DNA of 64,000 nt from assembly GCA_016186945.1 (NCBI GenBank), contig JACPKR010000038.1, positions 15,472 to 79,471 of the forward strand. The letters are read 5' to 3'. A model generated the notes under the pieces. The model did no database searches. It had not been told where the DNA came from and was given only the letters and a program-made list of their open reading frames with translations. Positions within the stretch are counted from its first letter, which is position 1. Each line of letters starts with the position of its first letter. This DNA is from Deltaproteobacteria bacterium. Its GTDB lineage: Bacteria > Bdellovibrionota_B > Oligoflexia > Oligoflexales > Bog-1112. A program made the position numbers and the translations under genes. Below are positions 1-64,000 of the stretch, in pieces.

Positions 1-358
1 TCGTCACGGTTTGGATGGAGCTAAGGACACTCAACGCCTCGAGAGCATTCAAGTCCTCATCTTTTTCAATAAAAAGTTCGTCAATATGCAGAGACGCGAA
101 ATTGGAGAGGTATTTAGTCTGAAGAAGGCCCAAAACCTCGCTCTCTAATGTCCCATAAATGCAAATTTTGGGGACGTTCTCGTCCAAACTAAGCGTTATG
201 AGACATTTTTTTTTGTTGTAAGCCGAAAGCAGGCGTTTTTGGGCAACAGAAAGTCTTTCGTTTGCGCCCCTGGCTTGCGCGCCCGAAATTATAGTGATGT
301 TTATGGCTAGAAAATAGGTGAATAATCGAAGGTAGTTAAGTGCCTTAATGCTGTTCAA
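1..358 (-). CDS. partial hypothetical secreted protein (runs off the left edge)
   Basis: Minus-strand frame open from position 391 to the window edge. It has no stop in the window, so it is absent from the ORF track. A candidate TTG start at 356-358 gives LNSIKALNYLRLFTYFLAINITIISGAQA, which looks like a signal peptide. Confidence 0.3.
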   Translation of the reverse strand, partial: MNSIKALNYLRLFTYFLAINITIISGAQARGANERLSVAQKRLLSAYNKKKCLITLSLDENVPKICIYGTLESEVLGLLQTKYLSNFASLHIDELFIEKDEDLNALEALSVLSSIQTVT

Positions 359-545
359 TTTCTTATCCTCACTTTTTGTGAATGGCGACTTTTAAAAAGG
401 GTGTTTCTAAAGACGAGAAACGAACCTACGATTGAGGTTGGACTCCAATTACTGGAAACCCATATGGTGGTCAATTCTTAATTCCCTAACGAAACCGCCC
501 TGGGGCCCAAACCGATCAAAAATGGAGTCAATCGCGGCCTCACTC

Positions 546-578
546 GCGCCCCTCAATAAGGGGTTACGCTTTTGATTT
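546..578 (+). terminator. orphan stem-loop plus T-run in an unassigned spacer
   Basis: GCGCCCCT-caata-AGGGGttaCGC followed by TTTTGATTT. No called gene ends here. Confidence 0.25.
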
Positions 579-681
579 ACGTCTCCTATTTCGCTAGGCT
601 TGTTTTTTTAGCAAGTTATGGGAAAAAACTAAAGAAGTAGGGAGGGTCGTCGAAACATAGCCAAGCTAAAAAGGAGCGAGG

Positions 682-918
682 ATGTATACCATAAGTGGAC
701 TATTTCCCGTCAGGCTTGGTGACCACGAATTTCTCCAGTACGCCCGCGTTGTTGATAAAGAAACGGGGGACGAGCGCCTGCTGGAAACCCACGAGCTGAA
801 CGACACGGACCCTAACGCTTACTCGATCGGAGAAGGGGAAGCTTACCAGGTCAGTTTTGCCGCAAACACCGTGGAGAAGACTTACGGCACCTACCAGTTT
901 ACCTCTCCCGAGGATTAA
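682..918 (+). CDS. small hypothetical protein (78 aa)
   Basis: ATG preceded by AAAGGAG at 8 nt spacing. No recognisable family. Confidence 0.4.
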   Translation: MYTISGLFPVRLGDHEFLQYARVVDKETGDERLLETHELNDTDPNAYSIGEGEAYQVSFAANTVEKTYGTYQFTSPED

Positions 919-934
919 GATTGAAAAAGTAGGT

Positions 935-2020
935 TTACTGGCTTTCCGCCAAGAGCCAGTTTCTGACTTCACGAAAAAGAACGTGAGGATGTCGGGAAGC
1001 CATGATGTCCTGGTGTCCTGTATTTTTTAGGTTCACGAAGTTTTTAACGCTAGAACCTACAGCTTCGAATCCGTACTTGCGGATCGTGTCCAGATGAGTG
1101 ATCTGATCATATTCCCCTTGTAGAAACAAAATGGGAAGGGAGAAAGCCCGCAAGTCTTCGGTGAATGTCTTTAGCGCGTTGCTTCGCACACTTCGGATAC
1201 GTTCGCCTTCCGGCACGAGGCCAAGAATCGTAAGAAAGGACTCCCATGTTTCATCGCTGCTTCCCTTCGAAAGTCCCAATTGCAGCGCTTCAAAGTCGAC
1301 GTTGCTGAAATGAAAGCTCGGAGTCATTCCCGCTTTTTCAACGATTCTTAGAAGGCGTTGCATGGGCCAAGCCGAGGGAGCGAAACGGAGCCAGGCGAAC
1401 TGACTTGTAGGCACAATGGGGGTCCAACGTTTCAATCCTGCAAAGGGAATGACCTTTAACAAACCTCTCATAGTGGGGTAACTTAAAGCTCGCAAACCTT
1501 CCTCATACAAGAGGGGCATGGTGTCTGGCCACGCGAGCTTAAATAGCCCCGCAACACTCGTAAAAGAACGAACCTTGTCCTGATTTTCGTGTGCTTTTTT
1601 TTCAATGGGTCTAAATCCAGCGTCCTGTTTTTCATAACCAAGAAGAAAGGCAAGCAGCAAGGTCACTCCGTAGCTATGGCCCACGTAGTGAATCGTTTGA
1701 TATGTCTCTGCAACGCTCTTATGGAAATGAGGTAGAAGGTCACAAACAATGTCTCGAAAGGATGTATCTGGCGGTAGGTGTTTTTTTTTGAGTCTCGCTA
1801 AGTTTGGCTCAAAGCTTAGAACATAAACATCAAATCCTTCCTGCGCAACGTTCCGTGCTAGGGAATACCCCTTTTTTTCAATCTGGTACCAGTAACCGTT
1901 TTCGATGAAAGCCGTTGCCATGATAACGGCCCCTGTCGAAGGTGGGGTGTGACGATAACAATCCACTTTTAATGTTCGAAAGGCGCCTGCGTGAGTGGTT
2001 CGAGAAACGTTAATTTTCAA
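935..2020 (-). CDS. alpha/beta-fold hydrolase (lipase/esterase-like)
   Basis: Nucleophile elbow GHSYG (YVGHSYGVT). Length and hydrophobic pattern are typical of alpha/beta hydrolases. Confidence 0.65.
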   Translation of the reverse strand: MKINVSRTTHAGAFRTLKVDCYRHTPPSTGAVIMATAFIENGYWYQIEKKGYSLARNVAQEGFDVYVLSFEPNLARLKKKHLPPDTSFRDIVCDLLPHFHKSVAETYQTIHYVGHSYGVTLLLAFLLGYEKQDAGFRPIEKKAHENQDKVRSFTSVAGLFKLAWPDTMPLLYEEGLRALSYPTMRGLLKVIPFAGLKRWTPIVPTSQFAWLRFAPSAWPMQRLLRIVEKAGMTPSFHFSNVDFEALQLGLSKGSSDETWESFLTILGLVPEGERIRSVRSNALKTFTEDLRAFSLPILFLQGEYDQITHLDTIRKYGFEAVGSSVKNFVNLKNTGHQDIMASRHPHVLFREVRNWLLAESQ

Positions 2021-2102
2021 TGTCTTTTCCCCCCCATATCATTTACCTTATTCTTACTCTGCCTCGTTGAAAGAGGCTCTTTAGAAAGGGATCAGCAAAA
2101 TC

Positions 2103-3446
2103 ATGCCTACATCGTTCTACGCCTGGCTTCTCCCCATACTTATTTGGGGACAATGTGTCTTAGCCGATCGTCCCAAGGAAGTTTCCCCAGCTCCGAAGGA
2201 TGCGTCTGCCACTCTGACTATAAATAAAATCCTGGGTCTTACAATAGATTCTTCCATAAATCCTGGGACTTACAACTATCTCATGTCCGGTTTTGAAAAA
2301 GCCAAGCTGGAGGGTTACCAAGCCATCCTTATCCGGCTTGACACGCCTGGTGGCCTCGTTTCCACAACGAAGGACATTTTAACCCTCATAGGCGATAGCA
2401 ACATTTTAACCATAGTCTGGATCACACCGGAAGGAGCGTCAGCCTCGAGCGCGGGGGCTATTATCGCGAGTGGCGCGCATGTGCTTGCGATGTCACCAGG
2501 GACGAATTTTGGTGCAGCGACACCCATACAAATGTCGCAGGACATTGAGCAGGGAGACATGCGTAAGAAGGCCATCAACGACCTTGTGGCTCTCGTTCAG
2601 AGTTTGTCGGAATCACGGGGTCGGAATGCAGAACTCTTTGGCAAAATGATTGAAGAGGCGGCGTCCTACAAATCAAAGGAAGCATTGGAAAACAACCTGA
2701 TTGATTATCTTGTAAGCACAGAGCAGGAACTCCTGGAGAAGATGAATGACCGCAAGGTGACCATACTCGGTCAGGAATACAAACTTGCCACTCACTCTGC
2801 GACGATTTCGGTAAGTCACGAGATGGACCTCGGGCAGCAGCTTCTGAACACGCTCGCTAGCCCGGGGCTTGCTTATGTTCTCTTCCTCTTGGGGGCCGCT
2901 CTGCTTTATCTGGAATTTCAGGCGCCCGGTGGCTTTATAGCAGGTTCCATAGGTGCGCTATGTCTTCTTCTTGCAGGTATTGGGTTTCAAGTCTTACCCC
3001 TCAATTTCGGCGCTCTTGGCCTGATTGTTCTTTCTTTCATTATGTTTATTCTGGAAGCTTACATTACAAGTTACGGGCTTCTATCCATTGCAGGCCTCGC
3101 CGCGCTTCTGGCAGGTTCTCTCTTTCTTTTCCGTACTGACGAAGCTTATATGAGTGTCAGTCGCTCTCTCGTCTTTTCAAGTGTTGGAGTTGTTGCTCTA
3201 TTCTTAGCTGGGTTAGGTATATACTTTTTGCGCGATCTTCGCAGACACAAACTTCCGAAAAACTATTATTCCTTGATAGGAAAAAAGGGTACGATAGTCA
3301 CCATTCTGCCGACTGAAGACGGGCAGCATTTCTACCAGATGCGCATTGCGGGTGAAATTTGGAAAGCTCGCTCGGAGCAAGAATATCACGTTGGAGATCA
3401 TTGCACCGTCAAAGAAGAACAGAACGGGATGACTTTGTTCATCTGA
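2103..3446 (+). CDS. NfeD-family membrane-bound ClpP-class serine protease
   Basis: ClpP-like N-domain (RLDTPGGLV, SSAGAIIASGAH), central TM block and C-terminal NfeD OB-fold region. Paired with the downstream SPFH gene. Confidence 0.85.
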   Translation: MPTSFYAWLLPILIWGQCVLADRPKEVSPAPKDASATLTINKILGLTIDSSINPGTYNYLMSGFEKAKLEGYQAILIRLDTPGGLVSTTKDILTLIGDSNILTIVWITPEGASASSAGAIIASGAHVLAMSPGTNFGAATPIQMSQDIEQGDMRKKAINDLVALVQSLSESRGRNAELFGKMIEEAASYKSKEALENNLIDYLVSTEQELLEKMNDRKVTILGQEYKLATHSATISVSHEMDLGQQLLNTLASPGLAYVLFLLGAALLYLEFQAPGGFIAGSIGALCLLLAGIGFQVLPLNFGALGLIVLSFIMFILEAYITSYGLLSIAGLAALLAGSLFLFRTDEAYMSVSRSLVFSSVGVVALFLAGLGIYFLRDLRRHKLPKNYYSLIGKKGTIVTILPTEDGQHFYQMRIAGEIWKARSEQEYHVGDHCTVKEEQNGMTLFI

Positions 3447-3472
3447 CACCTTGTGAATATTGGAGTTAAATC

Positions 3473-4222
3473 ATGATTTCGATTATTTTTGGCATTCTCC
3501 TTCTCGTCGTCTTACTTTTCAACACGATTAAGATTCTCAACGAATATGAGCGAGCGGTTGTGTTCCGATTAGGCCGCTATACGGGAATCCGAGGGCCTGG
3601 ACTTATCATCCTTATTCCGGGTATCGAGAAGATGCGACGGGTCGACCTGCGCACAATCACAATGGACATTCCCTCTCAGGATATCATCAGTCGAGACAAC
3701 GTAACGCTCAAGGTCAACGGTGTCGTTTACTTCCGCGTCGATGTGCCTGACAAGTCTGTCATTGCGGTGGAAGACTACCTGCAAGCTACCGCGCAAATTT
3801 CTCAGACGACTCTTCGCTCCGTCATTGGCCAATTTGAGCTGGATGAAATCTTGTCGAACCGTGAATTGATCAACAGCAAGTTGCAGACCATCCTAGACGA
3901 ACAAACAGAGCCATGGGGGATCAAAGTGACGGTGGTGGAAGTCAAAGCGATTGACCTTCCCATCGAAATGCAAAGAGCCATGGCCAAGCAAGCACAGGCT
4001 GAGCGAGACAAGCGTGCGAAAGTGATTTCCGCAGAAGGAGAACTTGCCGCGTCTAAGAAGCTAGCCGAAGCCGCGGAAATTCTAGCAACACAGAAGAACG
4101 CCATCACCCTCCGCTACCTCGAAACGATGCGAGAAATTTCCATAGGCGAAGGTAAGTCGACGACCTTCTTTCCCCTTCCCGTCGACTTTCTTATGAAGGT
4201 GCTCAACCCTAAGGACGCCTAA
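3473..4222 (+). CDS. SPFH/band-7 (stomatin/slipin-like) protein
   Basis: N-terminal [14 protein letters not shown]...GPGL motif and a coiled-coil tail. Classic NfeD-stomatin operon arrangement. Confidence 0.9.
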
Positions 4223-4260
4223 CTTGTGGCAAGGAGGAGCTTTGGATTAACTTTGTTAAT

Positions 4261-4426
4261 TATAGTATTTGGGAAAAAGAATTTGTGGAGAGGACCTTTT
4301 TTGAAAAAAAGTTCCCCTCCACACCTCCCCCAAAAAACTTTAGATATTGAAGTTTTTAAAAAGGGGCTTGGGGAAAGAACTTTTTTCAAAAAGTTTTTCC
4401 CCAAATTGATTATCTTGAATACTATA
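4261..4426 (+). mobile_element. MITE-2 copy A (full length, includes flanking TA dinucleotides)
   Basis: TA|TAGTATTTGGG...GAATACTA|TA. Internal long hairpins GTGGAGAGGACCTTTTTT/AAAAAAAGTTCCCCTCCAC and GGGGAAAGAACTTTTTT/AAAAAGTTTTTCCCC. Five other copies are in the window. Confidence 0.8.
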
Positions 4427-4860
4427 GTAGAAACACTGCGCAATCTTGGATTAACAAAATCCATGCAGATTGCAGAGTAAGCGCTTTATGCCCTCTTTCA
4501 ATAAACTGTTGGATAATCTCAGGAAGGATTGCATTACTCGTAGAGAAGCATGTTACCTTTAGAAAGGCGGGCCAGAGTCATGACATGAAAAACGTTACCC
4601 ATGTTTTTGAATTTACTGACGAATAGCCTTTCCCTTTGTCGTAAGGCGTCTCGTTGCTGTTTCAAATATTCCAAACCGAGATCGGTCAGCCCTTGATAGA
4701 TCTTACCCGTCTCGGAATCAAAGATAATAAGTTCACTTATATCCGGCTTGTTTTCTCGGGCCTCTGCAAAACTCGCTTGGAAGGATAAAGCGAGGTTGCC
4801 GAATAGACAAAATTCCCTAACAGGCTAGTTTTGTTTTGTTTTGCCCGGTTTAAAGGGAAT

Positions 4861-4982
4861 GGGGCAAGGAGGTGGTTTGGAGGAAACTGCGCAGCTGGTT
4901 CCTCCAAGAAATCCGGGGGAGGCGACGCTTCCCTCGCCCCCCCAACCCCCCCTCTCCCTAGTTGCCCCAAGTGGCTTACGCG
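4861..4982 (+). mobile_element. MITE-1 copy 1 (left TIR missing)
   Basis: GGGGCAAGGAGGTGGTTTGGAGGAAACTGCGCAGCTGGTTCCTCCAAGAAATCC...CCCCAAGTGGCTTACGCG, shared with 15 other loci. Confidence 0.8.
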
Positions 4983-5064
4983 CGTGTGCCTCCGCTCATG
5001 TTTTTCGCCTAATTGCCGATAGACAGCATGGTTTCGATTTTAAGGACGGCTTAGGGGAAAAACT

Positions 5065-6081
5065 TTGCTAAGGCAGCTGCTTAAAACAATCCTAATCGGC
5101 TTTCTCCTTTCCTACACCAGCCAATGCAAAAGCGAACAAAAAGGAGGGAAACCCCAGGCTACCCCTACTGGTGCAGACGTTTCTCCCCCGGTTCCCTATG
5201 CTGGACAAAGCAGCTCACCTGAACTGCCAGCAACGGAAAAAGCAACCGACCCTTTGACGGGACGACTTACGACCACGATCGCCCAGGCGGACAGCACACC
5301 TGCGGGGGAAACACAGAAAACACAAATGACAGGCGGAGGGGCAGTCGGAGCCAATGCGAGTGACCTCTATTCCATGACACCGGCTCAGCTTAGAAAGGTC
5401 CCCGCGATCACTCTCGAACCGGAACTTATTAAGCTTCGGGAGCAAAACAAACTAGAAGAAGATCAATTGCGCAAAATCCAGGCCTTTAACGCAGCCATGT
5501 GTCAGCGAATGGAGACACTCAAGAAGCAGTGCGTTGCTCAGCACCTTCTCGTCCCTGCAACGGGTGCATCTGACCTCACCTGCACTCCGGGCGAAGAAGA
5601 GGCTGAATCCGAGATCGAAGCGGAAGTGCAGAATGCGGGGGCTTATACCTTTCGTCTTAAAGCAAACAAGGACTATATCAGCGACGAATTCGGAAGCGGA
5701 CGCACGATTATCCGTTTCTCCCGCACTGACAACCGCCTTGTAAAGGCCCCTCGCTTTCGTGAAGTAACGTCTCTGACTCTTGTGTCAGTAACACCAAACT
5801 CAAAAATCGAGCTGGGGAGGATTCAACATCCTACGGATATCAAAAACCAGGACCAGCTTTCCAGTACCATGAAGCTTCGCATCTATGTAAACGGGACACT
5901 TCTCGTCGAAAGCTCCGAGAAAGGAGCAGGATGGCTTCGACTCGCACCCAATACGAAAACGAAATCCGAGCTGCTCGTCGCTCCGGAAGATATCTTAAAG
6001 ATGGGACGTACGGAATCCTGCATGATCACCCTTGAGGAAATAAATGAAATCCGTAGACAAGCAGAAAAAGGGAGTCCCTAA
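5065..6081 (+). CDS. hypothetical lipoprotein
   Basis: TTG start. N-terminus LLKTILIGFLLSYTSQC is signal/lipobox-like, followed by a Pro/Thr-rich linker. No family recognised. Confidence 0.5.
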   Translation: MLRQLLKTILIGFLLSYTSQCKSEQKGGKPQATPTGADVSPPVPYAGQSSSPELPATEKATDPLTGRLTTTIAQADSTPAGETQKTQMTGGGAVGANASDLYSMTPAQLRKVPAITLEPELIKLREQNKLEEDQLRKIQAFNAAMCQRMETLKKQCVAQHLLVPATGASDLTCTPGEEEAESEIEAEVQNAGAYTFRLKANKDYISDEFGSGRTIIRFSRTDNRLVKAPRFREVTSLTLVSVTPNSKIELGRIQHPTDIKNQDQLSSTMKLRIYVNGTLLVESSEKGAGWLRLAPNTKTKSELLVAPEDILKMGRTESCMITLEEINEIRRQAEKGSP

Positions 6082-6082
6082 C

Positions 6083-6925
6083 ATGAGACGATGGGGAACA
6101 TCAGCCTATCATTGCAAGAATTTCCTGCTGGTCTTACTCTGCATACTTCTCTGGAACTGTGAGTCAAAGCCTCAGCCCGTCTCGAAAGGTGCAGCACGAC
6201 AAACGACAGATGATGTAGGCCAGACAGGTCAGCTCACCAAACTGGAAACGGCAAACCCTATCGTCGACGAATTTCTTTCTCTCGTCGATGCCATAGGACG
6301 TCGTCGTCCCGCTCTGGAGAGAGAAAAGGACAGGCGTGGCAAACTCATGCTCGAACTGATGGCAAATATCGGAGCAGGCTGCATGCACGACGTACGGGTG
6401 AACAACCTCGAAATCAAGATCGACGGTGACAAACTAGACGACCTCGATGTCACTCACGACAAGGCAAACGCTCAGTTCCTTCCCGAACCCGAACAAGGTA
6501 AAACCATGTTTGAATTCTCCTTCGGAGACATCAGCGAAACCAACGTCATCAGTATTCCCAACAATGAATACCAGAAACAAATGTTCAACATCGCTAGCAG
6601 CTTGACTTACAGTGTTCCCGCGGACAAGAATTTCAAGATCGGTAATATCGACTTTATTCGCATCAAAAAACGTATCCCCGTCTATCGGAAACTCGATATC
6701 GGAGGCGTTCCAAAAGTGGAAGAAGTCGAGCGCTATATGCTGAACAATCTGACGATAAAAGTGAACGGCCTTGTTCTCTACTCACAAGACGGTATCAATC
6801 ACGGTTTTTCCCTTAATCCGGGGGGCCCTGAAGATGCCCGATCAGAGGGCTTGACCTGGAAAGAAAACAACGCGCAACTTAACCAAGCCTTCGCTGCTCT
6901 CCTGCAACGCGATGAATGCCAATAG
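6083..6925 (+). CDS. hypothetical lipoprotein
   Basis: I prefer the internal ATG at 6083, directly after the upstream stop and with a GGGAG RBS. N-terminus FLLVLLCILLWNC is lipobox-like. Confidence 0.5.
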   Translation: MRRWGTSAYHCKNFLLVLLCILLWNCESKPQPVSKGAARQTTDDVGQTGQLTKLETANPIVDEFLSLVDAIGRRRPALEREKDRRGKLMLELMANIGAGCMHDVRVNNLEIKIDGDKLDDLDVTHDKANAQFLPEPEQGKTMFEFSFGDISETNVISIPNNEYQKQMFNIASSLTYSVPADKNFKIGNIDFIRIKKRIPVYRKLDIGGVPKVEEVERYMLNNLTIKVNGLVLYSQDGINHGFSLNPGGPEDARSEGLTWKENNAQLNQAFAALLQRDECQ

Positions 6926-6936
6926 CCAAAAAATGC

Positions 6937-7102
6937 TATAATTTCAAGATAATCAATTTGGGGAAAAACTTTTTGAAAAAAGTTCTTTCCCCAAACCCCT
7001 TTTTAAAAACTTCAATAGTTAAAGTTTTTTGGGGGGAGGTGTGGAGGGGAACTTTTTTTCAAAAAAGGTCCTCTCCACAAATTCTATTTCTCAAAGACTA
7101 TA
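6937..7102 (-). mobile_element. MITE-2 copy B (full length)
   Basis: Reverse complement of copy A, flanked by TA on both sides. Begins 12 nt after the stop at 6925. Confidence 0.8.
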
Positions 7103-7206
7103 TCTGACCCTCTTGACCTCGCTAAAATCATAAGTAATTTCAATTAGTTGTAAAATTTTTTCGCTTGCTCAAGTAGACAATTTTCTCTAGGATCACAGCA
7201 AGATCA

Positions 7207-9153
7207 ATGTTTCCAAATCGTTCGGTGAAGAGGGATTTTATGAATCGCTTCTTAGTGCATGCAATCTTGGCGTACCTGTTGACTGCGTCTCCCTTCTTGA
7301 TTGCCAAAACGTTTACGATCCTTCACACAAATGACTGGCAATCGCGACTGCTTGGTTTTGGGCCTAACTCAAACTACGAACCCTCTCGGATCGGGGACGG
7401 AACGGTCGGGGGGATTGCTCGCCTGGCCACGCTCCTAAAAGCAAAGCGGGAGGCTGCGGGACAAAAGGGAGCTGTGCTTGTCTTGGACGCTGGCGATTTC
7501 ACAATGGGGACCCTCTTTCATACGATCACACGAGAGACAGGTGGCGAGCTTCAACTTCTAAACCTTCTTGGTTACGACGCCGTAGCTTTAGGCAACCATG
7601 AATTTGACTTCGGCCCGCAGGGGCTGGGGGACATGATCGAGTCGGCACTGAGAGAGGCAGGCTCACTTCCCCGACTTCTTGCTTCCAACATGGTCCTCTC
7701 GGAAAACGATCCAAGCGATGCAAAGCTTCGAAAATTCGTCAAGCAAGGCATTATTACCGACCATGCCATCATCGAACGGGGCGAGATCCGATTCGGCCTT
7801 TTTGGAATCATGGGCTACGACGCGTCGGAAGTCACCGTCAGCATGGGAGCTGTCACGTTTTCTGATCCCATCGAAACGTCTCGAAAAATGGTCGCGTTGC
7901 TGAAAGAAAAAAAGGCCGACGTCATCATTGTGCTGTCCCATAGTGGGGTAACAAGAAAGGAAGACGGCTCTTGGGGAGGAGAAGACGTTGAACTCGTCAA
8001 GAAAGTGCCAGGTATTGACATCGTAATCGGTGGGCATTCCCACACGACCCTCGACAAACCGATCCTTGAAGGGAAAACGTCTATCGTTCAGGTAGGTTCT
8101 GAGGTTCAGTTTTTAGGGGAGCTAGAGATGAGGATAAATTCATCCGTCGTCTCGATGCAGAATTATGTGCTGAATGCGATCAATGATCAAATCCTTGGGG
8201 ATAACTTCATAACACAAAAAATAGAGCATTTAGCTGATCTCGTGTCCGAACTCATTCTCAAACCAATGGGGATTCGTTTCGACGAACCTATCGCTAAGAT
8301 TGAAAGTGGTGCCACGAGAGACTTCGAAGATGACGTCATCGGAAACCTCGTTGCCAGCTCCTACAAGAGAGCCACTGGCGCTGATATCGGCTTCACTCCC
8401 AACGGAGTCCTAAGAGACGATCTGCACTATGGACGCGATGGCATTCAAAACTACTCCGATATCTTCCGCATCCTTCCCCTCGGTGTAGGGGAAATCGAAG
8501 ACACTCCCGGTTATCCCCTTGTCAAGGTATGGGTAAACGGAAAAGAATTAAAAAGCATCCTGGAGGTTCTTCTCCTGGCTTACAAGGTCAAGAACGAGAG
8601 TTACTACCCCCGCTTTGCCGGGATCGAATTTGATTACAACCCCCTACGTGTCCCCTTCGACCGTGTTATGGAAGTTCGCCTGCAACAAGGCGACGGCAGC
8701 TACCTTGTCGTCGATTTGAACGACGAAAACTCGCTCTACAGTATTGCCGCAACGTCCTATGAAGGGAAGTTTTTTTGGGTGATCCCTGAAGTCAGCATGG
8801 GGCTGCTCTCGGTAACTCCCAAATTCGAAGACGGGACACCCGTGCATGACATTGGCGATGCGCTCTTCGACGCCCAACCGGACATCAAGGCAATTCAGGA
8901 ATACAAAGCATGGCGAGCCTTGCTCGACCATATTCGTAAACTTGTCCCTGATGAAAAGACGCACCTCGCCTTTATTCCTACATCGGGTGCAGCAGCCCAC
9001 ACGCCGATGATCAAGAGAACAAGCCTCGATCCGCAGGATCTCTATAAAAACGCGACCTGGATCCAATGGACGGCGACTGCTGTTTTTCTTGTCAGCCTTT
9101 CGGTGCTGATTTTCGGCTTTATCCTTCTGATCCGCTGGAAGCGTAGTCGTTAG
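7207..9153 (+). CDS. bifunctional metallophosphatase/5'-nucleotidase, C-terminally membrane anchored
   Basis: Calcineurin-like motifs HTNDWQS, DAGDF, GNHEFD, SHSG and GGHSH, plus a 5'-nucleotidase C-domain. An alternative start at 7240 is possible. Confidence 0.8.
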   Translation: MFPNRSVKRDFMNRFLVHAILAYLLTASPFLIAKTFTILHTNDWQSRLLGFGPNSNYEPSRIGDGTVGGIARLATLLKAKREAAGQKGAVLVLDAGDFTMGTLFHTITRETGGELQLLNLLGYDAVALGNHEFDFGPQGLGDMIESALREAGSLPRLLASNMVLSENDPSDAKLRKFVKQGIITDHAIIERGEIRFGLFGIMGYDASEVTVSMGAVTFSDPIETSRKMVALLKEKKADVIIVLSHSGVTRKEDGSWGGEDVELVKKVPGIDIVIGGHSHTTLDKPILEGKTSIVQVGSEVQFLGELEMRINSSVVSMQNYVLNAINDQILGDNFITQKIEHLADLVSELILKPMGIRFDEPIAKIESGATRDFEDDVIGNLVASSYKRATGADIGFTPNGVLRDDLHYGRDGIQNYSDIFRILPLGVGEIEDTPGYPLVKVWVNGKELKSILEVLLLAYKVKNESYYPRFAGIEFDYNPLRVPFDRVMEVRLQQGDGSYLVVDLNDENSLYSIAATSYEGKFFWVIPEVSMGLLSVTPKFEDGTPVHDIGDALFDAQPDIKAIQEYKAWRALLDHIRKLVPDEKTHLAFIPTSGAAAHTPMIKRTSLDPQDLYKNATWIQWTATAVFLVSLSVLIFGFILLIRWKRSR

Positions 9154-9181
9154 CTGTTTGCCCGAGTTGTTGTTGAATCAA

Positions 9182-9330
9182 TATAGTATTTGGGAAAACG
9201 AATTTGTGGAGAGGACCTTTTTTGAAAAAAAGTTCCCCTCCACACCTCCCCCCAAAAAACTTCAAATACTGAAGTTTTTGAAAAGGGGGTTGGGGAAATA
9301 ACTTTTTTCAAAAAGTTTGTCTGAAATTCT
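9182..9330 (+). mobile_element. MITE-2 copy C (right end degenerate)
   Basis: The left 140 bp match copies A and E. Similarity decays after AAAAAGTTTGTCTGAAATT. The degenerate end overlaps the kinase ORF start. Confidence 0.7.
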
Positions 9331-10625
9331 TGATCCTCAATCTCTTGTCCACCTCGCTGCTTGCTGTAACACCGGCCCATCTTATCAAGCGGGTCCATTT
9401 TCCCCCTCGCCTTTCACAGGAGGTGGCCTACACCCTTTACGATTCCGCAAGTCTGAAAGCGACTCTGGAAGAAAGGTCCGACATTCTTCAGAAAGCAAAT
9501 CGCCTTGCGAATATTCTTAGCACCAAGCTCCCGGTCCGCCGCTCTAAAATTCAATACATGGTCGCGTTTATTGAAAAAAATAGGCAAGAGCACCCTGATG
9601 TCATAGGACTTGGTTCCCTCTACATTCCCAAAAATCACGAGCTTCCTTTTTCAATTCAAGTTTATGACAATGGACACACCTACATCAACCTTGAAGAGGC
9701 TGATCCCGAGAAGAAAAAAGGAGGCTATAAATCGTTTGCCCGGGCCCTCGACTACGATAACGAAACCTTCTACGCCCAACTACGTACCGAGGTGAAAGAC
9801 TTTTACAATCTTAAAAAACAAATCCGTGAACTGGAAATCATGGATCTCCTTCGTGACAGCCCCGAAGCTTTGAACTACCGAGACACCGATATTTACGTAG
9901 TCAAAGAATTCGATGAAGCGAAACATATCCTGTCCATTCATACAGAGGTATATGACACCGATCTTCGCTCTTTCAAAGGGCAGAGGGAGGATACCGAGCA
10001 GCTTCTCACGCTTCTGAAAGGAGCAACAAAAGGTCTTCATGCCATGCATCAACACTCCGTCGTTCATCGTGACTTAAAAGCTGCTAACTACTTTTTTAGG
10101 GAACGAGCCGGGACTAGGGAAATTGTCATCGCCGACTTCGGCTTGAGTCAGAGCGCTGACGATCCTCGCTTTGGCCTTAATCTGTGCGGTACCCGTGGGT
10201 TCATGGCACCAGAATCATGTCATCGCTGGGCTTCGGACCGATCCGCCTTCAGAACTCTAGCCGAGGGGAAAGCTGCGGACGTCTTTTCCCTGGGAATGGT
10301 GTTCCGGGAACTCATCTGGGGTGATCAGGCAAGCCCCGACAGCAAAGCTCTCACCCAACTCAACTACGCAGCCCTGCCCCCGAAAACAAGTGGGAAAACG
10401 CTTGACCCTAAGGAAGTTGAAAGTCGCTTCGAGAGTTTCGTCACAGCCTATGGAGCATCCTACCCTCAAGTTGGAGACGTGAGGCCCAGGACCAAATGCC
10501 TTTTCATTCTAAACGCACTGACTTGGAAAATGTTAGACCCTCATGCCCATGACAGGCCCTCAGCTGAATATGTACTCCAGAGTCTGCAGGATCTGGATCG
10601 CACCCAGCTTTGCGCAAACTCGTGA
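9330..10625 (+). CDS. Ser/Thr protein kinase (Hanks type)
   Basis: HRDLKAANYF catalytic loop, DFGLS and GTRGFMAPE activation segment. The start is uncertain (TTG at 9330 lies inside degenerate MITE-2). Confidence 0.75.
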   Translation: MILNLLSTSLLAVTPAHLIKRVHFPPRLSQEVAYTLYDSASLKATLEERSDILQKANRLANILSTKLPVRRSKIQYMVAFIEKNRQEHPDVIGLGSLYIPKNHELPFSIQVYDNGHTYINLEEADPEKKKGGYKSFARALDYDNETFYAQLRTEVKDFYNLKKQIRELEIMDLLRDSPEALNYRDTDIYVVKEFDEAKHILSIHTEVYDTDLRSFKGQREDTEQLLTLLKGATKGLHAMHQHSVVHRDLKAANYFFRERAGTREIVIADFGLSQSADDPRFGLNLCGTRGFMAPESCHRWASDRSAFRTLAEGKAADVFSLGMVFRELIWGDQASPDSKALTQLNYAALPPKTSGKTLDPKEVESRFESFVTAYGASYPQVGDVRPRTKCLFILNALTWKMLDPHAHDRPSAEYVLQSLQDLDRTQLCANS

Positions 10626-10695
10626 GCCGCCGCAAAGCACCGCCATTGACGAAGGTCCCAGATTTCAGTACAACTTGCCCAGGATAACGCCCCCG

Positions 10696-12309
10696 ATGAG
10701 GAATACCGTGAATCTCGAACACGAAATACAACGACGCCGTACGTTTGCGATCATCTCCCACCCTGACGCCGGCAAAACGACCATTACGGAAAAATTGCTC
10801 CTTTACGGGGGAGCGATCCAGATGGCTGGGACAGTGAAAGCCAAACGCTCAAAAAAATTCGCCACTTCGGATTGGATGGAATTGGAAAAGCAGAGGGGCA
10901 TTTCCGTAACAAGTTCTGTCATGAGTTTTCCTTACGCAGACCATGCCATCAACTTGATCGACACCCCCGGTCACCAGGATTTTTCCGAAGACACGTACCG
11001 CACCCTGACAGCAGTGGATAGCGCCCTCATGTTGATTGACTGCGCTAACGGTGTGGAGACCCAGACCAAGAAGCTTTTCGAAGTCTGCGCCCTGCGTAAA
11101 ACCCCTATCATCACATTTGTTAACAAACTCGATCGACCTGGACGTGATCCGTTCTCCCTATTGGAAGAGATTGAAAATGTCCTGGGTATTGCCACGTATC
11201 CCGTCACCTGGCCCATTGGCATGGGAGATGAATTTCGTGGGGTCTACAACCGCAAGACTCGGGAATTTCTGATCTACGACAGAAATTCGGACCGATCGCG
11301 TAAGGTGCCTCTCAGGGGCCTTTCCCTTGCCGATCCTCTCGTGGATCAAGAACTCGGAGACGAACATGCAAGAGCGTTGCGTGAGGACATCGAGCTACTT
11401 GATGCTGCAGGCGACAGCTTTAAGCTCCAGGCTTACCTGGAAGGAACACTCGCACCCGTTTTTTTTGGAAGCGCGCTAAACAACTTTGGGGTGGAGCTGC
11501 TGTTGGAGAATATTGTCCATCTTGCTCCTGGACCCCAGGCGAGGGATACAGCGCAACGAACGGTTATGGCAGATGAGAAGAATTTCACCGCCTTTGTCTT
11601 CAAAATCCAAGCTAACATGGACCCCGCGCATAGAGACCGTGTGGCCTTCCTCCGCATTTGTTCTGGCAAATTTGAACGTGGCATGAAAGCCCATCATGTG
11701 CGCCTGGGCCGCTTGATGCGCCTGGGACGCCCCACACATTTCATGGCGCAGGATCGTTCCCTAGTCGATGAAGCTTTCGCAGGTGATATCGTCGGTATCC
11801 ACGACCCCGGCTTGTTTCGCATCGGAGATTCCCTGTCATGCGGAGAAACCCTTAACTTCACAGATATCCCCGTGTTTGCTCCGGAACACTTCGTGCGTGT
11901 TGAACTCGCTGACCCACTCAAATCCAAGCAACTGAGAAAGGGCCTGGATCAACTTTCAGAGGAAGGAGCTGTTCAAGTTTTCCGCCCCCTTCACTCTAAC
12001 GATCAGTACTTGGGTGTTGTGGGCCTTCTTCAAATTGATGTTGTAAAATACAGGATCAAAGCAGAATACGGCGTTGACGTGAATATGAAAGCGCTGCCCT
12101 ATACTGCCGCTCGTTGGATTTCCTCGGACGACAAGAAAGCACTCGAAACGTTCAAAATCGACCAGGCAACCCATATCGTGCTGGACTCACATGAACATCC
12201 AACGCTGCTGCTTGATCATGACTGGCGTTTGAAATTTTATCAGGAACGGCACCCTGCTATCAAGTTTTTGCAAGTTTCGGAAGCCGTTCAAACGACCTAT
12301 AGTATTTAA
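10696..12309 (+). CDS. prfC: peptide chain release factor 3
   Basis: RRRTFAIISHPDAGKTT G1 motif, DTPGHQDF and NKLD. ATG at 10696 chosen over the track's upstream extension. The last 3 codons and stop lie in the TA+MITE-2 sequence. Confidence 0.9.
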   Translation: MRNTVNLEHEIQRRRTFAIISHPDAGKTTITEKLLLYGGAIQMAGTVKAKRSKKFATSDWMELEKQRGISVTSSVMSFPYADHAINLIDTPGHQDFSEDTYRTLTAVDSALMLIDCANGVETQTKKLFEVCALRKTPIITFVNKLDRPGRDPFSLLEEIENVLGIATYPVTWPIGMGDEFRGVYNRKTREFLIYDRNSDRSRKVPLRGLSLADPLVDQELGDEHARALREDIELLDAAGDSFKLQAYLEGTLAPVFFGSALNNFGVELLLENIVHLAPGPQARDTAQRTVMADEKNFTAFVFKIQANMDPAHRDRVAFLRICSGKFERGMKAHHVRLGRLMRLGRPTHFMAQDRSLVDEAFAGDIVGIHDPGLFRIGDSLSCGETLNFTDIPVFAPEHFVRVELADPLKSKQLRKGLDQLSEEGAVQVFRPLHSNDQYLGVVGLLQIDVVKYRIKAEYGVDVNMKALPYTAARWISSDDKKALETFKIDQATHIVLDSHEHPTLLLDHDWRLKFYQERHPAIKFLQVSEAVQTTYSI

Positions 12310-12464
12310 GATAATCAATTTGGGGAAAAACTTTTTGAAAAAAGTTATTTCCCCAAGCCCCTTTTCAAAAACTTCAGTATTTAAAGTTTTTTGGGGGGAG
12401 GTGTGGAGGGGAACTTTTTTTCAAAAAAGGTACTCTCCACAAATTCTTTTTCTCAAATACTATA
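12298..12464 (-). mobile_element. MITE-2 copy D (full length)
   Basis: Fills the entire prfC-glnS spacer, flanked by TA. The glnS ATG is 14 nt beyond it. Confidence 0.8.
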
Positions 12465-12477
12465 AAATAGGAAACCC

Positions 12478-14136
12478 ATGGAAACGAAACGATCTAGCAA
12501 CTTCATTCGTCAAATCATCGACGAAGACTTACGAACAGGAAAACATAAACAAATCATCACGCGCTTTCCTCCCGAGCCAAACGGTTATCTTCATGTCGGA
12601 CATGCGAAGGCCCTATGCGTGAATTTCGGCATTGCGGAAGACTACCCAGGGGCATACTGCAACCTGCGCTTCGACGACACCAACCCCCTTAAGGAAGACT
12701 TACACTTCATCGAAGCGATCCAAGACGACATTAGCTGGATGGGCTTCCAGTGGCACGGGGATATCAAATATGCGTCAGCCTATTTTGATAAACTTCACGA
12801 CTATGCTGTACAATTGATAAAAATGGGCAAAGCTTACGTCTGCCGTTTAAGCACGGACGAGATGAAGACCTATAGAGGAACACTTACAGAACCTGGAAAA
12901 GAAAGTCCCGACAGAAATCGTTCTATCGAAGAAAACCTTGCCATGTTCGAGAAAATGCGGGATGGCGTTTACGACGAAGGTTCCTACACTCTACGCGCTA
13001 AAATCGACATGAATTCCGGTAACGTCAACATGCGTGACCCTGTGATCTATAGAATCCTCAAGGCTACCCACCCGATGCTTGGAAATAAGTGGGTCATCTA
13101 CCCCATGTACGACTACACCCACTGCCTGTCCGACTCGCTCGAATATATCACCCACAGCCTTTGCACTCTTGAATTTCAAGATCATCGGCCGCTTTACGAC
13201 TGGTTTATTGACACACTTCGTTGCGAGAGTCATCCACAGCAGATCGAATTTGCTCGCTTGAACGTCAACTATACGGTCACCAGCAAACGAAAGCTACGTG
13301 CTCTCGTAGAAAATAAACTCGTCGATGCTTGGGATGATCCCCGAATGCCAACGCTGAAAGGAATGCGCCGACGAGGTTACACCCCATCTGCTATTAAAGA
13401 TTTCTGTGAGCGCGTCGGTGTGACCAAAAAAGAAACGACGATCGACATAAGCCTTCTTGAAGAGTGCGTCCGGGAAGATCTCAACAAAAATGCCCTACGC
13501 GCTTTCTGTGTTCTCGATCCCTTGAAACTTGTGATTGAAAATTATCCTCAAGGAAAAAAAGAGCAAGTTTCCGCCCCCAATCATCCGCAGAATCCAGACA
13601 TGGGATCCAGACCCCTGCCGTTCTCTCGAGACATCTACATCGAGCGAGATGACTTCGCAGAAGTCCCCCCGAAGGGCTATTTCCGCCTTTCCCCTGGTCA
13701 GGAAGTCCGTCTCCGTTACGCCTACATCATCCGATGTGAGAAAGTGGTGAAAGACGCCTCAGGTAAAGTCACCGAACTGCGCTGTAGCTACGACCCCGAC
13801 ACCTTGGGGAAAAACCCCGTCGGACGCAAAGTCAAAGGCGTCATCCACTGGGTAAGCGCTGCCGACGCTGTGCCCGCTGTTGTCCGCCTCTACGACCGCC
13901 TGTTTACAGTCCCCGACCCTACGGAAAAAGAAAAGGACGGCATTCCCTACACAGATTTTTTCAACCCCCACTCCTTGGAAAGGCGCGACCACGCCATCGT
14001 TGAAGCGAGTTTGAGAAACGCTGCTCCCGAAACGCACTTCCAATTCGAACGACTGGGCTACTTCACCGTAGACCGGGATTCACGAGATAAACCTCTGACT
14101 TTCAACCGCACGGTGTCACTAAGAGAGACTCGGTAG
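12478..14136 (+). CDS. glnS: glutaminyl-tRNA synthetase
   Basis: Class I HIGH motif (PNGYLHVGH), VTSKRKL (KMSKS-like) and a typical GlnRS C-terminal anticodon-binding region. Confidence 0.95.
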
Positions 14137-14186
14137 GGGCAAGACTCTTAGTTTTTCCTCACAGTCATTTCTGTATAGACACCCTT

Positions 14187-14325
14187 GTAACCCGTAAGCT
14201 GTTTGTGGCAAAAAGGGAGAGGGGGGTTTGGGGGGGCGAGTGAAGCGTCGCCTCCCCCGGATTCCTTGGAGGAACCAGCTGCGCAGTTTCCTCCAAACCA
14301 CCTCCTTGCCTTAAGCGGCCTATGC
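14187..14325 (-). mobile_element. MITE-1 copy 2 (full length, degenerate TIRs)
   Basis: GTAACCCGTAAGC...GGGAGAGGGGGGTTTGGGGGGGCGAG...TTGGAGGAACCAGCTGCGCAGTTTCCTCCAAACCACCTCCTTGCC... Confidence 0.8.
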
Positions 14326-14339
14326 ACCTGGGGCGGCCT

Positions 14340-16487
14340 ATGAGAATGACAAGATTCGTTTTTCCTTTCATCACTCTATTAACGATCAACCTGGCAACTC
14401 AAAGTTTTTCCTTGGGCGATATTTCATACGCACAGATGGGAGAATACCTGGAAAATCTTGGCTTAGGGGGTGAATGTACCGCAGAATCCTATCAGCGCAT
14501 GCGGGACATGCTCATAAACACGCTCTCCCAAATCCAAGATGTATCCTGTGAAGCCGAGCAGCAAACTTGCCAGAAAGGGAAGATCGTAGACTGCACCTTT
14601 CAATTCCCGCATGAGTGGTGCGTCCAACTTTTACAAAACGAAGAGGACGACGGTTTTTCCAAACCTCTCAGGAAAAACTTCGTCGCCATCCTCAAATACG
14701 GCATTGCGCAACTGGAAAAACACAAGTCTTCTGAAACGCAGGAGCAGGCATTCGTCTTCATGCTTGCGAAGAATATCCTCTACAATATTTTTTCTGTCCC
14801 GTTCAAAACCCGCAAGATGACCTTTGAAGAAATTGTCACCTTCCCTGCTAAATTGACCTCCAAATTACGCTACAGGGGAGAGAAAGACAGGCGGGAACCC
14901 ATAACGCTTGAAGATGCCAAGAAAGAGGCAAAGTTTCTCGTCGACCCAGAGTCTGCCCAGCCTGATCGCTTTCTCACACCCTCAGAACTGGTGGGGAAAA
15001 CACACGAAGAACTTGCTGCCCTTGACGTTCGGGAGGATCACCACATATGGCACTCTGAACGTTATATGAAGGAACACCCCCGGCTCTGGGACGACTTCAT
15101 GAAGATGATGCAGACCTTGATAGAGCAGAATCTCGACGAGAGAAACGATGTCGAAACTCCGTACGACTTGGACCTGATGCGCCAAGTCGTTTGGCTCGAA
15201 CGGTTCCAGGACTCCGCAGGTGTTCATCCCAAATTAAGAGTCCGTGATGTACACGGATTCAAATGGAAACTGAAATTCGGGAGCGAGTTTTTTTCCGAAC
15301 AACTAGCTAACTTTCTTTACCTTTCCCTTGGGGGGAAATACAACGATCTTAATTTTTCCCACACCGTCGCAAATCCCGTCTACGTGGTTCTCCAAGAAAA
15401 GCCAGTTGAGCAAATGCAACAAAATCGGAAAACCCAACTTGCATGCGTAACTATCGCTACCCCTGACGACCTTCAACAATGCCTTGATAAAAAATCTAAG
15501 AAGCCGATTAAAATAAGCCAATACGTCCTACCAGGAAACGTAGGTGTGATCGACGACTCCAATCTTGCTGCTTTCATGAAAGATTCCCACATGAAAGAGA
15601 AAGACCTATTGGGACGCCACTACATAGCACTGCACCAGGTTTCCATGGAGTTCCGTGATAAACGTATCCTAAAACGAACGGGACCTGCTCCTCACAGTAC
15701 GATGGGAAACGAAGATGATCGCGCGATGCGTGGTATGATCCTCTTCCATTTCTGGGTCGACAACTTCGATGTTAAAGATGACAACGGAGAAGGTGCACTT
15801 ATGCCTACCCCGTACGGCCCTCGTCAGCTCATCCAAGCACCTACCGACCTCGGTGGTGCTTTCCGCGGCTCGCTCGGTCACGGCACCGGTGTTCTTGGAA
15901 ATGGTATCGGTATCAATCATTACAATGAAAAAGATTGGCTTTTTGTTCCTGCGCTTGACAGGAGGCACTTGCTCTACCCAAGATTGATGACTTTCTTCCC
16001 CGATTCGGCAAAGAAAGCACGCTTCTCAGATACCCTCTGGATGGCGAAGAAGATTGTGGGCCTCCCCTTCGACACCATCAAACGAGGGGTTGATATGACC
16101 CCCCTTCCTGACTTCTATAAAGATCTCCTTCTCTATAAACTAGCGAAACGTCGAGCTGACTTAGCCAAACTATACGGTATTGAAGATTTGCTCGATGTAA
16201 GCACGCTCAAAATTCCGGAACACAAGGTATCGTTCGGTTGTCCTGGATGTGACGAGGAAATTGCCGAGCGTTACCATATTCCCGTCAGCCTGATCGCCGC
16301 AGAACGGAAAAAGCTAGGCATCGACGGAAAACAGTGGATCGAATCTGTTGTCAGAAAGGGAAGACTTGAAAAGTGCAACACGTCTCTTCTCATCAACCTG
16401 CTGGAGCGCTACGCTTACCCTGACGGGCTTTCCCGCAACCACCTCATCGTATTTGAAAAACCAGGGGTCTGCCGTTTCCATTTGTAA
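14340..16487 (+). CDS. secreted hypothetical protein with protein-kinase-like motifs
   Basis: Signal-peptide-like N-terminus (MRMTRFVFPFITLLTINLATQS). Motifs FKWKLKFG, FWVDNFDVKDDN (D-x-K-x-x-N) and TDLGGAF (DFG-like) in kinase order. Confidence 0.5.
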   Translation: MRMTRFVFPFITLLTINLATQSFSLGDISYAQMGEYLENLGLGGECTAESYQRMRDMLINTLSQIQDVSCEAEQQTCQKGKIVDCTFQFPHEWCVQLLQNEEDDGFSKPLRKNFVAILKYGIAQLEKHKSSETQEQAFVFMLAKNILYNIFSVPFKTRKMTFEEIVTFPAKLTSKLRYRGEKDRREPITLEDAKKEAKFLVDPESAQPDRFLTPSELVGKTHEELAALDVREDHHIWHSERYMKEHPRLWDDFMKMMQTLIEQNLDERNDVETPYDLDLMRQVVWLERFQDSAGVHPKLRVRDVHGFKWKLKFGSEFFSEQLANFLYLSLGGKYNDLNFSHTVANPVYVVLQEKPVEQMQQNRKTQLACVTIATPDDLQQCLDKKSKKPIKISQYVLPGNVGVIDDSNLAAFMKDSHMKEKDLLGRHYIALHQVSMEFRDKRILKRTGPAPHSTMGNEDDRAMRGMILFHFWVDNFDVKDDNGEGALMPTPYGPRQLIQAPTDLGGAFRGSLGHGTGVLGNGIGINHYNEKDWLFVPALDRRHLLYPRLMTFFPDSAKKARFSDTLWMAKKIVGLPFDTIKRGVDMTPLPDFYKDLLLYKLAKRRADLAKLYGIEDLLDVSTLKIPEHKVSFGCPGCDEEIAERYHIPVSLIAAERKKLGIDGKQWIESVVRKGRLEKCNTSLLINLLERYAYPDGLSRNHLIVFEKPGVCRFHL

Positions 16488-16488
16488 A

Positions 16489-16518
16489 ACTGGGAACAGT
16501 CATTCTTCTTTTCCCAGT
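16489..16518. terminator. candidate bidirectional stem-loop between convergent genes
   Basis: ACTGGGAA-14 nt-TTCCCAGT. It starts 2 nt after the stop at 16487 and overlaps the last codons of the GH1 gene. Confidence 0.3.
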
Positions 16519-18005
16519 AAGCGACCATCTTTGATGATCTTTCTATAGATTTCAGCGCTTGGTCGAAATCTACGCTCAAACTCGTTATCGAAATCGACCT
16601 GCATGAGTCCGAATTTCAATTCAAAACCGTGGATCCATTCGAAGTTGTCCATCAACGACCAATAGAAATATCCTCGTACATCAACCCCACCGTGGCGCAT
16701 GGCGTAACCCATTTCTTTGATATGGGCCGGGATGTATTTTTGCCGTAGCGTGTCGTTGAAGGCAGCCTCCGCAATGCCATGTTCAAGTACAAAAATAGGG
16801 AGGTGATATTTGTCGTTAAGAGCCGTCAACACACGATAGAAGCCATGAGGGGACATGACGTGCTTCATCTCGTCAACGTCCTGTGTAGGATCGTTGGGAT
16901 CGTATTCATACACATCCGGATTATACGGGTCGTTTAGCTTGCTTTGAAAAAAAAGACGCCCGTAGTAGTTTACCCCCAGATAGTCTTGCGATCCTGCCAG
17001 ATCGGGAATGCTCTCGTTAAATGATGAGCCGGAAACATGAAGCTTGCCCGTTGCCAGAGCGTCAAGAAAGTCGTAATGAAAAGCCTGCTCTGCTATTTTT
17101 GCCGAGATCCTGTCTAGCGGATTGAATCGACGCATAGGCTCGAAGGTCCGAGAGTGTTTGGCAATCCCCACCCAGGTTTCATGATCGTTCTCTTTCTCGA
17201 ATGCTTTTATAAGTTTATATGCCTTCAAATGAGCTTTCAGCAGCTGTGAGACAACGGGAGCATACTCGTCTGGCTCCTTGCGCTTCTCGAGCGGAGGGTA
17301 ATAACCAAGATGATAGCCTTCGTAAAGGTAGACCATAGGTTCATTGAGCGTCACCCAATAGGAAACATAGCGTCCATAATGATCGAGACATGCTTGCACA
17401 AACTGACCAAACAATTCAAGCGCGTCCTCCCTCTCCCATCCACGCTTTCCATTGCGTTCATTCCAAAACCACTCGGGTGTGGCAAAATGGAACAGGGTAA
17501 CGAATGGTTCCATTTTCAAGCTTTTCAGCGTCTCGAAAATGTTTCTATAATACTCAACTCCGTCCGGATCAGGCTTCGTCATCCCCTCACGTGGGAAGAG
17601 TCGTGACCAGGAGATCGAGAAGCGGTAAGCATTCGTCCCCAAGGATTTCGCATCACTGAGATATTCCATCGCAAGCGAATCGTAGTTCGTCTTCTTCTCT
17701 CGGACATCATTAGAATAGTTGTCCAGGCGAGCAATATGACCAGCCTTTGGTAATAAACTCCTCCCCGAGGCTTCGTCCGTTAATCCCTCCTTGACTACAC
17801 GTTTTTCAAAGGCTGTCCAGTCACTCGCCTGCTGTCCCTCGACTTGTTGATCAGAACTTGCAGTGCCCCAGAAGAATTGACTGGGGAATTTGAAAGGAGT
17901 GTCTTCAAACTGTGAGAATACCCGGTCTACACGATCATTTCCCAAACGGAAAATCGAAGCATATGTACCAAGTCCAATTCCCAGAGCAAGAAGAAACCAT
18001 TTCAT
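16500..18005 (-). CDS. glycoside hydrolase family 1 (beta-glucosidase-like), N-terminal signal/anchor
   Basis: GH1 signatures FxWGxAxSxxQxEG, TLNEP (acid/base) and YFYWSLMDNFEW. The nucleophile region reads VLEHG. Confidence 0.85.
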   Translation of the reverse strand: MKWFLLALGIGLGTYASIFRLGNDRVDRVFSQFEDTPFKFPSQFFWGTASSDQQVEGQQASDWTAFEKRVVKEGLTDEASGRSLLPKAGHIARLDNYSNDVREKKTNYDSLAMEYLSDAKSLGTNAYRFSISWSRLFPREGMTKPDPDGVEYYRNIFETLKSLKMEPFVTLFHFATPEWFWNERNGKRGWEREDALELFGQFVQACLDHYGRYVSYWVTLNEPMVYLYEGYHLGYYPPLEKRKEPDEYAPVVSQLLKAHLKAYKLIKAFEKENDHETWVGIAKHSRTFEPMRRFNPLDRISAKIAEQAFHYDFLDALATGKLHVSGSSFNESIPDLAGSQDYLGVNYYGRLFFQSKLNDPYNPDVYEYDPNDPTQDVDEMKHVMSPHGFYRVLTALNDKYHLPIFVLEHGIAEAAFNDTLRQKYIPAHIKEMGYAMRHGGVDVRGYFYWSLMDNFEWIHGFELKFGLMQVDFDNEFERRFRPSAEIYRKIIKDGRLLGKEE

Positions 18006-18040
18006 AAGTCATCCTTTCATCAAAGCCTCTTTAAAGCCTT

Positions 18041-18087
18041 GCAAGGAGGTGGTTTGGAGGAAACTGCGCAGCTGGTTCCTCCAAGAA
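18041..18087 (+). mobile_element. MITE-1 copy 3 (core hairpin only)
   Basis: GCAAGGAGGTGGTTTGGAGGAAACTGCGCAGCTGGTTCCTCCAAGAA in the divergent promoter region. Confidence 0.8.
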
Positions 18088-18173
18088 TACGGTTTTTTTA
18101 AATTATCTCTAGACTTTCACATTTTTACAAGATATTAATTTGATTAAGAAATCAAATACAACAAAGGTTCTCT

Positions 18174-19694
18174 ATGCATGACGATGTTCGTTGCCGAAGT
18201 TTGTGGCTCGCTCTGACTCCTATGTTGTTTCTTGTCACATTGTTAGCTTTCAATCTCAAACTTTACGGTGACGGAGCAGCCGCTGGCCCTAACCAGGTTG
18301 CCCTTCTTTTGTCTGCTATGTTTGCAACATGCGTTGGTGTTTTTGCCTTGGGCATTCCCTATAAAAACATTGAGTCTGCCATCCTTGAATCTACAAGTCA
18401 TATTTTGCAGGCTATTCTCATCCTGTTGGTGGTGGGAGCTTTGATCAGCCTTTGGATACTGAGTGGAATCGTTCCGACTCTGATTTATTATGGCTTGAAG
18501 CTTCTCTCTTCCTCGATTTTTCTTCCCGTATCATGTGTCATTTGTACGATTGTCTCGCTTGCGACTGGTTCCAGTTGGTCGACCGCGGGAACGGTTGGAG
18601 TCGCCTTGATTGCAGTGGGCAAGGCACTTGGAATTCCCGAAGGCCTGGTCGCAGGTGCCATCATTTCCGGAGCATATTTTGGGGACAAGATGTCTCCTCT
18701 TTCCGACACAACCAACATGGCTTCTGCTATGGCCGGCGTCGATCTTTTTGACCACGTCAGACATATGCTTTACACAACCGTTCCTGCTTACACATTGGCT
18801 ATTCTGGGGTTTGTAATCACCGGGTTCTTCGTCACTCCCGCAGGGGGGGCGGACGGGAACATAACGGAAGTCCTTGGCGTCATCACTCAGAATTTCAACG
18901 TCGGACCACAGCATTTGTTTGTTCCGCTCCTGGTCTTGTTTCTCATAAGAAGGAAGATAGCTGCTTTACCTGCTTTGGCTGTAGGCTGCGTGCTCGCAGT
19001 TCCGTCAGCACTTCTATTTCAGCAACAATTTTTGCATCAAACTTTAGGAGAATCTTACGATGGCGCCAGTGTGTTCAAAATGATTATAAGCACAGCTGCC
19101 AACGGCTTCTCCAGCAAGACGGGATCGAGCTTGGTCGACGGCCTTCTCTCACAGGGGGGAATTTCGAAGATGCTAAGCACGCTTTGGCTCTTGATATCAG
19201 CGATGGTGTTCGGGGGAGCTCTGGAAGGATCGGGCATGTTGGCGCGTATTTCCCAAGCTTTGCTCAGCAGTGTCAGGAAAACGGTGAGCCTGATCGGAGC
19301 AACCCTGGCCAGCTGCCTTTTTGTCAACATGACTGTCGGTGACCAGTACCTTGCCATTGTCCTACCGGGCCGCATGTTTCGTTCGATCTATGCACGATAT
19401 AAACTCGATGCGCGCAATTTATCCCGCGCTCTCGAAGATGCCGGGACGGTTACGTCTGTGCTCGTGCCTTGGAACTCGTGCGGAGCCTACCATGCTGCCA
19501 CTCTGGGAGTGGCGACCTTGACGTACTTGCCGTTCTGCTTTTTCAACATTGCTAGCCCCTTGGTTTCGTTCGCTCTTGCTGCCCTTGGTTGGACAATCCT
19601 GAAGAGTTCAGAGAGCCAAGAAGAACAGAAATCGGATGCGATTTCCATTCCGGACCAAAAAAGGGTATCGTCATTTAGTGAACGTAATGCGTAA
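18174..19694 (+). CDS. nhaC: Na+/H+ antiporter NhaC family
   Basis: About 12 predicted TM segments and NhaC-type conserved blocks (GSSWSTAGT, GAYFGDKMSPLSDTT). The last 3 codons plus TAA lie in the MITE-1 TIR. Confidence 0.8.
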   Translation: MHDDVRCRSLWLALTPMLFLVTLLAFNLKLYGDGAAAGPNQVALLLSAMFATCVGVFALGIPYKNIESAILESTSHILQAILILLVVGALISLWILSGIVPTLIYYGLKLLSSSIFLPVSCVICTIVSLATGSSWSTAGTVGVALIAVGKALGIPEGLVAGAIISGAYFGDKMSPLSDTTNMASAMAGVDLFDHVRHMLYTTVPAYTLAILGFVITGFFVTPAGGADGNITEVLGVITQNFNVGPQHLFVPLLVLFLIRRKIAALPALAVGCVLAVPSALLFQQQFLHQTLGESYDGASVFKMIISTAANGFSSKTGSSLVDGLLSQGGISKMLSTLWLLISAMVFGGALEGSGMLARISQALLSSVRKTVSLIGATLASCLFVNMTVGDQYLAIVLPGRMFRSIYARYKLDARNLSRALEDAGTVTSVLVPWNSCGAYHAATLGVATLTYLPFCFFNIASPLVSFALAALGWTILKSSESQEEQKSDAISIPDQKRVSSFSERNA

Positions 19695-19764
19695 CCCGCT
19701 TTTGGCAAGGAGGTGGTTTGGAGGAACGCTGCGCAGCTGGTTCCTCCAAGAATTCCCTTGGGGC
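19684..19764 (+). mobile_element. MITE-1 copy 4 (left TIR plus core, right half missing)
   Basis: GTAATGCGTAACCCGCTTTTGGCAAGGAGGTGGTTTGGAGGAACGCTGCGCAGCTGGTTCCTCCAAGAATTCCC. Confidence 0.8.
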
Positions 19765-19796
19765 AGAAGCGATACAAATTCCTGGAGGAAGAGACT

Positions 19797-20885
19797 ATGT
19801 CGTATCTCAGGTATTTTTTGGCTCCCCTACTTGCTTGGTTTGCAATCATCGGCGTCTTGATGGGTGGACACTGGCTGTGGCTAGGGCTGGTGATAGCTTT
19901 TGGTGTGATGATGGGAGGTGACTCTCTTTTAGGCCAAGACGCTTCCAAACTACATTTTAATCATCCATGGATTCTGCAAATACCACTTTACTCTGCGTTA
20001 CCCGTTCTCACTTTGCTCTTGCTCTCCTTCGCTTGGGCAACGGGGACGGGGGAAAGCGATTTCCTTAGCCTCGGGGCAAACTTGCAGAGACTTTTCGCCT
20101 ATGACTTCCTTGCTGCGCGTGCGGAAAACAGTGCTTGGGATTTTGTCGGTGGGGTTTTAGGTGTAGGCCTCGTCGTGGTCGGTTGGGGAGTCAACGTAGG
20201 CCATGAATTGACTCACAGAGTCAAATCGACTGTTGCCATGTTATGTGGTCGCTTCCTGCTGTCGATGGCTGGTATTGCCGACTTTGCTATTGAGCATGTT
20301 TATGGCCACCATGCTTTTGTGGGAACCCCTCGCGATCCAGCAACGGCAAGGAGGGGTGAGAACGTTTATGCCTTTGTAGTCCGCTCTTCGATTTTCGGAC
20401 ATATCAGCGCATGGAAACATGAACTCAAGCGTCTGCGTCGGAAAGAACAGAATATCTTTTCCCACCACAACTGGATGTTGAGAGGGTATCTTCTGACCGT
20501 ACCTTGGCTTATCATGTTCTTTCTGGCTGGATCCTGGTTCGGGGTCCTGCTTTTTGTAGCGCAGGCTGCGTTTGCAAAATTCATCCTCGAAATTGTCAAC
20601 TACATCGAACATTACGGGATTGTGAGGAAAGCGTCCGAGCCAATCAAACCGCAACATTCCTGGAACACGAACCATCGCATGAGCGCCATGATTTTATTCT
20701 CCCTGAACAGGCACTCTGCTCATCATGAAAAAATGGAGCTTCCCTATTGGGTGCTCGAGCCCTACCCAGACGCTCCTCAATTGCCCTATGGATACCTTAA
20801 CGCGATCATCGTTTCTCTAATCCCTCCGCTGTGGTTTCGAGTGATGGATAAAAAAATTCAGGAATGGGAAGCAAAGTACGCCTGA
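19797..20885 (+). CDS. alkB: alkane 1-monooxygenase / membrane fatty-acid desaturase family
   Basis: His boxes HELTHR, EHVYGHH, NYIEHYG and LNRHSAHH. ATG at 19797 has a GGAGGAAGAG RBS. The track ORF extends upstream through MITE-1. Confidence 0.7.
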   Translation: MSYLRYFLAPLLAWFAIIGVLMGGHWLWLGLVIAFGVMMGGDSLLGQDASKLHFNHPWILQIPLYSALPVLTLLLLSFAWATGTGESDFLSLGANLQRLFAYDFLAARAENSAWDFVGGVLGVGLVVVGWGVNVGHELTHRVKSTVAMLCGRFLLSMAGIADFAIEHVYGHHAFVGTPRDPATARRGENVYAFVVRSSIFGHISAWKHELKRLRRKEQNIFSHHNWMLRGYLLTVPWLIMFFLAGSWFGVLLFVAQAAFAKFILEIVNYIEHYGIVRKASEPIKPQHSWNTNHRMSAMILFSLNRHSAHHEKMELPYWVLEPYPDAPQLPYGYLNAIIVSLIPPLWFRVMDKKIQEWEAKYA

Positions 20886-20887
20886 TG

Positions 20888-20924
20888 CTTGGGGGGCAAG
20901 GAGGTGGTTTGGAGGAAACATTAC
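20888..20924 (+). mobile_element. MITE-1 copy 5 (mini derivative: left arm joined to the ATTAC tip)
   Basis: CTTGGGGGGCAAGGAGGTGGTTTGGAGGAAAC+ATTAC. The folP stop codon (20921-20923) lies in the tip. Confidence 0.6.
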
Positions 20925-21859
20925 CATCGAACTTCCTTTTTCATTGCGCCCAAAAGTGTGCGTAACTCATGATGCTCGGCAACATCATGCACCCTGATCA
21001 CATCCACTCCTTTATCCATGCAGAGTGCATTCATAGCAAGGGTTGCCGAGAGCAAGTCGTTTGCAGGTTTGTCGAGAACAAGGCCCATGAACGACTTGCG
21101 AGAAAGCCCTATGAGGAGGGGATAACCGAGAGATTTCAGTTCCGAAAGCGCGAGGAGTATTTCAAAATCTTGATCAGGCTTTTTCTTTCCAAAGCCAATA
21201 CCGGGGTCGATGATAATCTGGGAGTCCTTGACTCCGTATAAGTTAAGAAGAGCGATTTGCTTATGAAACCATTCCCTAAGATTGGGGATCATGGGGCCGT
21301 TGTGAAACTTGCCCCCTTGCATGCTCTGAGGCTTTCCCCGCATGTGGCAAAGCACTAGAGACCCTTCTGGGTGCGTAGCGATGACTTTAGCCATGGCAGG
21401 ACTCACACTCTCCGTCACATAGTTCACCATCCGTACTCCCTCCGCAAACGCTGCCGCAGCGATGGACGCTCTTCTTGTGTCGACAGATAGGGTCTGCGTC
21501 GGAAATTGCCTCAGCAAGGCGGAAAGGACAGGAAGGACACGCTTTCTTTCTTCTTCTTCAGAAACTTCAACAAGCTGGCCGTGTTTCTCATGAAACGTCG
21601 ACGGAGGGCGGGTGGACTCCCCGCCTACATCTATTATGTCGGCGCCTTCACGAAGCATCTGCTCCGCCCGCTCCAAGGCGCGGCTCATGTCAAGGTACTT
21701 CCCACCATCGAAAAAGGAGTCCGGCGTCACGTTGAGAACGCCCATGATCCTTGTTTTCTTCACGTTTTGGGCGCTTTGTTGCATGCAAGCTCCTACAATG
21801 TATTGGGAATTTATAGCTTGACTGAGCTGGGGAATCTCTGCCATTAAGGAGGTTCCCAA
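20921..21859 (-). CDS. folP: dihydropteroate synthase
   Basis: MGVLNVTPDSFFDGG, DVGGESTRP and DPGIGFGK motifs. The start may be the ATG at 21844 or further downstream. Confidence 0.9.
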   Translation of the reverse strand: MGTSLMAEIPQLSQAINSQYIVGACMQQSAQNVKKTRIMGVLNVTPDSFFDGGKYLDMSRALERAEQMLREGADIIDVGGESTRPPSTFHEKHGQLVEVSEEEERKRVLPVLSALLRQFPTQTLSVDTRRASIAAAAFAEGVRMVNYVTESVSPAMAKVIATHPEGSLVLCHMRGKPQSMQGGKFHNGPMIPNLREWFHKQIALLNLYGVKDSQIIIDPGIGFGKKKPDQDFEILLALSELKSLGYPLLIGLSRKSFMGLVLDKPANDLLSATLAMNALCMDKGVDVIRVHDVAEHHELRTLLGAMKKEVRW

Positions 21860-21891
21860 AAACTCAGGCTACCATAAACGGTCTGGTCCTG

Positions 21892-22024
21892 ACTTGGGGC
21901 AAATAGGGAGAGGGGGGTTTGGGGGGGCGAGGGAAGCGTCGCCTCCCCCAAGGGATTTCTTGGAGGAACCAGCTGCGCAGTTTCCTCCAAACCACCTCCT
22001 TGCCCCAAGTGGCTTACGCATTAC
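21892..22024 (-). mobile_element. MITE-1 copy 6 (near full length)
   Basis: ACTTGGGGCAAATAGGGAGAGGGGGGTTTGGGGGGGCGAGGGAAGCGTCGCCTCCCCCAAGGGATTTCTTGGAGGAACCAGCTGCGCAGTTTCCTCCAAACCACCTCCTTGCCCCAAGTGGCTTACGCATTAC. Confidence 0.85.
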
Positions 22025-22038
22025 CTTGGAGAAACTTC

Positions 22039-22746
22039 TTGGTCGACACAATAGAAATAAAGAAAAACTATCTCAAAACAGTCCTCTTTGGTCTTGGATT
22101 TTTTGCCCTTCTTGCTTGCGGGGACGACGCTAGTGCAGACAATTTTGGTTTAATCTCCCGACTTACGGACCACGCCTTTGCGGGCGAATATGCTAACGAC
22201 CCCGCCTTTGATTCTGCTCAACAGGCTTTTTCCCCTCTATCGGCTATAGATCATCAGGGAGGCAAAACGCTCGCGAGTCTTACAAAAAAACAAATTCGTC
22301 GCAACCGCCCGCAAGGCAAATGCCTTCGTTGGGTTCGTATCGCTCTTACGAAATACAAATGGCAACGTGAACAGGATAAACGAAAAAGCAAACGCACGTT
22401 CAGTTTCCACTCCCTTCCCCGCGATTCCCACCCCTTCGCTAAAAACATATTGTCCCCTGGCCGATCAGCCGCCGACTTCATGGGCTGGGCTCTTCAGAAT
22501 CCGGCTTCTCTATGCACCGAGTTGGGATTGGCAAATATTACGGATTTGCCTTACCACACGACTTTTGATGGTATGGTTTTCGTTTACGGGCGTGGCAAAT
22601 GTGGCTTTCACAGAAGGTGGGGGCATATTGAAGTCGTTACGAACGCCGAAAAAAAAGAAGTTTGCTCCGATCACTGTCGTAAACTTCAACCTGATTGCAA
22701 GCCCGATATCGTTCTGGCGCCTGTAACACACTGTGGCTGGCTATAG
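22039..22746 (+). CDS. lipoprotein, possible CHAP/NlpC-P60-like Cys-His hydrolase
   Basis: In-frame TTG at 22039 gives a lipobox (LFGLGFFALLAC). GKCLRWVRIAL (Cys) and RRWGHIEVV (His) follow the order of papain-like amidases. The TAG stop is the first 3 nt of MITE-2 copy E. Confidence 0.4.
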   Translation: MVDTIEIKKNYLKTVLFGLGFFALLACGDDASADNFGLISRLTDHAFAGEYANDPAFDSAQQAFSPLSAIDHQGGKTLASLTKKQIRRNRPQGKCLRWVRIALTKYKWQREQDKRKSKRTFSFHSLPRDSHPFAKNILSPGRSAADFMGWALQNPASLCTELGLANITDLPYHTTFDGMVFVYGRGKCGFHRRWGHIEVVTNAEKKEVCSDHCRKLQPDCKPDIVLAPVTHCGWL

Positions 22747-22908
22747 TATTTGAGAAAAAGAATTTGTGGAGAGTACCTTTTTTGAAAAAAAGTTCCCCTC
22801 CACGCCTCCCCCCAAAAAACTTTAGATATTGAAGTTTTTGAAAAGGGGTTTGGGGAAATAACTTTTTTCAAAAAGTTTTTCCCAAAATTGATTATCTTGA
22901 ATACTATA
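22742..22908 (+). mobile_element. MITE-2 copy E (full length)
   Basis: TA|TAGTATTTGAG...GAATACTA|TA, about 95% identical to copy A by eye. Confidence 0.8.
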
Positions 22909-22964
22909 GCTCAGACAAGTGTGAAAAGACCAGTGACTTCGCAGGGGATGAAAATCAGTTCATT

Positions 22965-23759
22965 ATGAAACTTTCCTTAGCTTTTTCCCCCTGTCCCAAC
23001 GATACCTTTCTCTTCCATGCTTTAGTAAAAAGCCTGATCCCCCATCCTTTCACATTGAGCGTGACACTCGCCGACATTCAGCACCTCAACGAGCTAGCTT
23101 TACAAGGCACGGCAGATGTCTGCAAAATTTCCTTTTCGATGCTAGCGCATTTGGACACGTATTGCTTGCTTCCCGTTGGCGCAGCTCTCGGACATGGCAA
23201 CGGTCCCAAGATCGTTGCGGAGAGGCCATTTCCTCTAGCAAGTCTCCAGGACAAAACGATCGCCATCCCGGGACAAGGGACCACAGCCTACCTTCTTTAT
23301 AAGCTATTAACACCTGGAGCCGGGCGGGAAGTCTTTTGCCTCTATCATGAAATTCCCTCACTCATAAACTCGGGCACTGTCGACTGTGGTTTGATTATCC
23401 ACGAAACTCGCTTCACACTCGATCAAAACAAGCTTGTAGAAATTTGCGACCTTGGTCCTATGTGGGAAGAGCACACCAAACTTCCTATTCCTCTTGGGGG
23501 ACTGGTTGCGAAACGATCGCTCGGTTCAAAAACGATTGAGAAAGTGGTCTCCTGCCTGCAGTCTTCACTTCGCTTTGCGTGGAAAAATCCGGCAGCGTCT
23601 CGTTCCTACATTCTGCAACATAGCCAGGAAAAAAACTGGGATGTCGTACGCTCTCATATCGACCTTTACGTTAACAAAGAAACAGAATCGCTTTCCTTAA
23701 AGGCAAGAAATGCAATAGAATTGCTTTCTCGAAAAGGAGGGCTTGTGAAATGTATTTAA
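22965..23759 (+). CDS. mqnD: 1,4-dihydroxy-6-naphthoate synthase (futalosine pathway, MqnA/MqnD family)
   Basis: N-terminal SPCPNDTFLFHAL motif typical of MqnD. Periplasmic-binding-like fold length of about 265 aa. Confidence 0.75.
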   Translation: MKLSLAFSPCPNDTFLFHALVKSLIPHPFTLSVTLADIQHLNELALQGTADVCKISFSMLAHLDTYCLLPVGAALGHGNGPKIVAERPFPLASLQDKTIAIPGQGTTAYLLYKLLTPGAGREVFCLYHEIPSLINSGTVDCGLIIHETRFTLDQNKLVEICDLGPMWEEHTKLPIPLGGLVAKRSLGSKTIEKVVSCLQSSLRFAWKNPAASRSYILQHSQEKNWDVVRSHIDLYVNKETESLSLKARNAIELLSRKGGLVKCI

Positions 23760-24814
23760 AGAACATTTTTTATGGTTTCACCTTTGTTTGTGTTCTGCTT
23801 GCGACACCCAACTGTGTTGCAGGAGTCTCCTCGCGTGGAGTTTCCTCAGAAAAAGTATACAGGATTGCGTTTGGTTCCTGTGTTCATCAGGACAAGGAAC
23901 AGCCTGTGTGGGAGGCAGTTTTAAAAGATCATCCAGACCTATTCATCTTTCTTGGCGACAATATTTACGGCGATACGGAAGACATGAAAGTTTTACAGGA
24001 GAAATATGACAAGCAAAACAGCAAGCCTGGCCTTTCAGAACTTCGCAAGCAAACAAGAGTGATCGGTACCTGGGACGATCACGATTATGGCGTGAACGAT
24101 GGAGGAGCAGAGTATCCGAAGAAGGAGGAATCACGGCAAATCATGTTGAACTTCTTCGAAGAGCCTGGAGATTCTCCCCGAAGGACTCAAGACGGTGGAG
24201 TATACGCCTCCTACATGTTTGGAGAAGGTAGCGAGGCTATTCGCGTCATTTTACTGGACACTCGCTGGGCACGCAGTCCTCTGATAAAGGTTCCAGAAGA
24301 AGAGCTTGAGGATCGCGATAACCGGAACATGGGGCCATACGTAGCCAATGAGGCTCCTGAGGCACGGATGCTCAGCGAAACGCAATGGACCTGGCTGGAA
24401 AAACAGTTCGAAGGTGAAGCTTCCCTCACGATCATTGGTTCCAGTATTCAATTCCTCTCGGATTTCACAGGATGGGAAAGTTGGGCTAATTTCCCACCGG
24501 AAAAGGAACGACTCTTAGCCGTTCTCAAGAAGCATCCAGAAACCAGGGTGATGTTCATCAGTGGGGACATGCACTATGCAGAAGTCAGCAAATGGGATGG
24601 AATTCTTCCTTACCCTTTGTGGGATTTCACTTCGAGTGGGCTGACTCAGAGCTGGCATAATGTTTCACCTAATCTTTTTAGAGTGGGTAAGTCATTTCTT
24701 GAAGCCAACTATGGTCTGATGGAGTTTCAATTCGATCCGGTACCAAGACTTCGATTTCAGATCAAAAACGTGTTTGGAACGGTCTTGCAAAGTACGGATC
24801 TGGTTTTGCGGTAA
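23750..24814 (+). CDS. PhoD-like metallophosphatase (alkaline phosphatase D family), secreted
   Basis: Signal peptide, then FGSC..QD, FLGDNIYGD, WDDHDYG.ND and SGDMHYAE motifs. Confidence 0.75.
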   Translation: MYLKNIFYGFTFVCVLLATPNCVAGVSSRGVSSEKVYRIAFGSCVHQDKEQPVWEAVLKDHPDLFIFLGDNIYGDTEDMKVLQEKYDKQNSKPGLSELRKQTRVIGTWDDHDYGVNDGGAEYPKKEESRQIMLNFFEEPGDSPRRTQDGGVYASYMFGEGSEAIRVILLDTRWARSPLIKVPEEELEDRDNRNMGPYVANEAPEARMLSETQWTWLEKQFEGEASLTIIGSSIQFLSDFTGWESWANFPPEKERLLAVLKKHPETRVMFISGDMHYAEVSKWDGILPYPLWDFTSSGLTQSWHNVSPNLFRVGKSFLEANYGLMEFQFDPVPRLRFQIKNVFGTVLQSTDLVLR

Positions 24815-24937
24815 CAAGGGGATTTCTTGGAGGAACCAGCTGCGCAGTTTCCTCCAAACCACCTCCTTGCCACAAGAGGAACCAGCTGCGCAGTTTCCTC
24901 CAAACCACCTCCTTGCCACAAGCGGGTTGCGTATTAC
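24815..24937 (-). mobile_element. MITE-1 copy 7 (core duplicated in tandem, right TIR)
   Basis: Two successive GGAACCAGCTGCGCAGTTTCCTCCAAACCACCTCCTTGCCACAAG units, then CGGGTTGCGTATTAC. Fills the whole spacer between convergent stops. Confidence 0.8.
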
Positions 24938-24939
24938 AC

Positions 24940-25941
24940 TTATTGCTTTGTCATCAGCTTTTCGTCGAGAAGATGACAAGCTGCATGATGGCCTTCCCCG
25001 GCTTTGAAGTTGGGGGGGACAACTCGTGTGCATACGTCCATTTTCCATGGACAGCGCGTGTGGAAGGGGCAGCCGCTGGGAGGATGAGCGGGAGACGGCA
25101 GGTCTCCATGCAAAAGAATTTGCTCACGTACTCGCTCTTTCCTAGGGTCTGCCAAGGGGACAGCACTGAGGAGCGCTTTTGTGTACGGGTGCTGTGGACT
25201 TCCGAACAGATCTTCGGTGTTTGCCAATTCAACGATTTTTCCAAGATACATGACGGCGATGCGATCGGAGATGTAGCGTACCACCGAGATATCATGAGCG
25301 ATGAAAAGATAGGAGAGGTGAAACTCTTTCTGCAAATCTTTCAAAAGATTCAAAATCTGAGCTTGAATGGACACGTCTAAAGCTGAGACGGGTTCGTCGC
25401 AGAGAATGACTTTCGGCCGAATAGCGACTGCTCTGGCGATGGCAATCCTTTGCCGTTGTCCTCCTGAGAACTCGTGGGGATATTTGCGAATATAGCGAGA
25501 GGAAAGTCCGACGGTTTCCATAAGATCGGCGACAGTTTTTTCCAACTCTTTGCGCGCCAGTACTTTCTCGCAAGCTCGGATGGGTTCTGCGATGATGTCA
25601 AAGACGGTCATTCGCGGGTCGAGTGATGCGTAGGGATCCTGGAAGATCATCTGTATATTCGAGCGATGCTTCCTAAGCGCGGCACCATCGAGCCTGGTGA
25701 TATCTTGGCCGCAAAGTTCGATGTGTCCATCGGTGGGAGAGTATAAGCGGATCAGGGTTCGGCCCAGCGTGGTTTTTCCACACCCTGATTCGCCCACCAG
25801 ACCGAGCGTTTCCCCCTTGAACAGATCGAGAGTCACCCCGTTGACAGCTTGAATGAGGGAATCCTGTTTGCGAAACAACACACCCTTGTATGTAGGAAAG
25901 TACATTTTCAGATCGCGAGCGGCGAGCATGAGTTCCGTCAT
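24940..25941 (-). CDS. oligopeptide/dipeptide ABC transporter ATP-binding protein (OppF/DppF-like)
   Basis: Walker A GESGCGKTT, signature FSGGQRQR, Walker B ILCDEP and a C-terminal Cys-rich oligopeptide-transporter domain. Confidence 0.85.
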   Translation of the reverse strand: MTELMLAARDLKMYFPTYKGVLFRKQDSLIQAVNGVTLDLFKGETLGLVGESGCGKTTLGRTLIRLYSPTDGHIELCGQDITRLDGAALRKHRSNIQMIFQDPYASLDPRMTVFDIIAEPIRACEKVLARKELEKTVADLMETVGLSSRYIRKYPHEFSGGQRQRIAIARAVAIRPKVILCDEPVSALDVSIQAQILNLLKDLQKEFHLSYLFIAHDISVVRYISDRIAVMYLGKIVELANTEDLFGSPQHPYTKALLSAVPLADPRKERVREQILLHGDLPSPAHPPSGCPFHTRCPWKMDVCTRVVPPNFKAGEGHHAACHLLDEKLMTKQ

Positions 25942-26927
25942 GTTTTCTCCCCTTCCTTCTTTTCCCAGTAACAGAGAGCTTCCTGTGTCGAAGAATATTT
26001 TCGCAGGGGAAGAGGATGATCATCTCGGCACTGGCGCATCACTTTCGGGCAGCGATCTGCAAAGGGGCAACCCTTCGGCAGACGGGAGGGGTCCGGTGGT
26101 AGCCCGGGGATGGCTTTCAGGTCTCCTTTTCCCGAGTCAAGGCGGGGCATGGAACCAAGCAACCCAATCGTGTAAGGATGGCTGGGGGTATAGAAAATAT
26201 CGTCTGCCGTACCTCGTTCCACGATTTTACCTGCATACATGACACAGATTTCGTCCGCCATCCCTGCCACCACGCCCAAATCATGCGTGATCAGGATGAT
26301 GGAAAGGTTCATTTCCTTTTGAAGATTTTTTAAAAGGTTGAGGATCTGTGCCTGAATTGTCACGTCCAAAGCAGTAGTAGGCTCATCGGCAATCAGAAGT
26401 TCCGGCCTGGAGATAAGTGCCATTGCTATCATCACCCGTTGGCGCATCCCTCCGGAAAACTCGTGCGGGTAACGGTCTATTCGTTGTTTCGCATCAGGAA
26501 TACCGACATGTTCCAGAGCTTCAATTGCTCGTCTGCGTGCCTCTTTTTTTGAAATCTCGTTGTGATGGGCACGGAGGCCTTCCGTCAGCTGGATGGAAAC
26601 GCGCAGGTAGGGATTGAGGGAAGTCATGGGGTCTTGGAAGATCATCGCGATCTTTTCTCCACGCAATGCCTGTAGCTCTCGATCGGGAAGGTGCAAGAGG
26701 TCGCGGTCGTGGAAAAAAGCTTTGCCTCCTACAATTCTGCCAGGCGGCTGCGGGATTAGCCCCAAGAGCGAAAGCATAGAGACCGACTTCCCGGAACCAG
26801 ACTCACCGACCAAAGCCAAGGTTTTTCCCTTTTTCACGGTCAGACTGATGCCGTCTACAGACTTGAATAGACCGTCACGAGTGAAAAAGTAGGTTTTCAG
26901 TTCATCGACTTGCAGGAGAGCTGTCAT
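25938..26927 (-). CDS. oligopeptide/dipeptide ABC transporter ATP-binding protein (OppD/DppD-like)
   Basis: [16 protein letters not shown] and [11 protein letters not shown]. Overlaps the downstream ATPase gene by 4 nt. Confidence 0.85.
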
Positions 26928-26935
26928 GTGTGGCC

Positions 26936-27844
26936 TCAGTCTTTACTGGCTTGAGGATCCAAAGCATCTCGTAAGCCGTCACCCAGGAAATTCAAAGCCA
27001 GGAGAGTTAACATCAACGACGCACATGGAATTATCAACATCCACGGATAAGTCTGCATCGCCCCTACTCCATCGGAGATAAGCGTACCCCAGCTGGCCAT
27101 AGGTTCTTGCACCCCCAGGCCAAGAAAACTGAGGAAAGCCTCCTCCAGGATCACGTTAGGTACTGTCAACGTTACATAGACGATCACGGTTCCCAACACG
27201 TTGGGTATTAAGTGGGACGCGATGATCCGCACATGCCCCACACCCATCGAACGGGCTGCATCGACATATTCCATCTTCTTTAAACTGACAACCTGGCCTC
27301 GCACGATCCTTGCCATGGTCAGCCACTGAATGGCTCCTAGAGCTATGAAGAGCAGATAAATATTTCTGCCAAACAGCACCATCAGAATGATCACGAAGAA
27401 CGTGAAAGGCAGGGCGTACAAAATTTCCAACAAGCGCATCATGATGTTATCGACCCGCCCTCCCATGTACCCTGAGATGGACCCGTAAAGCACACCTATC
27501 GCCAAACTTACCGCAGTCGCAAGAATCCCCACCATGAGAGAAATCCGCGCTCCGTGAAGCACTCGTGTGAACATGTCACGCCCGAGCGCATCCGTGCCAA
27601 AATAATGCACGCTGTCAGGAGCAACCGCCCCCAACAGTAAGTCTGTCTCCTCAAACGGAAAGGAAGCAATCCAGGGGGCTAAAACGGCAAGACTCGCCTG
27701 TACGATCAAATAGCAGAACCCTATGACCGCCATCTTGTTTTTCAAGAGACGTTGGAAAGCGTCTTGCCACAGACTTCTCCCCTTTTCTGCCTCCACGACC
27801 GCTGCTTTCATTATCATCTGCTTCTCAAGTACCATTTGAGTCAT
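26936..27844 (-). CDS. ABC transporter permease (OppC/DppC-like)
   Basis: BPD-type permease with an EAA-loop region (DAARSMGVGHVRII) and 6 TM pattern. Confidence 0.8.
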   Translation of the reverse strand: MTQMVLEKQMIMKAAVVEAEKGRSLWQDAFQRLLKNKMAVIGFCYLIVQASLAVLAPWIASFPFEETDLLLGAVAPDSVHYFGTDALGRDMFTRVLHGARISLMVGILATAVSLAIGVLYGSISGYMGGRVDNIMMRLLEILYALPFTFFVIILMVLFGRNIYLLFIALGAIQWLTMARIVRGQVVSLKKMEYVDAARSMGVGHVRIIASHLIPNVLGTVIVYVTLTVPNVILEEAFLSFLGLGVQEPMASWGTLISDGVGAMQTYPWMLIIPCASLMLTLLALNFLGDGLRDALDPQASKD

Positions 27845-28754
27845 AAGACACTTTCGGGTTCATGAATGCATACGCGATATCGACGATCAAATTCATAAGA
27901 ACAATGAAAACCGCAAGGAACAAGACGCACCCAAGCACGAGTGTGTAGTCTCGATTCAGGGCTGACTGAACGAAAAAACGTCCCAGCCCAGGGACACTGA
28001 AGATGGTCTCCACAACCAGGGAACCGGTCAGCATTGCCGCAACGGCAGGACCGAGGAAACTTACAGTCGACAGCAGCCCACCTTTTAAAGTATGGCGCAG
28101 CATAATCAACCAACCTGGAAGTCCTTTTGCCTTCGCCGTCCTTATGAAGTCCTGATGCACCATATCGAGAATCCCCGCACGAGAGAGACGAGCGAAGTAA
28201 GCTGCGTACATGGTACCCAGAGTCAGCGCGGGGAGAACCGCGTCTTTCGCCTCGGTCCATCCGGCGACATTAAACCACTCCAAGTTTATCGCAAAGACAA
28301 GCATAAACAAGGGACCGATCACAAAAGATGGGAGACTGATCCCAAGCATGGCAAAGGTCATGGGAAGAAAGTCCCGCTTGGTGTTGGGTTTGCTGGCCGC
28401 GAAAATCCCCGCACCAACACCGAGTATCAAGGCGTAAATCAAACCCAAAAGGCCGATCAACGCAGAAACAGGAAACGTCTCGGCAATGATTTCATTGACA
28501 GTCCTGCTTGGGTAGCGAAACGAGGGGCCCAGGTCACCCTGGAGTAACATGCCCATGTAACGCAGGTACTGCGCAGCAAGTGGTTCATCGAGGTGATACT
28601 TTGCTTCCAGGTTTTTCAAAATTTCTTCGGGAACTTTCCGGTCAGTGTCAAACGGCCCGCCAGGAGTCATGCGCATTACGAAGAAGGTGAGGGTGGCAAC
28701 AATCCAGAGGACTGGGATAATGATCAGGAGCCGCTTCAGAATAAATTTCGTCAC
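27825..28754 (-). CDS. ABC transporter permease (OppB/DppB-like)
   Basis: Typical N-terminus ILKRLL..IPVLW...FF..R..PGGPF and an EAA loop (RTAKAKGLP). Confidence 0.8.
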   Translation of the reverse strand: MTKFILKRLLIIIPVLWIVATLTFFVMRMTPGGPFDTDRKVPEEILKNLEAKYHLDEPLAAQYLRYMGMLLQGDLGPSFRYPSRTVNEIIAETFPVSALIGLLGLIYALILGVGAGIFAASKPNTKRDFLPMTFAMLGISLPSFVIGPLFMLVFAINLEWFNVAGWTEAKDAVLPALTLGTMYAAYFARLSRAGILDMVHQDFIRTAKAKGLPGWLIMLRHTLKGGLLSTVSFLGPAVAAMLTGSLVVETIFSVPGLGRFFVQSALNRDYTLVLGCVLFLAVFIVLMNLIVDIAYAFMNPKVSYDSNGT

Positions 28755-28774
28755 CTACGTCCCCATTTGTTGTT

Positions 28775-30445
28775 TCACTTCTTAACGTCCACCAAAACAT
28801 AGTATTTGTATAATAGACGGTCCGTGATGTTGTCGTACCATTCCGTTATTTTCCCTTCCTCCAGCATGCGCACATCTTCCGATATCAGTTTCTGCTGGGT
28901 ATAGAAATAAATCGGGAGGATAGGCAGTTCAGTGAGGAGAAGGTCTTCCGCTTTTTGGAAGTAATCAAATCGTTTTGCCTGATCGAGAGTTTCTGCTGCC
29001 ATATCAATCATCTTGTCGTAGTCCTTATTGGACCAACCGGTCTTGTTATTGCCACCATTTGTTACGAACATGTCCAAAAATGTATTGGGATCAGGATAGT
29101 CACCCACCCAACCCGCTCGCGAGACGTTGAAGTTTCCCTTGTTTTCGGAATCAAGATAAACTTTCCACTCTTGATTGAATAGCTCCACTTCCACCCCTAG
29201 GTTTTTGTTCCACATCTGCTGGATGGCAATAGCGATTTGCTTATGCGCTTCGTTTGTGTTGTAAAGCAGTTCTATTTTCGGCATCGTCTTGGGATCTTCG
29301 TAACCCGCATCCTTAAGAAGTTTTTTCGCTTCGGCTATCGCCTCGGGCGTTACACTCACGGGCAGTGTGTGCTGGCCCTGGTAGAAGTAACCCGCCACCG
29401 TCGGAGTGAAAGAACCAGCTGGTAACTGCCCCCCGCGCGTTACGCGCTCGACAATTAGCTTCCTATCGACAGTGAGCGCAAGAGCACGGCGAACCCGTGG
29501 GTCATCCATCGGTTTCTTCCTGACATTAAAACGATAGAAGTACACGGCAAGGTTAGGAACATTTTTGTAGATCTGATATTGATTGGGGTTCTGTTTCATC
29601 TTGCTTTGATAGAAGGGAACTTTTAGTGTAGGCACTGTGGACGTCATATGCAAGTCCCCGGCTACGAACATCTTCTCCTCCGTATCAGTGTTTTCCACCG
29701 GATAGAAAATAACTTCGTTCATCATGACAGCTTCTTTGTCCCAGTAATGTTCGTTACGCGCCAGGTGTATATGACGATTAAGCTTCCACTCTTTCAACTT
29801 GAAAGGGCCATTGGAAACCAACTTGCCTTCTTTCGTCCACTCTTTGCCTTCCTTCTCAACAACGTGCGGAGGTACAGGGTAATACGTGTGAAATGAGGTA
29901 AGGCGTACAAAGAACGGGGTCGGGTTTTCCAAGCTTACCTGCAAGGTGTATTTATCGAGTGCCTTTATGCCAACTTGTGTGGGATCCTTAATTTTGCCAG
30001 CGTTGAAAGCCTCGCCATTCTTCACGTAAAAAAGTTGATAGGCATATTCTGACGCTGTCTTCGGCGACAAAGCACGGATCCACGAATAAACGAAGTCTTG
30101 TGCAGTAACTTCGACGCCGTCTGACCAGCGCGCATTTTTGCGCAGTTTGAAGGTATAAACTTTTCCATCTGCTGAGACAGACCAGGATTCAGCCACTCCC
30201 GGAATAGGATCAAGGGTTCGCGGTTGGTATGCCATCAAACCTTCGAAAAGGTTGTCAAGAATGTGCGACTCGGGCGTCCCTGTTACAGTCGCGGGATCAA
30301 GATCCTTCGGCTCGGTAGCGTTTCCGACTTTTATAAGCTGCTGCTTAGCAACCGTGTAGCTGCGGGCATCCGCTTCCCATAGCAGGAGAAACGACAAACT
30401 TACACTAAAGATCTTGAAAAAGTTCCCCATACCGAACCACCTCAC
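28775..30445 (-). CDS. ABC transporter substrate-binding protein, family 5 (OppA/DppA-like)
   Basis: Signal peptide plus SBP_bac_5 pattern (LFEGL, AESW, RFNV.KKP..D.RVRRA). The start may be the ATG at 30430. Confidence 0.8.
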   Translation of the reverse strand: MRWFGMGNFFKIFSVSLSFLLLWEADARSYTVAKQQLIKVGNATEPKDLDPATVTGTPESHILDNLFEGLMAYQPRTLDPIPGVAESWSVSADGKVYTFKLRKNARWSDGVEVTAQDFVYSWIRALSPKTASEYAYQLFYVKNGEAFNAGKIKDPTQVGIKALDKYTLQVSLENPTPFFVRLTSFHTYYPVPPHVVEKEGKEWTKEGKLVSNGPFKLKEWKLNRHIHLARNEHYWDKEAVMMNEVIFYPVENTDTEEKMFVAGDLHMTSTVPTLKVPFYQSKMKQNPNQYQIYKNVPNLAVYFYRFNVRKKPMDDPRVRRALALTVDRKLIVERVTRGGQLPAGSFTPTVAGYFYQGQHTLPVSVTPEAIAEAKKLLKDAGYEDPKTMPKIELLYNTNEAHKQIAIAIQQMWNKNLGVEVELFNQEWKVYLDSENKGNFNVSRAGWVGDYPDPNTFLDMFVTNGGNNKTGWSNKDYDKMIDMAAETLDQAKRFDYFQKAEDLLLTELPILPIYFYTQQKLISEDVRMLEEGKITEWYDNITDRLLYKYYVLVDVKK

Positions 30446-30519
30446 TCAACGATTTCTACTTATATGAATAACTTGATAAGCAGGCGAGAAGCAACCGGAA
30501 ATTAGCTACGTCAAAATCG

Positions 30520-30640
30520 CGTAGGACACTTGGGGCAAATAGGGAGAGGGGGGTTGGGGGGGCGAGTGAAGCGTCGCCTCCCCCGGATTTCTTGGAGGAA
30601 CCAGCTGCGCAGTTTCCTCCAAACCACATCAATGCATTAC
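30520..30640 (-). mobile_element. MITE-1 copy 8 (internally deleted), flanked by a 14-bp direct repeat
   Basis: CGTAGGACACTTGGGGCAAATAGGGAG...CCTCCAAACCACATCAATGCATTAC. CTACGTCAAAATCG occurs at 30506-30519 and 30641-30654. Confidence 0.75.
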
Positions 30641-30688
30641 CTACGTCAAAATCGAGCAAGGAAGGGACTTCCTTGCTCCTAATGTGGG

Positions 30689-33600
30689 TTATTGAACTTC
30701 GCTGTCAGGGTTTAGAGTAGCGCTGAATGAAGCTGTGAAGCCTCCATTCTCTGTTGACTCTTCAGACGAGCCTTCTGCACTTTCACCCTGGTCAACGTTA
30801 CGTGATCCTCGGCAAGTATCGACAAAGGACTGGCTATACACGCCTTTGATCACCGCATCGTCGCCACCGTTGGTGTAAGTAAGATTTTTCAGACGCTGCA
30901 CTTCGCCCCAGAAACAACCTTCTGATCCCATACCGCCTTCTTCTTTCTGGAGGCGAGAGTCTTCGACTATGAAGCTTGCCGTTGTGCCTTTTTCAGCAGC
31001 ACTGAGGTCGAGGTTCAATGCGCCCGCCATGCGTCTCTTCACAGGCCCGCGGATGGTGACACCGAACGTGAAGTCGTCGTTAGCATCCAAAATGGGCTGA
31101 TGAGAGAGGGACGAGTCGGGAAGACAACTTGACTTTGCTTCGATGGAACGAAGTTTTTGCTTGTAAGTGTCGTCGGTGCGGAACGCTTCACGACCCTTGA
31201 TTTCCGCGATGCGACGTGTCAGCTCGGCCAGGATGTGTTGCTTGGGAATCGACCCTGCACTCGCAGATTCAAACGCAGGAAGGCTGCAACTTGTGCCTCC
31301 ACCGCCCGGTCCACCGGGACCACCGATGAAGCGACATAGTTTCTCCGCAATGGAAGCTGGTACCGCTTGCCCGCAGGCTACGCCAGCAACAGCTAACCCC
31401 GTGAGAGTCCCAATGTCGAGAAGGCGGCACATGTCGTTCAGAAGCCAACCGAAGCGATCAGGATGATTGAGAGCAAGGTTTACCACCTTCACAGCCAGGC
31501 TTGGTAACTGAGTTGCCGCAAGCGTCGCGCGCTCTGAATCCGTTTTTGCAATGTCCAATGCTGTCAGTGTCGTTATCGACGTGTCGATGGATGTGAGATC
31601 GGATCGGAAAAGATGATCGCGGATGGCCCATCCAAAACCACGAACGACATCTTCAACCGCACGGCCGCTAGTATCGTTCTGCACGAAATTCAACTGACTC
31701 TTGATTTGTGTCGCTGTACAGCCAAACACAAAAGGTCCGCCAGCAACCGCTCCCGTTTCTCCCGTTTTTGCGGTAAGCGCTCGGAAGAAATCTAGGATAA
31801 GCCCTTGCTTGGCAGAAGCAGCTACAGTGGACTTCCACTGTGGCTCACCCGTGTCAAAGTCGAGGCTATTCTTAAATGTCGTGAAATAAGCTGCTGTCGT
31901 GACAATGCGTGAAAGGTCAAACTCATGAAGATCCTGACAAACCTGCTGGTTCATGTCAGCAATGCCAGTTGGCTCGGTGCTACCAGCGGGTGCGGACGGT
32001 CCTGTGATGCCAGATTTGTCTTGAAGCGCTTGTCTGAAGGACTTGGACAGCAAATCCTTCAACAAGTCACGACCGTTCGTCCATGTGAACGTAGTGCCTC
32101 CTTCGAACGGTTTAAAGCTGATCGCGCTACAATTCAGATCGCCGTCATCTTCAATGGCCTGGTCTACAAAGCGTGAACGCTCCCAGTTCCAGTCGGACCC
32201 TTGCCACTCCGATGCGAGAGCAGCCAAGGCTGCGTCTTTCACACCGTTGTCGCAGGTTTTGCTGAGGTCAGCAATTCCTGTCTCGGAAAGATCGAGGCCG
32301 ACGCTTGCAGCATAGTTAAATGCATCGCGTAGGCCCGAGGTACGATTTTCACCCCCTTGTTGGTGACGAGCCTCGCCCAGGGTGTTGAGAAACTCCTCAA
32401 CGATCCCCTGCTTTTGCCACAAGGATTCATCAACCTTACCCTCGACATGAGCCTGGCACTCGGCTATGAATTTCTTGCGCTCAGCATCCTGATTACCCGC
32501 TTTGAGAGCGTCTTTGTAGATGCTACACCACTCGGCAGGAGGGCCTTCTCCGGGTTGATTGAACATGCTTTCAAACTGTGCCAACTCTCCCGCAGGAACA
32601 CCGGCAGTGTTCGCGGTTGCTCCCGCGCCTACCTTGAAGGTGAATCCTTCACATTGCCGAACCCCGTTTTTGAACGCGACGGTAGCTTTTTTATATCCCG
32701 CGATCAGGTCGTCAACAATCCCGGCACAACCTGCGCCTTCTCCGTAAATTTGCTCCAGACCCTCCTTCAACTCTTCAACGTCTTCCCCCTGTTCTTCGGC
32801 CTGGCCGGCAAGGGCGACCTTGTAGTTTTCTACAGCGGCAGAAGGCATCCATGAATCGGTACCGTTGTTGTAAATCACGTTAAAGAGACTGTTGAAAGAG
32901 ACATCGTCCTGGGTAAAGGAGTAGGAACGGGTACCGTCTGAAAGATGGTAGGTGACTGCTCCTGTGTTGCCACCTGGACGGCAGGCATTCATGGCATCTT
33001 CAGATCGCCACATTTCCAAGACTGGTAAGTCACCTGTAACGGCAGTCGTCAGATAATTGACAAAGAACTCCTCGGTGAATCCTTCACAGCCTTCAAAGTT
33101 ATGCTCGACGGCTTTGTCACCCTTTACAAAGTCGTTTCTCTCTTCTCGTCCCAATTCGACCATACAGAAACCATATCTCCCACTTGTAATGCTTAGGTTA
33201 GACACTTCAGATGGGATGAAGGTCCCCGTGTCTTCCACCACCACCTCTTCGTTTGTTGCAGATGTTTGTTCGATGGTAGAGACCGATACGGCACCGCTGC
33301 TTGGATCGAAGTTAAGAGCCAGGCTGACTTTGCTGGAATTTTTCCCGACTGCGAGTTGACTCGACGTCAATATCCCGACAATCGTGAGATTGTTCGGGTC
33401 GCTTCCCGTCAACACAAAGCAACCAAATGCTTTTTCTTTAAACCCATCGCAAGTAAGGTCAAAAGCACCGTTTACATCTAACTGATCGATACAGGCAGTT
33501 GCGCCCGTCAAGTCAAGCGTCACGCATTTCAACCAGTAGTCTGTGGGTGATACGCTTGTCGATGTCGATGTGCTTTGCGCCAACCTAAGAGAGGAGCTTG

Positions 33601-33772
33601 AAGACGATGATGTAAAATTCAAGGCTCCCACTAAATTGACTGTCGTACTCTCCGCTGTGGCTGCGGAGCTCGTTGAATCCTCCGATTTTTTACCGCAACT
33701 CTGACTGAAAGCTGCCACCAACGCCAGACACACAAGAGCTTTCCAGACAGATACTGTCTTTGACGCCGTCAT
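30689..33772 (-). CDS. large hypothetical lipoprotein (1027 aa)
   Basis: Lipobox LVAAFSQSC, a Ser/Thr-rich N-terminal linker and an internal GGPGGPGGGG tract. No family recognised. Confidence 0.6.
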   Translation of the reverse strand: MTASKTVSVWKALVCLALVAAFSQSCGKKSEDSTSSAATAESTTVNLVGALNFTSSSSSSSLRLAQSTSTSTSVSPTDYWLKCVTLDLTGATACIDQLDVNGAFDLTCDGFKEKAFGCFVLTGSDPNNLTIVGILTSSQLAVGKNSSKVSLALNFDPSSGAVSVSTIEQTSATNEEVVVEDTGTFIPSEVSNLSITSGRYGFCMVELGREERNDFVKGDKAVEHNFEGCEGFTEEFFVNYLTTAVTGDLPVLEMWRSEDAMNACRPGGNTGAVTYHLSDGTRSYSFTQDDVSFNSLFNVIYNNGTDSWMPSAAVENYKVALAGQAEEQGEDVEELKEGLEQIYGEGAGCAGIVDDLIAGYKKATVAFKNGVRQCEGFTFKVGAGATANTAGVPAGELAQFESMFNQPGEGPPAEWCSIYKDALKAGNQDAERKKFIAECQAHVEGKVDESLWQKQGIVEEFLNTLGEARHQQGGENRTSGLRDAFNYAASVGLDLSETGIADLSKTCDNGVKDAALAALASEWQGSDWNWERSRFVDQAIEDDGDLNCSAISFKPFEGGTTFTWTNGRDLLKDLLSKSFRQALQDKSGITGPSAPAGSTEPTGIADMNQQVCQDLHEFDLSRIVTTAAYFTTFKNSLDFDTGEPQWKSTVAASAKQGLILDFFRALTAKTGETGAVAGGPFVFGCTATQIKSQLNFVQNDTSGRAVEDVVRGFGWAIRDHLFRSDLTSIDTSITTLTALDIAKTDSERATLAATQLPSLAVKVVNLALNHPDRFGWLLNDMCRLLDIGTLTGLAVAGVACGQAVPASIAEKLCRFIGGPGGPGGGGTSCSLPAFESASAGSIPKQHILAELTRRIAEIKGREAFRTDDTYKQKLRSIEAKSSCLPDSSLSHQPILDANDDFTFGVTIRGPVKRRMAGALNLDLSAAEKGTTASFIVEDSRLQKEEGGMGSEGCFWGEVQRLKNLTYTNGGDDAVIKGVYSQSFVDTCRGSRNVDQGESAEGSSEESTENGGFTASFSATLNPDSEVQ

Positions 33773-33911
33773 AAGCTCATCTCCTTTATAATGTAATCGA
33801 AAGCCCGTCGACCCTAGGACTCTTCAATGGGAAAAGCCTACCCACGCGACAGACTTCCCATGCATCGTCAGAGCTTGATAAAAATTGAGGGGAAAATATA
33901 AATTCTTTTAT

Positions 33912-35069
33912 TTACGGTAACTTGGAACTTAAGACTAGGCTCATGGCCTGCCCGCCAAAACCAGCTGAATTGACCATGACCGTTCTTATGGCTTTTGACC
34001 TGCCTGACTCTAACCAAGGGGCCTGGGGGGGTAAACTCTGCCTTTCAAGGATAAGCATTGCCAGCTCAAGGCTCAAAGCACCCGAAGCGCCGAAACAGTG
34101 CCCCATCTTCCATTTATTGTTGATGAGGATAGGAGGATGAGAAAAAACACTTTCCAAACTCTTCAACTCCGCAAGGTCTCCTTCTACAGTTCCAGGGGTG
34201 TGAGTGATGACAAGGTCCACAGCATCCAAGCCAGCTTCTGCCAAAGCCATCCTCATGCTTTGTTTCAGTGCGACACCGTCCTTGCTCATTCCCGTGAGAG
34301 AGGGGGGAACTTCCTTCGCGTACCCTACGCCTTCCACGACAGCTTTGCTCTTCTCACTTGCTGCTTCCAGGCAAAAGCAGGCTGCTCCTTCTCCCAGAAC
34401 TAGCGAGTTCTCCCGTTTCGAAGGATCACCAGCCCGGCAAGGGAAGGGAGCGTCAAGCTTGCTATATAGATGTAGGGCTGACATTTGCGCGAAGGTAAAC
34501 GGTGTGAGAGGCGCCTCAGTTCCCCCGACCAGGAAGGCATCCAAGCGCCCAGACTCCAGCCAAGCGACACCATTCAGGAAAGCATGGAGAGCGGTCGAAC
34601 ACGTTGCCGAAAGTTCCACAGCAAATCCATCAACGGCCAGTGCATTCGCAACATTGCTGCTGAGATTGCCAAGGGTCGTCGTGGGCGAGCACGAGGGGGA
34701 CAGGGGAATGCCTGAAGCCAGGAACTGACCGAGGTATTGTTCCGTCAGGCGGCTTGCACCCCTTGCGGATCCTATACTTACCCCAAGTCGTATTTTTTCC
34801 TGCCAACCTGCATCCTTTCTTGCGTTCAGCGCCGCAAAGATCGCCATCTGAACAGAACGGTCGAGCTTGTGAAATTTCGAAATTTCCCGGCCCATGGTCA
34901 ACAATGCCGATTCAGCTTGTGGGGAAAGGCGAGCGAGACATTTTTCAAGGTCAGGGTCGTAGGAGATGAAGCTTCGGGGCGTATCGTAGGCAGCTTCGAT
35001 TTCCTCACGTGACCCACCTAGGGCAGAAATCGAACCGAAGCCTGTTATTCCTATTTTCAATTTGGACAT
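33912..35069 (-). CDS. beta-ketoacyl-ACP synthase (KAS I/II-like)
   Basis: Active-site Cys context LSATCSTALHA, His motifs ITHTPGT and MGHCFGASG, and a C-terminal NSAGFGG. Confidence 0.75.
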   Translation of the reverse strand: MSKLKIGITGFGSISALGGSREEIEAAYDTPRSFISYDPDLEKCLARLSPQAESALLTMGREISKFHKLDRSVQMAIFAALNARKDAGWQEKIRLGVSIGSARGASRLTEQYLGQFLASGIPLSPSCSPTTTLGNLSSNVANALAVDGFAVELSATCSTALHAFLNGVAWLESGRLDAFLVGGTEAPLTPFTFAQMSALHLYSKLDAPFPCRAGDPSKRENSLVLGEGAACFCLEAASEKSKAVVEGVGYAKEVPPSLTGMSKDGVALKQSMRMALAEAGLDAVDLVITHTPGTVEGDLAELKSLESVFSHPPILINNKWKMGHCFGASGALSLELAMLILERQSLPPQAPWLESGRSKAIRTVMVNSAGFGGQAMSLVLSSKLP

Positions 35070-35108
35070 GAGATCGTCTTACCAGAATGTTGGAAGCTGA
35101 GGCAGTAC

Positions 35109-35600
35109 TCAGTCCTTTCGGAGTCTGAGTTTAAGCCAACTCTTTTGAGGGTCTTGTAGCAGCAGTTCGACTTGTCCAGCAAGCTCGTAGTCACCCTTTA
35201 TTTCTGTAGTGACAGTCTTTTGCTCATCCCACTTGTCTTTAGCATGAAACTCAGTGACGACGGAGTAATTGATTGTTTTACTGTCCACCAAAGCAAGGAT
35301 CTCATCAGTTGGTATTTTCACAACGACAGGGACCGTCTGCGCTTTTTTAGGCCCCAGCGCGAAGCCGCTAAACTGCACCGGCTTTGCTTGCACCGCACCC
35401 AAACTTAGCTTGGCAGTTCCGTCTGTAACGTCGATGCGTACGTCATCAATGTTTTTTATGTCTAACGCGACATCGAAAAGGGAGTATTCCGTATCAATAT
35501 CCGCTAGTTGGATCTCCGCAACTTTCACTTCAGGATCGTCGAAACCCTTGGCGCAGAACGCAAGGGGCAGGACGAGTGTAATATAGAGCAAACATTTCAT
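35109..35600 (-). CDS. LEA14/WHy-like (LEA_2) lipoprotein
   Basis: Signal peptide with Cys (LPLAFC). A single ~120-aa beta-sandwich-like domain resembles LEA type-2/WHy proteins. Weak call. Confidence 0.4.
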   Translation of the reverse strand: MKCLLYITLVLPLAFCAKGFDDPEVKVAEIQLADIDTEYSLFDVALDIKNIDDVRIDVTDGTAKLSLGAVQAKPVQFSGFALGPKKAQTVPVVVKIPTDEILALVDSKTINYSVVTEFHAKDKWDEQKTVTTEIKGDYELAGQVELLLQDPQKSWLKLRLRKD

Positions 35601-35665
35601 GACGATCTCGTTTCACCAAGCCAACTCACTTTTCGGCGGGAGATCCCCAATTCATAAGGAAAATG

Positions 35666-36748
35666 TTACAAAAGGCCTTCGCAGTTCTCACATATGACGT
35701 TCTCCACGTCCTTTCCGGAAATGTAATCTGTGAACCATCTTAGAAAGGGCTGGCCCTTGCTCTGTTCCGAGTAGAATCGGTCAAAAGGCAAAATGCAGTG
35801 TTCTTCACCGGGAGACACGAAATGTCTATAGTTCGAGTTTTGCGCCGCTAATTTGCTCACGGATGCTCTGAGTTTTTCCGACCAGAGAGCAGGGTCCCCG
35901 CCCATAAGCTCGTAGAAGAAAGTTTGAACTCCATCATTGATGGAAGAATATTGTGAAAAGCTCACATCGGGGTAAAAATGTCCCGCAATGCGATACCATT
36001 CGTCCAAATGTATTTTCGTCACGTCCACACGATCAGGGTCTACATCGGGAATCCATCGTGGCATGAAAGTTTTGAAATTCCAACGCGGGTCAACCATTTT
36101 TTGAAAGTCTTCAGTAATGACCCCGTTACCGCTGTCGGCAAATTGTACAAGGGACGAGTGAGGAAACATCTTGCGCACATGGGGTGTCCAGTAGATGGAA
36201 CCATACGCACCCGCACTGCAACCGGTTACAAGAATTCTCTCGGGATCTTGCACACGCTCATGCAACCAAGTCAGGACAGCCTGTGCGTTGATGGCTCCTC
36301 TGTGCCGCACGGTGAATGTAGAACCATCATCCTTCGTGTACGTCGCATCGTTGGCACCCCAATGGATATCTCCTGTGCAGTAAGGGATGACGACATGATG
36401 CCAGTCTTTCGTAGGGTTTCGCTCATCCGTCTTGTCATAGAGTCCCTGCAACCCTTCTCTTTGAACCCTATCTCTCAATTCGTCCACTGTTTCAGTAAAG
36501 GTAGGAGAATCAGGTGAACATGTATCCTTGTTCCAACAGGCACCACCCCCAATGAAATCGACGACAACTTTGTTGACGGACCCGGAGTGTACAAAAAATG
36601 AAAATTCATCACCTCGTGCGCAGACGGTGTCCCCTCCCGGTTTTACTTCGCTCCACCCTACAGGAAACTCTGAAACCTTTTCAGCGCCGATCAATAGCTT
36701 GGGACTCAAGAAAAAATAAAGCACGGCACAACGAAGCACTGTTCTCAT
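35666..36748 (-). CDS. pectin acetylesterase (PAE/Notum-like) family esterase, secreted
   Basis: FIGGGACWNKDTC and the VTGCSAGAYGS serine motif, characteristic of the PAE family. Confidence 0.65.
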   Translation of the reverse strand: MRTVLRCAVLYFFLSPKLLIGAEKVSEFPVGWSEVKPGGDTVCARGDEFSFFVHSGSVNKVVVDFIGGGACWNKDTCSPDSPTFTETVDELRDRVQREGLQGLYDKTDERNPTKDWHHVVIPYCTGDIHWGANDATYTKDDGSTFTVRHRGAINAQAVLTWLHERVQDPERILVTGCSAGAYGSIYWTPHVRKMFPHSSLVQFADSGNGVITEDFQKMVDPRWNFKTFMPRWIPDVDPDRVDVTKIHLDEWYRIAGHFYPDVSFSQYSSINDGVQTFFYELMGGDPALWSEKLRASVSKLAAQNSNYRHFVSPGEEHCILPFDRFYSEQSKGQPFLRWFTDYISGKDVENVICENCEGLL

Positions 36749-36810
36749 ACATCACACTCCACGAAAAATTGTTTTTGAAATTTGGAATTGATTATAGGGA
36801 AAAAAATCGT

Positions 36811-36863
36811 TTGGGGCAAGGAGGAGGTTTGGAGGAAACTGCGCAGCTGGTTCCTCCAAGAAA
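36811..36863 (+). mobile_element. MITE-1 copy 9 (core only)
   Basis: TTGGGGCAAGGAGGAGGTTTGGAGGAAACTGCGCAGCTGGTTCCTCCAAGAAA. Confidence 0.8.
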
Positions 36864-36868
36864 CTGAC

Positions 36869-37606
36869 TCACTTAATATCCAAACTCATGGGAAGTCGCT
36901 GGCCCGAACGTTCAATCTCGACGTCCACTTTATCCGCAGTTTTAAGGGAGTTTAAAATACGGATTGTCGCCTGAACATTAGTGAGTTCTTCACCGTTGAT
37001 GGACTTGATGATGTCACCATTGACGAGTCCTGACTTTTGAAAGATGCTGTTTTGCTCGATTTCCCAAAGTTGGAAACCTATGACATTTCCGTTTGCGTCC
37101 ACGACAACTTCATGAGCGGCTTCCATCATGATCGTGGGAAGATCCTTAATGACTTTTTTTCTAAATTCCTCACTGATGGTAATCTTACCCTTATCCCTTT
37201 CAAACCCTTCCTCTTTATACGTGCCTGAAAATCCTACGGGGGCTAGCTTCCTTTCGACTGGTCGGGCCGCTACAGGAACGAATCCTTCCTTGTAATACCT
37301 GCGGATCTCCTGATTGAGCAGAAGATCGACGGCGTTTTCATGGATGGCAAACAAGATATAGTCCTTTTCAAGAGAAAGCGTATTGCCTGCTTTGAGCGCC
37401 TGCGTTTTGCTCGTCTTCATATTTTTGACGAGGACTGTAGAATTGTTAGGTTTAGCGCGATCGACAATGACGCCGAGAATTTCCAGTTGAAGGGACGACG
37501 CGGAGAGGTGTTCCAATATCTGTTGAGAGGCGAGATGCAAAGGAACTATGATCAATCCGAGAAGAAACGACACGCTGAATTGGTGAAACGCTTTCAATGT
37601 TGGCAT
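36869..37606 (-). CDS. PDZ-domain protein (GspC-like)
   Basis: ATG at 37606 with an AAGGA RBS gives an N-terminal TM segment. C-terminal PDZ domain (SGLVNGDIIKSINGEEL). Confidence 0.5.
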   Translation of the reverse strand: MPTLKAFHQFSVSFLLGLIIVPLHLASQQILEHLSASSLQLEILGVIVDRAKPNNSTVLVKNMKTSKTQALKAGNTLSLEKDYILFAIHENAVDLLLNQEIRRYYKEGFVPVAARPVERKLAPVGFSGTYKEEGFERDKGKITISEEFRKKVIKDLPTIMMEAAHEVVVDANGNVIGFQLWEIEQNSIFQKSGLVNGDIIKSINGEELTNVQATIRILNSLKTADKVDVEIERSGQRLPMSLDIK

Positions 37607-37703
37607 ATTCCCATCCTTTGTCAGAATATCGGTGTTTCTACTCTCTTTTTTAAGTAAAGTTGCTGCCTCAGATTTCCAAAAGCAGCAGAAAGGGAAGTTA
37701 TCC

Positions 37704-38405
37704 ATGACCATTACAAGAAAGGAGATCCGCAAGTTCCTGAACAAGAAAATTGCTCATCTGAACGACATCATTGCGGATATTGACATCCTCTTGAGCAAGC
37801 TGGAGACGGAATTCTATCGTGTCGCCATCTTTGGTTCTGCTCGCATAGGGCCGGATTCCCCTATTTATAAGGATGCCTACGAGTTGGCGTATCAACTTGC
37901 TATGCGCGGCGTTGACATTGTGACGGGTGGCGGACCTGGCCTTATGGATGCTGCCAATAAGGGGGCGAAAGAAGGTGGGCAGCACTCTCGCTCCATCGGC
38001 CTTCCCATCGCCCTTCCCTTCGAAGTAGGTACGAACGCCCACTTGGATGTAAAGCGCGAGCACAGACGCTTCTCCTCCCGTCTCGATGAATTCATGAGGA
38101 TCAGTCACGCTGTGGTCGTGACCCCTGGGGGGATCGGAACTCTGCTCGAATTCATCTACACATGGCAGCTAATGCAGGTAAAACATATACCTGCACGACC
38201 CATTTTGCTCCTCGGGGGCGATAAAATGTGGCCCGATTTTCTGCACTGGATGAAGAAGTGGTCACTGGCACAAAAACTGATGAATAAGGAGGATTTTACG
38301 AATATTTCATTTTGTAAGTCGATTCAGGATGTTATAATGAAGCTAGAACCCGACATAAAACGGTTTCAAAGCCAGGCAAAAAAAACTGAGGAAACCATAA
38401 CTTAG
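37704..38405 (+). CDS. LOG-family (TIGR00730) nucleotide N-ribohydrolase-like protein
   Basis: TGGGPGLMDAAN and PGGIGTLLE motifs. ATG at 37704 is preferred. Confidence 0.75.
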   Translation: MTITRKEIRKFLNKKIAHLNDIIADIDILLSKLETEFYRVAIFGSARIGPDSPIYKDAYELAYQLAMRGVDIVTGGGPGLMDAANKGAKEGGQHSRSIGLPIALPFEVGTNAHLDVKREHRRFSSRLDEFMRISHAVVVTPGGIGTLLEFIYTWQLMQVKHIPARPILLLGGDKMWPDFLHWMKKWSLAQKLMNKEDFTNISFCKSIQDVIMKLEPDIKRFQSQAKKTEETIT

Positions 38406-38434
38406 TCTTGAGGAGTGGGTTTGGGAAGGTCATC

Positions 38435-39475
38435 ATGAAACACAGAATTGAATTGCGCTTCTTGGCTTCGTTTGGGTTTCTCGTTGCAAGCTTGACCTTT
38501 ATTTTTGTGACCTTGCTTTCCCAAAAACCGTCTGGTTCCTTTCGTGATCCCATCGAAACAGTGGAAAAAAAGCCGGAGAGAAAGAAAGAAGTTCCATCGA
38601 TTAAAGAAGCTGCTCCTCTGAAAGAAGAACCTGCCAACATCGAACTTGCCGATACCTTCTCCATTGGGCAAAAACAAGCTGAGCAAAATAGAACGTATGC
38701 AAGTAACTCTGCTAGCGCTCGTCCCCAGGACCAACCAACCCTTTCCTTTTCTGACGCTGAGGAGATGTTGAACCAGGCAACGGAGCTGATCAACAAAGGC
38801 TCGCCGTTGGAAGCCAAGCGCCTCCTTGAACAAATTGTGAAAGACCACCCCGACCACGACGCTGCCATCACCGAGCTGGCTCTTATACATCTGCTCGATT
38901 TGAAAGACCCAGCGACCGCTCAAGGTTTGCTAGAGAAAGCCGCCGGCATTAATCCAGACAATCGCATCGCTCTGGGTGAGCTTGTAGAGATTTATAGCGA
39001 GGTCGACCAAGGAAAGGGGTTCACGTTCCTACGTAACTTGCAGGAGCAAAACCCCTATAACCCAAATGTTGCGCAAGCGCTCGGCCAGCTATTTCTCGAA
39101 GATCAACCAGCAGCCGCAGCTCCGTATCTCGAATCTGCCGTGCGCAACGGTAACACCAGTGCCCTACCCGAACTTGCGGAAGCGTATACTGCTGCGGGAA
39201 ATTACCCGAAAGCCATTGAAGTCAGACAGAGAGAAGAAGACCTGGCGCGTGAAAAATTTGAGGCGGGAGGCAACGAATTTGACAAAGAACACCGAATTAC
39301 CAGCGCCATGAATGTAATCTCGCTTCACCTGGAAATGGGTAATAAAAAACAGGCAGAAGAAAAACTTGCCGAACTAAAAGCGATCGTGGCGAACGACAGG
39401 GAATACCTTTCCATCCTCGATCATTTCAACATGAGTCAACGTAGTAACGAACGCCCCGTTGATGAACGCTTCTAA
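38435..39475 (+). CDS. membrane-anchored TPR-repeat protein
   Basis: N-terminal TM segment, charged linker and several TPR-like A/L/Y-rich helical repeats. Confidence 0.55.
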   Translation: MKHRIELRFLASFGFLVASLTFIFVTLLSQKPSGSFRDPIETVEKKPERKKEVPSIKEAAPLKEEPANIELADTFSIGQKQAEQNRTYASNSASARPQDQPTLSFSDAEEMLNQATELINKGSPLEAKRLLEQIVKDHPDHDAAITELALIHLLDLKDPATAQGLLEKAAGINPDNRIALGELVEIYSEVDQGKGFTFLRNLQEQNPYNPNVAQALGQLFLEDQPAAAAPYLESAVRNGNTSALPELAEAYTAAGNYPKAIEVRQREEDLAREKFEAGGNEFDKEHRITSAMNVISLHLEMGNKKQAEEKLAELKAIVANDREYLSILDHFNMSQRSNERPVDERF

Positions 39476-39965
39476 GGCACATTCCCAAAAACGAGTGTTC
39501 TTCGGTTTCAAAGTAATTACTGATTGGCCGACTGAGTTACCGAGGGGACGCCTAGTTCCAGAAGCCTGTCGACACGTGACCTTTGCCTTCCTGGGCGAGG
39601 TAGCATGGGAAAAACTCAAACCGCAGCTTAACGATATTCCCTTACCACCAAGCTCCACCTCGTCAGCAAGATTTACAGGTACGCTCTTCCTTCCCCCTGA
39701 TCGCCCTCGTGTGGTCGCATGGGAACTTCAATTCTCCGACGCGCGTATCCTGAGTTACCAGCAACGACTTTCCCTAACTTTGCAAGGCTTAGGTTACGAA
39801 CGGGAGGAACGCCCCTTTCTCCCTCACATGACCATTGCTCGCGCGCCGTTTGTTCCGGAAGAGTGGGCGGCGTTCCCCTTACCCGAAAAGGTCGTAAAAC
39901 TGGAAGGCCTCCACCTCTTCGAAAGTCTGGGTAACATGCAATACCAATCCCTCTGGCACACCTAG
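39459..39965 (+). CDS. thpR: RNA 2',3'-cyclic phosphodiesterase (2H family, LigT/ThpR)
   Basis: Two H-x-T-x motifs (RHVTFAF and PHMTIAR) at the spacing typical of 2H phosphoesterases. Confidence 0.7.
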   Translation: MMNASKAHSQKRVFFGFKVITDWPTELPRGRLVPEACRHVTFAFLGEVAWEKLKPQLNDIPLPPSSTSSARFTGTLFLPPDRPRVVAWELQFSDARILSYQQRLSLTLQGLGYEREERPFLPHMTIARAPFVPEEWAAFPLPEKVVKLEGLHLFESLGNMQYQSLWHT

Positions 39966-40039
39966 ACTCACGGTGCCCGCTGCTTGTAGCAAGTCACGGT
40001 GGTATAATGTTAAAAACAACTTCAAAGAAAGGTTTTGGC

Positions 40040-41311
40040 ATGACGACGTATTGTGCAAGATTAATTGCATCGTTTGTTCTCCTTTACTCAGCTTCCTTGC
40101 TGGCTACAAACGGAGCAAACCTTATCAGTTCCACCACAGCAAGTCGGGGGATGGGAGGAACGGGCGTAGCGCATTTCCATGATGAAAGAACTGCGGCCAT
40201 TATGAGTCCTTCCCTGCTTTCAAAGTCCATGCTCCCAGACGGAGGGTGGAACTTCGGTCTTGATCTGACGTATCTGAACGGGAACGTCAGGTCTGATGTT
40301 CGCAACTATACCGACACGGTTTCCAGTGGGGAGAAGGAGAGTAAGCACAGGCCTGGGTACATTCCGGCGATCGCTGCCGTTAACCGGGTAAATGAGCACC
40401 TTGTGTGGGGTTTCGTTTACTACGGAGCTGCTGGTTCTATGGTGGACTACAAGGATGAAGTGACTCACAGCAAGCTTAAGGTCGAATACGGAATGGCGCG
40501 CCTCGGTGTAGCCGCGAGTTACAGACAAGAAAAATTCAGCTTCGGTCTGGCCCCTCTCTATAACATGGGAAATTTTGCCATCAATACGAGAGAGGCAAGC
40601 GGTGAACAGTCTTCGCGCAAACCCGACACTCAAGGTGCGTTTGGAATTCAGGTGGGGGCATCGTTGTTTCTCCTGGACGAGTTGACCGTCTCGTTAACCT
40701 ACTTGAGTCCAGCAAAGTTCAAATATAAAGGGGTTGTAGATCTCGATGCCTACACGCTTACAGAAGCTGATGGTAAGCTTGATGACCTTTCCCTAGACCA
40801 ACCCACGGAACTTGCGTTTGGGCTAAGCTGGTTGCCCATAACTGACCTTGGCCTCGCCTTGGATTTCAGAAGCTTAGACTGGGCAGCTACGGAAGGCTTC
40901 GGAGATATCGGCTGGAAGCGTCAACTTGTCATCGCCCTCGGAGGCAAGTACAGAATCGATGCCTTCACTCTGCGAGCTGGGGTGAACATGGCCAATGGTC
41001 CTATTGAAGATGTCTCGGGCGAAGTCGGTTTGGAAACAAGCGATGTCAGTGGGAAGGCGCTCACCAAAGCGGGGATCAGTGGTCTCAACGCAGTCGGCTT
41101 CCCTGCTATCAGTGAGACGCATTACACACTTGGCCTTGGTCACATGGTGAACGAACAATTTTCCTGGGATCTCGCCTTTATGATGAGTCCTAAGGCTAGC
41201 CTTGAGCGAAGCGGCACGGTTACCAGCCCAGCAGGATCGGCTCCTTACTCCTTAAAAACGTCAGTCTCTCAATACGCCTTTTCCGCAGGGGTGAGTTATA
41301 ATCTTTGGTAG
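40040..41311 (+). CDS. outer-membrane transport protein (FadL/OMPP1/TodX family)
   Basis: Signal peptide, alternating beta-strand pattern, and a C-terminal aromatic residue (YNLW). Confidence 0.6.
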   Translation: MTTYCARLIASFVLLYSASLLATNGANLISSTTASRGMGGTGVAHFHDERTAAIMSPSLLSKSMLPDGGWNFGLDLTYLNGNVRSDVRNYTDTVSSGEKESKHRPGYIPAIAAVNRVNEHLVWGFVYYGAAGSMVDYKDEVTHSKLKVEYGMARLGVAASYRQEKFSFGLAPLYNMGNFAINTREASGEQSSRKPDTQGAFGIQVGASLFLLDELTVSLTYLSPAKFKYKGVVDLDAYTLTEADGKLDDLSLDQPTELAFGLSWLPITDLGLALDFRSLDWAATEGFGDIGWKRQLVIALGGKYRIDAFTLRAGVNMANGPIEDVSGEVGLETSDVSGKALTKAGISGLNAVGFPAISETHYTLGLGHMVNEQFSWDLAFMMSPKASLERSGTVTSPAGSAPYSLKTSVSQYAFSAGVSYNLW

Positions 41312-41360
41312 CAAGGAGGAGGTTTGGAGGAAACTGCGCAGCTGGTTCCTCCAAGAAATC
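41311..41360 (+). mobile_element. MITE-1 copy 10 (core only)
   Basis: GCAAGGAGGAGGTTTGGAGGAAACTGCGCAGCTGGTTCCTCCAAGAAATC, occupying the whole 47-nt spacer between convergent stops. Confidence 0.8.
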
Positions 41361-42390
41361 ACTTGCTGTCACTCGAAAGTAGATGAAGGTTGGGAGCGTG
41401 TTCGGATTTTCGATCTTGCGCAACGAGGAAGCGGTGGCCAGGGAGAACCACAAACGCTTCGGCACCGCTTATATTCTTAGGCAATCCCCAAGTGTTGACA
41501 AAAGTCATTTTGTTCTGATCGAGGGAAAGTTCACCAATTTGAGCAATCATCCTGCATTTCTGACTTAGGATGTACAGATTGCCTTCACTATCTGCAGAGA
41601 CCTCGCTTAAATCACAGGGACGGAAGTCTGCGGGAAGTTTCCAGTAATGCAACGGTACGTATGACGTGTGGGACGTATTGAGTGGAAATGTGTCCTTGCT
41701 CCTTATTAACGAACTTATCTGATAACCTTCCGCTGGGTCATCTGCCGGGCCGAATTCAATCATCGCTGCTTTCTCTCGTTCCTTCGCAACCATAATGTGA
41801 CCGTTTTTGAGTAGAACCATACCTTCTCCCAAGGCATTTTCCTTGAGGTCACGCCGATTCCTTGTCAGCTCGAAGTGTTCCAGGTTGATCACTCCTTCGA
41901 CTTCTGTGCTGTCCCTGCGGATGACGACGATTGAGGCAAACTGCTCATGAAGGAGGTATATTCTCCCGGAGGCATCGCTTTTTATAGCTTCCCACTGACT
42001 TGTCATACTTTTCTTGAGCTTGTGACAGTCGGGAATGCGGTCACTGTGACAAATAGCAAAGTAATCAACGATCGAGTCGGTGTAGTCGATGACCTCGGAG
42101 TTTTCCACGAGTCTGCTTGTAAGATTGAAGTGGGTGAAAAGAACTTGGGCGTATCTGTCTCCTACCGCTAAGAGTTCGAAGGTATCGTTTTTCAGAGGAC
42201 GAGCGTCCAGCCCGGATATTTCTCGCAGGGGAAGGTAGAACGTCTGGTCAATCTGTAGCTCGTTTGCCCCCGAAGCGTAATTTTCAAACGTTCCACTCAC
42301 AAAGGACGTGAGGTAAAGGATGACCGAAAAATAGCCCGCCATCATTATGATTCTTATAGGTCTGCGTCTTAACGCTGCTGCACTTACCAT
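41359..42390 (-). CDS. membrane-anchored beta-propeller-like protein (SdiA-regulated/YjiK-like?)
   Basis: N-terminal TM segment. Recurrent blade-like motifs (EISGLDA..., GEGMVLLKNGHIMVAKE, DLSEVSADSEGNLYILS, GAEAFVVLPGHRFLV). Confidence 0.4.
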   Translation of the reverse strand: MVSAAALRRRPIRIIMMAGYFSVILYLTSFVSGTFENYASGANELQIDQTFYLPLREISGLDARPLKNDTFELLAVGDRYAQVLFTHFNLTSRLVENSEVIDYTDSIVDYFAICHSDRIPDCHKLKKSMTSQWEAIKSDASGRIYLLHEQFASIVVIRRDSTEVEGVINLEHFELTRNRRDLKENALGEGMVLLKNGHIMVAKEREKAAMIEFGPADDPAEGYQISSLIRSKDTFPLNTSHTSYVPLHYWKLPADFRPCDLSEVSADSEGNLYILSQKCRMIAQIGELSLDQNKMTFVNTWGLPKNISGAEAFVVLPGHRFLVAQDRKSEHAPNLHLLSSDSK

Positions 42391-42398
42391 TTTCCACC

Positions 42399-43121
42399 TC
42401 AGGAGCCAAGTCGACCGTTAGGATAGAACACGTTAATACTTGAGCCTTTATCCATTTCCTCCAATCGATGGGTCAAATCACTCAAATGGACTTGTCGCAA
42501 ATTAGCTATATTGAATACGAACGAGGTGATCCCGTCGTAAGTTCGGGAACTCACGAACTCGAAACTTCGACACCTGGCTTTGCGAATTTCCGACTCCAGA
42601 TCGGTCAACCTCGTGTCCATCTTTGTATTAAAGGTCAGGACGGCGAAATTTTTCCCGCTAAGAGAAGCAGGTCGAAAAAAGTTCCTTGTGAGTGAGTAAA
42701 TAAGGAAGATAAGGATAAGCCCCGCTCCTATCAACGGTTTTACAATCGCCGTCGACACCGAGCAGGCAAGGGCAATAACAATAAAGGCAACGTCCTCCGC
42801 TCGCTTCACGGGAGAGCGGAAGCGCACGAACGAGAGGGTTCCTAACAATCCGACGGAAAGAGGCAGACTGAACTGTATCACCCAAAAAATCGTCATCAAG
42901 GCTGGGGTTAACAGGATCAGACTTCGGGAAAGACTGGCATCCACCGGTTCGTTTTCCCTGTAGTAGACATTGTAAAGCTGATGCAACATCACCCCGTAAA
43001 TCAGTGCCACCGTTAGCATGATGACGAAAGTCCACGACTGCGGAGAACTTAGATCCAAATCCTGTACGTCCGCCACTCCCATGAGCTGGTAAAAGTAATC
43101 CATCACAACCCCCTTCCACAA
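42399..43121 (-). CDS. DUF4956-like integral membrane protein
   Basis: Four N-terminal TM segments and a soluble C-domain. Abuts the VTC-domain gene, the usual partner of DUF4956. Confidence 0.5.
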   Translation of the reverse strand: MWKGVVMDYFYQLMGVADVQDLDLSSPQSWTFVIMLTVALIYGVMLHQLYNVYYRENEPVDASLSRSLILLTPALMTIFWVIQFSLPLSVGLLGTLSFVRFRSPVKRAEDVAFIVIALACSVSTAIVKPLIGAGLILIFLIYSLTRNFFRPASLSGKNFAVLTFNTKMDTRLTDLESEIRKARCRSFEFVSSRTYDGITSFVFNIANLRQVHLSDLTHRLEEMDKGSSINVFYPNGRLGS

Positions 43122-43847
43122 CTAGTCTTCATTCAGAATCTGCAACCCCAACATGAACTTCGAAAAGGAAACCTGCTGCAAAGCGATCAACCCGATGAAC
43201 GGAAGCTTCGGACGTGTCTGCATCGTCTTGATTTCTAACACGTGCCAGGGAAGCGTTGCGTTCGATATCCGACGAGGCAAACCGTTTGCCATAGAGAACA
43301 CCTCGATGTTCGTATCAAGCGTAATGCGATAATCATACGCACGGTACCGAAAACGGTAATACTTGACACGGATCGAGGGCAAAAGAGGCCCCATCCTCTG
43401 AGCATTGTAGGCAATCGTCTGAAACTGGACGTCATTGGGATCTTTGGGGAACAAGTCTTCCCAGTTAGGTGCCATGCCAAGGGGCGAACTTGCCGTAACA
43501 ATCCTTGCCTTGTACTTGCCCACACCGAACAAGTCTTTCATCTTCTGATGAACTTGTAGGTAGGTGCCTCCCCCATAACCCCTGATGCGAAACTTGGTTT
43601 TTTGAGAATCCCCGTTCTGACATTCGTCTAAGAAACGCTCATTGGGTGTATCGTAGTATATCGAATCAACTATCCCCTCAGGAAAGGGATCCGAACCTCC
43701 ACAAAACTCCTCGAGGACGTTACGGACGAAGTGAAGAGACTCGTGCGGCACCATGAACTTGTACTCGTAGTACGAGAACCGAGCCGGATGAGGAGGATTT
43801 GCAAAAATCGTAAGCCTATTTGGCGTACCTGTCATAACTCCCCCCAC
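43122..43847 (-). CDS. VTC-domain (polyphosphate polymerase-like) protein
   Basis: YEYKFMV start, FRIRGYG and a Tyr/Arg/Lys-rich triphosphate-tunnel pattern typical of bacterial VTC/CYTH-like proteins. Confidence 0.55.
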   Translation of the reverse strand: MGGVMTGTPNRLTIFANPPHPARFSYYEYKFMVPHESLHFVRNVLEEFCGGSDPFPEGIVDSIYYDTPNERFLDECQNGDSQKTKFRIRGYGGGTYLQVHQKMKDLFGVGKYKARIVTASSPLGMAPNWEDLFPKDPNDVQFQTIAYNAQRMGPLLPSIRVKYYRFRYRAYDYRITLDTNIEVFSMANGLPRRISNATLPWHVLEIKTMQTRPKLPFIGLIALQQVSFSKFMLGLQILNED

Positions 43848-43943
43848 TTTCTTTATTGTGGGTTATTTGACTACTTTCATTGTAGTCGGGGAGATGTAAA
43901 AAAGCAATATTTACAATTAGTTATAAATACAGGTAGACGACTC

Positions 43944-44033
43944 AAAGTTTATATTGAAGTTTTTGAAAAGGGGCTTGGGGAAAGAACTTTTTTCAAAAAG
44001 TTTTTCCCCAAATTGATTATCTTGAATGCTATA
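43944..44033 (+). mobile_element. MITE-2 copy F (right half only)
   Basis: AAAGTTTATATTGAAGTTTTTGAAAAGGGGCTTGGGGAAAGAACTTTTTTCAAAAAGTTTTTCCCCAAATTGATTATCTTGAATGCTA|TA. Confidence 0.75.
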
Positions 44034-44070
44034 TATGATTAAGCCAATTAAGGAAGCGTGGCGGAGATCT

Positions 44071-44271
44071 TTATTTCTTGCGAAGAAACTCCCGCACATT
44101 GGCCTGTTCCAGGGCTTTCCAATTTCTGTATGCGGTTTCAGTATTGCAGCCGATTGTCTTTACAACCTGATAAGGCGTTTGATCGGGATTCAGATATATT
44201 TGCCAGACAATATCTGCTCTCCAGTTAGCGCCAAACAAAGCCCGCAGTCGCAACCAAAAGTGGTGACGCAA
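44071..44271 (-). CDS. small ORF, possible HTH fragment or gene remnant
   Basis: TTG start. PYQVVKTIGCNTETAYRNWKALEQ resembles a helix-turn-helix. The upstream ORF 44301-44627 is in another frame, suggesting a broken gene. Confidence 0.2.
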   Translation of the reverse strand: MRHHFWLRLRALFGANWRADIVWQIYLNPDQTPYQVVKTIGCNTETAYRNWKALEQANVREFLRKK

Positions 44272-44479
44272 TACATAGTCCCGATTGAGTAGTTTTTTCT
44301 CTACCCCTGCAATATCGCCCAGCGTTTATTTGCACCCATAAAGTTTGCTATGCCACCGATCCACGCTTTGGTGGTCATTGGAGAGACTCGAATTAAGGCT
44401 TTCAGACGTTCAATATGGAGAAGGTCCCCATAATTTTGGAGCCAACAAAGGACGAGTTTGAGAGTTTTGCTGTCACCAG

Positions 44480-44643
44480 GCGTAAGCCACTTGGGGCAAG
44501 GAGGTGGTTTGGAGGAAACTGCGCAGCTGGTTCCTCCAAGAAAAATCATGGGGGAGCGACCCTTCGCTTTGCTCAGGGCAGGCTTTTCCCTCGCCCCCCC
44601 AAACCCCCCTCTCCCTATTTGCCCCAAGTGGCTTACCCATTAC
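44480..44643 (+). mobile_element. MITE-1 copy 11 (long subfamily, both TIRs)
   Basis: GCGTAAGCCACTTGGGGCAAGG...core...plus the extra segment GAGCGACCCTTCGCTTTGCTCAGGGCAGGC...TTTGCCCCAAGTGGCTTACCCATTAC. Confidence 0.85.
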
Positions 44644-44921
44644 ATCCACAGTAATTAACATTCTGTATTTATTTAATAATTTACATTAATTTTGTTTGAA
44701 AATCGCAGATCTCATGAAAGAGGTTCCTTTCGGGGGGATAAAAGTTTGTAAGACACACCTAAACCCGAAGCAGCAACAAAAAAGACTGCTGGAATAAAAT
44801 ACCCCACGGCGCCGGATGCAGCGCGTGCTCACGATGTCATTGGATCCACTTTCTACATTGCGTAATGCTAGTTATGTCTCAGGGACTAAAGTTCGGCCCT
44901 GGACATCCGATATACATATTG

Positions 44922-44939
44922 CTATTGTATTGACAATAG
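44922..44939. promoter_or_regulatory. perfect palindrome upstream of the toxin-antitoxin pair (operator candidate)
   Basis: CTATTGT-ATTG-ACAATAG, 19 nt upstream of the ATG at 44958. It contains TTGACA. Confidence 0.25.
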
Positions 44940-44957
44940 CAGCTGGTGGAGCCGCTG

Positions 44958-45245
44958 ATGAAGTTCGTATTTACGGGGCGAATCAGACAGAAACTGAAAG
45001 AGAAACATGGTGTTATCCCCGAAGAAGTTAAGCAGTGTTTTTGTAACCGGGCTGGGCGCTTTCTTGAAGATACGAGAGAGGAGCACCGGACCGCTCCACC
45101 CACACAGTGGTTTATCTCCGAGACAGAAACCGGGAGACGACTCAAGGTGGTTTTCGTCGAGGATGTTGATGAAGGCGTCGTCTACATCAAGACCACTTAC
45201 GAACCGAACGCCACCGAGGAGAAGATTTATGGCAAATACAGTTAA
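44958..45245 (+). CDS. BrnT-like (DUF497-related) toxin candidate
   Basis: About 95 aa. The pattern KL..KHGV..EEV.Q.F......ED.R......T......T..GR.LKVVF........I.T.Y.P resembles BrnT-type toxins. Overlaps the downstream antitoxin gene by 17 nt. Confidence 0.45.
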   Translation: MKFVFTGRIRQKLKEKHGVIPEEVKQCFCNRAGRFLEDTREEHRTAPPTQWFISETETGRRLKVVFVEDVDEGVVYIKTTYEPNATEEKIYGKYS

Positions 45246-45507
45246 GAGAGAGAAACAGTCACTTGAATTTGTCGATGACTCGGATCGTTGGGAGAGCGGC
45301 GAGTTGGGTGCTGACGAGAATTCCGTTCGCGTATCCACCCAAGGCACGGAATCTAGGATCGATGAAGGTCTTGGCCTTCAGATGGTGTCCATGCGGCTGC
45401 CGAAGGATGTGGTGGAACAGTTCAAGGTTCTGGCTAGGGAGCAAGGGCTTGGTTATCAGCCATTCATTCGGCAGATCCTGATGAACTACCTGCGGGATCA
45501 TAAGTAG
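45229..45507 (+). CDS. BrnA/CopG-like ribbon-helix-helix antitoxin candidate
   Basis: The internal ATG at 45229 gives a 92-aa protein. The C-terminal VSMRLPKDVVEQFKVLAREQGLGYQPFIRQILMNYL matches the RHH antitoxin pattern. Confidence 0.5.
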   Translation: MANTVKREKQSLEFVDDSDRWESGELGADENSVRVSTQGTESRIDEGLGLQMVSMRLPKDVVEQFKVLAREQGLGYQPFIRQILMNYLRDHK

Positions 45508-45622
45508 GTTGACGATGACTCTTCCCACAAACGATGGGGTCTTGAACTGTCTTAGTTGGCACGTTCTTTGCGTTATTTCCAGACGTAGTGTTTTTCACAA
45601 ACGTCCGTAAGGACTACGCCGC

Positions 45623-45652
45623 GAGAGAGAGTAAGATTCCTTACCCTCTCTC
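45623..45652 (+). terminator. strong stem-loop downstream of the TA pair
   Basis: GAGAGAGAGTAAG-ATTC-CTTACCCTCTCTC (13-bp stem, 1 mismatch) followed by TTCCTT. Confidence 0.35.
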
Positions 45653-45675
45653 TTCCTTGACTTTGCATCAGCCCT

Positions 45676-45746
45676 GGGCAAGGAGGTGGTTTGGAGGAAA
45701 CTGCGCAGCTGGTTCCTCCAAGAAATCCACGGGGGGGAGGCGGCTC
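45676..45746 (+). mobile_element. MITE-1 copy 12 (core plus the ...GGGGGGGAGGCGGCTC variant end)
   Basis: GGGCAAGGAGGTGGTTTGGAGGAAACTGCGCAGCTGGTTCCTCCAAGAAATCCACGGGGGGGAGGCGGCTC, the same variant end as the 49410-49498 copy. Confidence 0.8.
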
Positions 45747-45760
45747 TAAACAACTCCATG

Positions 45761-47590
45761 CTAAAGCGGCTTTAGAACACGGTCTAATACTTCACGCTTG
45801 TGCTCAATATACCCGACCTCTGTGAGGAGCCTGCTAAACGCATCCCCAAAACTGTCTAAGGACTGCTGAACGCAAGATGTGAAAGATTGGTTCATCGAAC
45901 TTTCCGTTAAGAGCATTGCTCGGACAGCTAGCGTGCCCGCGACTACAGCCACACTCGTTCCCTTTCCTCCAACCCCCTTGTCCGGAGACGTCGATTTTGT
46001 GCTTGCATCTACACCTTGCAATCTTTGAGCAGTCGCAAATTCCTGCGCAAATGTACGCGCCTGAGCCTCAACCCTACTCGGGATGGACATGATCCCCCCC
46101 CCGAAATCCTTCTTGTAGATTCTCCCTAAGCAAGTCCCTGTCACCGCAGCACAATTATGGGTTAGGATATTGTACTCCCTACCGTACGAATTTTGAGCGC
46201 CCATCATTCTTTCTCTCATTGTTCGATAGGTCTGCAAATTATGGGCTATCTTCGCTCTGCCTGCCACACTGAGTTGCTCAAATTTCGGGTACGCAAGCTC
46301 TGGCTTGAGTCGCTGCTGTTCTGATGGAAAAATGTGATGCCAATATATGTCCTCCCCTTCAAGCAAGCCCATTTCCGCCTTCAGGGAACTTGTCAGGGTC
46401 GAGTAACTTTCAAGATTGTCCCTTAGAAAGACATAGTTTCGCATGTCCACCTGCAATTTTTGTAAAATTTCTGGCTCAGATGTTCTCAGACGCTCATAGT
46501 CATCAAAGCCTGTAAGAAAGTCTGCTCGTTTCAGGTAGGCTTCAAGAGCTTCATTAGTGGACAAATTTAACCTAGTTTTTAAAGATTCCTTGACCTCAGC
46601 AAGGTGGCTCTTCAACCCACTGTCGTAAATATTTTTTTCTTCAAAGTAAACTGTTTGTTGGAACCATTTGTGAAAGCTCTCGAACTGCTCTTCGGTCATG
46701 GGAGGCAATTCCGTAATCACCCTTCTGGTTGTTCCAAAACGAGCCGCATCAACCTCATAGCTATTTCCCATAGCCCAGGAAATATAGACACGGCGTGGAC
46801 TAGGCGTTTCGTCACCAATGAGGAGAGCTGAGTGTCCAAACATTTTGAGAAGAGCTATGCTTGGATCAATTTTTTCAGGATGCCATGTAATCAATCTAAC
46901 TCTTATAGCGCCGACCTGGCCTGGAGTTGCAAGACCAAGGGACAGCTTTTGCCCAAAAGAGCTGAAGTTTATCTGCCCTTGTCTGTGATACTGTTCCTGG
47001 AAGAATTCAGGGCCGTTTTCAATTAATTCATCTACAGACCCCCTATAATCCTCAACCGACTTTTTAAAAGTATCTTCCTCCTGGTTATTCCCTAGACAAA
47101 CATCCAGAGAATTCTTATGGGCTTCAAACGAGTTGTAAAGTTCTGTCAGTGTCTCTGACATTTCGATATTTAGTGATAACGTTAGGCGATGAACATCGAA
47201 CATAGTCTGATCGTTATAGGAATCGAAAGTTATCTTCCGTTCCTCTGACCATGGGGAGCATTTCCCATCGTCACTCTGCCCGGAAAATTGACATCGTCTA
47301 AATTGCAGAGAGTTGGCTCCAGGAACAAATCCAACCAGGTTAAGTTTCGACTCAGATGAAAAGTCTTCGACACAAGATTGCTTGTCACAAATTTTGTATC
47401 GGAAAAACTCACCCTTGTTCAGCGGAAACTCAAGAACAGGAATTTTCTCGTTATTGACGGTCTGATACGAAATGTTCCCCAGCTGCTGCCCAGAAAGCGT
47501 CTGCTCCTCCTCATGGCTTTTTTTGCAGGTTGACATGAGGAATAGAATTGAACATAGAGCTAGAGTAGCAACTCTGCGAACTCGTAGCAT
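45761..47590 (-). CDS. hypothetical lipoprotein, paralog A (His...Asn-Cys motif)
   Basis: Lipobox LFLMSTC. Cys-rich N-domain, FGHSALLIG (His codon 46832-46834) and YNILTHNCAAV (Cys codon 46151-46153). Paralogous to the upstream gene. Confidence 0.6.
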   Translation of the reverse strand: MLRVRRVATLALCSILFLMSTCKKSHEEEQTLSGQQLGNISYQTVNNEKIPVLEFPLNKGEFFRYKICDKQSCVEDFSSESKLNLVGFVPGANSLQFRRCQFSGQSDDGKCSPWSEERKITFDSYNDQTMFDVHRLTLSLNIEMSETLTELYNSFEAHKNSLDVCLGNNQEEDTFKKSVEDYRGSVDELIENGPEFFQEQYHRQGQINFSSFGQKLSLGLATPGQVGAIRVRLITWHPEKIDPSIALLKMFGHSALLIGDETPSPRRVYISWAMGNSYEVDAARFGTTRRVITELPPMTEEQFESFHKWFQQTVYFEEKNIYDSGLKSHLAEVKESLKTRLNLSTNEALEAYLKRADFLTGFDDYERLRTSEPEILQKLQVDMRNYVFLRDNLESYSTLTSSLKAEMGLLEGEDIYWHHIFPSEQQRLKPELAYPKFEQLSVAGRAKIAHNLQTYRTMRERMMGAQNSYGREYNILTHNCAAVTGTCLGRIYKKDFGGGIMSIPSRVEAQARTFAQEFATAQRLQGVDASTKSTSPDKGVGGKGTSVAVVAGTLAVRAMLLTESSMNQSFTSCVQQSLDSFGDAFSRLLTEVGYIEHKREVLDRVLKPL

Positions 47591-47602
47591 TTAAACTCCA
47601 AG

Positions 47603-49186
47603 TCATCGTTTTTGATACATGTTGTCAAATCGTTCAGACTGTGCTTGAAGAATGGCTTCAAAAAAAGCCTGAGAGCGAACCTGATATTCTTCCAGCAGTC
47701 CACTACACGATCCTTCTAGACGCATAGAGGCAGCAGCACCGGCAACCGCTGCTCCGGTTAAAACAATTCCCAACAGAGCGACTCCCCTGGCATCACCGCT
47801 TGTGCGTCTGGCCTTCATCTCTCCCCGAACAGCCTCCTGCTTATGAGCCAAAGCCTGTGAACGCACTAGTGCTGGGGTGTCACTTGCTTGGATTGTTCTA
47901 TGTTGGTAGGGACGGAATTCATCGGTATTGTAAATGTCCTGTAAAACGCACATGCCTCTTTGCGCGCAATTCCAATTTGCTTTGTTATAGCTCTTTTCCT
48001 TCTGTTTTCTTGTACGATAGGCTCGCTGATATTCAAGAACCTTTTGGTAAGAATCAGAGTCCGGTTTTTTCCGAAGGGTTTCCTGCCATTTTTTCCCTTC
48101 TCTCCCTTCCAACCACGAATACGCGTCTTTTTGCGCAGTGCCCGCAGGGAGGTCTTGCTTGAACTTGGAAAACGTTGTCTCTTCAACTTTGCGAAGTTGG
48201 GTGTCCAACTCTTCATCCCAATAGCCACCCGTCTTCTGGTATGCCGCTTTGAACTGAGCCGCTTTCTCTTTCGTGATTTCCGGAAGTTCGATCACTTCCA
48301 GATCGGTCTTCTGGAATACATCCACGTCTTCACTCCAGCTATTGCGAAACGGAACTGAGTAGTAATCTGCCCCTTCTGGAAGAGATCTTGTTTCGAGTGC
48401 CGATTCCAGGTTAAATGCTCCTACAACGATGGCAACATGCCGATCATTGATTATTCTCTGGTAGAGTCTATCAAAGAATTGGGGCAACTCCTTCTGCTTC
48501 CAAACAAGCAAGGTTACTTTTACCGACTCTTTGTTAACGAGTTCAAATTTGTCAGTTTGTTCGGTTTGAAGAGCAGAAATTATGAACTGCGGGTTGGTCT
48601 CAACATCGATACGATTAGCAAAATGGAACGGAGTAGGGTCCCTTACTATAGCTGCTGAAACAAAGCTGTCGGGCTGGATGCCACACTGACGTAATTTTTC
48701 TCTCCACTCAACCGCATAAAGAAAAAACTCACTCGCTGACGATCTCACCAGAAGAGAATTCGTCCGTTCATTTGCCACGAACGTCGACAATTCAGCCGGA
48801 ACCTCTCCCTGCTGATAAGGAAAGGGAGGAAGCGAGTCTCGGCAAGCCAAACCGTCAATGTTTGTCCAACGACAAAAAAAAAGGGTGACCGTGTACTGTC
48901 CCGGAGCAAGCCAGTCTATTGTATGATTCTGAAAGGTAAAGAAATCAGTCTGGCATTCAGAATCACTTGCCTTGTCGGGGCAGATTTCGACCCGTACAAT
49001 GTCTTGCGGGTCCTTCTTTGGGAAATTTAAACCAAGAAACTTGGTCCCTTTGGCAGCTTCAGTTTCAAAGGTCTCATAAACCAAAACTCGATTAGGGCCT
49101 GTTGATTCCCCTTCCAGCACTGGCCTCTTAGGGGTTTTGCACCCAAAAGCAAGAAAAAGGAAAACTACAACGCATATGTTTTTCAT
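47603..49186 (-). CDS. hypothetical lipoprotein, paralog B (His...Asn-Cys motif)
   Basis: ATG at 49186 gives MKNICVVVFLFLAFGC (lipobox). DRHVAIVVG (His codon 48437-48439) and YNKANWNCAQRG (Cys codon 47966-47968). Confidence 0.6.
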   Translation of the reverse strand: MKNICVVVFLFLAFGCKTPKRPVLEGESTGPNRVLVYETFETEAAKGTKFLGLNFPKKDPQDIVRVEICPDKASDSECQTDFFTFQNHTIDWLAPGQYTVTLFFCRWTNIDGLACRDSLPPFPYQQGEVPAELSTFVANERTNSLLVRSSASEFFLYAVEWREKLRQCGIQPDSFVSAAIVRDPTPFHFANRIDVETNPQFIISALQTEQTDKFELVNKESVKVTLLVWKQKELPQFFDRLYQRIINDRHVAIVVGAFNLESALETRSLPEGADYYSVPFRNSWSEDVDVFQKTDLEVIELPEITKEKAAQFKAAYQKTGGYWDEELDTQLRKVEETTFSKFKQDLPAGTAQKDAYSWLEGREGKKWQETLRKKPDSDSYQKVLEYQRAYRTRKQKEKSYNKANWNCAQRGMCVLQDIYNTDEFRPYQHRTIQASDTPALVRSQALAHKQEAVRGEMKARRTSGDARGVALLGIVLTGAAVAGAAASMRLEGSCSGLLEEYQVRSQAFFEAILQAQSERFDNMYQKR

Positions 49187-49229
49187 TTTCAGTTCCCAAT
49201 GTGCATAATCCATGTTGTTGTTTCAGTAT

Positions 49230-49498
49230 ATTATGCATAAGCCACGCGGGGCAAGGAGGTGGTTTGGAGGAAACGTAATGCGTAAGCCACGCGGGGCAAG
49301 GAGGTGGTTTGGAGGAAACGTAATGCGTAAGCCACGCGGGGCAAGGAGATGGTTTGGAGGAAACGTAATGCGTAAGCGACGCGGGGCAAGGAGGTGGTTT
49401 GGAGGAAACGTAATGCGTAAGCCACTCGGGGCAAGGAGGTGGTTTGGAGGAAACTGCGCAGCTGGTTCCTCCAAGAAATCCCTGGGGGGAGGCGGCTC
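49230..49498 (+). repeat. MITE-1 copy 13: four 45-bp tandem units of TIR plus left arm, then a complete left half with core hairpin
   Basis: Units start at 49230, 49275, 49320, 49365 and 49410. The unit is GTAATGCGTAAGCCACGCGGGGCAAGGAGGTGGTTTGGAGGAAAC. Confidence 0.9.
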
Positions 49499-49500
49499 CT

Positions 49501-49965
49501 CTAAGCTTTCTGATCCCCCGACCTTCCAAAGGAATCAACGGGCAGTCTGGTGGGATGACCGCGTTCATTGACAGACACAAGGCGGACAAGGCCAGTGACA
49601 TGCGTGCTAGTTACCCCGTTTTCATTTAGACACGCAGTATGGTGGCAGGTGACTACTGCAGGATGGTCGAACACGATCTTACTTTTTATTGTGATGACGT
49701 CGCCATGACGGACGGGTTTGTGGAAGCTAAGCTGAGCATCCTTCACGACGAAGTGCTTGCCTTCGAGGTAAAGTTTCCTCAGTTGCTCGCGACCGAAAAG
49801 TTCTTCCCGAGCACGTTCGAAGAATTTTAGAAAATTAGCGTGATAGACATAACCCGTGAAGTCCGTATCTTCATAGTAAATCGGCACCTGGAATTCACCT
49901 TCCACAAGTCTCCTCGAAAGTTTCCGTCTAGGAGCGGCTTTTGAATTTATTGAGAAGGTCCTCAA
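49501..49965 (-). CDS. acyl-CoA thioesterase, 4HBT/YbgC family
   Basis: YYEDTDFTGYVYHANFLKFFERAREE hot-dog motif. A GTG at 49905 would avoid overlap with tex. Confidence 0.75.
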   Translation of the reverse strand: MRTFSINSKAAPRRKLSRRLVEGEFQVPIYYEDTDFTGYVYHANFLKFFERAREELFGREQLRKLYLEGKHFVVKDAQLSFHKPVRHGDVITIKSKIVFDHPAVVTCHHTACLNENGVTSTHVTGLVRLVSVNERGHPTRLPVDSFGRSGDQKA

Positions 49966-52366
49966 CGGAAAAGTGCTGCTCCTCCCGCTTCGGTCCTCGA
50001 TACCCGCCCCTCTCCTGTCTGCGAGGCGGATGGGAAGGATTGCCCTGGGGCCTTCTACTGTCAGACTGCTGACGATGGTGGGGCTTCACGTTTCCGTTCA
50101 CGTTGGGCGCTTCAGTACCTTGCGCACGCATCTGCGTTTGCGGTTTTCGGCAACTCAGGCTTATCCGGTTGCGTATCTTGTCCACACCGATGACATAGAC
50201 ACTCAGTATATCACCGACTGAAAAAGCAGTCGAAGGATCCGAACCGGTCTGAGGAGGAAGTTCACTGATGTGCACCAATCCATCCTGATGCACTCCTATA
50301 TCCACAAAACATCCGAAGCGCGTGACGTTGGAAACTGTACCCTTCAAGGGCATCCCAACTTTCAAGTCATGAATACTTGTCAGAGTGTTGGAAAACTCGA
50401 GGCGAGTGTTATCCTGACGCGGGTCACGTCCTGGTTTGGCAAGTTCCTTTACGATATCAAGAAGCGTAGGCATCCCTACTTCGTCATTTACATATCGCTC
50501 AAGTGGGATTGTTTTTATAAGCTCCTGCTTACCGATCAAATCACGCAGGGAAATTTGCAAGTCCTGTGCAAGCCGCTCGACGATGCTATAGCGTTCGGGA
50601 TGCACAGCTGAATTTTCCAGAGGGTTTTCTGAAAGCGAGGTGCGGAGGAACCCAGCAGCCTGCTCGAAGATCTTGGGGCCAAGCCCACTCACCTGCAAAA
50701 GTTCCTGGCGAGAACGAATGCCCCCTTGTTTGTCTCGGTACGCAACGAGGCTCTTTGCGAGTCCCGGTCCGATACCGGAAACGTTGCTGAGTAGCTTGAA
50801 CGAAGCAGTATTCATGTCCACTCCGACACGGTTCACGCAGCTACCGACAGTTTCCTGCAAAGTTTTATCAAGCTTGGAAGCGTCGCAGTCGTGCTGATAC
50901 TGCCCGATCCCCAGTGAGCGGGGGTCGATCTTAACCAATTCAGCAAGGGGGTCTTGCAGACGTCTAGCAATGCTCACCGCACTGCGTATGGTGGGGTCAA
51001 GGTCCGGAAATTCTTCCCGCGCAATCTGGTCGGTGGAATACACACTCGCGCCCGACTCGTTCACCATGTACCGCTTGATGTGTTCAAGGCCTTCCTTTCG
51101 AAGGACACCCAGGACAAAACGATCGACTTCCCGACTTCCCGTCCCGTTCCCCAAAGCAATACAATCGACTTTATGGCGTTCCAAAAGTTCCCTGAAAATC
51201 CTTTCCGCCTGTGCATTCTTGGGATCGTCCCCTTCCGAAAAGCGAGGAAAGATCACCCGGTGCTCCAAAAGTGCTCCGGTTGCCGACACAACCGCCAGTT
51301 TTGAACCTGTGCGCAAGCCTGGGTCGATACCACACACCACTTTCCCAGGAAGAGGGGGTAGAAGAAGAAGACTTTGAAGATTCGAAGCAAAAACGCGTAT
51401 GGCCTCTTCCTCTGCTCTTATGCGTAAATCCATGCGAAGCTCGGTTTCAATCGCGGGAGCGACAAGCCTTTTGTACGCATCCGCAACAGCTTCCTGAACC
51501 CAACGGGCAAGGTCTTGGGGAAGGGTTTCGGTTCTCTTTTCTTTTTTGATCGCAGCAAGGATTTCGTCCTTGATTCGCTCGGCATCGACCTCGATGCTGA
51601 CTTGTAGAACTTTCTCAGCCTCACCCCTTCGCACAGCCATGACACGATGAGAAGGCGCCCTCTGGATGGATTCGCGGTAGGAAAAATAGTTCTCGTATTT
51701 TTCCGCAGTCTTTTTCAGTTCTTCGGTGTTGGCACGCTCGTTCTGTTTAGCGGAGAGCATGCCAGTCTCAAAACTGATCCTTCTGGCCAAAGCTCGCAGC
51801 TCTGCTGTTTCGTTGATCTGCTCGGCAAAAATGTCAGCGGCACCCTTTAATGCTTCCTCCTCATCCGCAACAGCGAGTGCGGGGTCCACACCTTCTGTTT
51901 TCACGTATGTCCTAGCGAGTTCACGCAAGTCTCCCACCGCAGCCCATCTTTCGAGAATGGTCTTGAGCAAAGCGTCGAGACCCTTTTCCCTCGCCACGCT
52001 GGCCCGTGTCTTGCGTTTTGGCTTAAACGGAAGGTAGATGTCTTCCAACTCCTGCTTGGTAAGGCACTGTCGGATCTTCTCCTTCAACTGAGGCAGTTTT
52101 TGAGCAAGTTCTGGTTTTGCCTTAGCATGTTCTTCGATCACCTTGAGGTAGCGTTCCTTCGTCGTGTCCAACTCGGTCATGTAAGTGTAACGATCACGAA
52201 CTTGTTGCAGTGTAAGTTCAGTCATCGATCCAGTTTTTTCCTTTCGATAACGCGTCACGAATGGAATCGTACATTTTTCCTCGAAGAGAAGTTCCACCGC
52301 ATTTTTCACGTGAACTTCTTCAACCTTCAGCTCTTCAGCCAACTTGCCAATCACTGACCCTGACAT
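49928..52366 (-). CDS. tex: transcription accessory protein Tex (S1 RNA-binding)
   Basis: Tex N-terminal HTH, YqgF-like and HhH regions and a C-terminal S1 domain (GTVSNVTRFGCFVDIG..DGLVHISEL). Confidence 0.9.
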   Translation of the reverse strand: MSGSVIGKLAEELKVEEVHVKNAVELLFEEKCTIPFVTRYRKEKTGSMTELTLQQVRDRYTYMTELDTTKERYLKVIEEHAKAKPELAQKLPQLKEKIRQCLTKQELEDIYLPFKPKRKTRASVAREKGLDALLKTILERWAAVGDLRELARTYVKTEGVDPALAVADEEEALKGAADIFAEQINETAELRALARRISFETGMLSAKQNERANTEELKKTAEKYENYFSYRESIQRAPSHRVMAVRRGEAEKVLQVSIEVDAERIKDEILAAIKKEKRTETLPQDLARWVQEAVADAYKRLVAPAIETELRMDLRIRAEEEAIRVFASNLQSLLLLPPLPGKVVCGIDPGLRTGSKLAVVSATGALLEHRVIFPRFSEGDDPKNAQAERIFRELLERHKVDCIALGNGTGSREVDRFVLGVLRKEGLEHIKRYMVNESGASVYSTDQIAREEFPDLDPTIRSAVSIARRLQDPLAELVKIDPRSLGIGQYQHDCDASKLDKTLQETVGSCVNRVGVDMNTASFKLLSNVSGIGPGLAKSLVAYRDKQGGIRSRQELLQVSGLGPKIFEQAAGFLRTSLSENPLENSAVHPERYSIVERLAQDLQISLRDLIGKQELIKTIPLERYVNDEVGMPTLLDIVKELAKPGRDPRQDNTRLEFSNTLTSIHDLKVGMPLKGTVSNVTRFGCFVDIGVHQDGLVHISELPPQTGSDPSTAFSVGDILSVYVIGVDKIRNRISLSCRKPQTQMRAQGTEAPNVNGNVKPHHRQQSDSRRPQGNPSHPPRRQERGGYRGPKREEQHFSVEDLLNKFKSRS

Positions 52367-52404
52367 TTTAAATCCTATCTTTAATGGGGGTGTTGAAACC
52401 CGAC

Positions 52405-52824
52405 TTAGCTATAGATTTCCGTCTTGGAGAAGAAATAACCTAGCTCCCTTTCAGCAGATACAACGGAATCAGAACCATGGATCGTATTTTCTCCGATACT
52501 CTTCGCGTAGGTTCGTCGTATGGTCCCGTCCGCTGCTTGTGCTGGGTTGGTGGCTCCCATAATGTCACGATTTCTCTTCACAGCGTTCTCACCTTTCAAG
52601 GCCATCAGTACGACAGGAGTTGAGCTTAAAAACGCTGTCAGTTCGTCGAAAAAAGACTTTCCTCTGTGCTCAGCATAGAATCCTTCCGCCTCTTCCCGCG
52701 AAAGTTTTTTCATCTTCATTGCCGCAATTCTAAAGCCTTCTTCCTCATAGCGCCCGATGATTTTACCAATAAGATTCCTACGCATGGCATCAGGCTTAAT
52801 GATCGCTAATGTAACTTCGTCCAA
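52405..52824 (-). CDS. ndk: nucleoside diphosphate kinase
   Basis: LAIIKPDA and NTIHGSD (active-site His) with full-length NDK architecture. TTG start. Confidence 0.95.
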   Translation of the reverse strand: MDEVTLAIIKPDAMRRNLIGKIIGRYEEEGFRIAAMKMKKLSREEAEGFYAEHRGKSFFDELTAFLSSTPVVLMALKGENAVKRNRDIMGATNPAQAADGTIRRTYAKSIGENTIHGSDSVVSAERELGYFFSKTEIYS

Positions 52825-52864
52825 CTCTTATCCCTTTCTTGTCAATTTTGCCATTAAAAGCGCC

Positions 52865-52892
52865 ATACTACCTATTTTTCGCGATTTGACAA
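52865..52892 (-). promoter_or_regulatory. candidate sigma70-type promoter for ndk
   Basis: On the minus strand, TTGTCA-16 nt-TAGTAT. This is about 35-40 nt upstream of the ndk start and directly downstream of the A-tract array. Confidence 0.3.
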
Positions 52893-52921
52893 GATGCTCC
52901 CGCTTAGACGAGGCTGCCGTT

Positions 52922-52949
52922 GGATCCCGCGGTCAAGCCGCGGGATGAC
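52922..52949 (+). repeat. REP-like hairpin element, copy 1
   Basis: GGATCCCGCGGTCAAGCCGCGGGATGAC (7-bp perfect stem CCCGCGG/CCGCGGG, loop TCAAG). Second copy at 59379-59406. Confidence 0.8.
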
Positions 52950-53284
52950 AGACTCAAAAAAGCGGGATGACAGACTCAAAAAAGCGGGATGACAGACTCA
53001 AAAAAGCGGGATGACAGACTCAAAAAAGCGGGAAACAGACTCAAAAAAGCGGGAAACAGACTCAAAAAAGCGGGAAACAGACTCAAAAAAGCGGGAAACA
53101 GACTCAAAAAAGCGGGAAACAGACTCAAAAAAGCGGGATGACAGACTCAAAAAAGCGGGAAACAGACTCAAAAAAGCGGGATGACAGACTCAAAAAAGCG
53201 GGATGACAGACTCAAAAAAGCGGGATGACAGACTCAAAAAAGCGGGAAACAGACTCAAAAAAGCGGGATGACAGACTCAAAAAA
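52940..53284. repeat. 16-unit tandem array of 22-bp (GCGGGATGACAGACTCAAAAAA) and 21-bp (GCGGGAAACAGACTCAAAAAA) units
   Basis: Counted unit by unit. The order is L L L L S S S S S L S L L L S L (9 long, 7 short, 345 bp). Units are otherwise identical. Confidence 0.95.
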
Positions 53285-53296
53285 GTTTGTCCCCCA

Positions 53297-55645
53297 TTAC
53301 GAGGAAATTTTTCTCAAGATCGGCAAAACACATCCGGCGATAAAATAGACCGTAAGAGCTGCGGAAAAGGTCACGGTGAAGCCGAAATGCAGGGTACCGA
53401 TCTGAGCCAGGATCGAGCTTAACACAGAAACACTGCCGTTAATGGCCCAAGCCCAGGAGACATAGTGAGAGGATGCCTCGGCGATCCTTTGAATTCCCAA
53501 GACAAACGGAAAGCCCATCAGAAATGCCAAGGGGACAATCAAACCTACGATCGCAAGTAGGTCCACCCCGGGCGGAAATGAAGGGGCCACTCTCGCCAAG
53601 GCAGACAATGCAAAGCACAGAACGCCGCCGTACGCGCAAAGAACGGTGAATAAGCCCAGCCCCCACACTGTTGCCGGCTCCTTTGATGCCAGTTTCTTGG
53701 CTCCCAGTGCTCCCAATCCTCCCCCCACCAGGAAAGAAGAAATCCCAATGGACACAGCCAAAACGCTTTGTCCAAGAAGCAGCTTCAGTTTTTCAATCAC
53801 GGCAATCTCAATCACAATAAAAGAGAAACCAATCGCTGAAAAATAAATCGCAAATGCAAGCAGTGACCCTGGTGACGCTTTCAGGCGCGCATGGCTCAAA
53901 GGCCATAAGGGCAAGAGGATAAAAAGGATGCTACAAATCGCTGCCATAAAAAGTGAGGCCCATAAGTGGAAGTAATCCGCTTCCACTGGGAAAAAACGTG
54001 GGTTCATGCCCTTACGTACCCAGTCTCCAAAGAAGGAAAGCTTGCTGGAATTGAGAAAATGAGGGCTGTCAAAGTTTGGCACCGTCAAGTCGAAGGGGTA
54101 AGCCTCCACGAATTCGTGGACGGCCTCTTCATTTTCTTGAGCAAGAAGTGTGTAAACGTTGGACGCTCCCTCCAGGGGATAAAGCACCCGAAAGGCGTTG
54201 CGGTTACAAAATGATTCGATGCGTTGTTCTTCCTCCCGCAGAGGGCTTGTCCCCGCAAGGATTAAAACGGTCTGCAAACTTTCGATCACTAAGCTTGAAT
54301 CACGAGGGAAGGTATCCAGGATCATGCGCCAGGCTTTTAAGGATTCCTTCGCCGGAAAATGGTTCCAAAGGGAAATCGCGAATAGGCCCCCAGGTGCCAA
54401 TCTTTCTCGATAGGTCTGGAACATTTCGAGAGTGAAGGCTTCCTGACTGTCATTTTGAGAACCTAGGAATGCTGACGGGCTTCCCAGGGTGTCGGATAGG
54501 TGGATGATATCATAGGACGCTTCCGACCCCATGAGGGAGAGGGGGGAATCGGGGGGCGAGTGAAGCATCTCTTCCCCAAAAGGAGGCATAAAGGCAGGCT
54601 CTAAACTTCCGAGGAAATCGAAAAGCTTGCGATTGCGTTCCACCACCGTCAGCGAGGTGACATTGTGAAACCTTGCGAGCCGTACCAGATCGCCACCACC
54701 TAACCCCACTTGGAGAACCTTGGCCTTCTCTCTTAGTTTATACGGCAGGCTTTCGGGCGTGTGTTCGAAGTACTGCCAGTCTTCTTCCCCACCCGATCCC
54801 TGTGTGACAGCGAAGAACGTTCCTCCGTTGATGAAAAGTCCCCATTGTTTCGGCACCACACCTTCAAAGTACAAACTGAGGCCGGGAGCGTAACGAAAAG
54901 GGATGCGAGCCGACTCGACAAGGGAAATCTGTGCATAGGCTGATGAACTTTCCGCAAGAACCCGTGTCTCAGGTACAAACATTGCTTTTGCTAGCGGCTT
55001 GTAAGACGTTGAACTCGGGGACCAGTCTTTGGGGGAAATAACGAAGAGAAAAACCAGAAATCCAGAAAACGCACCGAGGAGTTTCCCTAAGTTTAACGGT
55101 GTAATGACTACGAAAGACAGGACACCCAATAAACTTGCCGCTGCCAGAGCTTTCCCGGGTGCCAGAATTTCGAGAAACACAAAGGCACACAAGCCCCCCA
55201 AACCGGCTCCCACAAGATCAGAAAAATAAACGCGATGCAGTTGCTCCGGTCTGAACACCATAGCAAGATTGATACAGTTGGAGACGAAAAAGAAAGGTAG
55301 AGATAACGCGCAGAAATACAGGAAAAGATAAAGGAGCGGGCGCCAACCCCAAAGCAGTTCGTTCGGGTTGTAATCAAAGGTCGTGACTAGGAGAAAACTC
55401 AAAACTGAGCTAATCGAAAACAACAATGAATTGTAAGCAAGGAACGAAAATGGATCTGCCTTGTCGTGGAATTTTTTCAGGTAACTCAGAAAAGACCCGC
55501 TATAACCAAAACCCAGCAAGGCTAGAGAAATGATTACACCAATTACGGAACTTTCCTGCACGATGGCAAGAAGCCGAAAAAGAACAATTTCGTAGGTCAG
55601 ACCTGCGCATGAGATCCCAAATACGAATAAGAACAGTCTATTCAT
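53297..55645 (-). CDS. polytopic membrane protein fused to a spermidine synthase-like (class I methyltransferase-fold) domain
   Basis: N- and C-terminal multi-TM blocks flank VLQVGLGGGDLVRLA...VVERN...YDIIHLSD (SpeE-like). The ATG at 55645 overlaps the pcm stop by 8 nt. Confidence 0.55.
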   Translation of the reverse strand: MNRLFLFVFGISCAGLTYEIVLFRLLAIVQESSVIGVIISLALLGFGYSGSFLSYLKKFHDKADPFSFLAYNSLLFSISSVLSFLLVTTFDYNPNELLWGWRPLLYLFLYFCALSLPFFFVSNCINLAMVFRPEQLHRVYFSDLVGAGLGGLCAFVFLEILAPGKALAAASLLGVLSFVVITPLNLGKLLGAFSGFLVFLFVISPKDWSPSSTSYKPLAKAMFVPETRVLAESSSAYAQISLVESARIPFRYAPGLSLYFEGVVPKQWGLFINGGTFFAVTQGSGGEEDWQYFEHTPESLPYKLREKAKVLQVGLGGGDLVRLARFHNVTSLTVVERNRKLFDFLGSLEPAFMPPFGEEMLHSPPDSPLSLMGSEASYDIIHLSDTLGSPSAFLGSQNDSQEAFTLEMFQTYRERLAPGGLFAISLWNHFPAKESLKAWRMILDTFPRDSSLVIESLQTVLILAGTSPLREEEQRIESFCNRNAFRVLYPLEGASNVYTLLAQENEEAVHEFVEAYPFDLTVPNFDSPHFLNSSKLSFFGDWVRKGMNPRFFPVEADYFHLWASLFMAAICSILFILLPLWPLSHARLKASPGSLLAFAIYFSAIGFSFIVIEIAVIEKLKLLLGQSVLAVSIGISSFLVGGGLGALGAKKLASKEPATVWGLGLFTVLCAYGGVLCFALSALARVAPSFPPGVDLLAIVGLIVPLAFLMGFPFVLGIQRIAEASSHYVSWAWAINGSVSVLSSILAQIGTLHFGFTVTFSAALTVYFIAGCVLPILRKISS

Positions 55646-56381
55646 TGATAGCACCCGTGAACGGCACAAATTGCACAGGTAGAATGCGTTTCGTTTCGAC
55701 ACCCTTTTCCGTTTTGGTGACGACCGTCAGGTATTGCGTCTGGAAAGGCGGCCCGACGGGAATGACCAGCCTGCCCCCGACTTTGAGTTGCTTCAGCAGG
55801 GGGGGAGGAATGTGACTGGCTGCTGCTGTGACGAGGATACCGTCAAAGGGCGCTTTGCTTTTATCGGGCCAACCGTAATACCCATCTCCGACCTTCCCTA
55901 AAACGTTTTTCAAACCTGCGTCTTCAAATCGTTTCTGCGCTGCTTCCCCTAGCTTGTCGATAATTTCAATGGTGTAAACTTCCTTCGCAAGATGGCTTAA
56001 AACAGCAGCCTGGTATCCAGAACCCGTTCCTATCTCAAGCACGCGGTCGTAGGCCTTCACCTCAAGGAGATCCGTCATCAAGGCAACAATGTAAGGCTGA
56101 GAAATCGTCTGGCCATAACCGATCGGCAGTGGCTGATCGAAATAGGCCAATGCCCGAAGGGCGGGAGGCACGAAGAGGTGCCGGGGAGTCTTCCGAAGTG
56201 CCGCATAGGTAGACTCGGCAAAATCCCCTCTTCCCGTGGAATAGGATGTCAACCGAGCTTCCTGCCTGATGGTATCTATTAGGTCCATAAGTTCCCCTTC
56301 CCATCCGAGCGGCCTAGCTCCCTTATCGGCTGCGACGAGGGCAAAGGATATATAAATTAACAATATTAGAGGCTTGGTCAT
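55638..56381 (-). CDS. pcm: protein-L-isoaspartate O-methyltransferase, with signal peptide
   Basis: GQTISQPYIVALM, VLEIGTGSGYQAAVL and GGRLVIPVG motifs. ATG at 56381 chosen because the track ORF extends through MITE-1. Confidence 0.85.
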   Translation of the reverse strand: MTKPLILLIYISFALVAADKGARPLGWEGELMDLIDTIRQEARLTSYSTGRGDFAESTYAALRKTPRHLFVPPALRALAYFDQPLPIGYGQTISQPYIVALMTDLLEVKAYDRVLEIGTGSGYQAAVLSHLAKEVYTIEIIDKLGEAAQKRFEDAGLKNVLGKVGDGYYGWPDKSKAPFDGILVTAAASHIPPPLLKQLKVGGRLVIPVGPPFQTQYLTVVTKTEKGVETKRILPVQFVPFTGAINE

Positions 56382-56436
56382 TTCGTCCCTCGTCCGACAT
56401 CTCTCTCTTTTTCGGACGGAAGGGGCAGGAATCTGA

Positions 56437-56596
56437 GTAATGCGTAAGCCAGGTAATGCGTAAGCCACTTGGGGCAAGGAGGTGGTTTGGAGGAAACTGC
56501 GCAGCTGGTTCCTCCAAGCAATCCCTTGGGGGGGCGACGGTTCCCTCGCCCCCCCAAATCCCCCTCTCCCTATTTGCCCCAAGTGGCTTACGCATT
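56437..56596 (+). mobile_element. MITE-1 copy 14 (full length, both TIRs, left TIR partly duplicated)
   Basis: GTAATGCGTAAGCCAG+GTAATGCGTAAGCCACTTGGGGCAAGGAGGTGG...CTATTTGCCCCAAGTGGCTTACGCATT. Confidence 0.9.
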
Positions 56597-57586
56597 CCAA
56601 ATATCGTCAACCGGCTCATCTTCGTTGCGCATGGAAAGGCCAACGATGCGAGGTCGGAGGGAAGGAGGAAGTATGTCGGGATTGACAACGGGCATCTGTC
56701 TACGAAGTGGAGAAGGGTTGCGCACAGAAAAATCTAATGATGCTAAGATGGCGCGTGCTATATACCAGACAGCTTGATGATCCGTTCCGTGTGCGGTTTT
56801 GATGGCGACCCCCAAGCCTTGCGGAAAATCAGCGTGACGAATACCTAAGCACAAAAGGCCATCTGCACCTTCTTTGGATACAACCTGCCCCATGCACGCT
56901 TTCATGACGATTGAGTCGACCCGGTTCATGCCTCCAATAAGATAAGGGTTGCGCACCATTGCTTCCCAAACCCAATCACTGTCCTTGTTTTTTGCGAGAG
57001 AACTAAAGAGTGTTGCCAATTCCCTCAACCTGAAAGAGACAGTGGGAAGATTACATCCGTCCTTTGCTATGAATTGCGGAGACCATTGAGGACCGAGTGT
57101 CTGGCGTATGACGTCGATAAATCCTTTATGAAAAGGGTGGGTCGGCAAATTATAGCTCACACGTGGCCACCCCTTTAATTGACAACCTCGCAAGAGGGCT
57201 GAATGCTCACCGGAGCAGGTATGATACCAACGACTAGGTTTGCGAATCTGTTTGCCAAATTGTTGAAGAGGAAGAGTGTGAGGTGTTTGCACCAAACGTT
57301 GTTCAGACGGTCTGAGGATACTTTTCGCTAGTTCCAGATGGCAAGGTTCTGCGTTGTGTGAGGACACACCGATGGCCTTTTGCTCCCAGGTTAAACTCTT
57401 GTCCAGCTCCTTCGAAAAGACTTTGATGTGAAATGGTTTGACTGACGAGCGACCGTAGGTCGTGATGTCTCCCCCGTGGGAATGGATCAGCTTATTTCCA
57501 CTTACCCAAGCGACGGCACCTAACTTTGCAACTTCACAAAGGCCTGCTCTTCGGTATTCAACCAATATTTCCCAATGATTTTTCAT
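56588..57586 (-). CDS. asparaginase II (PF06089-like) family protein
   Basis: RSSVKPF, SSHN.EP.H, HTCSGEHSALL, DGCNLPT and KEGADGL blocks in the order of the L-asparaginase II family. The last codons and TAA lie in the MITE-1 TIR. Confidence 0.6.
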   Translation of the reverse strand: MKNHWEILVEYRRAGLCEVAKLGAVAWVSGNKLIHSHGGDITTYGRSSVKPFHIKVFSKELDKSLTWEQKAIGVSSHNAEPCHLELAKSILRPSEQRLVQTPHTLPLQQFGKQIRKPSRWYHTCSGEHSALLRGCQLKGWPRVSYNLPTHPFHKGFIDVIRQTLGPQWSPQFIAKDGCNLPTVSFRLRELATLFSSLAKNKDSDWVWEAMVRNPYLIGGMNRVDSIVMKACMGQVVSKEGADGLLCLGIRHADFPQGLGVAIKTAHGTDHQAVWYIARAILASLDFSVRNPSPLRRQMPVVNPDILPPSLRPRIVGLSMRNEDEPVDDIWNA

Positions 57587-57610
57587 AAGTTCCTCTCAAT
57601 GTGTGAGTGC

Positions 57611-58258
57611 TTACTGTTTCGCAGTTGCGAAGCGGACAAACTCAGCGTCAAGATAACGAAGGGGTAGGTGCTCGTCACGGCCTTTGGGGATTCCCAGGCG
57701 AGTGGTTGCAATGACCCTTCGCGGTCCACAGCCTGAATCGCTAATGTAAAAACTTTGCTGATCGAATTGTTTCTGATCCCATTCGGGGACTTTCAGATTG
57801 AGGGAGCGGCAGAGTAGGGTTTGGCCTGAGCACAGTTTTTCCACCGGACGTCGTTTGCCACTGAGGGGGTTGAGTTTCTGCATGAGCAAAAGGGGAGGGG
57901 TAAGGGTGATTTCCGAGGTCCCCAAGACGGGGGGAAAAGGATAGACGACTCCGGATTTGATGAGAACCGCGTTTCCTGCGCCGCGGCAGCTTACGTTGAG
58001 GGAATCTTTGCCTCGTGCGTAGTACATGTAGATGGTGCCTGGGGGCATGAAGAGCGCTTTACGTTTTTCCGTAAAACCTAGGGACGAATGGCTAGCTTTT
58101 TCTTCAAGGAGATAGGCTTCGGTTTCAATGATCTGCACGCGAAGCCAGAGAGTCTCGACCTTTCGGCAAATGATTTTCCCTAGCAAGTCCTTTGCCACTT
58201 CCCGAGCGTCTCGGTCGAAAAACGAAGGAGGGAGCAGTGTAAACTTAGCTTTGGTCAT
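57611..58258 (-). CDS. mpg: DNA-3-methyladenine glycosylase (AAG/Mpg family)
   Basis: FFDRDAREVAKDLLGK...IIETEAY...ASHS...GTIYMYYARG pattern. Confidence 0.8.
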   Translation of the reverse strand: MTKAKFTLLPPSFFDRDAREVAKDLLGKIICRKVETLWLRVQIIETEAYLLEEKASHSSLGFTEKRKALFMPPGTIYMYYARGKDSLNVSCRGAGNAVLIKSGVVYPFPPVLGTSEITLTPPLLLMQKLNPLSGKRRPVEKLCSGQTLLCRSLNLKVPEWDQKQFDQQSFYISDSGCGPRRVIATTRLGIPKGRDEHLPLRYLDAEFVRFATAKQ

Positions 58259-58903
58259 TTACAGTTTTCGAACAAGGTTGATGCCATCCCGTACCGTCAG
58301 CAAGACATTTTCAACCCTTTCATCTCTTGCGACGAGTTCGTTGGTTTGGGCGATCGCGGTAGATTCCGCATCACTGCTTGAGGGATCGAGGACTTTTCCT
58401 CCCCAGAGGGCGTTATCGAATACAATAAGACCGCCTTGTCTCAATTTTGGCAGACAAGCTTCATAGTAATTTTTATAGTTCTCTTTGTCCGCATCAATGA
58501 ACACAAAATCGAGCGTTTCTTTCAATTCAGAAATTGTCTTCATAGCGTCCTGAAGTTTTATCGTAATTTTCTTGGCATAGGCACTTCGATCAAAAAAATT
58601 CCGAGCTATTTTTGCGCATTCCGGGTCGACATCGCAGGTGATCAGTCGGCCATCGGGAGGTAATCCTTCGGCTATGCAAAGAGCGGAATATCCAGTGAAC
58701 ATTCCAATTTCAAGCGCACGGCGGGCACCGGAAAGCTGGACGAGCATTTTCAGGAATCTGCCTTCCAAGTGTCCACTTAGCATTTGCGGGACTGCCATTT
58801 TTGCATTGGTCTCGGCTTGAAGTTCTCGCAGAAGCGCTGATTCCGGGTGGATATGACGTCGGCAGTAGTCTTCTATTCCTGCAAGCATGTGATTCTGAAG
58901 CAT
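58259..58903 (-). CDS. class I SAM-dependent O-methyltransferase (caffeoyl-CoA OMT-like)
   Basis: LEIGMFTGYSAL, FVFIDADKENY and GGLIVFDNALWGG motifs. Confidence 0.75.
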   Translation of the reverse strand: MLQNHMLAGIEDYCRRHIHPESALLRELQAETNAKMAVPQMLSGHLEGRFLKMLVQLSGARRALEIGMFTGYSALCIAEGLPPDGRLITCDVDPECAKIARNFFDRSAYAKKITIKLQDAMKTISELKETLDFVFIDADKENYKNYYEACLPKLRQGGLIVFDNALWGGKVLDPSSSDAESTAIAQTNELVARDERVENVLLTVRDGINLVRKL

Positions 58904-59083
58904 CGTAAGTCTCCTTTATTTGTGATGGCGCGCTACCGTTTTAAAGATGCCCCTTGCTATCTAAGTAATTGATAGTAAGATTATAATTTAAGAAGCCTCC
59001 AAAAAAAGGTGAGTATAGATGCCAGGGCTGTGCGGCCGGTTGTCCGCAATTTTTCATACGCCCATTGTGAAGGAGTTAGACGT

Positions 59084-59371
59084 ATGGTCAAGTCAGAACT
59101 GATTGAAAAGTTAGCCGATCGAGCGGGGATTACATTGTTTAAGGCGGAGGAACTCGTAGACCTCTTCTTTAACACCCTATCAGGAACCTTGGGCAAAGGT
59201 GGGCGCATTGAAATCCGAGGGTTCGGTGCCTTTTCTGTAAAGGAGTACAAGGGGTACACGGGTCGAAATCCTAAGACAGGCGAAGAGGTGACCGTTCCCT
59301 CGAAACGCCTACCTGTTTGGAGAACCGGCACTGAGCTTCGTCAACGTGTCGACTCAGTTTTTTCCAAGTGA
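59084..59371 (+). CDS. ihfB: integration host factor beta-like (HU/IHF family) DNA-binding protein
   Basis: ATG at 59084 with an AGGAG RBS. MVKSELIEKLA...GGRIEIRGFGAFS...GRNPKTGE is close to the IHF-beta pattern. Confidence 0.75.
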   Translation: MVKSELIEKLADRAGITLFKAEELVDLFFNTLSGTLGKGGRIEIRGFGAFSVKEYKGYTGRNPKTGEEVTVPSKRLPVWRTGTELRQRVDSVFSK

Positions 59372-59375
59372 GCAC

Positions 59376-60692
59376 TTAGGATCCCGTGGTCAAGCCGCGG
59401 GATGACTTAGGAACTTCGTCGGAACCTTGACTCCGTGACAGGAGTGTCTGAACAGCCGAGGCGCTTGCCCGTATGGTGCCATCGGCGATCTTGAAAAGGG
59501 CATCCTGCATCACTTCTAGAATAATAGCCTTCGCCAGTGTCATGCGAGTGGTCTCATCGTTAGGCCATCTCAGTACATTTTGGCAGAACTTTAATGCAAA
59601 CGGAAAGGTGACTGTAGCCACGGAAACGGTATAGGATTTCTCTGCGAGATAATTCCCAAGTTTTCGCCCAAGTTGGCGCCAGCTGAGGGGTTTTGCCTTG
59701 GGGAACACGAGGTAAATGCGTTTTTCGTGAATTGCCTTCGCAAGCGGAGTGTCCAGTCGCTTTCTCGGAAAGGAACGAAGGAGAAGCTTGTCAACTCCCG
59801 ACTCGGTGATATCCAGGAGGACAGAAACCATGAGGTGCTCCCTGATGTCCTGCCAAAAACGTGTCGGATTGGGAAGAAGATAAGTGCGAATCAAACGGCG
59901 TGCTGAGACTGAAATGATGTTCTTGTTGATGAACGATTGGGTTGTCTCGGCACTGATGAGAAGCCCTGTCCTCAGCAATTCTGTTTTGTCATCCAGAGGC
60001 TCTAGCGCTTCGAAGTCATATTGTTTCGTTGTGGCAACCGCATCGTAGTCCCATAGAGGCAAATGGACGGTGATCTCATCTGGAATCTGATTGAGAAGCG
60101 TTGTAAAGGCTTCGTCTTCATCAAGCAAGACTTTGCAAGCCATGGTGTCAAAGATGTTTCGCAATTCTCTGCTCTCACACATCTTGTCCGCAGCCAGTTC
60201 GAGTAGTCGTAAAGCGAAAGTCATAGCATTCTTATGGTTAGTGTCCTCAAAACGGGAGATCTGCCTGGCGAAGTGGAGGAGAATCTCAGGGAGTCGGGAC
60301 TGAATGAGACTTGCTAAGCTCAAAATGCGCTCAGATTTCATGCGAAAATCGCTAGCAAGTTCGTCGTAGGCCGCAGCGAAAGCCAAGAGTGCATCGCCGT
60401 GCTGCCATCCTTTTTCCGCTTGAAGGTGTGCTTCGAACCAGAAGGGCGCTGAAGTTTCGTCCAGTGTCCACGGAAGTTCCATCAAATTTCGTACATGCAG
60501 CGCGAAGGTCTCGTTGTCGGCCTGGGTATTATGGAGCGAAGCCAGCCACGCCCCGCTTGTAAACGTCGCGAAGGAAGCAAGAATTCCTATTTCAGCGGAC
60601 GGATCATCATCCTGAGTCACCGAGCTGCCACGAGCTGCCAGGGAAAACACACACAACGAGAGTGTAATGATCCGCCTCAAAGATGACCTCAT
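59376..60692 (-). CDS. hypothetical secreted protein (438 aa)
   Basis: Signal-peptide-like N-terminus (ITLSLCVFSLAARG). Mostly helical composition. No family recognised. Confidence 0.5.
   Translation of the reverse strand: MRSSLRRIITLSLCVFSLAARGSSVTQDDDPSAEIGILASFATFTSGAWLASLHNTQADNETFALHVRNLMELPWTLDETSAPFWFEAHLQAEKGWQHGDALLAFAAAYDELASDFRMKSERILSLASLIQSRLPEILLHFARQISRFEDTNHKNAMTFALRLLELAADKMCESRELRNIFDTMACKVLLDEDEAFTTLLNQIPDEITVHLPLWDYDAVATTKQYDFEALEPLDDKTELLRTGLLISAETTQSFINKNIISVSARRLIRTYLLPNPTRFWQDIREHLMVSVLLDITESGVDKLLLRSFPRKRLDTPLAKAIHEKRIYLVFPKAKPLSWRQLGRKLGNYLAEKSYTVSVATVTFPFALKFCQNVLRWPNDETTRMTLAKAIILEVMQDALFKIADGTIRASASAVQTLLSRSQGSDEVPKSSRGLTTGS
59379..59406 (+). repeat. REP-like hairpin element, copy 2
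   Basis: GGATCCCGTGGTCAAGCCGCGGGATGAC, 8 nt after the ihfB-like stop. Also encodes the last 9 residues of the convergent gene. Confidence 0.8.
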
Positions 60693-60758
60693 TTAAAAAC
60701 TTCTTTAATTTCAATAACTTAACTTATCAAAAAGGACAAGGAATTTCTGTGGTGGATG

Positions 60759-60806
60759 GCAAGGAGGTGGTTTGGAGGAAACTGCGCAGCTGGTTCCTCC
60801 AAGAAA
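60759..60806 (+). mobile_element. MITE-1 copy 15 (core only)
   Basis: GCAAGGAGGTGGTTTGGAGGAAACTGCGCAGCTGGTTCCTCCAAGAAA. Confidence 0.8.
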
Positions 60807-60813
60807 GGCTGAA

Positions 60814-61566
60814 TTACTTGCGTTTAAGAAAATGTTTAGGTGGACGAATGGTTTCTACATCTTTCTTCATGATGAAGAGGTAGTTGAATCCCCTAAGGAA
60901 GTAATTACCTTCCACGGCAGAGTTGTGCCAGTTTCTTCGTTTCAGCGTTTGGTTGTGTCGAACAACGCACACGATGTCAACGGGACGAAAGAAGTGGCCC
61001 AGGATATTGAAAAGTTCAAAGCCTAGGGGAACGAAGGGTTTTCCTTTCTTGAAAGAATCACTTACGTAGAGGGCACAGTAGCGTTTGTCACGCAGGACAC
61101 GGTAGATTTCCGCAATGACTTCCGTCATGGCCTCGTAATAGGCATCGCTGCGGGCATCGAGTGTTCCAATGCATTCCTCCTTACCTGAGTAAGTGAGGTG
61201 AGTGGAATAGGGGGGATCAATGAAAACAAAGTCAGAACTTTCGTCCTCCAAAGGAAGAGATCTTGCGTCTGCTTTTACAATGTCGTTGCGGTAAGGAGCT
61301 AGGTCGAAGCCACGACCCTTACGTTTTAAGTCCTTGCAAACATCGAGAGTGGTGCCGCTCCCACACATAGGATCCACGACCGTATCATTTTCCCGTGTGT
61401 AGCGTCGCAGAAGGTTCCATATAACGAAAGACGGGGTTGCTCCCTTGTAGTTTTGATCCCCTTGCACGGATGTTCCGTAATGTTGAGAAGGGTATTCCCA
61501 CAAGGTGGTAGTTTGCAGTTCAAGGGCAGGTTTGCCAAAATTCACTTTATTGTTGTGTAAGTTCAT
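60814..61566 (-). CDS. DNA methyltransferase (N6-adenine/N4-cytosine, DPPY type), no visible restriction partner
   Basis: SAM motif VVDPMCGSGTT and catalytic motif FIDPPYS. ATG at 61566 is preferred because the track ORF runs through MITE-1. Confidence 0.75.
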   Translation of the reverse strand: MNLHNNKVNFGKPALELQTTTLWEYPSQHYGTSVQGDQNYKGATPSFVIWNLLRRYTRENDTVVDPMCGSGTTLDVCKDLKRKGRGFDLAPYRNDIVKADARSLPLEDESSDFVFIDPPYSTHLTYSGKEECIGTLDARSDAYYEAMTEVIAEIYRVLRDKRYCALYVSDSFKKGKPFVPLGFELFNILGHFFRPVDIVCVVRHNQTLKRRNWHNSAVEGNYFLRGFNYLFIMKKDVETIRPPKHFLKRK

Positions 61567-61609
61567 GGGGCAGGTTCTGTCATAAATCAAGGGCAAATGC
61601 AAGAATCTT

Positions 61610-61749
61610 GTAATGCGTAAGCCACTTGGGGCAAATAGGGAGAGGGGGGTTTGGGGGGGCGAGGGAAAAGCCTGCCCTGAGCAAAGCGAAGGGTCGCTCC
61701 CCCAAGGGATTTCTTGGAGGAACCAGCTGCGCAGTTTCCTCCAAACCAC
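61610..61749 (-). mobile_element. MITE-1 copy 16 (long subfamily, one TIR, truncated at the core)
   Basis: GTAATGCGTAAGCCACTTGGGGCAAATAGGGAG...GCCTGCCCTGAGCAAAGCGAAGGGTCGCTC...TTGGAGGAACCAGCTGCGCAGTTTCCTCCAAACCAC. Confidence 0.85.
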
Positions 61750-61751
61750 TT

Positions 61752-64000: not shown

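Follow-up and report, generated by a model that had tools for sequence, protein, structure and literature searches.

A five-unit tandem array built from one arm of a dispersed, hairpin-bearing intergenic repeat upstream of a lipoprotein gene pair

Between a thioesterase gene and a pair of lipoprotein-like genes, the DNA analysed here carries the same 45-bp sequence five times in direct succession. How did this array arise, and does it act on the genes beside it? An earlier note on this DNA described it as a tandem amplification of one arm of a MITE-like element and proposed that it could be a copy-number-variable, perhaps phase-variable, locus. Throughout the text, the window denotes the whole stretch of DNA that was analysed (64 kb). 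Its source is a short-read metagenome-assembled genome (MAG) labelled Deltaproteobacteria bacterium, with HYW48 locus tags, in which it forms part of a contig of 96,071 bp. The genes that frame the array are:

49501..49905, minus strand: 4HBT-family thioesterase, with its stop at 49501; last gene of a conserved ndk-tex-thioesterase string
47603..49186, minus strand: putative lipoprotein of 527 aa, starting MKNICVVVFLFLAFGC, with a signal peptide and a lipobox-like Cys
45761-47590, minus strand: second lipoprotein-like gene, beginning 12 nt after the first

The flanks are thus where they had been placed before, with the stop of a ybgC-like thioesterase gene at 49501 and a lipoprotein start at 49186, both on the minus strand. 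The intergenic region measures 314 nt, and the gap between the lipoprotein start and the array is 43 nt. For the 527-aa lipoprotein, neither a Pfam family nor a homologue was found. It had been called "paralog-B", and the two lipoprotein-like genes do show some similarity, but the label is generous for 26% identity over 122 aa (E = 2e-4). In relatives, the ndk-tex-thioesterase string is kept but the lipoprotein genes are not, and the next gene is fabH-like. The array sits at this break in synteny, and the lipoprotein pair is lineage-specific and without homologues, which leaves no orthologous locus for comparison.

The array itself is highly regular. TRF reports a period of 45 at 49233-49454, with 4.9 copies, 96% matches, no indels and a score of 416. 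An independent repeat finder agrees and returns five in-register copies at spacings of 45/45/45/45. Within the array, the 25-mer GGCAAGGAGGTGGTTTGGAGGAAAC occurs at 49250, 49295, 49340 (1 mismatch), 49385 and 49430. Across the 64-kb window it has 19 hits, five in the array and 14 elsewhere, where shuffles expect 0.00.

Five units is strictly a lower bound, as extra consensus units would collapse in a short-read assembly. The longest perfectly periodic stretch measures 111 nt, which can be resolved by 150-nt reads or k>66, and the five-unit count is therefore credible. That the array is an assembly artefact or a miscount, in which population variants of a shorter repeat were threaded through a short-read metagenome assembly, appears very unlikely to us. 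The source is a MAG contig, and all Logan/ENA contigs retrieved by an exact-protein look-up of the flanking genes stop at the edges of the array. However, such contig breaks are equally expected from a core of ~50 nt that is common to many loci. In addition, assemblers collapse tandem repeats rather than inflate them, and four of the five units carry distinguishing bases, namely 49238A, 49349A, 49378G and 49426T. A search with patterns for the unit junction and the core gave no match in metagenome contigs and none in viral contigs.

The array belongs to a repeat family with ~19 loci in the 64-kb window, a density of about one copy in every 3.4 kb. The copies are small (50-170 nt), non-coding and dispersed; they lie in both orientations relative to genes, mostly right after stop codons. 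A 147-nt consensus, built from five near-full-length copies, has a perfect 25-nt terminal inverted repeat (GTAATGCGTAAGCCACTTGGGGCAA and TTGCCCCAAGTGGCTTACGCATTAC), and the element ends read GTAATGCGTAAGCC. It contains hairpin 1, TTGGAGGAAAC-TGCGCAGC-TGGTTCCTCCAA, followed by a second, G/C-rich hairpin, and as a single strand it folds at -56 kcal/mol (z = -12). Short forms, which comprise only GGCAAGGAGGTGG and hairpin 1, make up most of the copies. This core is 100% identical in most copies, and it is the outer tips that vary. The copy at 56453-56598 is the sole one with both tips nearly intact, and it shows no clear target-site duplication. Another copy, at ~30527-30640, is flanked by a 14-nt direct repeat, CGATTTTGACGTAG, and has both tips damaged.

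No transposase was present among the 42 window ORFs scanned against Pfam, and tblastn of the 64-kb window gave no match to a Y1 transposase. A parent IS with matching inverted repeats and a transposase was not found in the window, and plasmids gave no match, either to such a parent or to the element. We regard the family as a MITE/REPIN-like intergenic repeat, non-coding and rich in hairpins; it is undescribed, present in high copy number and very dense.

Compared with the family consensus, the array unit corresponds to positions 1-45, from the outer tip through the GCAAGGAGG arm to the end of the 5' half of hairpin 1. The tip, GTAATGCGTAAGCCACnnGG, belongs to the inverted repeat and is lineage-specific; the rest of the unit, with the GCAAGGAGG motif and the hairpin's 5' arm, is conserved in the family. 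The array and the element from which it extends are laid out as follows:

49230..49274, plus strand: unit 1, nearest the lipoprotein gene, with a diverged tip (ATTATGCAT for GTAATGCGT, 3 substitutions)
49275..49319, plus strand: unit 2, identical to the array consensus (0 substitutions)
49320..49364, plus strand: unit 3, with 1 private substitution (GGAGGTGG to GGAGATGG)
49365..49409, plus strand: unit 4, with 1 private substitution (AGCCAC to AGCGAC)
49410..49454, plus strand: unit 5, which was the left end of the resident element before amplification, with 1 substitution relative to the array consensus
49455..49494, plus strand: remainder of the truncated resident element (consensus positions 46-85)
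49444..49474, no strand assigned: hairpin 1, with arms TTGGAGGAAAC and TGGTTCCTCCAA and apex CTGCGCAG

Unit 5 runs directly into hairpin 1, and the 40 nt after the unit contain the apex and 3' arm of that hairpin together with the first part of the second one. The resident element is truncated at consensus position 85, 6 nt before the stop codon of the thioesterase gene. At the array, a single 3' arm of hairpin 1 faces five possible 5' arms. The earlier note had described a five-fold 45-bp array starting at 49230, 49275, 49320, 49365 and 49410, with a quoted consensus, a last unit that continues into the normal core hairpin, and a unit made of the left terminal inverted repeat and the SD-like arm of a dispersed MITE-like element. 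All of this agrees with our results. Its figure of 1-3 substitutions per unit is slightly loose: it holds for unit 1 (three) and for units 3, 4 and 5 (one each), but unit 2 has none.

The substitutions also record how the array grew. In an alignment of the five array units with seven dispersed copies, column 18 carries a T-to-C change in all five units and column 17 a T-to-G change in units 1-4, and neither change is found in any of the seven dispersed copies. Six of these read ACTTGG or a close variant in this region; the seventh (c4843) is diverged over its whole left end. Unit 5 reads ACTCGG and stands between the family state ACTTGG and the ACGCGG of units 1-4. As these derived bases are common to the units and absent from the dispersed copies, the units arose from one another at the locus. 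The array grew in place, outward from unit 5; duplication took place at least twice, with point mutation in between, and further changes have accumulated since. Private substitutions are present in unit 1 (three), unit 3 (one) and unit 4 (one). Together with the nested shared substitutions, they mean that the array has not been recently homogenised. Such a pattern marks a VNTR that is ageing and not a contingency repeat in rapid cycling, and it argues against a fast phase-variable switch.

The family is also found in related genomes. The Tex protein of the source MAG shares at most 64-66% identity with any other on record, and the nearest neighbours of the MAG by Tex are Pseudobdellovibrionaceae and Oligoflexales MAGs. 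A covariance model (R1), built from 15 window cores and three cores of L012 (Oligoflexales MAG contig JAGNWK010000024), detected diverged members in the nearest relatives L085 (three sites) and L086. At E <=0.1 it found no members in L003, L004, L005, L092 and L093. The copy in L086 is the following:

L086, 2348-2452: element of 105 nt between convergent genes, with the TIR AGCAAGGAGG.../...CCTCATCCTTGCT

The core is conserved in all three of these related uncultured genomes (L012, L085 and L086). With the window's genome included, what is kept in the four is a single-stranded (A/G)GCAAGGAGG motif and the apex GAAAC-U-RCGCAG-Y-UGGUU. In the lower stem, double changes affect three pairs, and pairing holds in 97.6% of cells (shuffles: 93.4%). 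This is modest evidence for covariation, since very few events account for the changes. The inverted repeat of the window's lineage is extended outward by 20 nt. In our view the family, more than the array, is the useful result, as its core is kept with compensatory changes despite Tex identities of 55-66%.

Many of these features are shared with the REP/BIME/REPIN-RAYT systems. Like them, the family combines a ~30-nt hairpin with a conserved flanking motif, reaches a very high copy number with near-identical copies in a genome, and diverges between lineages with compensatory changes in the stem. Its copies likewise stand singly or as inverted pairs, which fold into a long hairpin, and also in clusters and tandem arrangements; they lie mostly right after stop codons in either orientation. 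The differences concern the tag, the enzyme and the arrangement. The conserved flank of the family is GCAAGGAGG and not a GTAG/CGTC tag (PMC3733652), and BIME arrays alternate whole REPs in inverted orientation, whereas the array repeats half a hairpin directly. There is no RAYT in the window, and the RAYT-like gene of L012 is sub-threshold and unflanked by the module. The Y1_Tnp protein, encoded at L088 1247-1990, scores 37.5 bits with REP_Tyr_transpos, against a cut-off of 80 bits, and its gene lies 14 kb from the modules, without flanking modules. Since a sub-threshold Y1 gene without a flanking module coincides with the lack of a GTAG/CGTC tag, we did not file the family as REP/RAYT.

Which process, then, multiplied only one arm? 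Each unit ends exactly at the junction between the 5' stem and the apex of hairpin 1, AAAC/TGCG (the slash marks the breakpoint), and the left unit boundary is the exact outer tip of the element. The AAAC/ breakpoint is also found in a truncated copy at 20893-20919, which reads GGAGGAAAC/ATTACC. It occurs again at 15583-15631 of L012, in an independent 25-nt duplication of the same arm that reads TGGCAAGGACGGGTTTTGGGGAAAAC/TGGCAAGGAGGGGTTTGGGGAAAC/TGCGCAGC... The L012 junction has a TG microhomology; at the array junction, AAAC/GTAA, no microhomology is visible. In the window, TRF detects internal tandem duplications in three of the ~19 copies: at 24830-24922 (46 nt x2), at 56437-56467 (16 nt x2) and in the five-unit array. 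These three copies and the recurrence of AAAC/ indicate that the family is prone to duplication, with the hairpin apex as a hot spot. The expansion of one arm had been called unusual; given the three duplicated copies, the arm duplication in a related genome and the precedent of BOX elements (see below), this is overstated.

The 45-nt left end of the truncated copy was amplified in place, and we consider it reasonably probable that stalling and slippage drove this and that the array is a neutral, VNTR-like by-product. A stall or break at the extruded hairpin apex would have given rise to the first head-to-tail duplicate, and further units may then have been added by slippage in replication or by unequal exchange of the 45-nt units between sister strands. 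The single 3' arm, which could pair with any of five 5' arms, would favour slipped structures. Hairpin nucleases such as SbcCD cut on the 5' side of the loop. Two other routes were tried and rejected: slippage via the TGCG microhomology at positions 5-8 and 46-49 would give a period of 41 nt, not 45, and nested insertions are at odds with a right-hand tail that is present once only. The weakness of the slippage model is that boundaries at the tip and at AAAC/, without microhomology, are not predicted by simple slippage and are better explained by a nick made by an enzyme.

The latter idea leads to an explanation in which the array is the footprint of the enzyme that mobilises the element, either a Y1/HUH (RAYT-like) nuclease/transposase or a DDE transposase using a pseudo-end. 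Cuts at the tip and at AAAC/TGCG, followed by aberrant rejoining or re-insertion, would build head-to-tail arrays of the arm. Such an origin would account for unit boundaries that both fall at defined positions of the element, and for an AAAC/ breakpoint seen in three independent events in two genomes. It would also fit the invariance of GCAAGGAGG and the apex in four genomes, next to a stem that covaries, which is the pattern of a recognition site. A RAYT-like Y1 transposase gene is present in the L012 genome, and a weak Y1_Tnp fragment in L092, a lineage without a detected module copy. Yet the known IS200/IS605 and RAYT enzymes cut outside the hairpin and not at its apex, the 64-kb window contains no transposase of any kind, and the L012 Y1 gene, which lacks flanking modules, scores 37 bits where the RAYT cut-off is 80. 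The REP-typical GTAG/CGTC tag is absent (PMC3733652), and the TG microhomology at the L012 junction fits plain slippage. We therefore regard an enzymatic footprint as unlikely, though not far-fetched. A more elaborate proposal, that a clade-wide selected module is nicked at its apex (AAAC/UGCG) by a dedicated single-strand nuclease/transposase, that arm arrays are the footprints of this activity and that the present array modulates the lipoprotein operon, seems to us very improbable. Under that proposal, the array could serve as a copy-number-dependent anti-SD sponge or as a promoter spacer, and the system would be REP/RAYT-like with a new recognition logic. If the recurrence of AAAC/ reflects an enzyme, the family would offer a tractable new case of hairpin-directed DNA mobilisation; if there is no enzyme, it would be one more example of hairpin-rich repeats that seed VNTRs. 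The parts worth following are the repeat family and the recurrent apex breakpoint, and the array itself is of modest interest.

The closest known analogue of the array is provided by the 45-bp boxB arrays of BOX elements. In pneumococci, the MITE-like BOX repeat carries boxB, a module of 45 bp, in varying copy number; its large arrays give rise to ORFs on both strands, and the elements supply gene ends (PMC3049150, PMC4414480). Both BOX and the repeat described here are small, non-coding, MITE-like and interspersed, with inverted ends and an intergenic location that is often at the 3' ends of genes. Both have one 45-bp module repeated head-to-tail, and in both, large arrays make mis-annotated ORFs on both strands. 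A further likeness is that the element can form an annotated C-terminus and stop, here in the protein P0126 (see below). BOX is found in another phylum, no sequence relationship was seen, and the element has no Rfam match. In contrast to boxB, the part amplified here is a terminal arm (the tip and half a stem) and not a self-contained internal module, and more than two copies of the module are present at only one of the ~19 window loci. Head-to-tail modules within the inverted-repeat element occur as 45 nt x5, as 46 nt x2 (24830-24922) and as 25 nt x2 (L012).

More distant parallels exist in other bacteria. The MIRU-type intergenic VNTRs of mycobacteria, reportedly described by Supply et al. 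in 1997, resemble the array in that their tandem units, 40-100 bp long and a multiple of three in length, are placed between co-oriented genes. Their units also carry point differences and are stable enough for typing. However, the ORFs of MIRUs overlap the flanking stop and start codons, with translational coupling, which no in-frame ORF does here, and MIRUs are not arms of an inverted-repeat element. The Correia elements of Neisseria are MITEs of ~150 bp with inverted ends, whose termini can supply promoter hexamers and which are co-transcribed with genes. The element studied here is alike in size, in its inverted ends and in termini that may supply promoter hexamers. Unlike the array, Correia elements are not tandemly amplified, and experiments have demonstrated their promoter and RNase III functions, whereas the element here offers a promoter consensus match only.

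The position of the array raises the question whether it influences the lipoprotein pair. On the minus strand, which is the sense strand for both neighbours, there are four exact CACCTCCTT, one CATCTCCTT and ten CCTCC. The intergenic RNA of this strand would contain four exact CACCUCCUU, one CAUCUCCUU and ten CCUCC, and the anti-SD mimics that the earlier note had expected in a read-through mRNA would thus be carried by it. A candidate promoter lies at the downstream edge of the array:

49254..49225, minus strand: sigma-70-like match TTGCCC-18-TATACT across unit 1 and the adjoining flank, 38 nt ahead of the lipoprotein ATG (consensus match only)

The match agrees with the consensus at only 9/12 positions, and three such matches occur in the region against 0.6 +/- 0.9 in shuffles. 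It is possible that the diverged unit 1 and its flank offer the lipoprotein pair a promoter. If this site is used, units 2-5 lie upstream of the lipoprotein transcript and not in its leader. On the strand of the genes, the array RNA is no more structured than shuffles (z = -0.38). Rfam gave no meaningful match at either gathering or permissive thresholds. Long hairpins hit miRNA precursor models far below the cut-off. Several other roles and origins were rejected. Identity with the 3' end of 16S rRNA extends only over the 9 nt of the anti-SD (a 14-nt patch in the L012 variant), with p ~0.01 against shuffles and a different fold. A terminator would require a U-run, and none follows the hairpin in either orientation. 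The SD of the element is not placed to serve as a ribosome-binding site for downstream genes, as its distances to start codons are not constant.

A phase-variable module, in which gain and loss of 45-nt units tunes the lipoprotein pair via anti-SD mimics or promoter distance, would suit an array that lies 43 nt upstream of a surface-lipoprotein-like ORFan pair, a typical phase-variable class. The four exact CACCUCCUU and ten CCUCC on the mRNA-sense strand would provide the mimics, and the presence of one 3' hairpin arm against five 5' arms favours slippage. In line with this, pneumococcal strains differ in their number of boxB modules, and boxB can influence the expression of downstream genes (PMC3049150). 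The evidence from the array itself points the other way, as the units are not homogenised and their shared and private substitutions are nested. In addition, slippage is far rarer with units of 45 nt than with the 1-8 nt of classical contingency loci. The SD at the lipoprotein start is weak (GGGAAC), which leaves the mimics little to compete with; the predicted fold of the array RNA does not exceed chance, units 2-5 all lie upstream of the promoter-like site, and no second allele was found anywhere, all other assemblies breaking at the array. We consider a phase-variable switch distinctly unlikely. The array is most likely a selectively neutral, VNTR-like by-product, a reading inferred from the absence of signals; any dedicated function would be hypothetical and is the less probable of the two. 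The array may nevertheless have side effects, as it places 180 bp of C/U-rich, unstructured spacer between the thioesterase and the lipoprotein and gives rise to spurious ORFs.

One of these runs through the array on the opposite strand:

49212..49571, plus strand: 119-codon ORF with MRKPRGARRWFGGNV repeats, which stem from the 45-nt (15-codon) period

This ORF had been listed before and taken for an artefact, which our results bear out. The unit is without a stop codon in four of six frames, and ten variants of the array ORFs across the four open frames are absent from ~15 billion protein sequences. It is hardly credible that the plus strand holds a genuine gene for a basic repeat peptide, with an ORF of 52-112 codons according to the start chosen. 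Initiation at GGAGG-N7-ATG, which is read at each of four unit junctions, a weak plus-strand promoter-like site at 49180-49209 and the single substitution of unit 3, which is synonymous in frame, would be compatible with such a gene. But the openness of the four frames stems from the composition of the unit, the other three or four substitutions are non-synonymous, and the ORF runs antisense into the thioesterase gene. Protein collections hold no such protein or homologue, the sole match to the concatenated array-frame peptides being P0126, a UbiG-like protein from a MAG of the same name. We judge the 49212-49571 ORF to be a by-product. The annotated C-terminus of P0126 reads through a full copy of the element. 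The array and its relatives thus generate spurious ORFs and false C-terminal extensions in annotation, and the family breaks short-read assemblies of the lineage at every copy.

The 147-nt inverted-repeat element whose left end makes up the unit of the 45-nt array is found at ~19 loci in the 64 kb window, or roughly one per 3.4 kb. Nearly all copies are intergenic, with many located 10-70 nt from a stop codon, and the inner 50-nt core is conserved far above the outer inverted-repeat tips. Some of these other copies are themselves duplicated or truncated:

24830-24922, tandem duplication (46 nt x 2, 100% identical; TRF) of the core and most of hairpin 1 in an element copy
56437-56467, tandem duplication (16 nt x 2; TRF) of the inverted-repeat tip in an element copy
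20893-20919, truncated element copy

The two tandem duplications have different boundaries, and both lie in copies of the array's own repeat family. The truncated copy, which is flanked by two convergent genes, breaks exactly after AAAC, as do the units of the 45-nt array. Directly after it comes ATTAC, identical to the 5 nt with which the element closes on the right.

Searches with peptides translated from the frames of the array led to P0126, a UbiG-like methyltransferase encoded outside the window, on a 31-kb contig of an NCBI MAG named 'Deltaproteobacteria bacterium'. Its final ~60 annotated residues (...RKPLGARRWFGGNCAAGSSKKSGGGDASLAPPNPPLPICPKWLTHY...) correspond to a translated full-length element copy. 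This C-terminus is likely to be either a spurious extension or a case in which the repeat has provided the end of the gene.

Members of the family, or its core, were also found in the nearest relatives (L085 and L086) and in an Oligoflexales MAG (L012/L088), the latter together with a transposase-like gene and an array of its own:

L086 2348-2452, diverged member of the element family
L085 1302-1355, 14666-14713 and 15231-15264, diverged members of the element family
L012/L088 15583-15705 and 18805-18852, element core
L088 1247-1990 (minus strand), Y1_Tnp protein of 247 aa
L088 2044-2198, 11-copy tandem array of the 14-nt unit CGTGCCTTACTTGT, directly upstream of the Y1_Tnp gene

The Tex proteins of L085 and L086 are 64-65% identical to that of the window. 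In L085, two co-oriented genes are separated by 53 nt, all of it taken up by the module at 1302-1355, and UUUUU comes after the module's hairpin. The Tex of the Oligoflexales MAG is 55% identical to the window's, and its element core is about 95% identical to the window core over 40 nt. Here, one stem base pair is gone from both arms (GGAGG/CCTCC to GGGG/CCCC), and the SD-like arm is duplicated in tandem (25 nt) upstream of argS. Against REP-associated tyrosine transposases the Y1_Tnp protein scores 37.5 bits, a weak match below the cut-off of 80. Within the adjacent 14-nt array, GTGCCTTAC agrees with the GTGGCTTAC tip of the window element at 8/9 positions, a likeness that may possibly be due to chance.

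Next after the thioesterase gene, where the relatives carry a fabH-like gene, the window instead contains a pair of adjacent genes:

45761-49186 (minus strand), two lipoprotein-like genes, 527 and 609 aa

Neither product contains a Pfam domain, and an alignment of one with the other covers 122 aa at only 26% identity. No homologue of the 527-aa protein was found among 5.8 billion protein clusters.

A second tandem array, unrelated to the 45-nt array and 3.5 kb away from it, lies in the stretch that separates ndk (start at 52824) from the gene upstream of it (stop at 53297):

52940-53285, 21/22-nt unit GCGGGA(TG/A)ACAGACTCAAAAAA, present in 16 copies (TRF score 594-616)

Because its A6 tracts recur every 21-22 bp, or about two helical turns, the DNA just upstream of the ndk-tex-thioesterase string is probably strongly curved.

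Follow-up and report, generated by a model that had tools for sequence, protein, structure and literature searches.

The 345-bp tandem array that lies between the gene of a spermidine synthase (SpeE)-like membrane protein and ndk is best read as a young, lineage-specific intergenic minisatellite of the VNTR type, seeded at the arm of a hairpin at a rearrangement junction; we assign to this reading a probability of about 0.55. The 16 units are all perfect and differ at one variant site only, other intergenic repeats in the window (the whole stretch of 64,000 nucleotides analysed here) are amplified as well, and none of the five relatives compared carries the array. A VNTR had been named last among the alternatives of the preliminary description, and it is the one that fits best, the units being perfect, arranged head to tail and confined to one lineage. 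Against the minisatellite stands the modelled geometry of the array, which is as expected of a selected architectural element, with straight off-phase controls and a well-conserved promoter directly downstream. In the best reading, the predicted curvature of the array is a by-product of whichever unit was amplified.

Architecture and neighbourhood of the array

The array (positions 52940-53284) is recognised by direct parsing of the sequence, by Tandem Repeats Finder, and by the breaks of the Logan contigs at both of its edges. Parsing gives 16 perfect units joined head to tail over 345 bp, nine of the sequence GCGGGATGACAGACTCAAAAAA (L, 22 bp) and seven of the sequence GCGGGAAACAGACTCAAAAAA (S, 21 bp), in the + strand order LLLLSSSSSLSLLLSL. 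The sole difference between the L and S units is TG in place of A. Read on the minus strand, the sense strand of both genes that flank the array, the unit is TTTTTTGAGTCTGTCATCCCGC or TTTTTTGAGTCTGTTTCCCGC, with the general pattern TTTTTTGAGTCTGT(CA/T)TCCCGC. Tandem Repeats Finder places the array at 52940-53285 with a period of 22, 16.0 copies and a score of 594, and gives a 43-bp period (score 616) as the alternative. The anatomy set out in the preliminary description (16 units, nine of 22 bp and seven of 21 bp, between 52940 and 53284) is correct. Head-to-tail copies of high identity, with a unit in the range of 10-100 bp, are the hallmark of a VNTR or minisatellite.

The G+C content of the array is 45%, and the unit contains no promoter-like hexamers. 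None of the 11-15-mers derived from the unit occurs outside the array in the whole 64-kb window. The array cannot have arisen by chance. The L and S units form 7 runs, compared with 8.9 ± 1.9 expected for a random order (calculated by hand), a difference that is not significant, and clustering of the two unit types was therefore rejected. A coding array was also rejected, as the mixed 21- and 22-bp periods break every frame and leave only spurious ORFs of 50-57 aa, and so was a CRISPR array, as the units are contiguous and have no spacers. The claim that near-perfect identity of the units implies recent expansion or homogenisation is accepted, with perfect identity in 16 of 16 units; the same identity could reflect selection or homogenisation as well as youth.

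All genes around the array are located on the minus strand. The upstream gene (53297-55702) encodes an 801-aa membrane protein that is SpeE-like and related to SAM-methyltransferases, with a weak match to Methyltransf_23; in NCBI it is HYW48_08145, annotated at 782 aa, and its homologues contain PF01564 and bear the names spermidine synthase or SAM-dependent methyltransferase. The TAA stop codon (53299-53297) is separated from the array by 12 nt (53296-53285, minus strand). The first gene downstream of the array is ndk (52405-52824, minus strand, TTG start at 52824), which encodes a nucleoside diphosphate kinase (PF00334, E 6e-55), and the identical protein is encoded on Logan contigs. The gene of the RNA-binding transcription accessory protein, tex (49928-52366, minus strand), follows ndk at a distance of 38 nt, and the two are probably co-transcribed. 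The closest named Tex homologues come from Oligoflexales (~55% identity). The organism belongs to a Bdellovibrionota/Oligoflexia-like lineage; the source of the window, a short-read metagenome-assembled genome (MAG), bears the NCBI label 'Deltaproteobacteria bacterium' (HYW48_08145).

Hairpin arm, synteny breakpoint and lineage specificity

The edge of the array facing ndk coincides with a perfect palindrome of 23 nt with a 9-bp stem, ATCCCGCGG-TCAAG-CCGCGGGAT (52924-52946, inverted repeat I2), which reads ATCCCGCGG-CTTGA-CCGCGGGAT on the minus strand (52946-52924). The last 7 nt of the palindrome (GCGGGAT) are at the same time the first 7 nt of unit 1 on the + strand, so that the array grows out of one palindrome arm. 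The extended hairpin folds at -26.2 kcal/mol (z -3.6) and probably serves the upstream gene as a 3'-end or terminator-type hairpin, though no U-tract follows it. A much weaker hairpin spans the stop codon of the upstream gene (53290-53306, minus strand) and is followed by CAAAC and then by the first T6 of the array; with a folding energy of -6.5 kcal/mol (z +0.26) it is not better than shuffled sequences, and as a terminator it is marginal at best.

A second copy of the hairpin is found 6.4 kb from the array, 7 nt after the stop codon of an IHF/HU-family gene, at a convergent gene junction. This 28-nt element, GGATCCCGYGGTCAAGCCGCGGGATGAC (59379-59406), matches at 27 of 28 positions (E 1.6e-8), and the two copies observed in the window compare with 0.01-0.05 expected. 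The second copy is followed by TTAGGAAC, not by AGACTCAAAAAA; the element ends in GATGAC and then diverges. Because of this GATGAC end, the L unit (…GGGATGAC…) is considered ancestral and the S unit derived. The array appears to derive from a dispersed REP- or terminator-like hairpin, of which one arm was used together with 15 nt of flank.

The locus was compared with that of the five closest relatives by Tex (60-66% identity). All five keep the ndk-tex-4HBT synteny and the same ndk promoter, and Tandem Repeats Finder detects no array at the orthologous locus in any of these five nearest relatives, which argues against the array as a conserved component of ndk regulation; absence from the orthologous position in relatives is also what characterises a lineage-specific VNTR. 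Upstream of ndk the relatives are different. In four of the five, the gene pair accB-pgpA immediately precedes ndk (the ndk spacer is 81-96 nt in three), while the fifth has a divergent histidine-kinase gene and a 229-nt spacer. Without the array, the spacer upstream of ndk would here be 127 nt long. In the case of the closest SpeE-like homologue (36% identity), the PCMT-SpeE-like pair is kept and ndk is not downstream of it, and a scan of genome contigs with the SpeE-like protein as the query, made in search of orthologous loci, gave no relative. Since the neighbours of ndk differ in the relatives and the PCMT-SpeE-like pair occurs elsewhere without ndk, the array is placed at a synteny breakpoint, as a lineage-specific addition.

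The preliminary description had proposed a search for further occurrences of the unit. None was found elsewhere in the 64 kb, and the 20-mer spanning the unit junction has no match in the GTDB representative genomes or in IMG/VR; in the JGI metagenomes it has three isolated chance matches, in unrelated sequence. The array with its flanks has no match among the PLSDB plasmids or the INPHARED phages. Each protein cluster of this organism contains one member only, and the organism is represented in the databases by one strain-level lineage.

Tandem amplification between genes is not restricted to this locus. The window contains a MITE-like element (56441-56597) with 23-nt terminal inverted repeats. 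Two stretches, 49233-49454 with 4.9 copies of 45 bp and 24830-24922 with 2 copies of 46 bp, are tandem amplifications of parts of this element; the Logan contigs break at these MITE-derived repeats too. Such amplification is thus a habit of this genome, which the two MITE-derived arrays show to be prone to intergenic expansion. Their periods of 45-46 bp are not helically phased, which speaks against a general selection for phasing.

The sign of the GC skew changes at ~53-57 kb with the polarity of an origin: minus-strand genes to the left have a mean skew of -0.042 and those to the right one of +0.065 (p = 0.003). As the switch coincides with the synteny breakpoint, translocation or inversion of a block would be the simpler explanation. 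A replication origin near the array was rejected: the window contains neither a DnaA-box cluster nor a dnaA, dnaN or par gene, and its genes have the wrong orientation.

The array may have been formed in the following way. The expansion would have taken place in the spacer created when the block of PCMT and SpeE-like genes was joined to ndk. A 22-bp segment, made up of T6, a further 9 nt and the 7 nt with which the dispersed palindromic hairpin begins, would there have been duplicated repeatedly by slipped-strand mispairing or unequal recombination, and a single TG-to-A variant would then have spread to 7 of the 16 copies. In this respect, the array illustrates how the arm of a terminator-type hairpin, at a rearrangement junction, can give rise to a minisatellite.

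Predicted curvature and the ndk promoter

Each unit of the array contributes one A6 tract, and the tracts recur every 21-22 bp, which bears out the spacing of about two helical turns given in the preliminary description. Three-dimensional paths were calculated with two dinucleotide wedge tables (Bolshoy-Trifonov and De Santis), the absolute values being approximate, and 2,517 other 345-bp windows of the same stretch served as the background. With the Bolshoy-Trifonov table the array is predicted to be curved by 57 degrees per 31 bp (background 16.9 ± 2.9, maximum 27), and with the De Santis table by 42 degrees per 31 bp (background 13.9 ± 2.3, maximum 22). The ratio of the end-to-end distance to the contour length is 0.40 and 0.65, respectively, compared with about 0.9 for the background in both cases. 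By the two models, the array is predicted to be the most curved DNA of the 64 kb, ~12-14 standard deviations above the background. The curvature check proposed in the preliminary description has in this way been carried out, and the strong curvature and superhelicity it had anticipated are borne out in silico.

The modelled path depends on the mixture of units. An array of S units only would close into a nearly complete circle and one of L units only would form a superhelix, whereas control arrays with the unit forced to periods of 16 or 27 bp are straight. A parameter-free count of the phasing gives a similar picture: any five consecutive A-tracts are coherent at 0.94 or above for a helical repeat of 10.3-10.78 bp, and over all 16 tracts the coherence varies between 0.17 and 0.92, depending on the helical repeat. 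Given the high coherence of five tracts and the variable coherence of 16, the DNA should be strongly bent and planar locally and superhelical globally. With one A6 per 21-22 bp unit as the source of the predicted curvature, the run of five S units would be planar and the whole array superhelical. The array thereby offers a ready-made natural 345-bp fragment of predicted curved DNA for biophysical tests.

The candidate promoter of ndk is situated at 52865-52892 on the minus strand and consists of a -35 hexamer TTGTCA (52892-52887), a 16-nt spacer (52886-52871) and a -10 hexamer TAGTAT (52870-52865). In a consensus scan it scores 9 of 12 matches (1 site, with 1.1 expected) and alone is not above shuffled sequences. 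It is nevertheless well supported by the alignment of the ndk upstream regions from six lineages, in which CTTGTCAA, including the -35 TTGTCA, is invariant and TA(G/C)TAT is kept in all six. The promoter proposed for ndk in the preliminary description is upheld by this comparison, with its -35 element invariant and its -10 element nearly so.

The array edge is 47 nt from the -35 hexamer (at 52892). In respect to a transcription start placed by inference at ~52857, the array extends from about -82 to about -427, and the nearest A-tract is centred at about -101. Only the first three units fall within -150, the range of curved-DNA activators being taken as about -40 to -150. The 31 nt between the palindrome and the -35 hexamer (52923-52893, minus strand) are G+C-rich; CCAACGGCAGCCTCGTCTAAGCGGGAGCATC, just upstream of the -35 hexamer, is not the A/T-rich sequence at -40 to -60 that an UP element would show. 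The position of an UP element, suggested for the array in the preliminary description, is for these reasons not supported: the array lies at about -82 to -427 and the segment from -38 to -60 is G+C-rich.

The array could instead be a selected module of curved DNA, a rheostat for the ndk-tex promoter, in which a static bend or superhelix would wrap RNA polymerase or recruit nucleoid proteins with a preference for bends, such as IHF/HU, and slippage of the repeat would tune the output. We regard this explanation as unlikely, despite the several observations that it would accommodate. The predicted curvature exceeds the background by 12-14 standard deviations in both models, blocks of five units stay in phase (≥ 0.94) over the helical repeats considered (10.3-10.78 bp), the conserved ndk promoter is 47 nt away, and an IHF/HU-family gene is found 6 kb from the array; moreover, precedents exist in Mannheimia haemolytica lkt, Helicobacter pylori sabA, Neisseria meningitidis nadA and the promoter repeats of Mycobacterium tuberculosis. 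However, most of the array, at about -82 to -427, is far beyond the known range in which upstream curvature acts, there is no UP element in the G+C-rich segment from -38 to -60, and the relatives use the same promoter without an array. A unit of 21-22 bp with an A-run is, furthermore, not very improbable as a product of slippage.

A bolder version, which we hold to be quite doubtful, would make the array a selected, copy-number-tunable superhelical DNA spring of 345 bp, derived from a terminator-hairpin arm, that sets or insulates the output of ndk-tex or serves as the scaffold of a nucleoid protein bound to 16 phased half-sites. As a matter of background, the phylum Bdellovibrionota is reported to possess histone-based chromatin (PMC11789641).

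A regulatory effect would also be compatible with the minisatellite origin that we prefer. An architectural effect would be the most likely one, in which the array might modulate the conserved sigma-70-type ndk-tex promoter 47 nt away, dependent on the copy number. The array would also lengthen the upstream transcript at its 3' end by 345 nt of RNA that is U/C-rich and unstructured. Should the array be functional, a housekeeping promoter would be controlled by the shape of DNA and not by sequence recognition, in a natural example of unusual size and cleanness, with a slippage "dial" built into an uncultured lineage far from the pathogens with known promoter repeats.

Other readings and known systems

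An array of protein-binding sites is, in our opinion, improbable. It would consist of 16 phased palindrome halves (GCGGGAT/GCGGGAA) with an iteron-like, centromere-like or titrating role or, alternatively, of 16 GANTC methylation sites. A period of 21-22 bp is the classic spacing of iterons, and the array has that period; each of its units carries the half-site of a palindrome that is present twice in the window. Yet a Pfam search of the whole window reveals no rep, par or dnaA gene, and the genes are ordinary housekeeping ones; with prfC, a class Ic (Glu/Gln) tRNA-synthetase gene, folP and opp, the stretch is that of an ordinary chromosome. The window contains 15 DnaA boxes where 11.7 are expected, none of them near the array, no AT-rich unwinding element adjoins the array (45% G+C), and there is no similarity to the PLSDB plasmids or the INPHARED phages. 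The second copy of the palindrome, at a convergent gene end, is in the position of a terminator or REP-like element and not of an operator. The GC-skew switch of origin polarity at ~53-57 kb would favour an origin, but the coincident synteny breakpoint explains it more simply.

In the case of GANTC methylation, each unit contains one GACTC, which is a GANTC site, GANTC is rarer than expected outside the array (224 compared with ~315, z -5.6), and a PF01555 DNA methylase gene is located at 60814-61749. The avoidance is not exceptional, however, as GGNCC, TTAA, CCGG and AATT are avoided equally or more, the intergenic density of GANTC is not raised, and the methylase, which reaches 28.9 bits where the CcrM cut-off is 830, is no CcrM equivalog. 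On these three grounds the methylation-site array was rejected.

A role at the level of RNA seems very improbable to us. The array could constitute an unstructured, U/C-rich 3' UTR of 345 nt for the SpeE-like gene, which would insulate the ndk promoter by loading Rho or destabilising read-through transcripts, or the plus strand could supply an antisense RNA that acts as a CsrA/Rsm sponge with 16 GGA motifs. The location of the array between the stop codon and the strong hairpin makes transcription together with the upstream gene probable. The stop-codon hairpin is weak, and the RNA of the minus strand is unstructured and consists of pyrimidines to 74%, with more C than G. Neither strand of the array folds better than shuffled sequences (z -0.19 for the minus and +0.37 for the plus strand). 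Participation of the minus-strand RNA in Rho entry or insulation is conceivable, as a pure inference, although a C content of ~26% is modest for a rut site. Rfam searches gave nothing credible, either at the gathering level on the whole window or at E ≤ 10 on positions 52700-53500. In respect to the sponge, CsrB carries GGA repeats, and the plus-strand units contain GGAUGA or GGAAAC. These GGA motifs are not placed in hairpin loops, the plus-strand fold is no better than that of shuffles, no promoter-like site was found on the plus strand, and neither csrA nor hfq is present within the 64-kb window. A sponge of the CsrB/RsmZ type was rejected, as its 16 plus-strand GGA motifs come with no loops, no promoter of their own and no Rfam match.

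There is a slight chance that the array is in part an artefact of assembly, i.e. that the repeat is real and its copy number, its L/S order or the join across it is wrong. The array, with 345 bp, is longer than a typical read, the GC-skew switch and the synteny break fall at the same place, and every k=31 Logan contig breaks there, which shows how repeats of this kind fragment short-read assemblies. The k=31 Logan contigs of four sequencing runs (SRR12113419, SRR12113422, SRR12113424 and SRR12113383) match the flanks with 0-1 mismatch. Their ends are at 52939 on the side of ndk and at 53256 on the distal side, where the contig covers one L unit and stops as the L/S branch begins, in agreement with the assembled sequence. 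As the contigs of the four runs stop independently at the edges, the array and its edges are taken to be real. Both flanks, moreover, run into the same unit, of which neither the rest of the window nor the public collections searched contain another copy. The copy number and order come from the MAG assembly; since the longest substring repeated inside the array is 107 bp, reads of 150 nt could resolve the order of the units, and with such reads or k ≥ 109 the path is unique.

Among the known systems, the repeats upstream of the leukotoxin locus lkt of M. haemolytica are close to the array. Tandem ACAAAAAACA repeats of variable number precede the lkt core promoter and are described as curved enhancers (PMC2697988, citing Highlander & Weinstock 1994). 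The number of units differs between strains, and the repeats were proposed as sites of phase variation (PMC2697988). The two arrays share the head-to-tail arrangement, a helix-phased A6 in each repeat, the location upstream of a sigma-70-type core promoter and the restriction to one lineage (PMC2697988). The lkt unit, however, measures 10 bp, which gives one tract per turn, and is present near the promoter in 2-3 or a few copies, whereas the present units of 21-22 bp provide one tract per two turns, in 16 copies, from about -82 to -427.

Promoter-associated repeats are also known from M. tuberculosis, in which promoter tandem repeats vary in copy number (PMC12817950), from the TAAA tract of N. 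meningitidis nadA (PMC2791445), and from the T-tract of H. pylori sabA, which acts as a rheostat (PMC4081817). In these cases the length of the repeat alters the spacing or the shape of the DNA and hence the output of the promoter (PMC12817950, PMC2791445, PMC4081817). They are generated by slippage, as is proposed for the array, and like it they are located at or upstream of a promoter and are hard to see in short-read assemblies. They differ in that variation of the copy number and effects on expression have been measured for them, and in that they are nearer to the core promoter or duplicate promoter elements, in contrast to the array unit with its lack of promoter-like hexamers.

The iteron origins of the theta-replicating plasmids R6K, RK2 and F (reviewed in PMC4980987) have in common with the array direct repeats of ~17-22 bp that recur about every two helical turns. 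Such origins possess an adjacent rep gene, DnaA boxes and an AT-rich unwinding element, and usually 3-9 iterons, whereas the array has none of these companions and is set among chromosomal housekeeping genes, so that the iteron-like alternative of the preliminary description is not supported. With REP and BIME palindromes, the array shares a G+C-rich 23-nt hairpin that is present in two or more copies, each behind a gene and lacking a U-tract. BIMEs, however, are clusters of whole palindromes in alternating orientation, while here one arm with 15 flanking nt is repeated, always in direct orientation, and the hairpin is known from two copies only.

Kinetoplast minicircles and the curved satellites of eukaryotes have A-tracts locked to the helical repeat and, in consequence, a large static curvature. 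They resemble the array in having tandem or periodic phased A-tracts. The difference is in the arrangement and the setting, with one tract per turn in eukaryotic or organellar DNA in their case, and one tract per two turns in a bacterial intergenic spacer in the case of the array.

Compositional switch and inverted repeat at ndk

The GC skew of the plus strand changes sign at ~53000-57000, with negative values from 1 to 53 kb of the window and positive ones from 54 to 64 kb. The flip does not depend on gene orientation: minus-strand genes to the left of it have a mean skew of -0.042, and those to its right one of +0.065 (Mann-Whitney p = 0.003). Its polarity is that of a replication origin, but neither DnaA boxes nor origin-linked genes accompany it. 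The flip falls at the same place as the break in synteny upstream of ndk, and may thus be the sign of a block that was inverted or translocated.

The ndk promoter itself is flanked on both sides by a perfect 9-nt inverted repeat, TCTTGTCAA / TTGACAAGA, with arms at 52837-52845 and 52886-52894. One arm is the -35 region and the other sits immediately 5' of the ribosome-binding site, within the 5' UTR; the pair could constitute an operator or a leader structure.

MITE-like element, tandem repeats and the PCMT gene

A dispersed MITE-like element is found at 56441-56597, 49233-49480, and 24830-24922. The copy at 56441-56597 (~157 bp) is bounded by perfect 23-nt terminal inverted repeats, AATGCGTAAGCCACTTGGGGCAA on the left (56441-56463) and the complement of AATGCGTAAGCCACTTGGGGCAA on the right (56575-56597), and it contains an internal hairpin (GGAGGAAAC…GGTTCCTCC). 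Tandem amplification of partial copies is seen at two places: 45 bp x 4.9 in the interval between the 4HBT gene and the next gene, and 46 bp x 2 at 24830-24922. These copies are also break points of the Logan contigs (k=31 short-read contigs of sequencing runs). A tandem repeat of 55 bp x 2.1 is present in a relative (contig L012, Logan SRR14234074, 3111-3241), where it overlaps the region of a 74-aa ORF that lies upstream of accB; this repeat shows no sequence kinship with the 21/22-bp array upstream of ndk.

The ORF encoding protein-L-isoaspartate O-methyltransferase (PCMT; 55638-56600, minus strand) has a called TTG start at 56600. Its N-terminal extension overlaps the MITE-like element at 56441-56597, and therefore the real start is probably located downstream; the Pfam domain begins only at residue 130. 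The pairing of PCMT with the SpeE-like gene is kept in a distant relative (contig L009).

Palindromes, unannotated regions and the 28-nt hairpin

In the whole window minus the array, several short palindromes are strongly rarer than in dinucleotide-preserving shuffles (GGNCC, z -7.9; TTAA, -6.5; CCGG, -6.3; AATT, -5.9; GANTC, -5.6; GGCC, -5.3; CTAG, -4.8), whereas TATA and ATAT are commoner. Restriction-modification pressure or codon effects may lie behind this bias. A DNA methylase gene (PF01555) is located at 60814-61749 on the minus strand.

Four large ORFs of 609, 536, 438, and 422 aa, at 45761-49213 (minus), 59376-60692 (minus), and 62727-63995 (plus), have no Pfam match, and the 536- and 438-aa ORFs have no NCBIfam match either. 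No tRNA or Rfam match was found in the two long intergenic gaps, 55703-56587 (885 nt) and 61750-62726 (977 nt).

The 28-nt hairpin element occurs a second time at 59379-59406, where it directly follows an IHF/HU-family gene (59009-59371, plus strand) and overlaps the final codons of the convergent 438-aa ORF (59376-60692, minus strand), which suggests a family of REP- or terminator-like hairpins without U-tracts.
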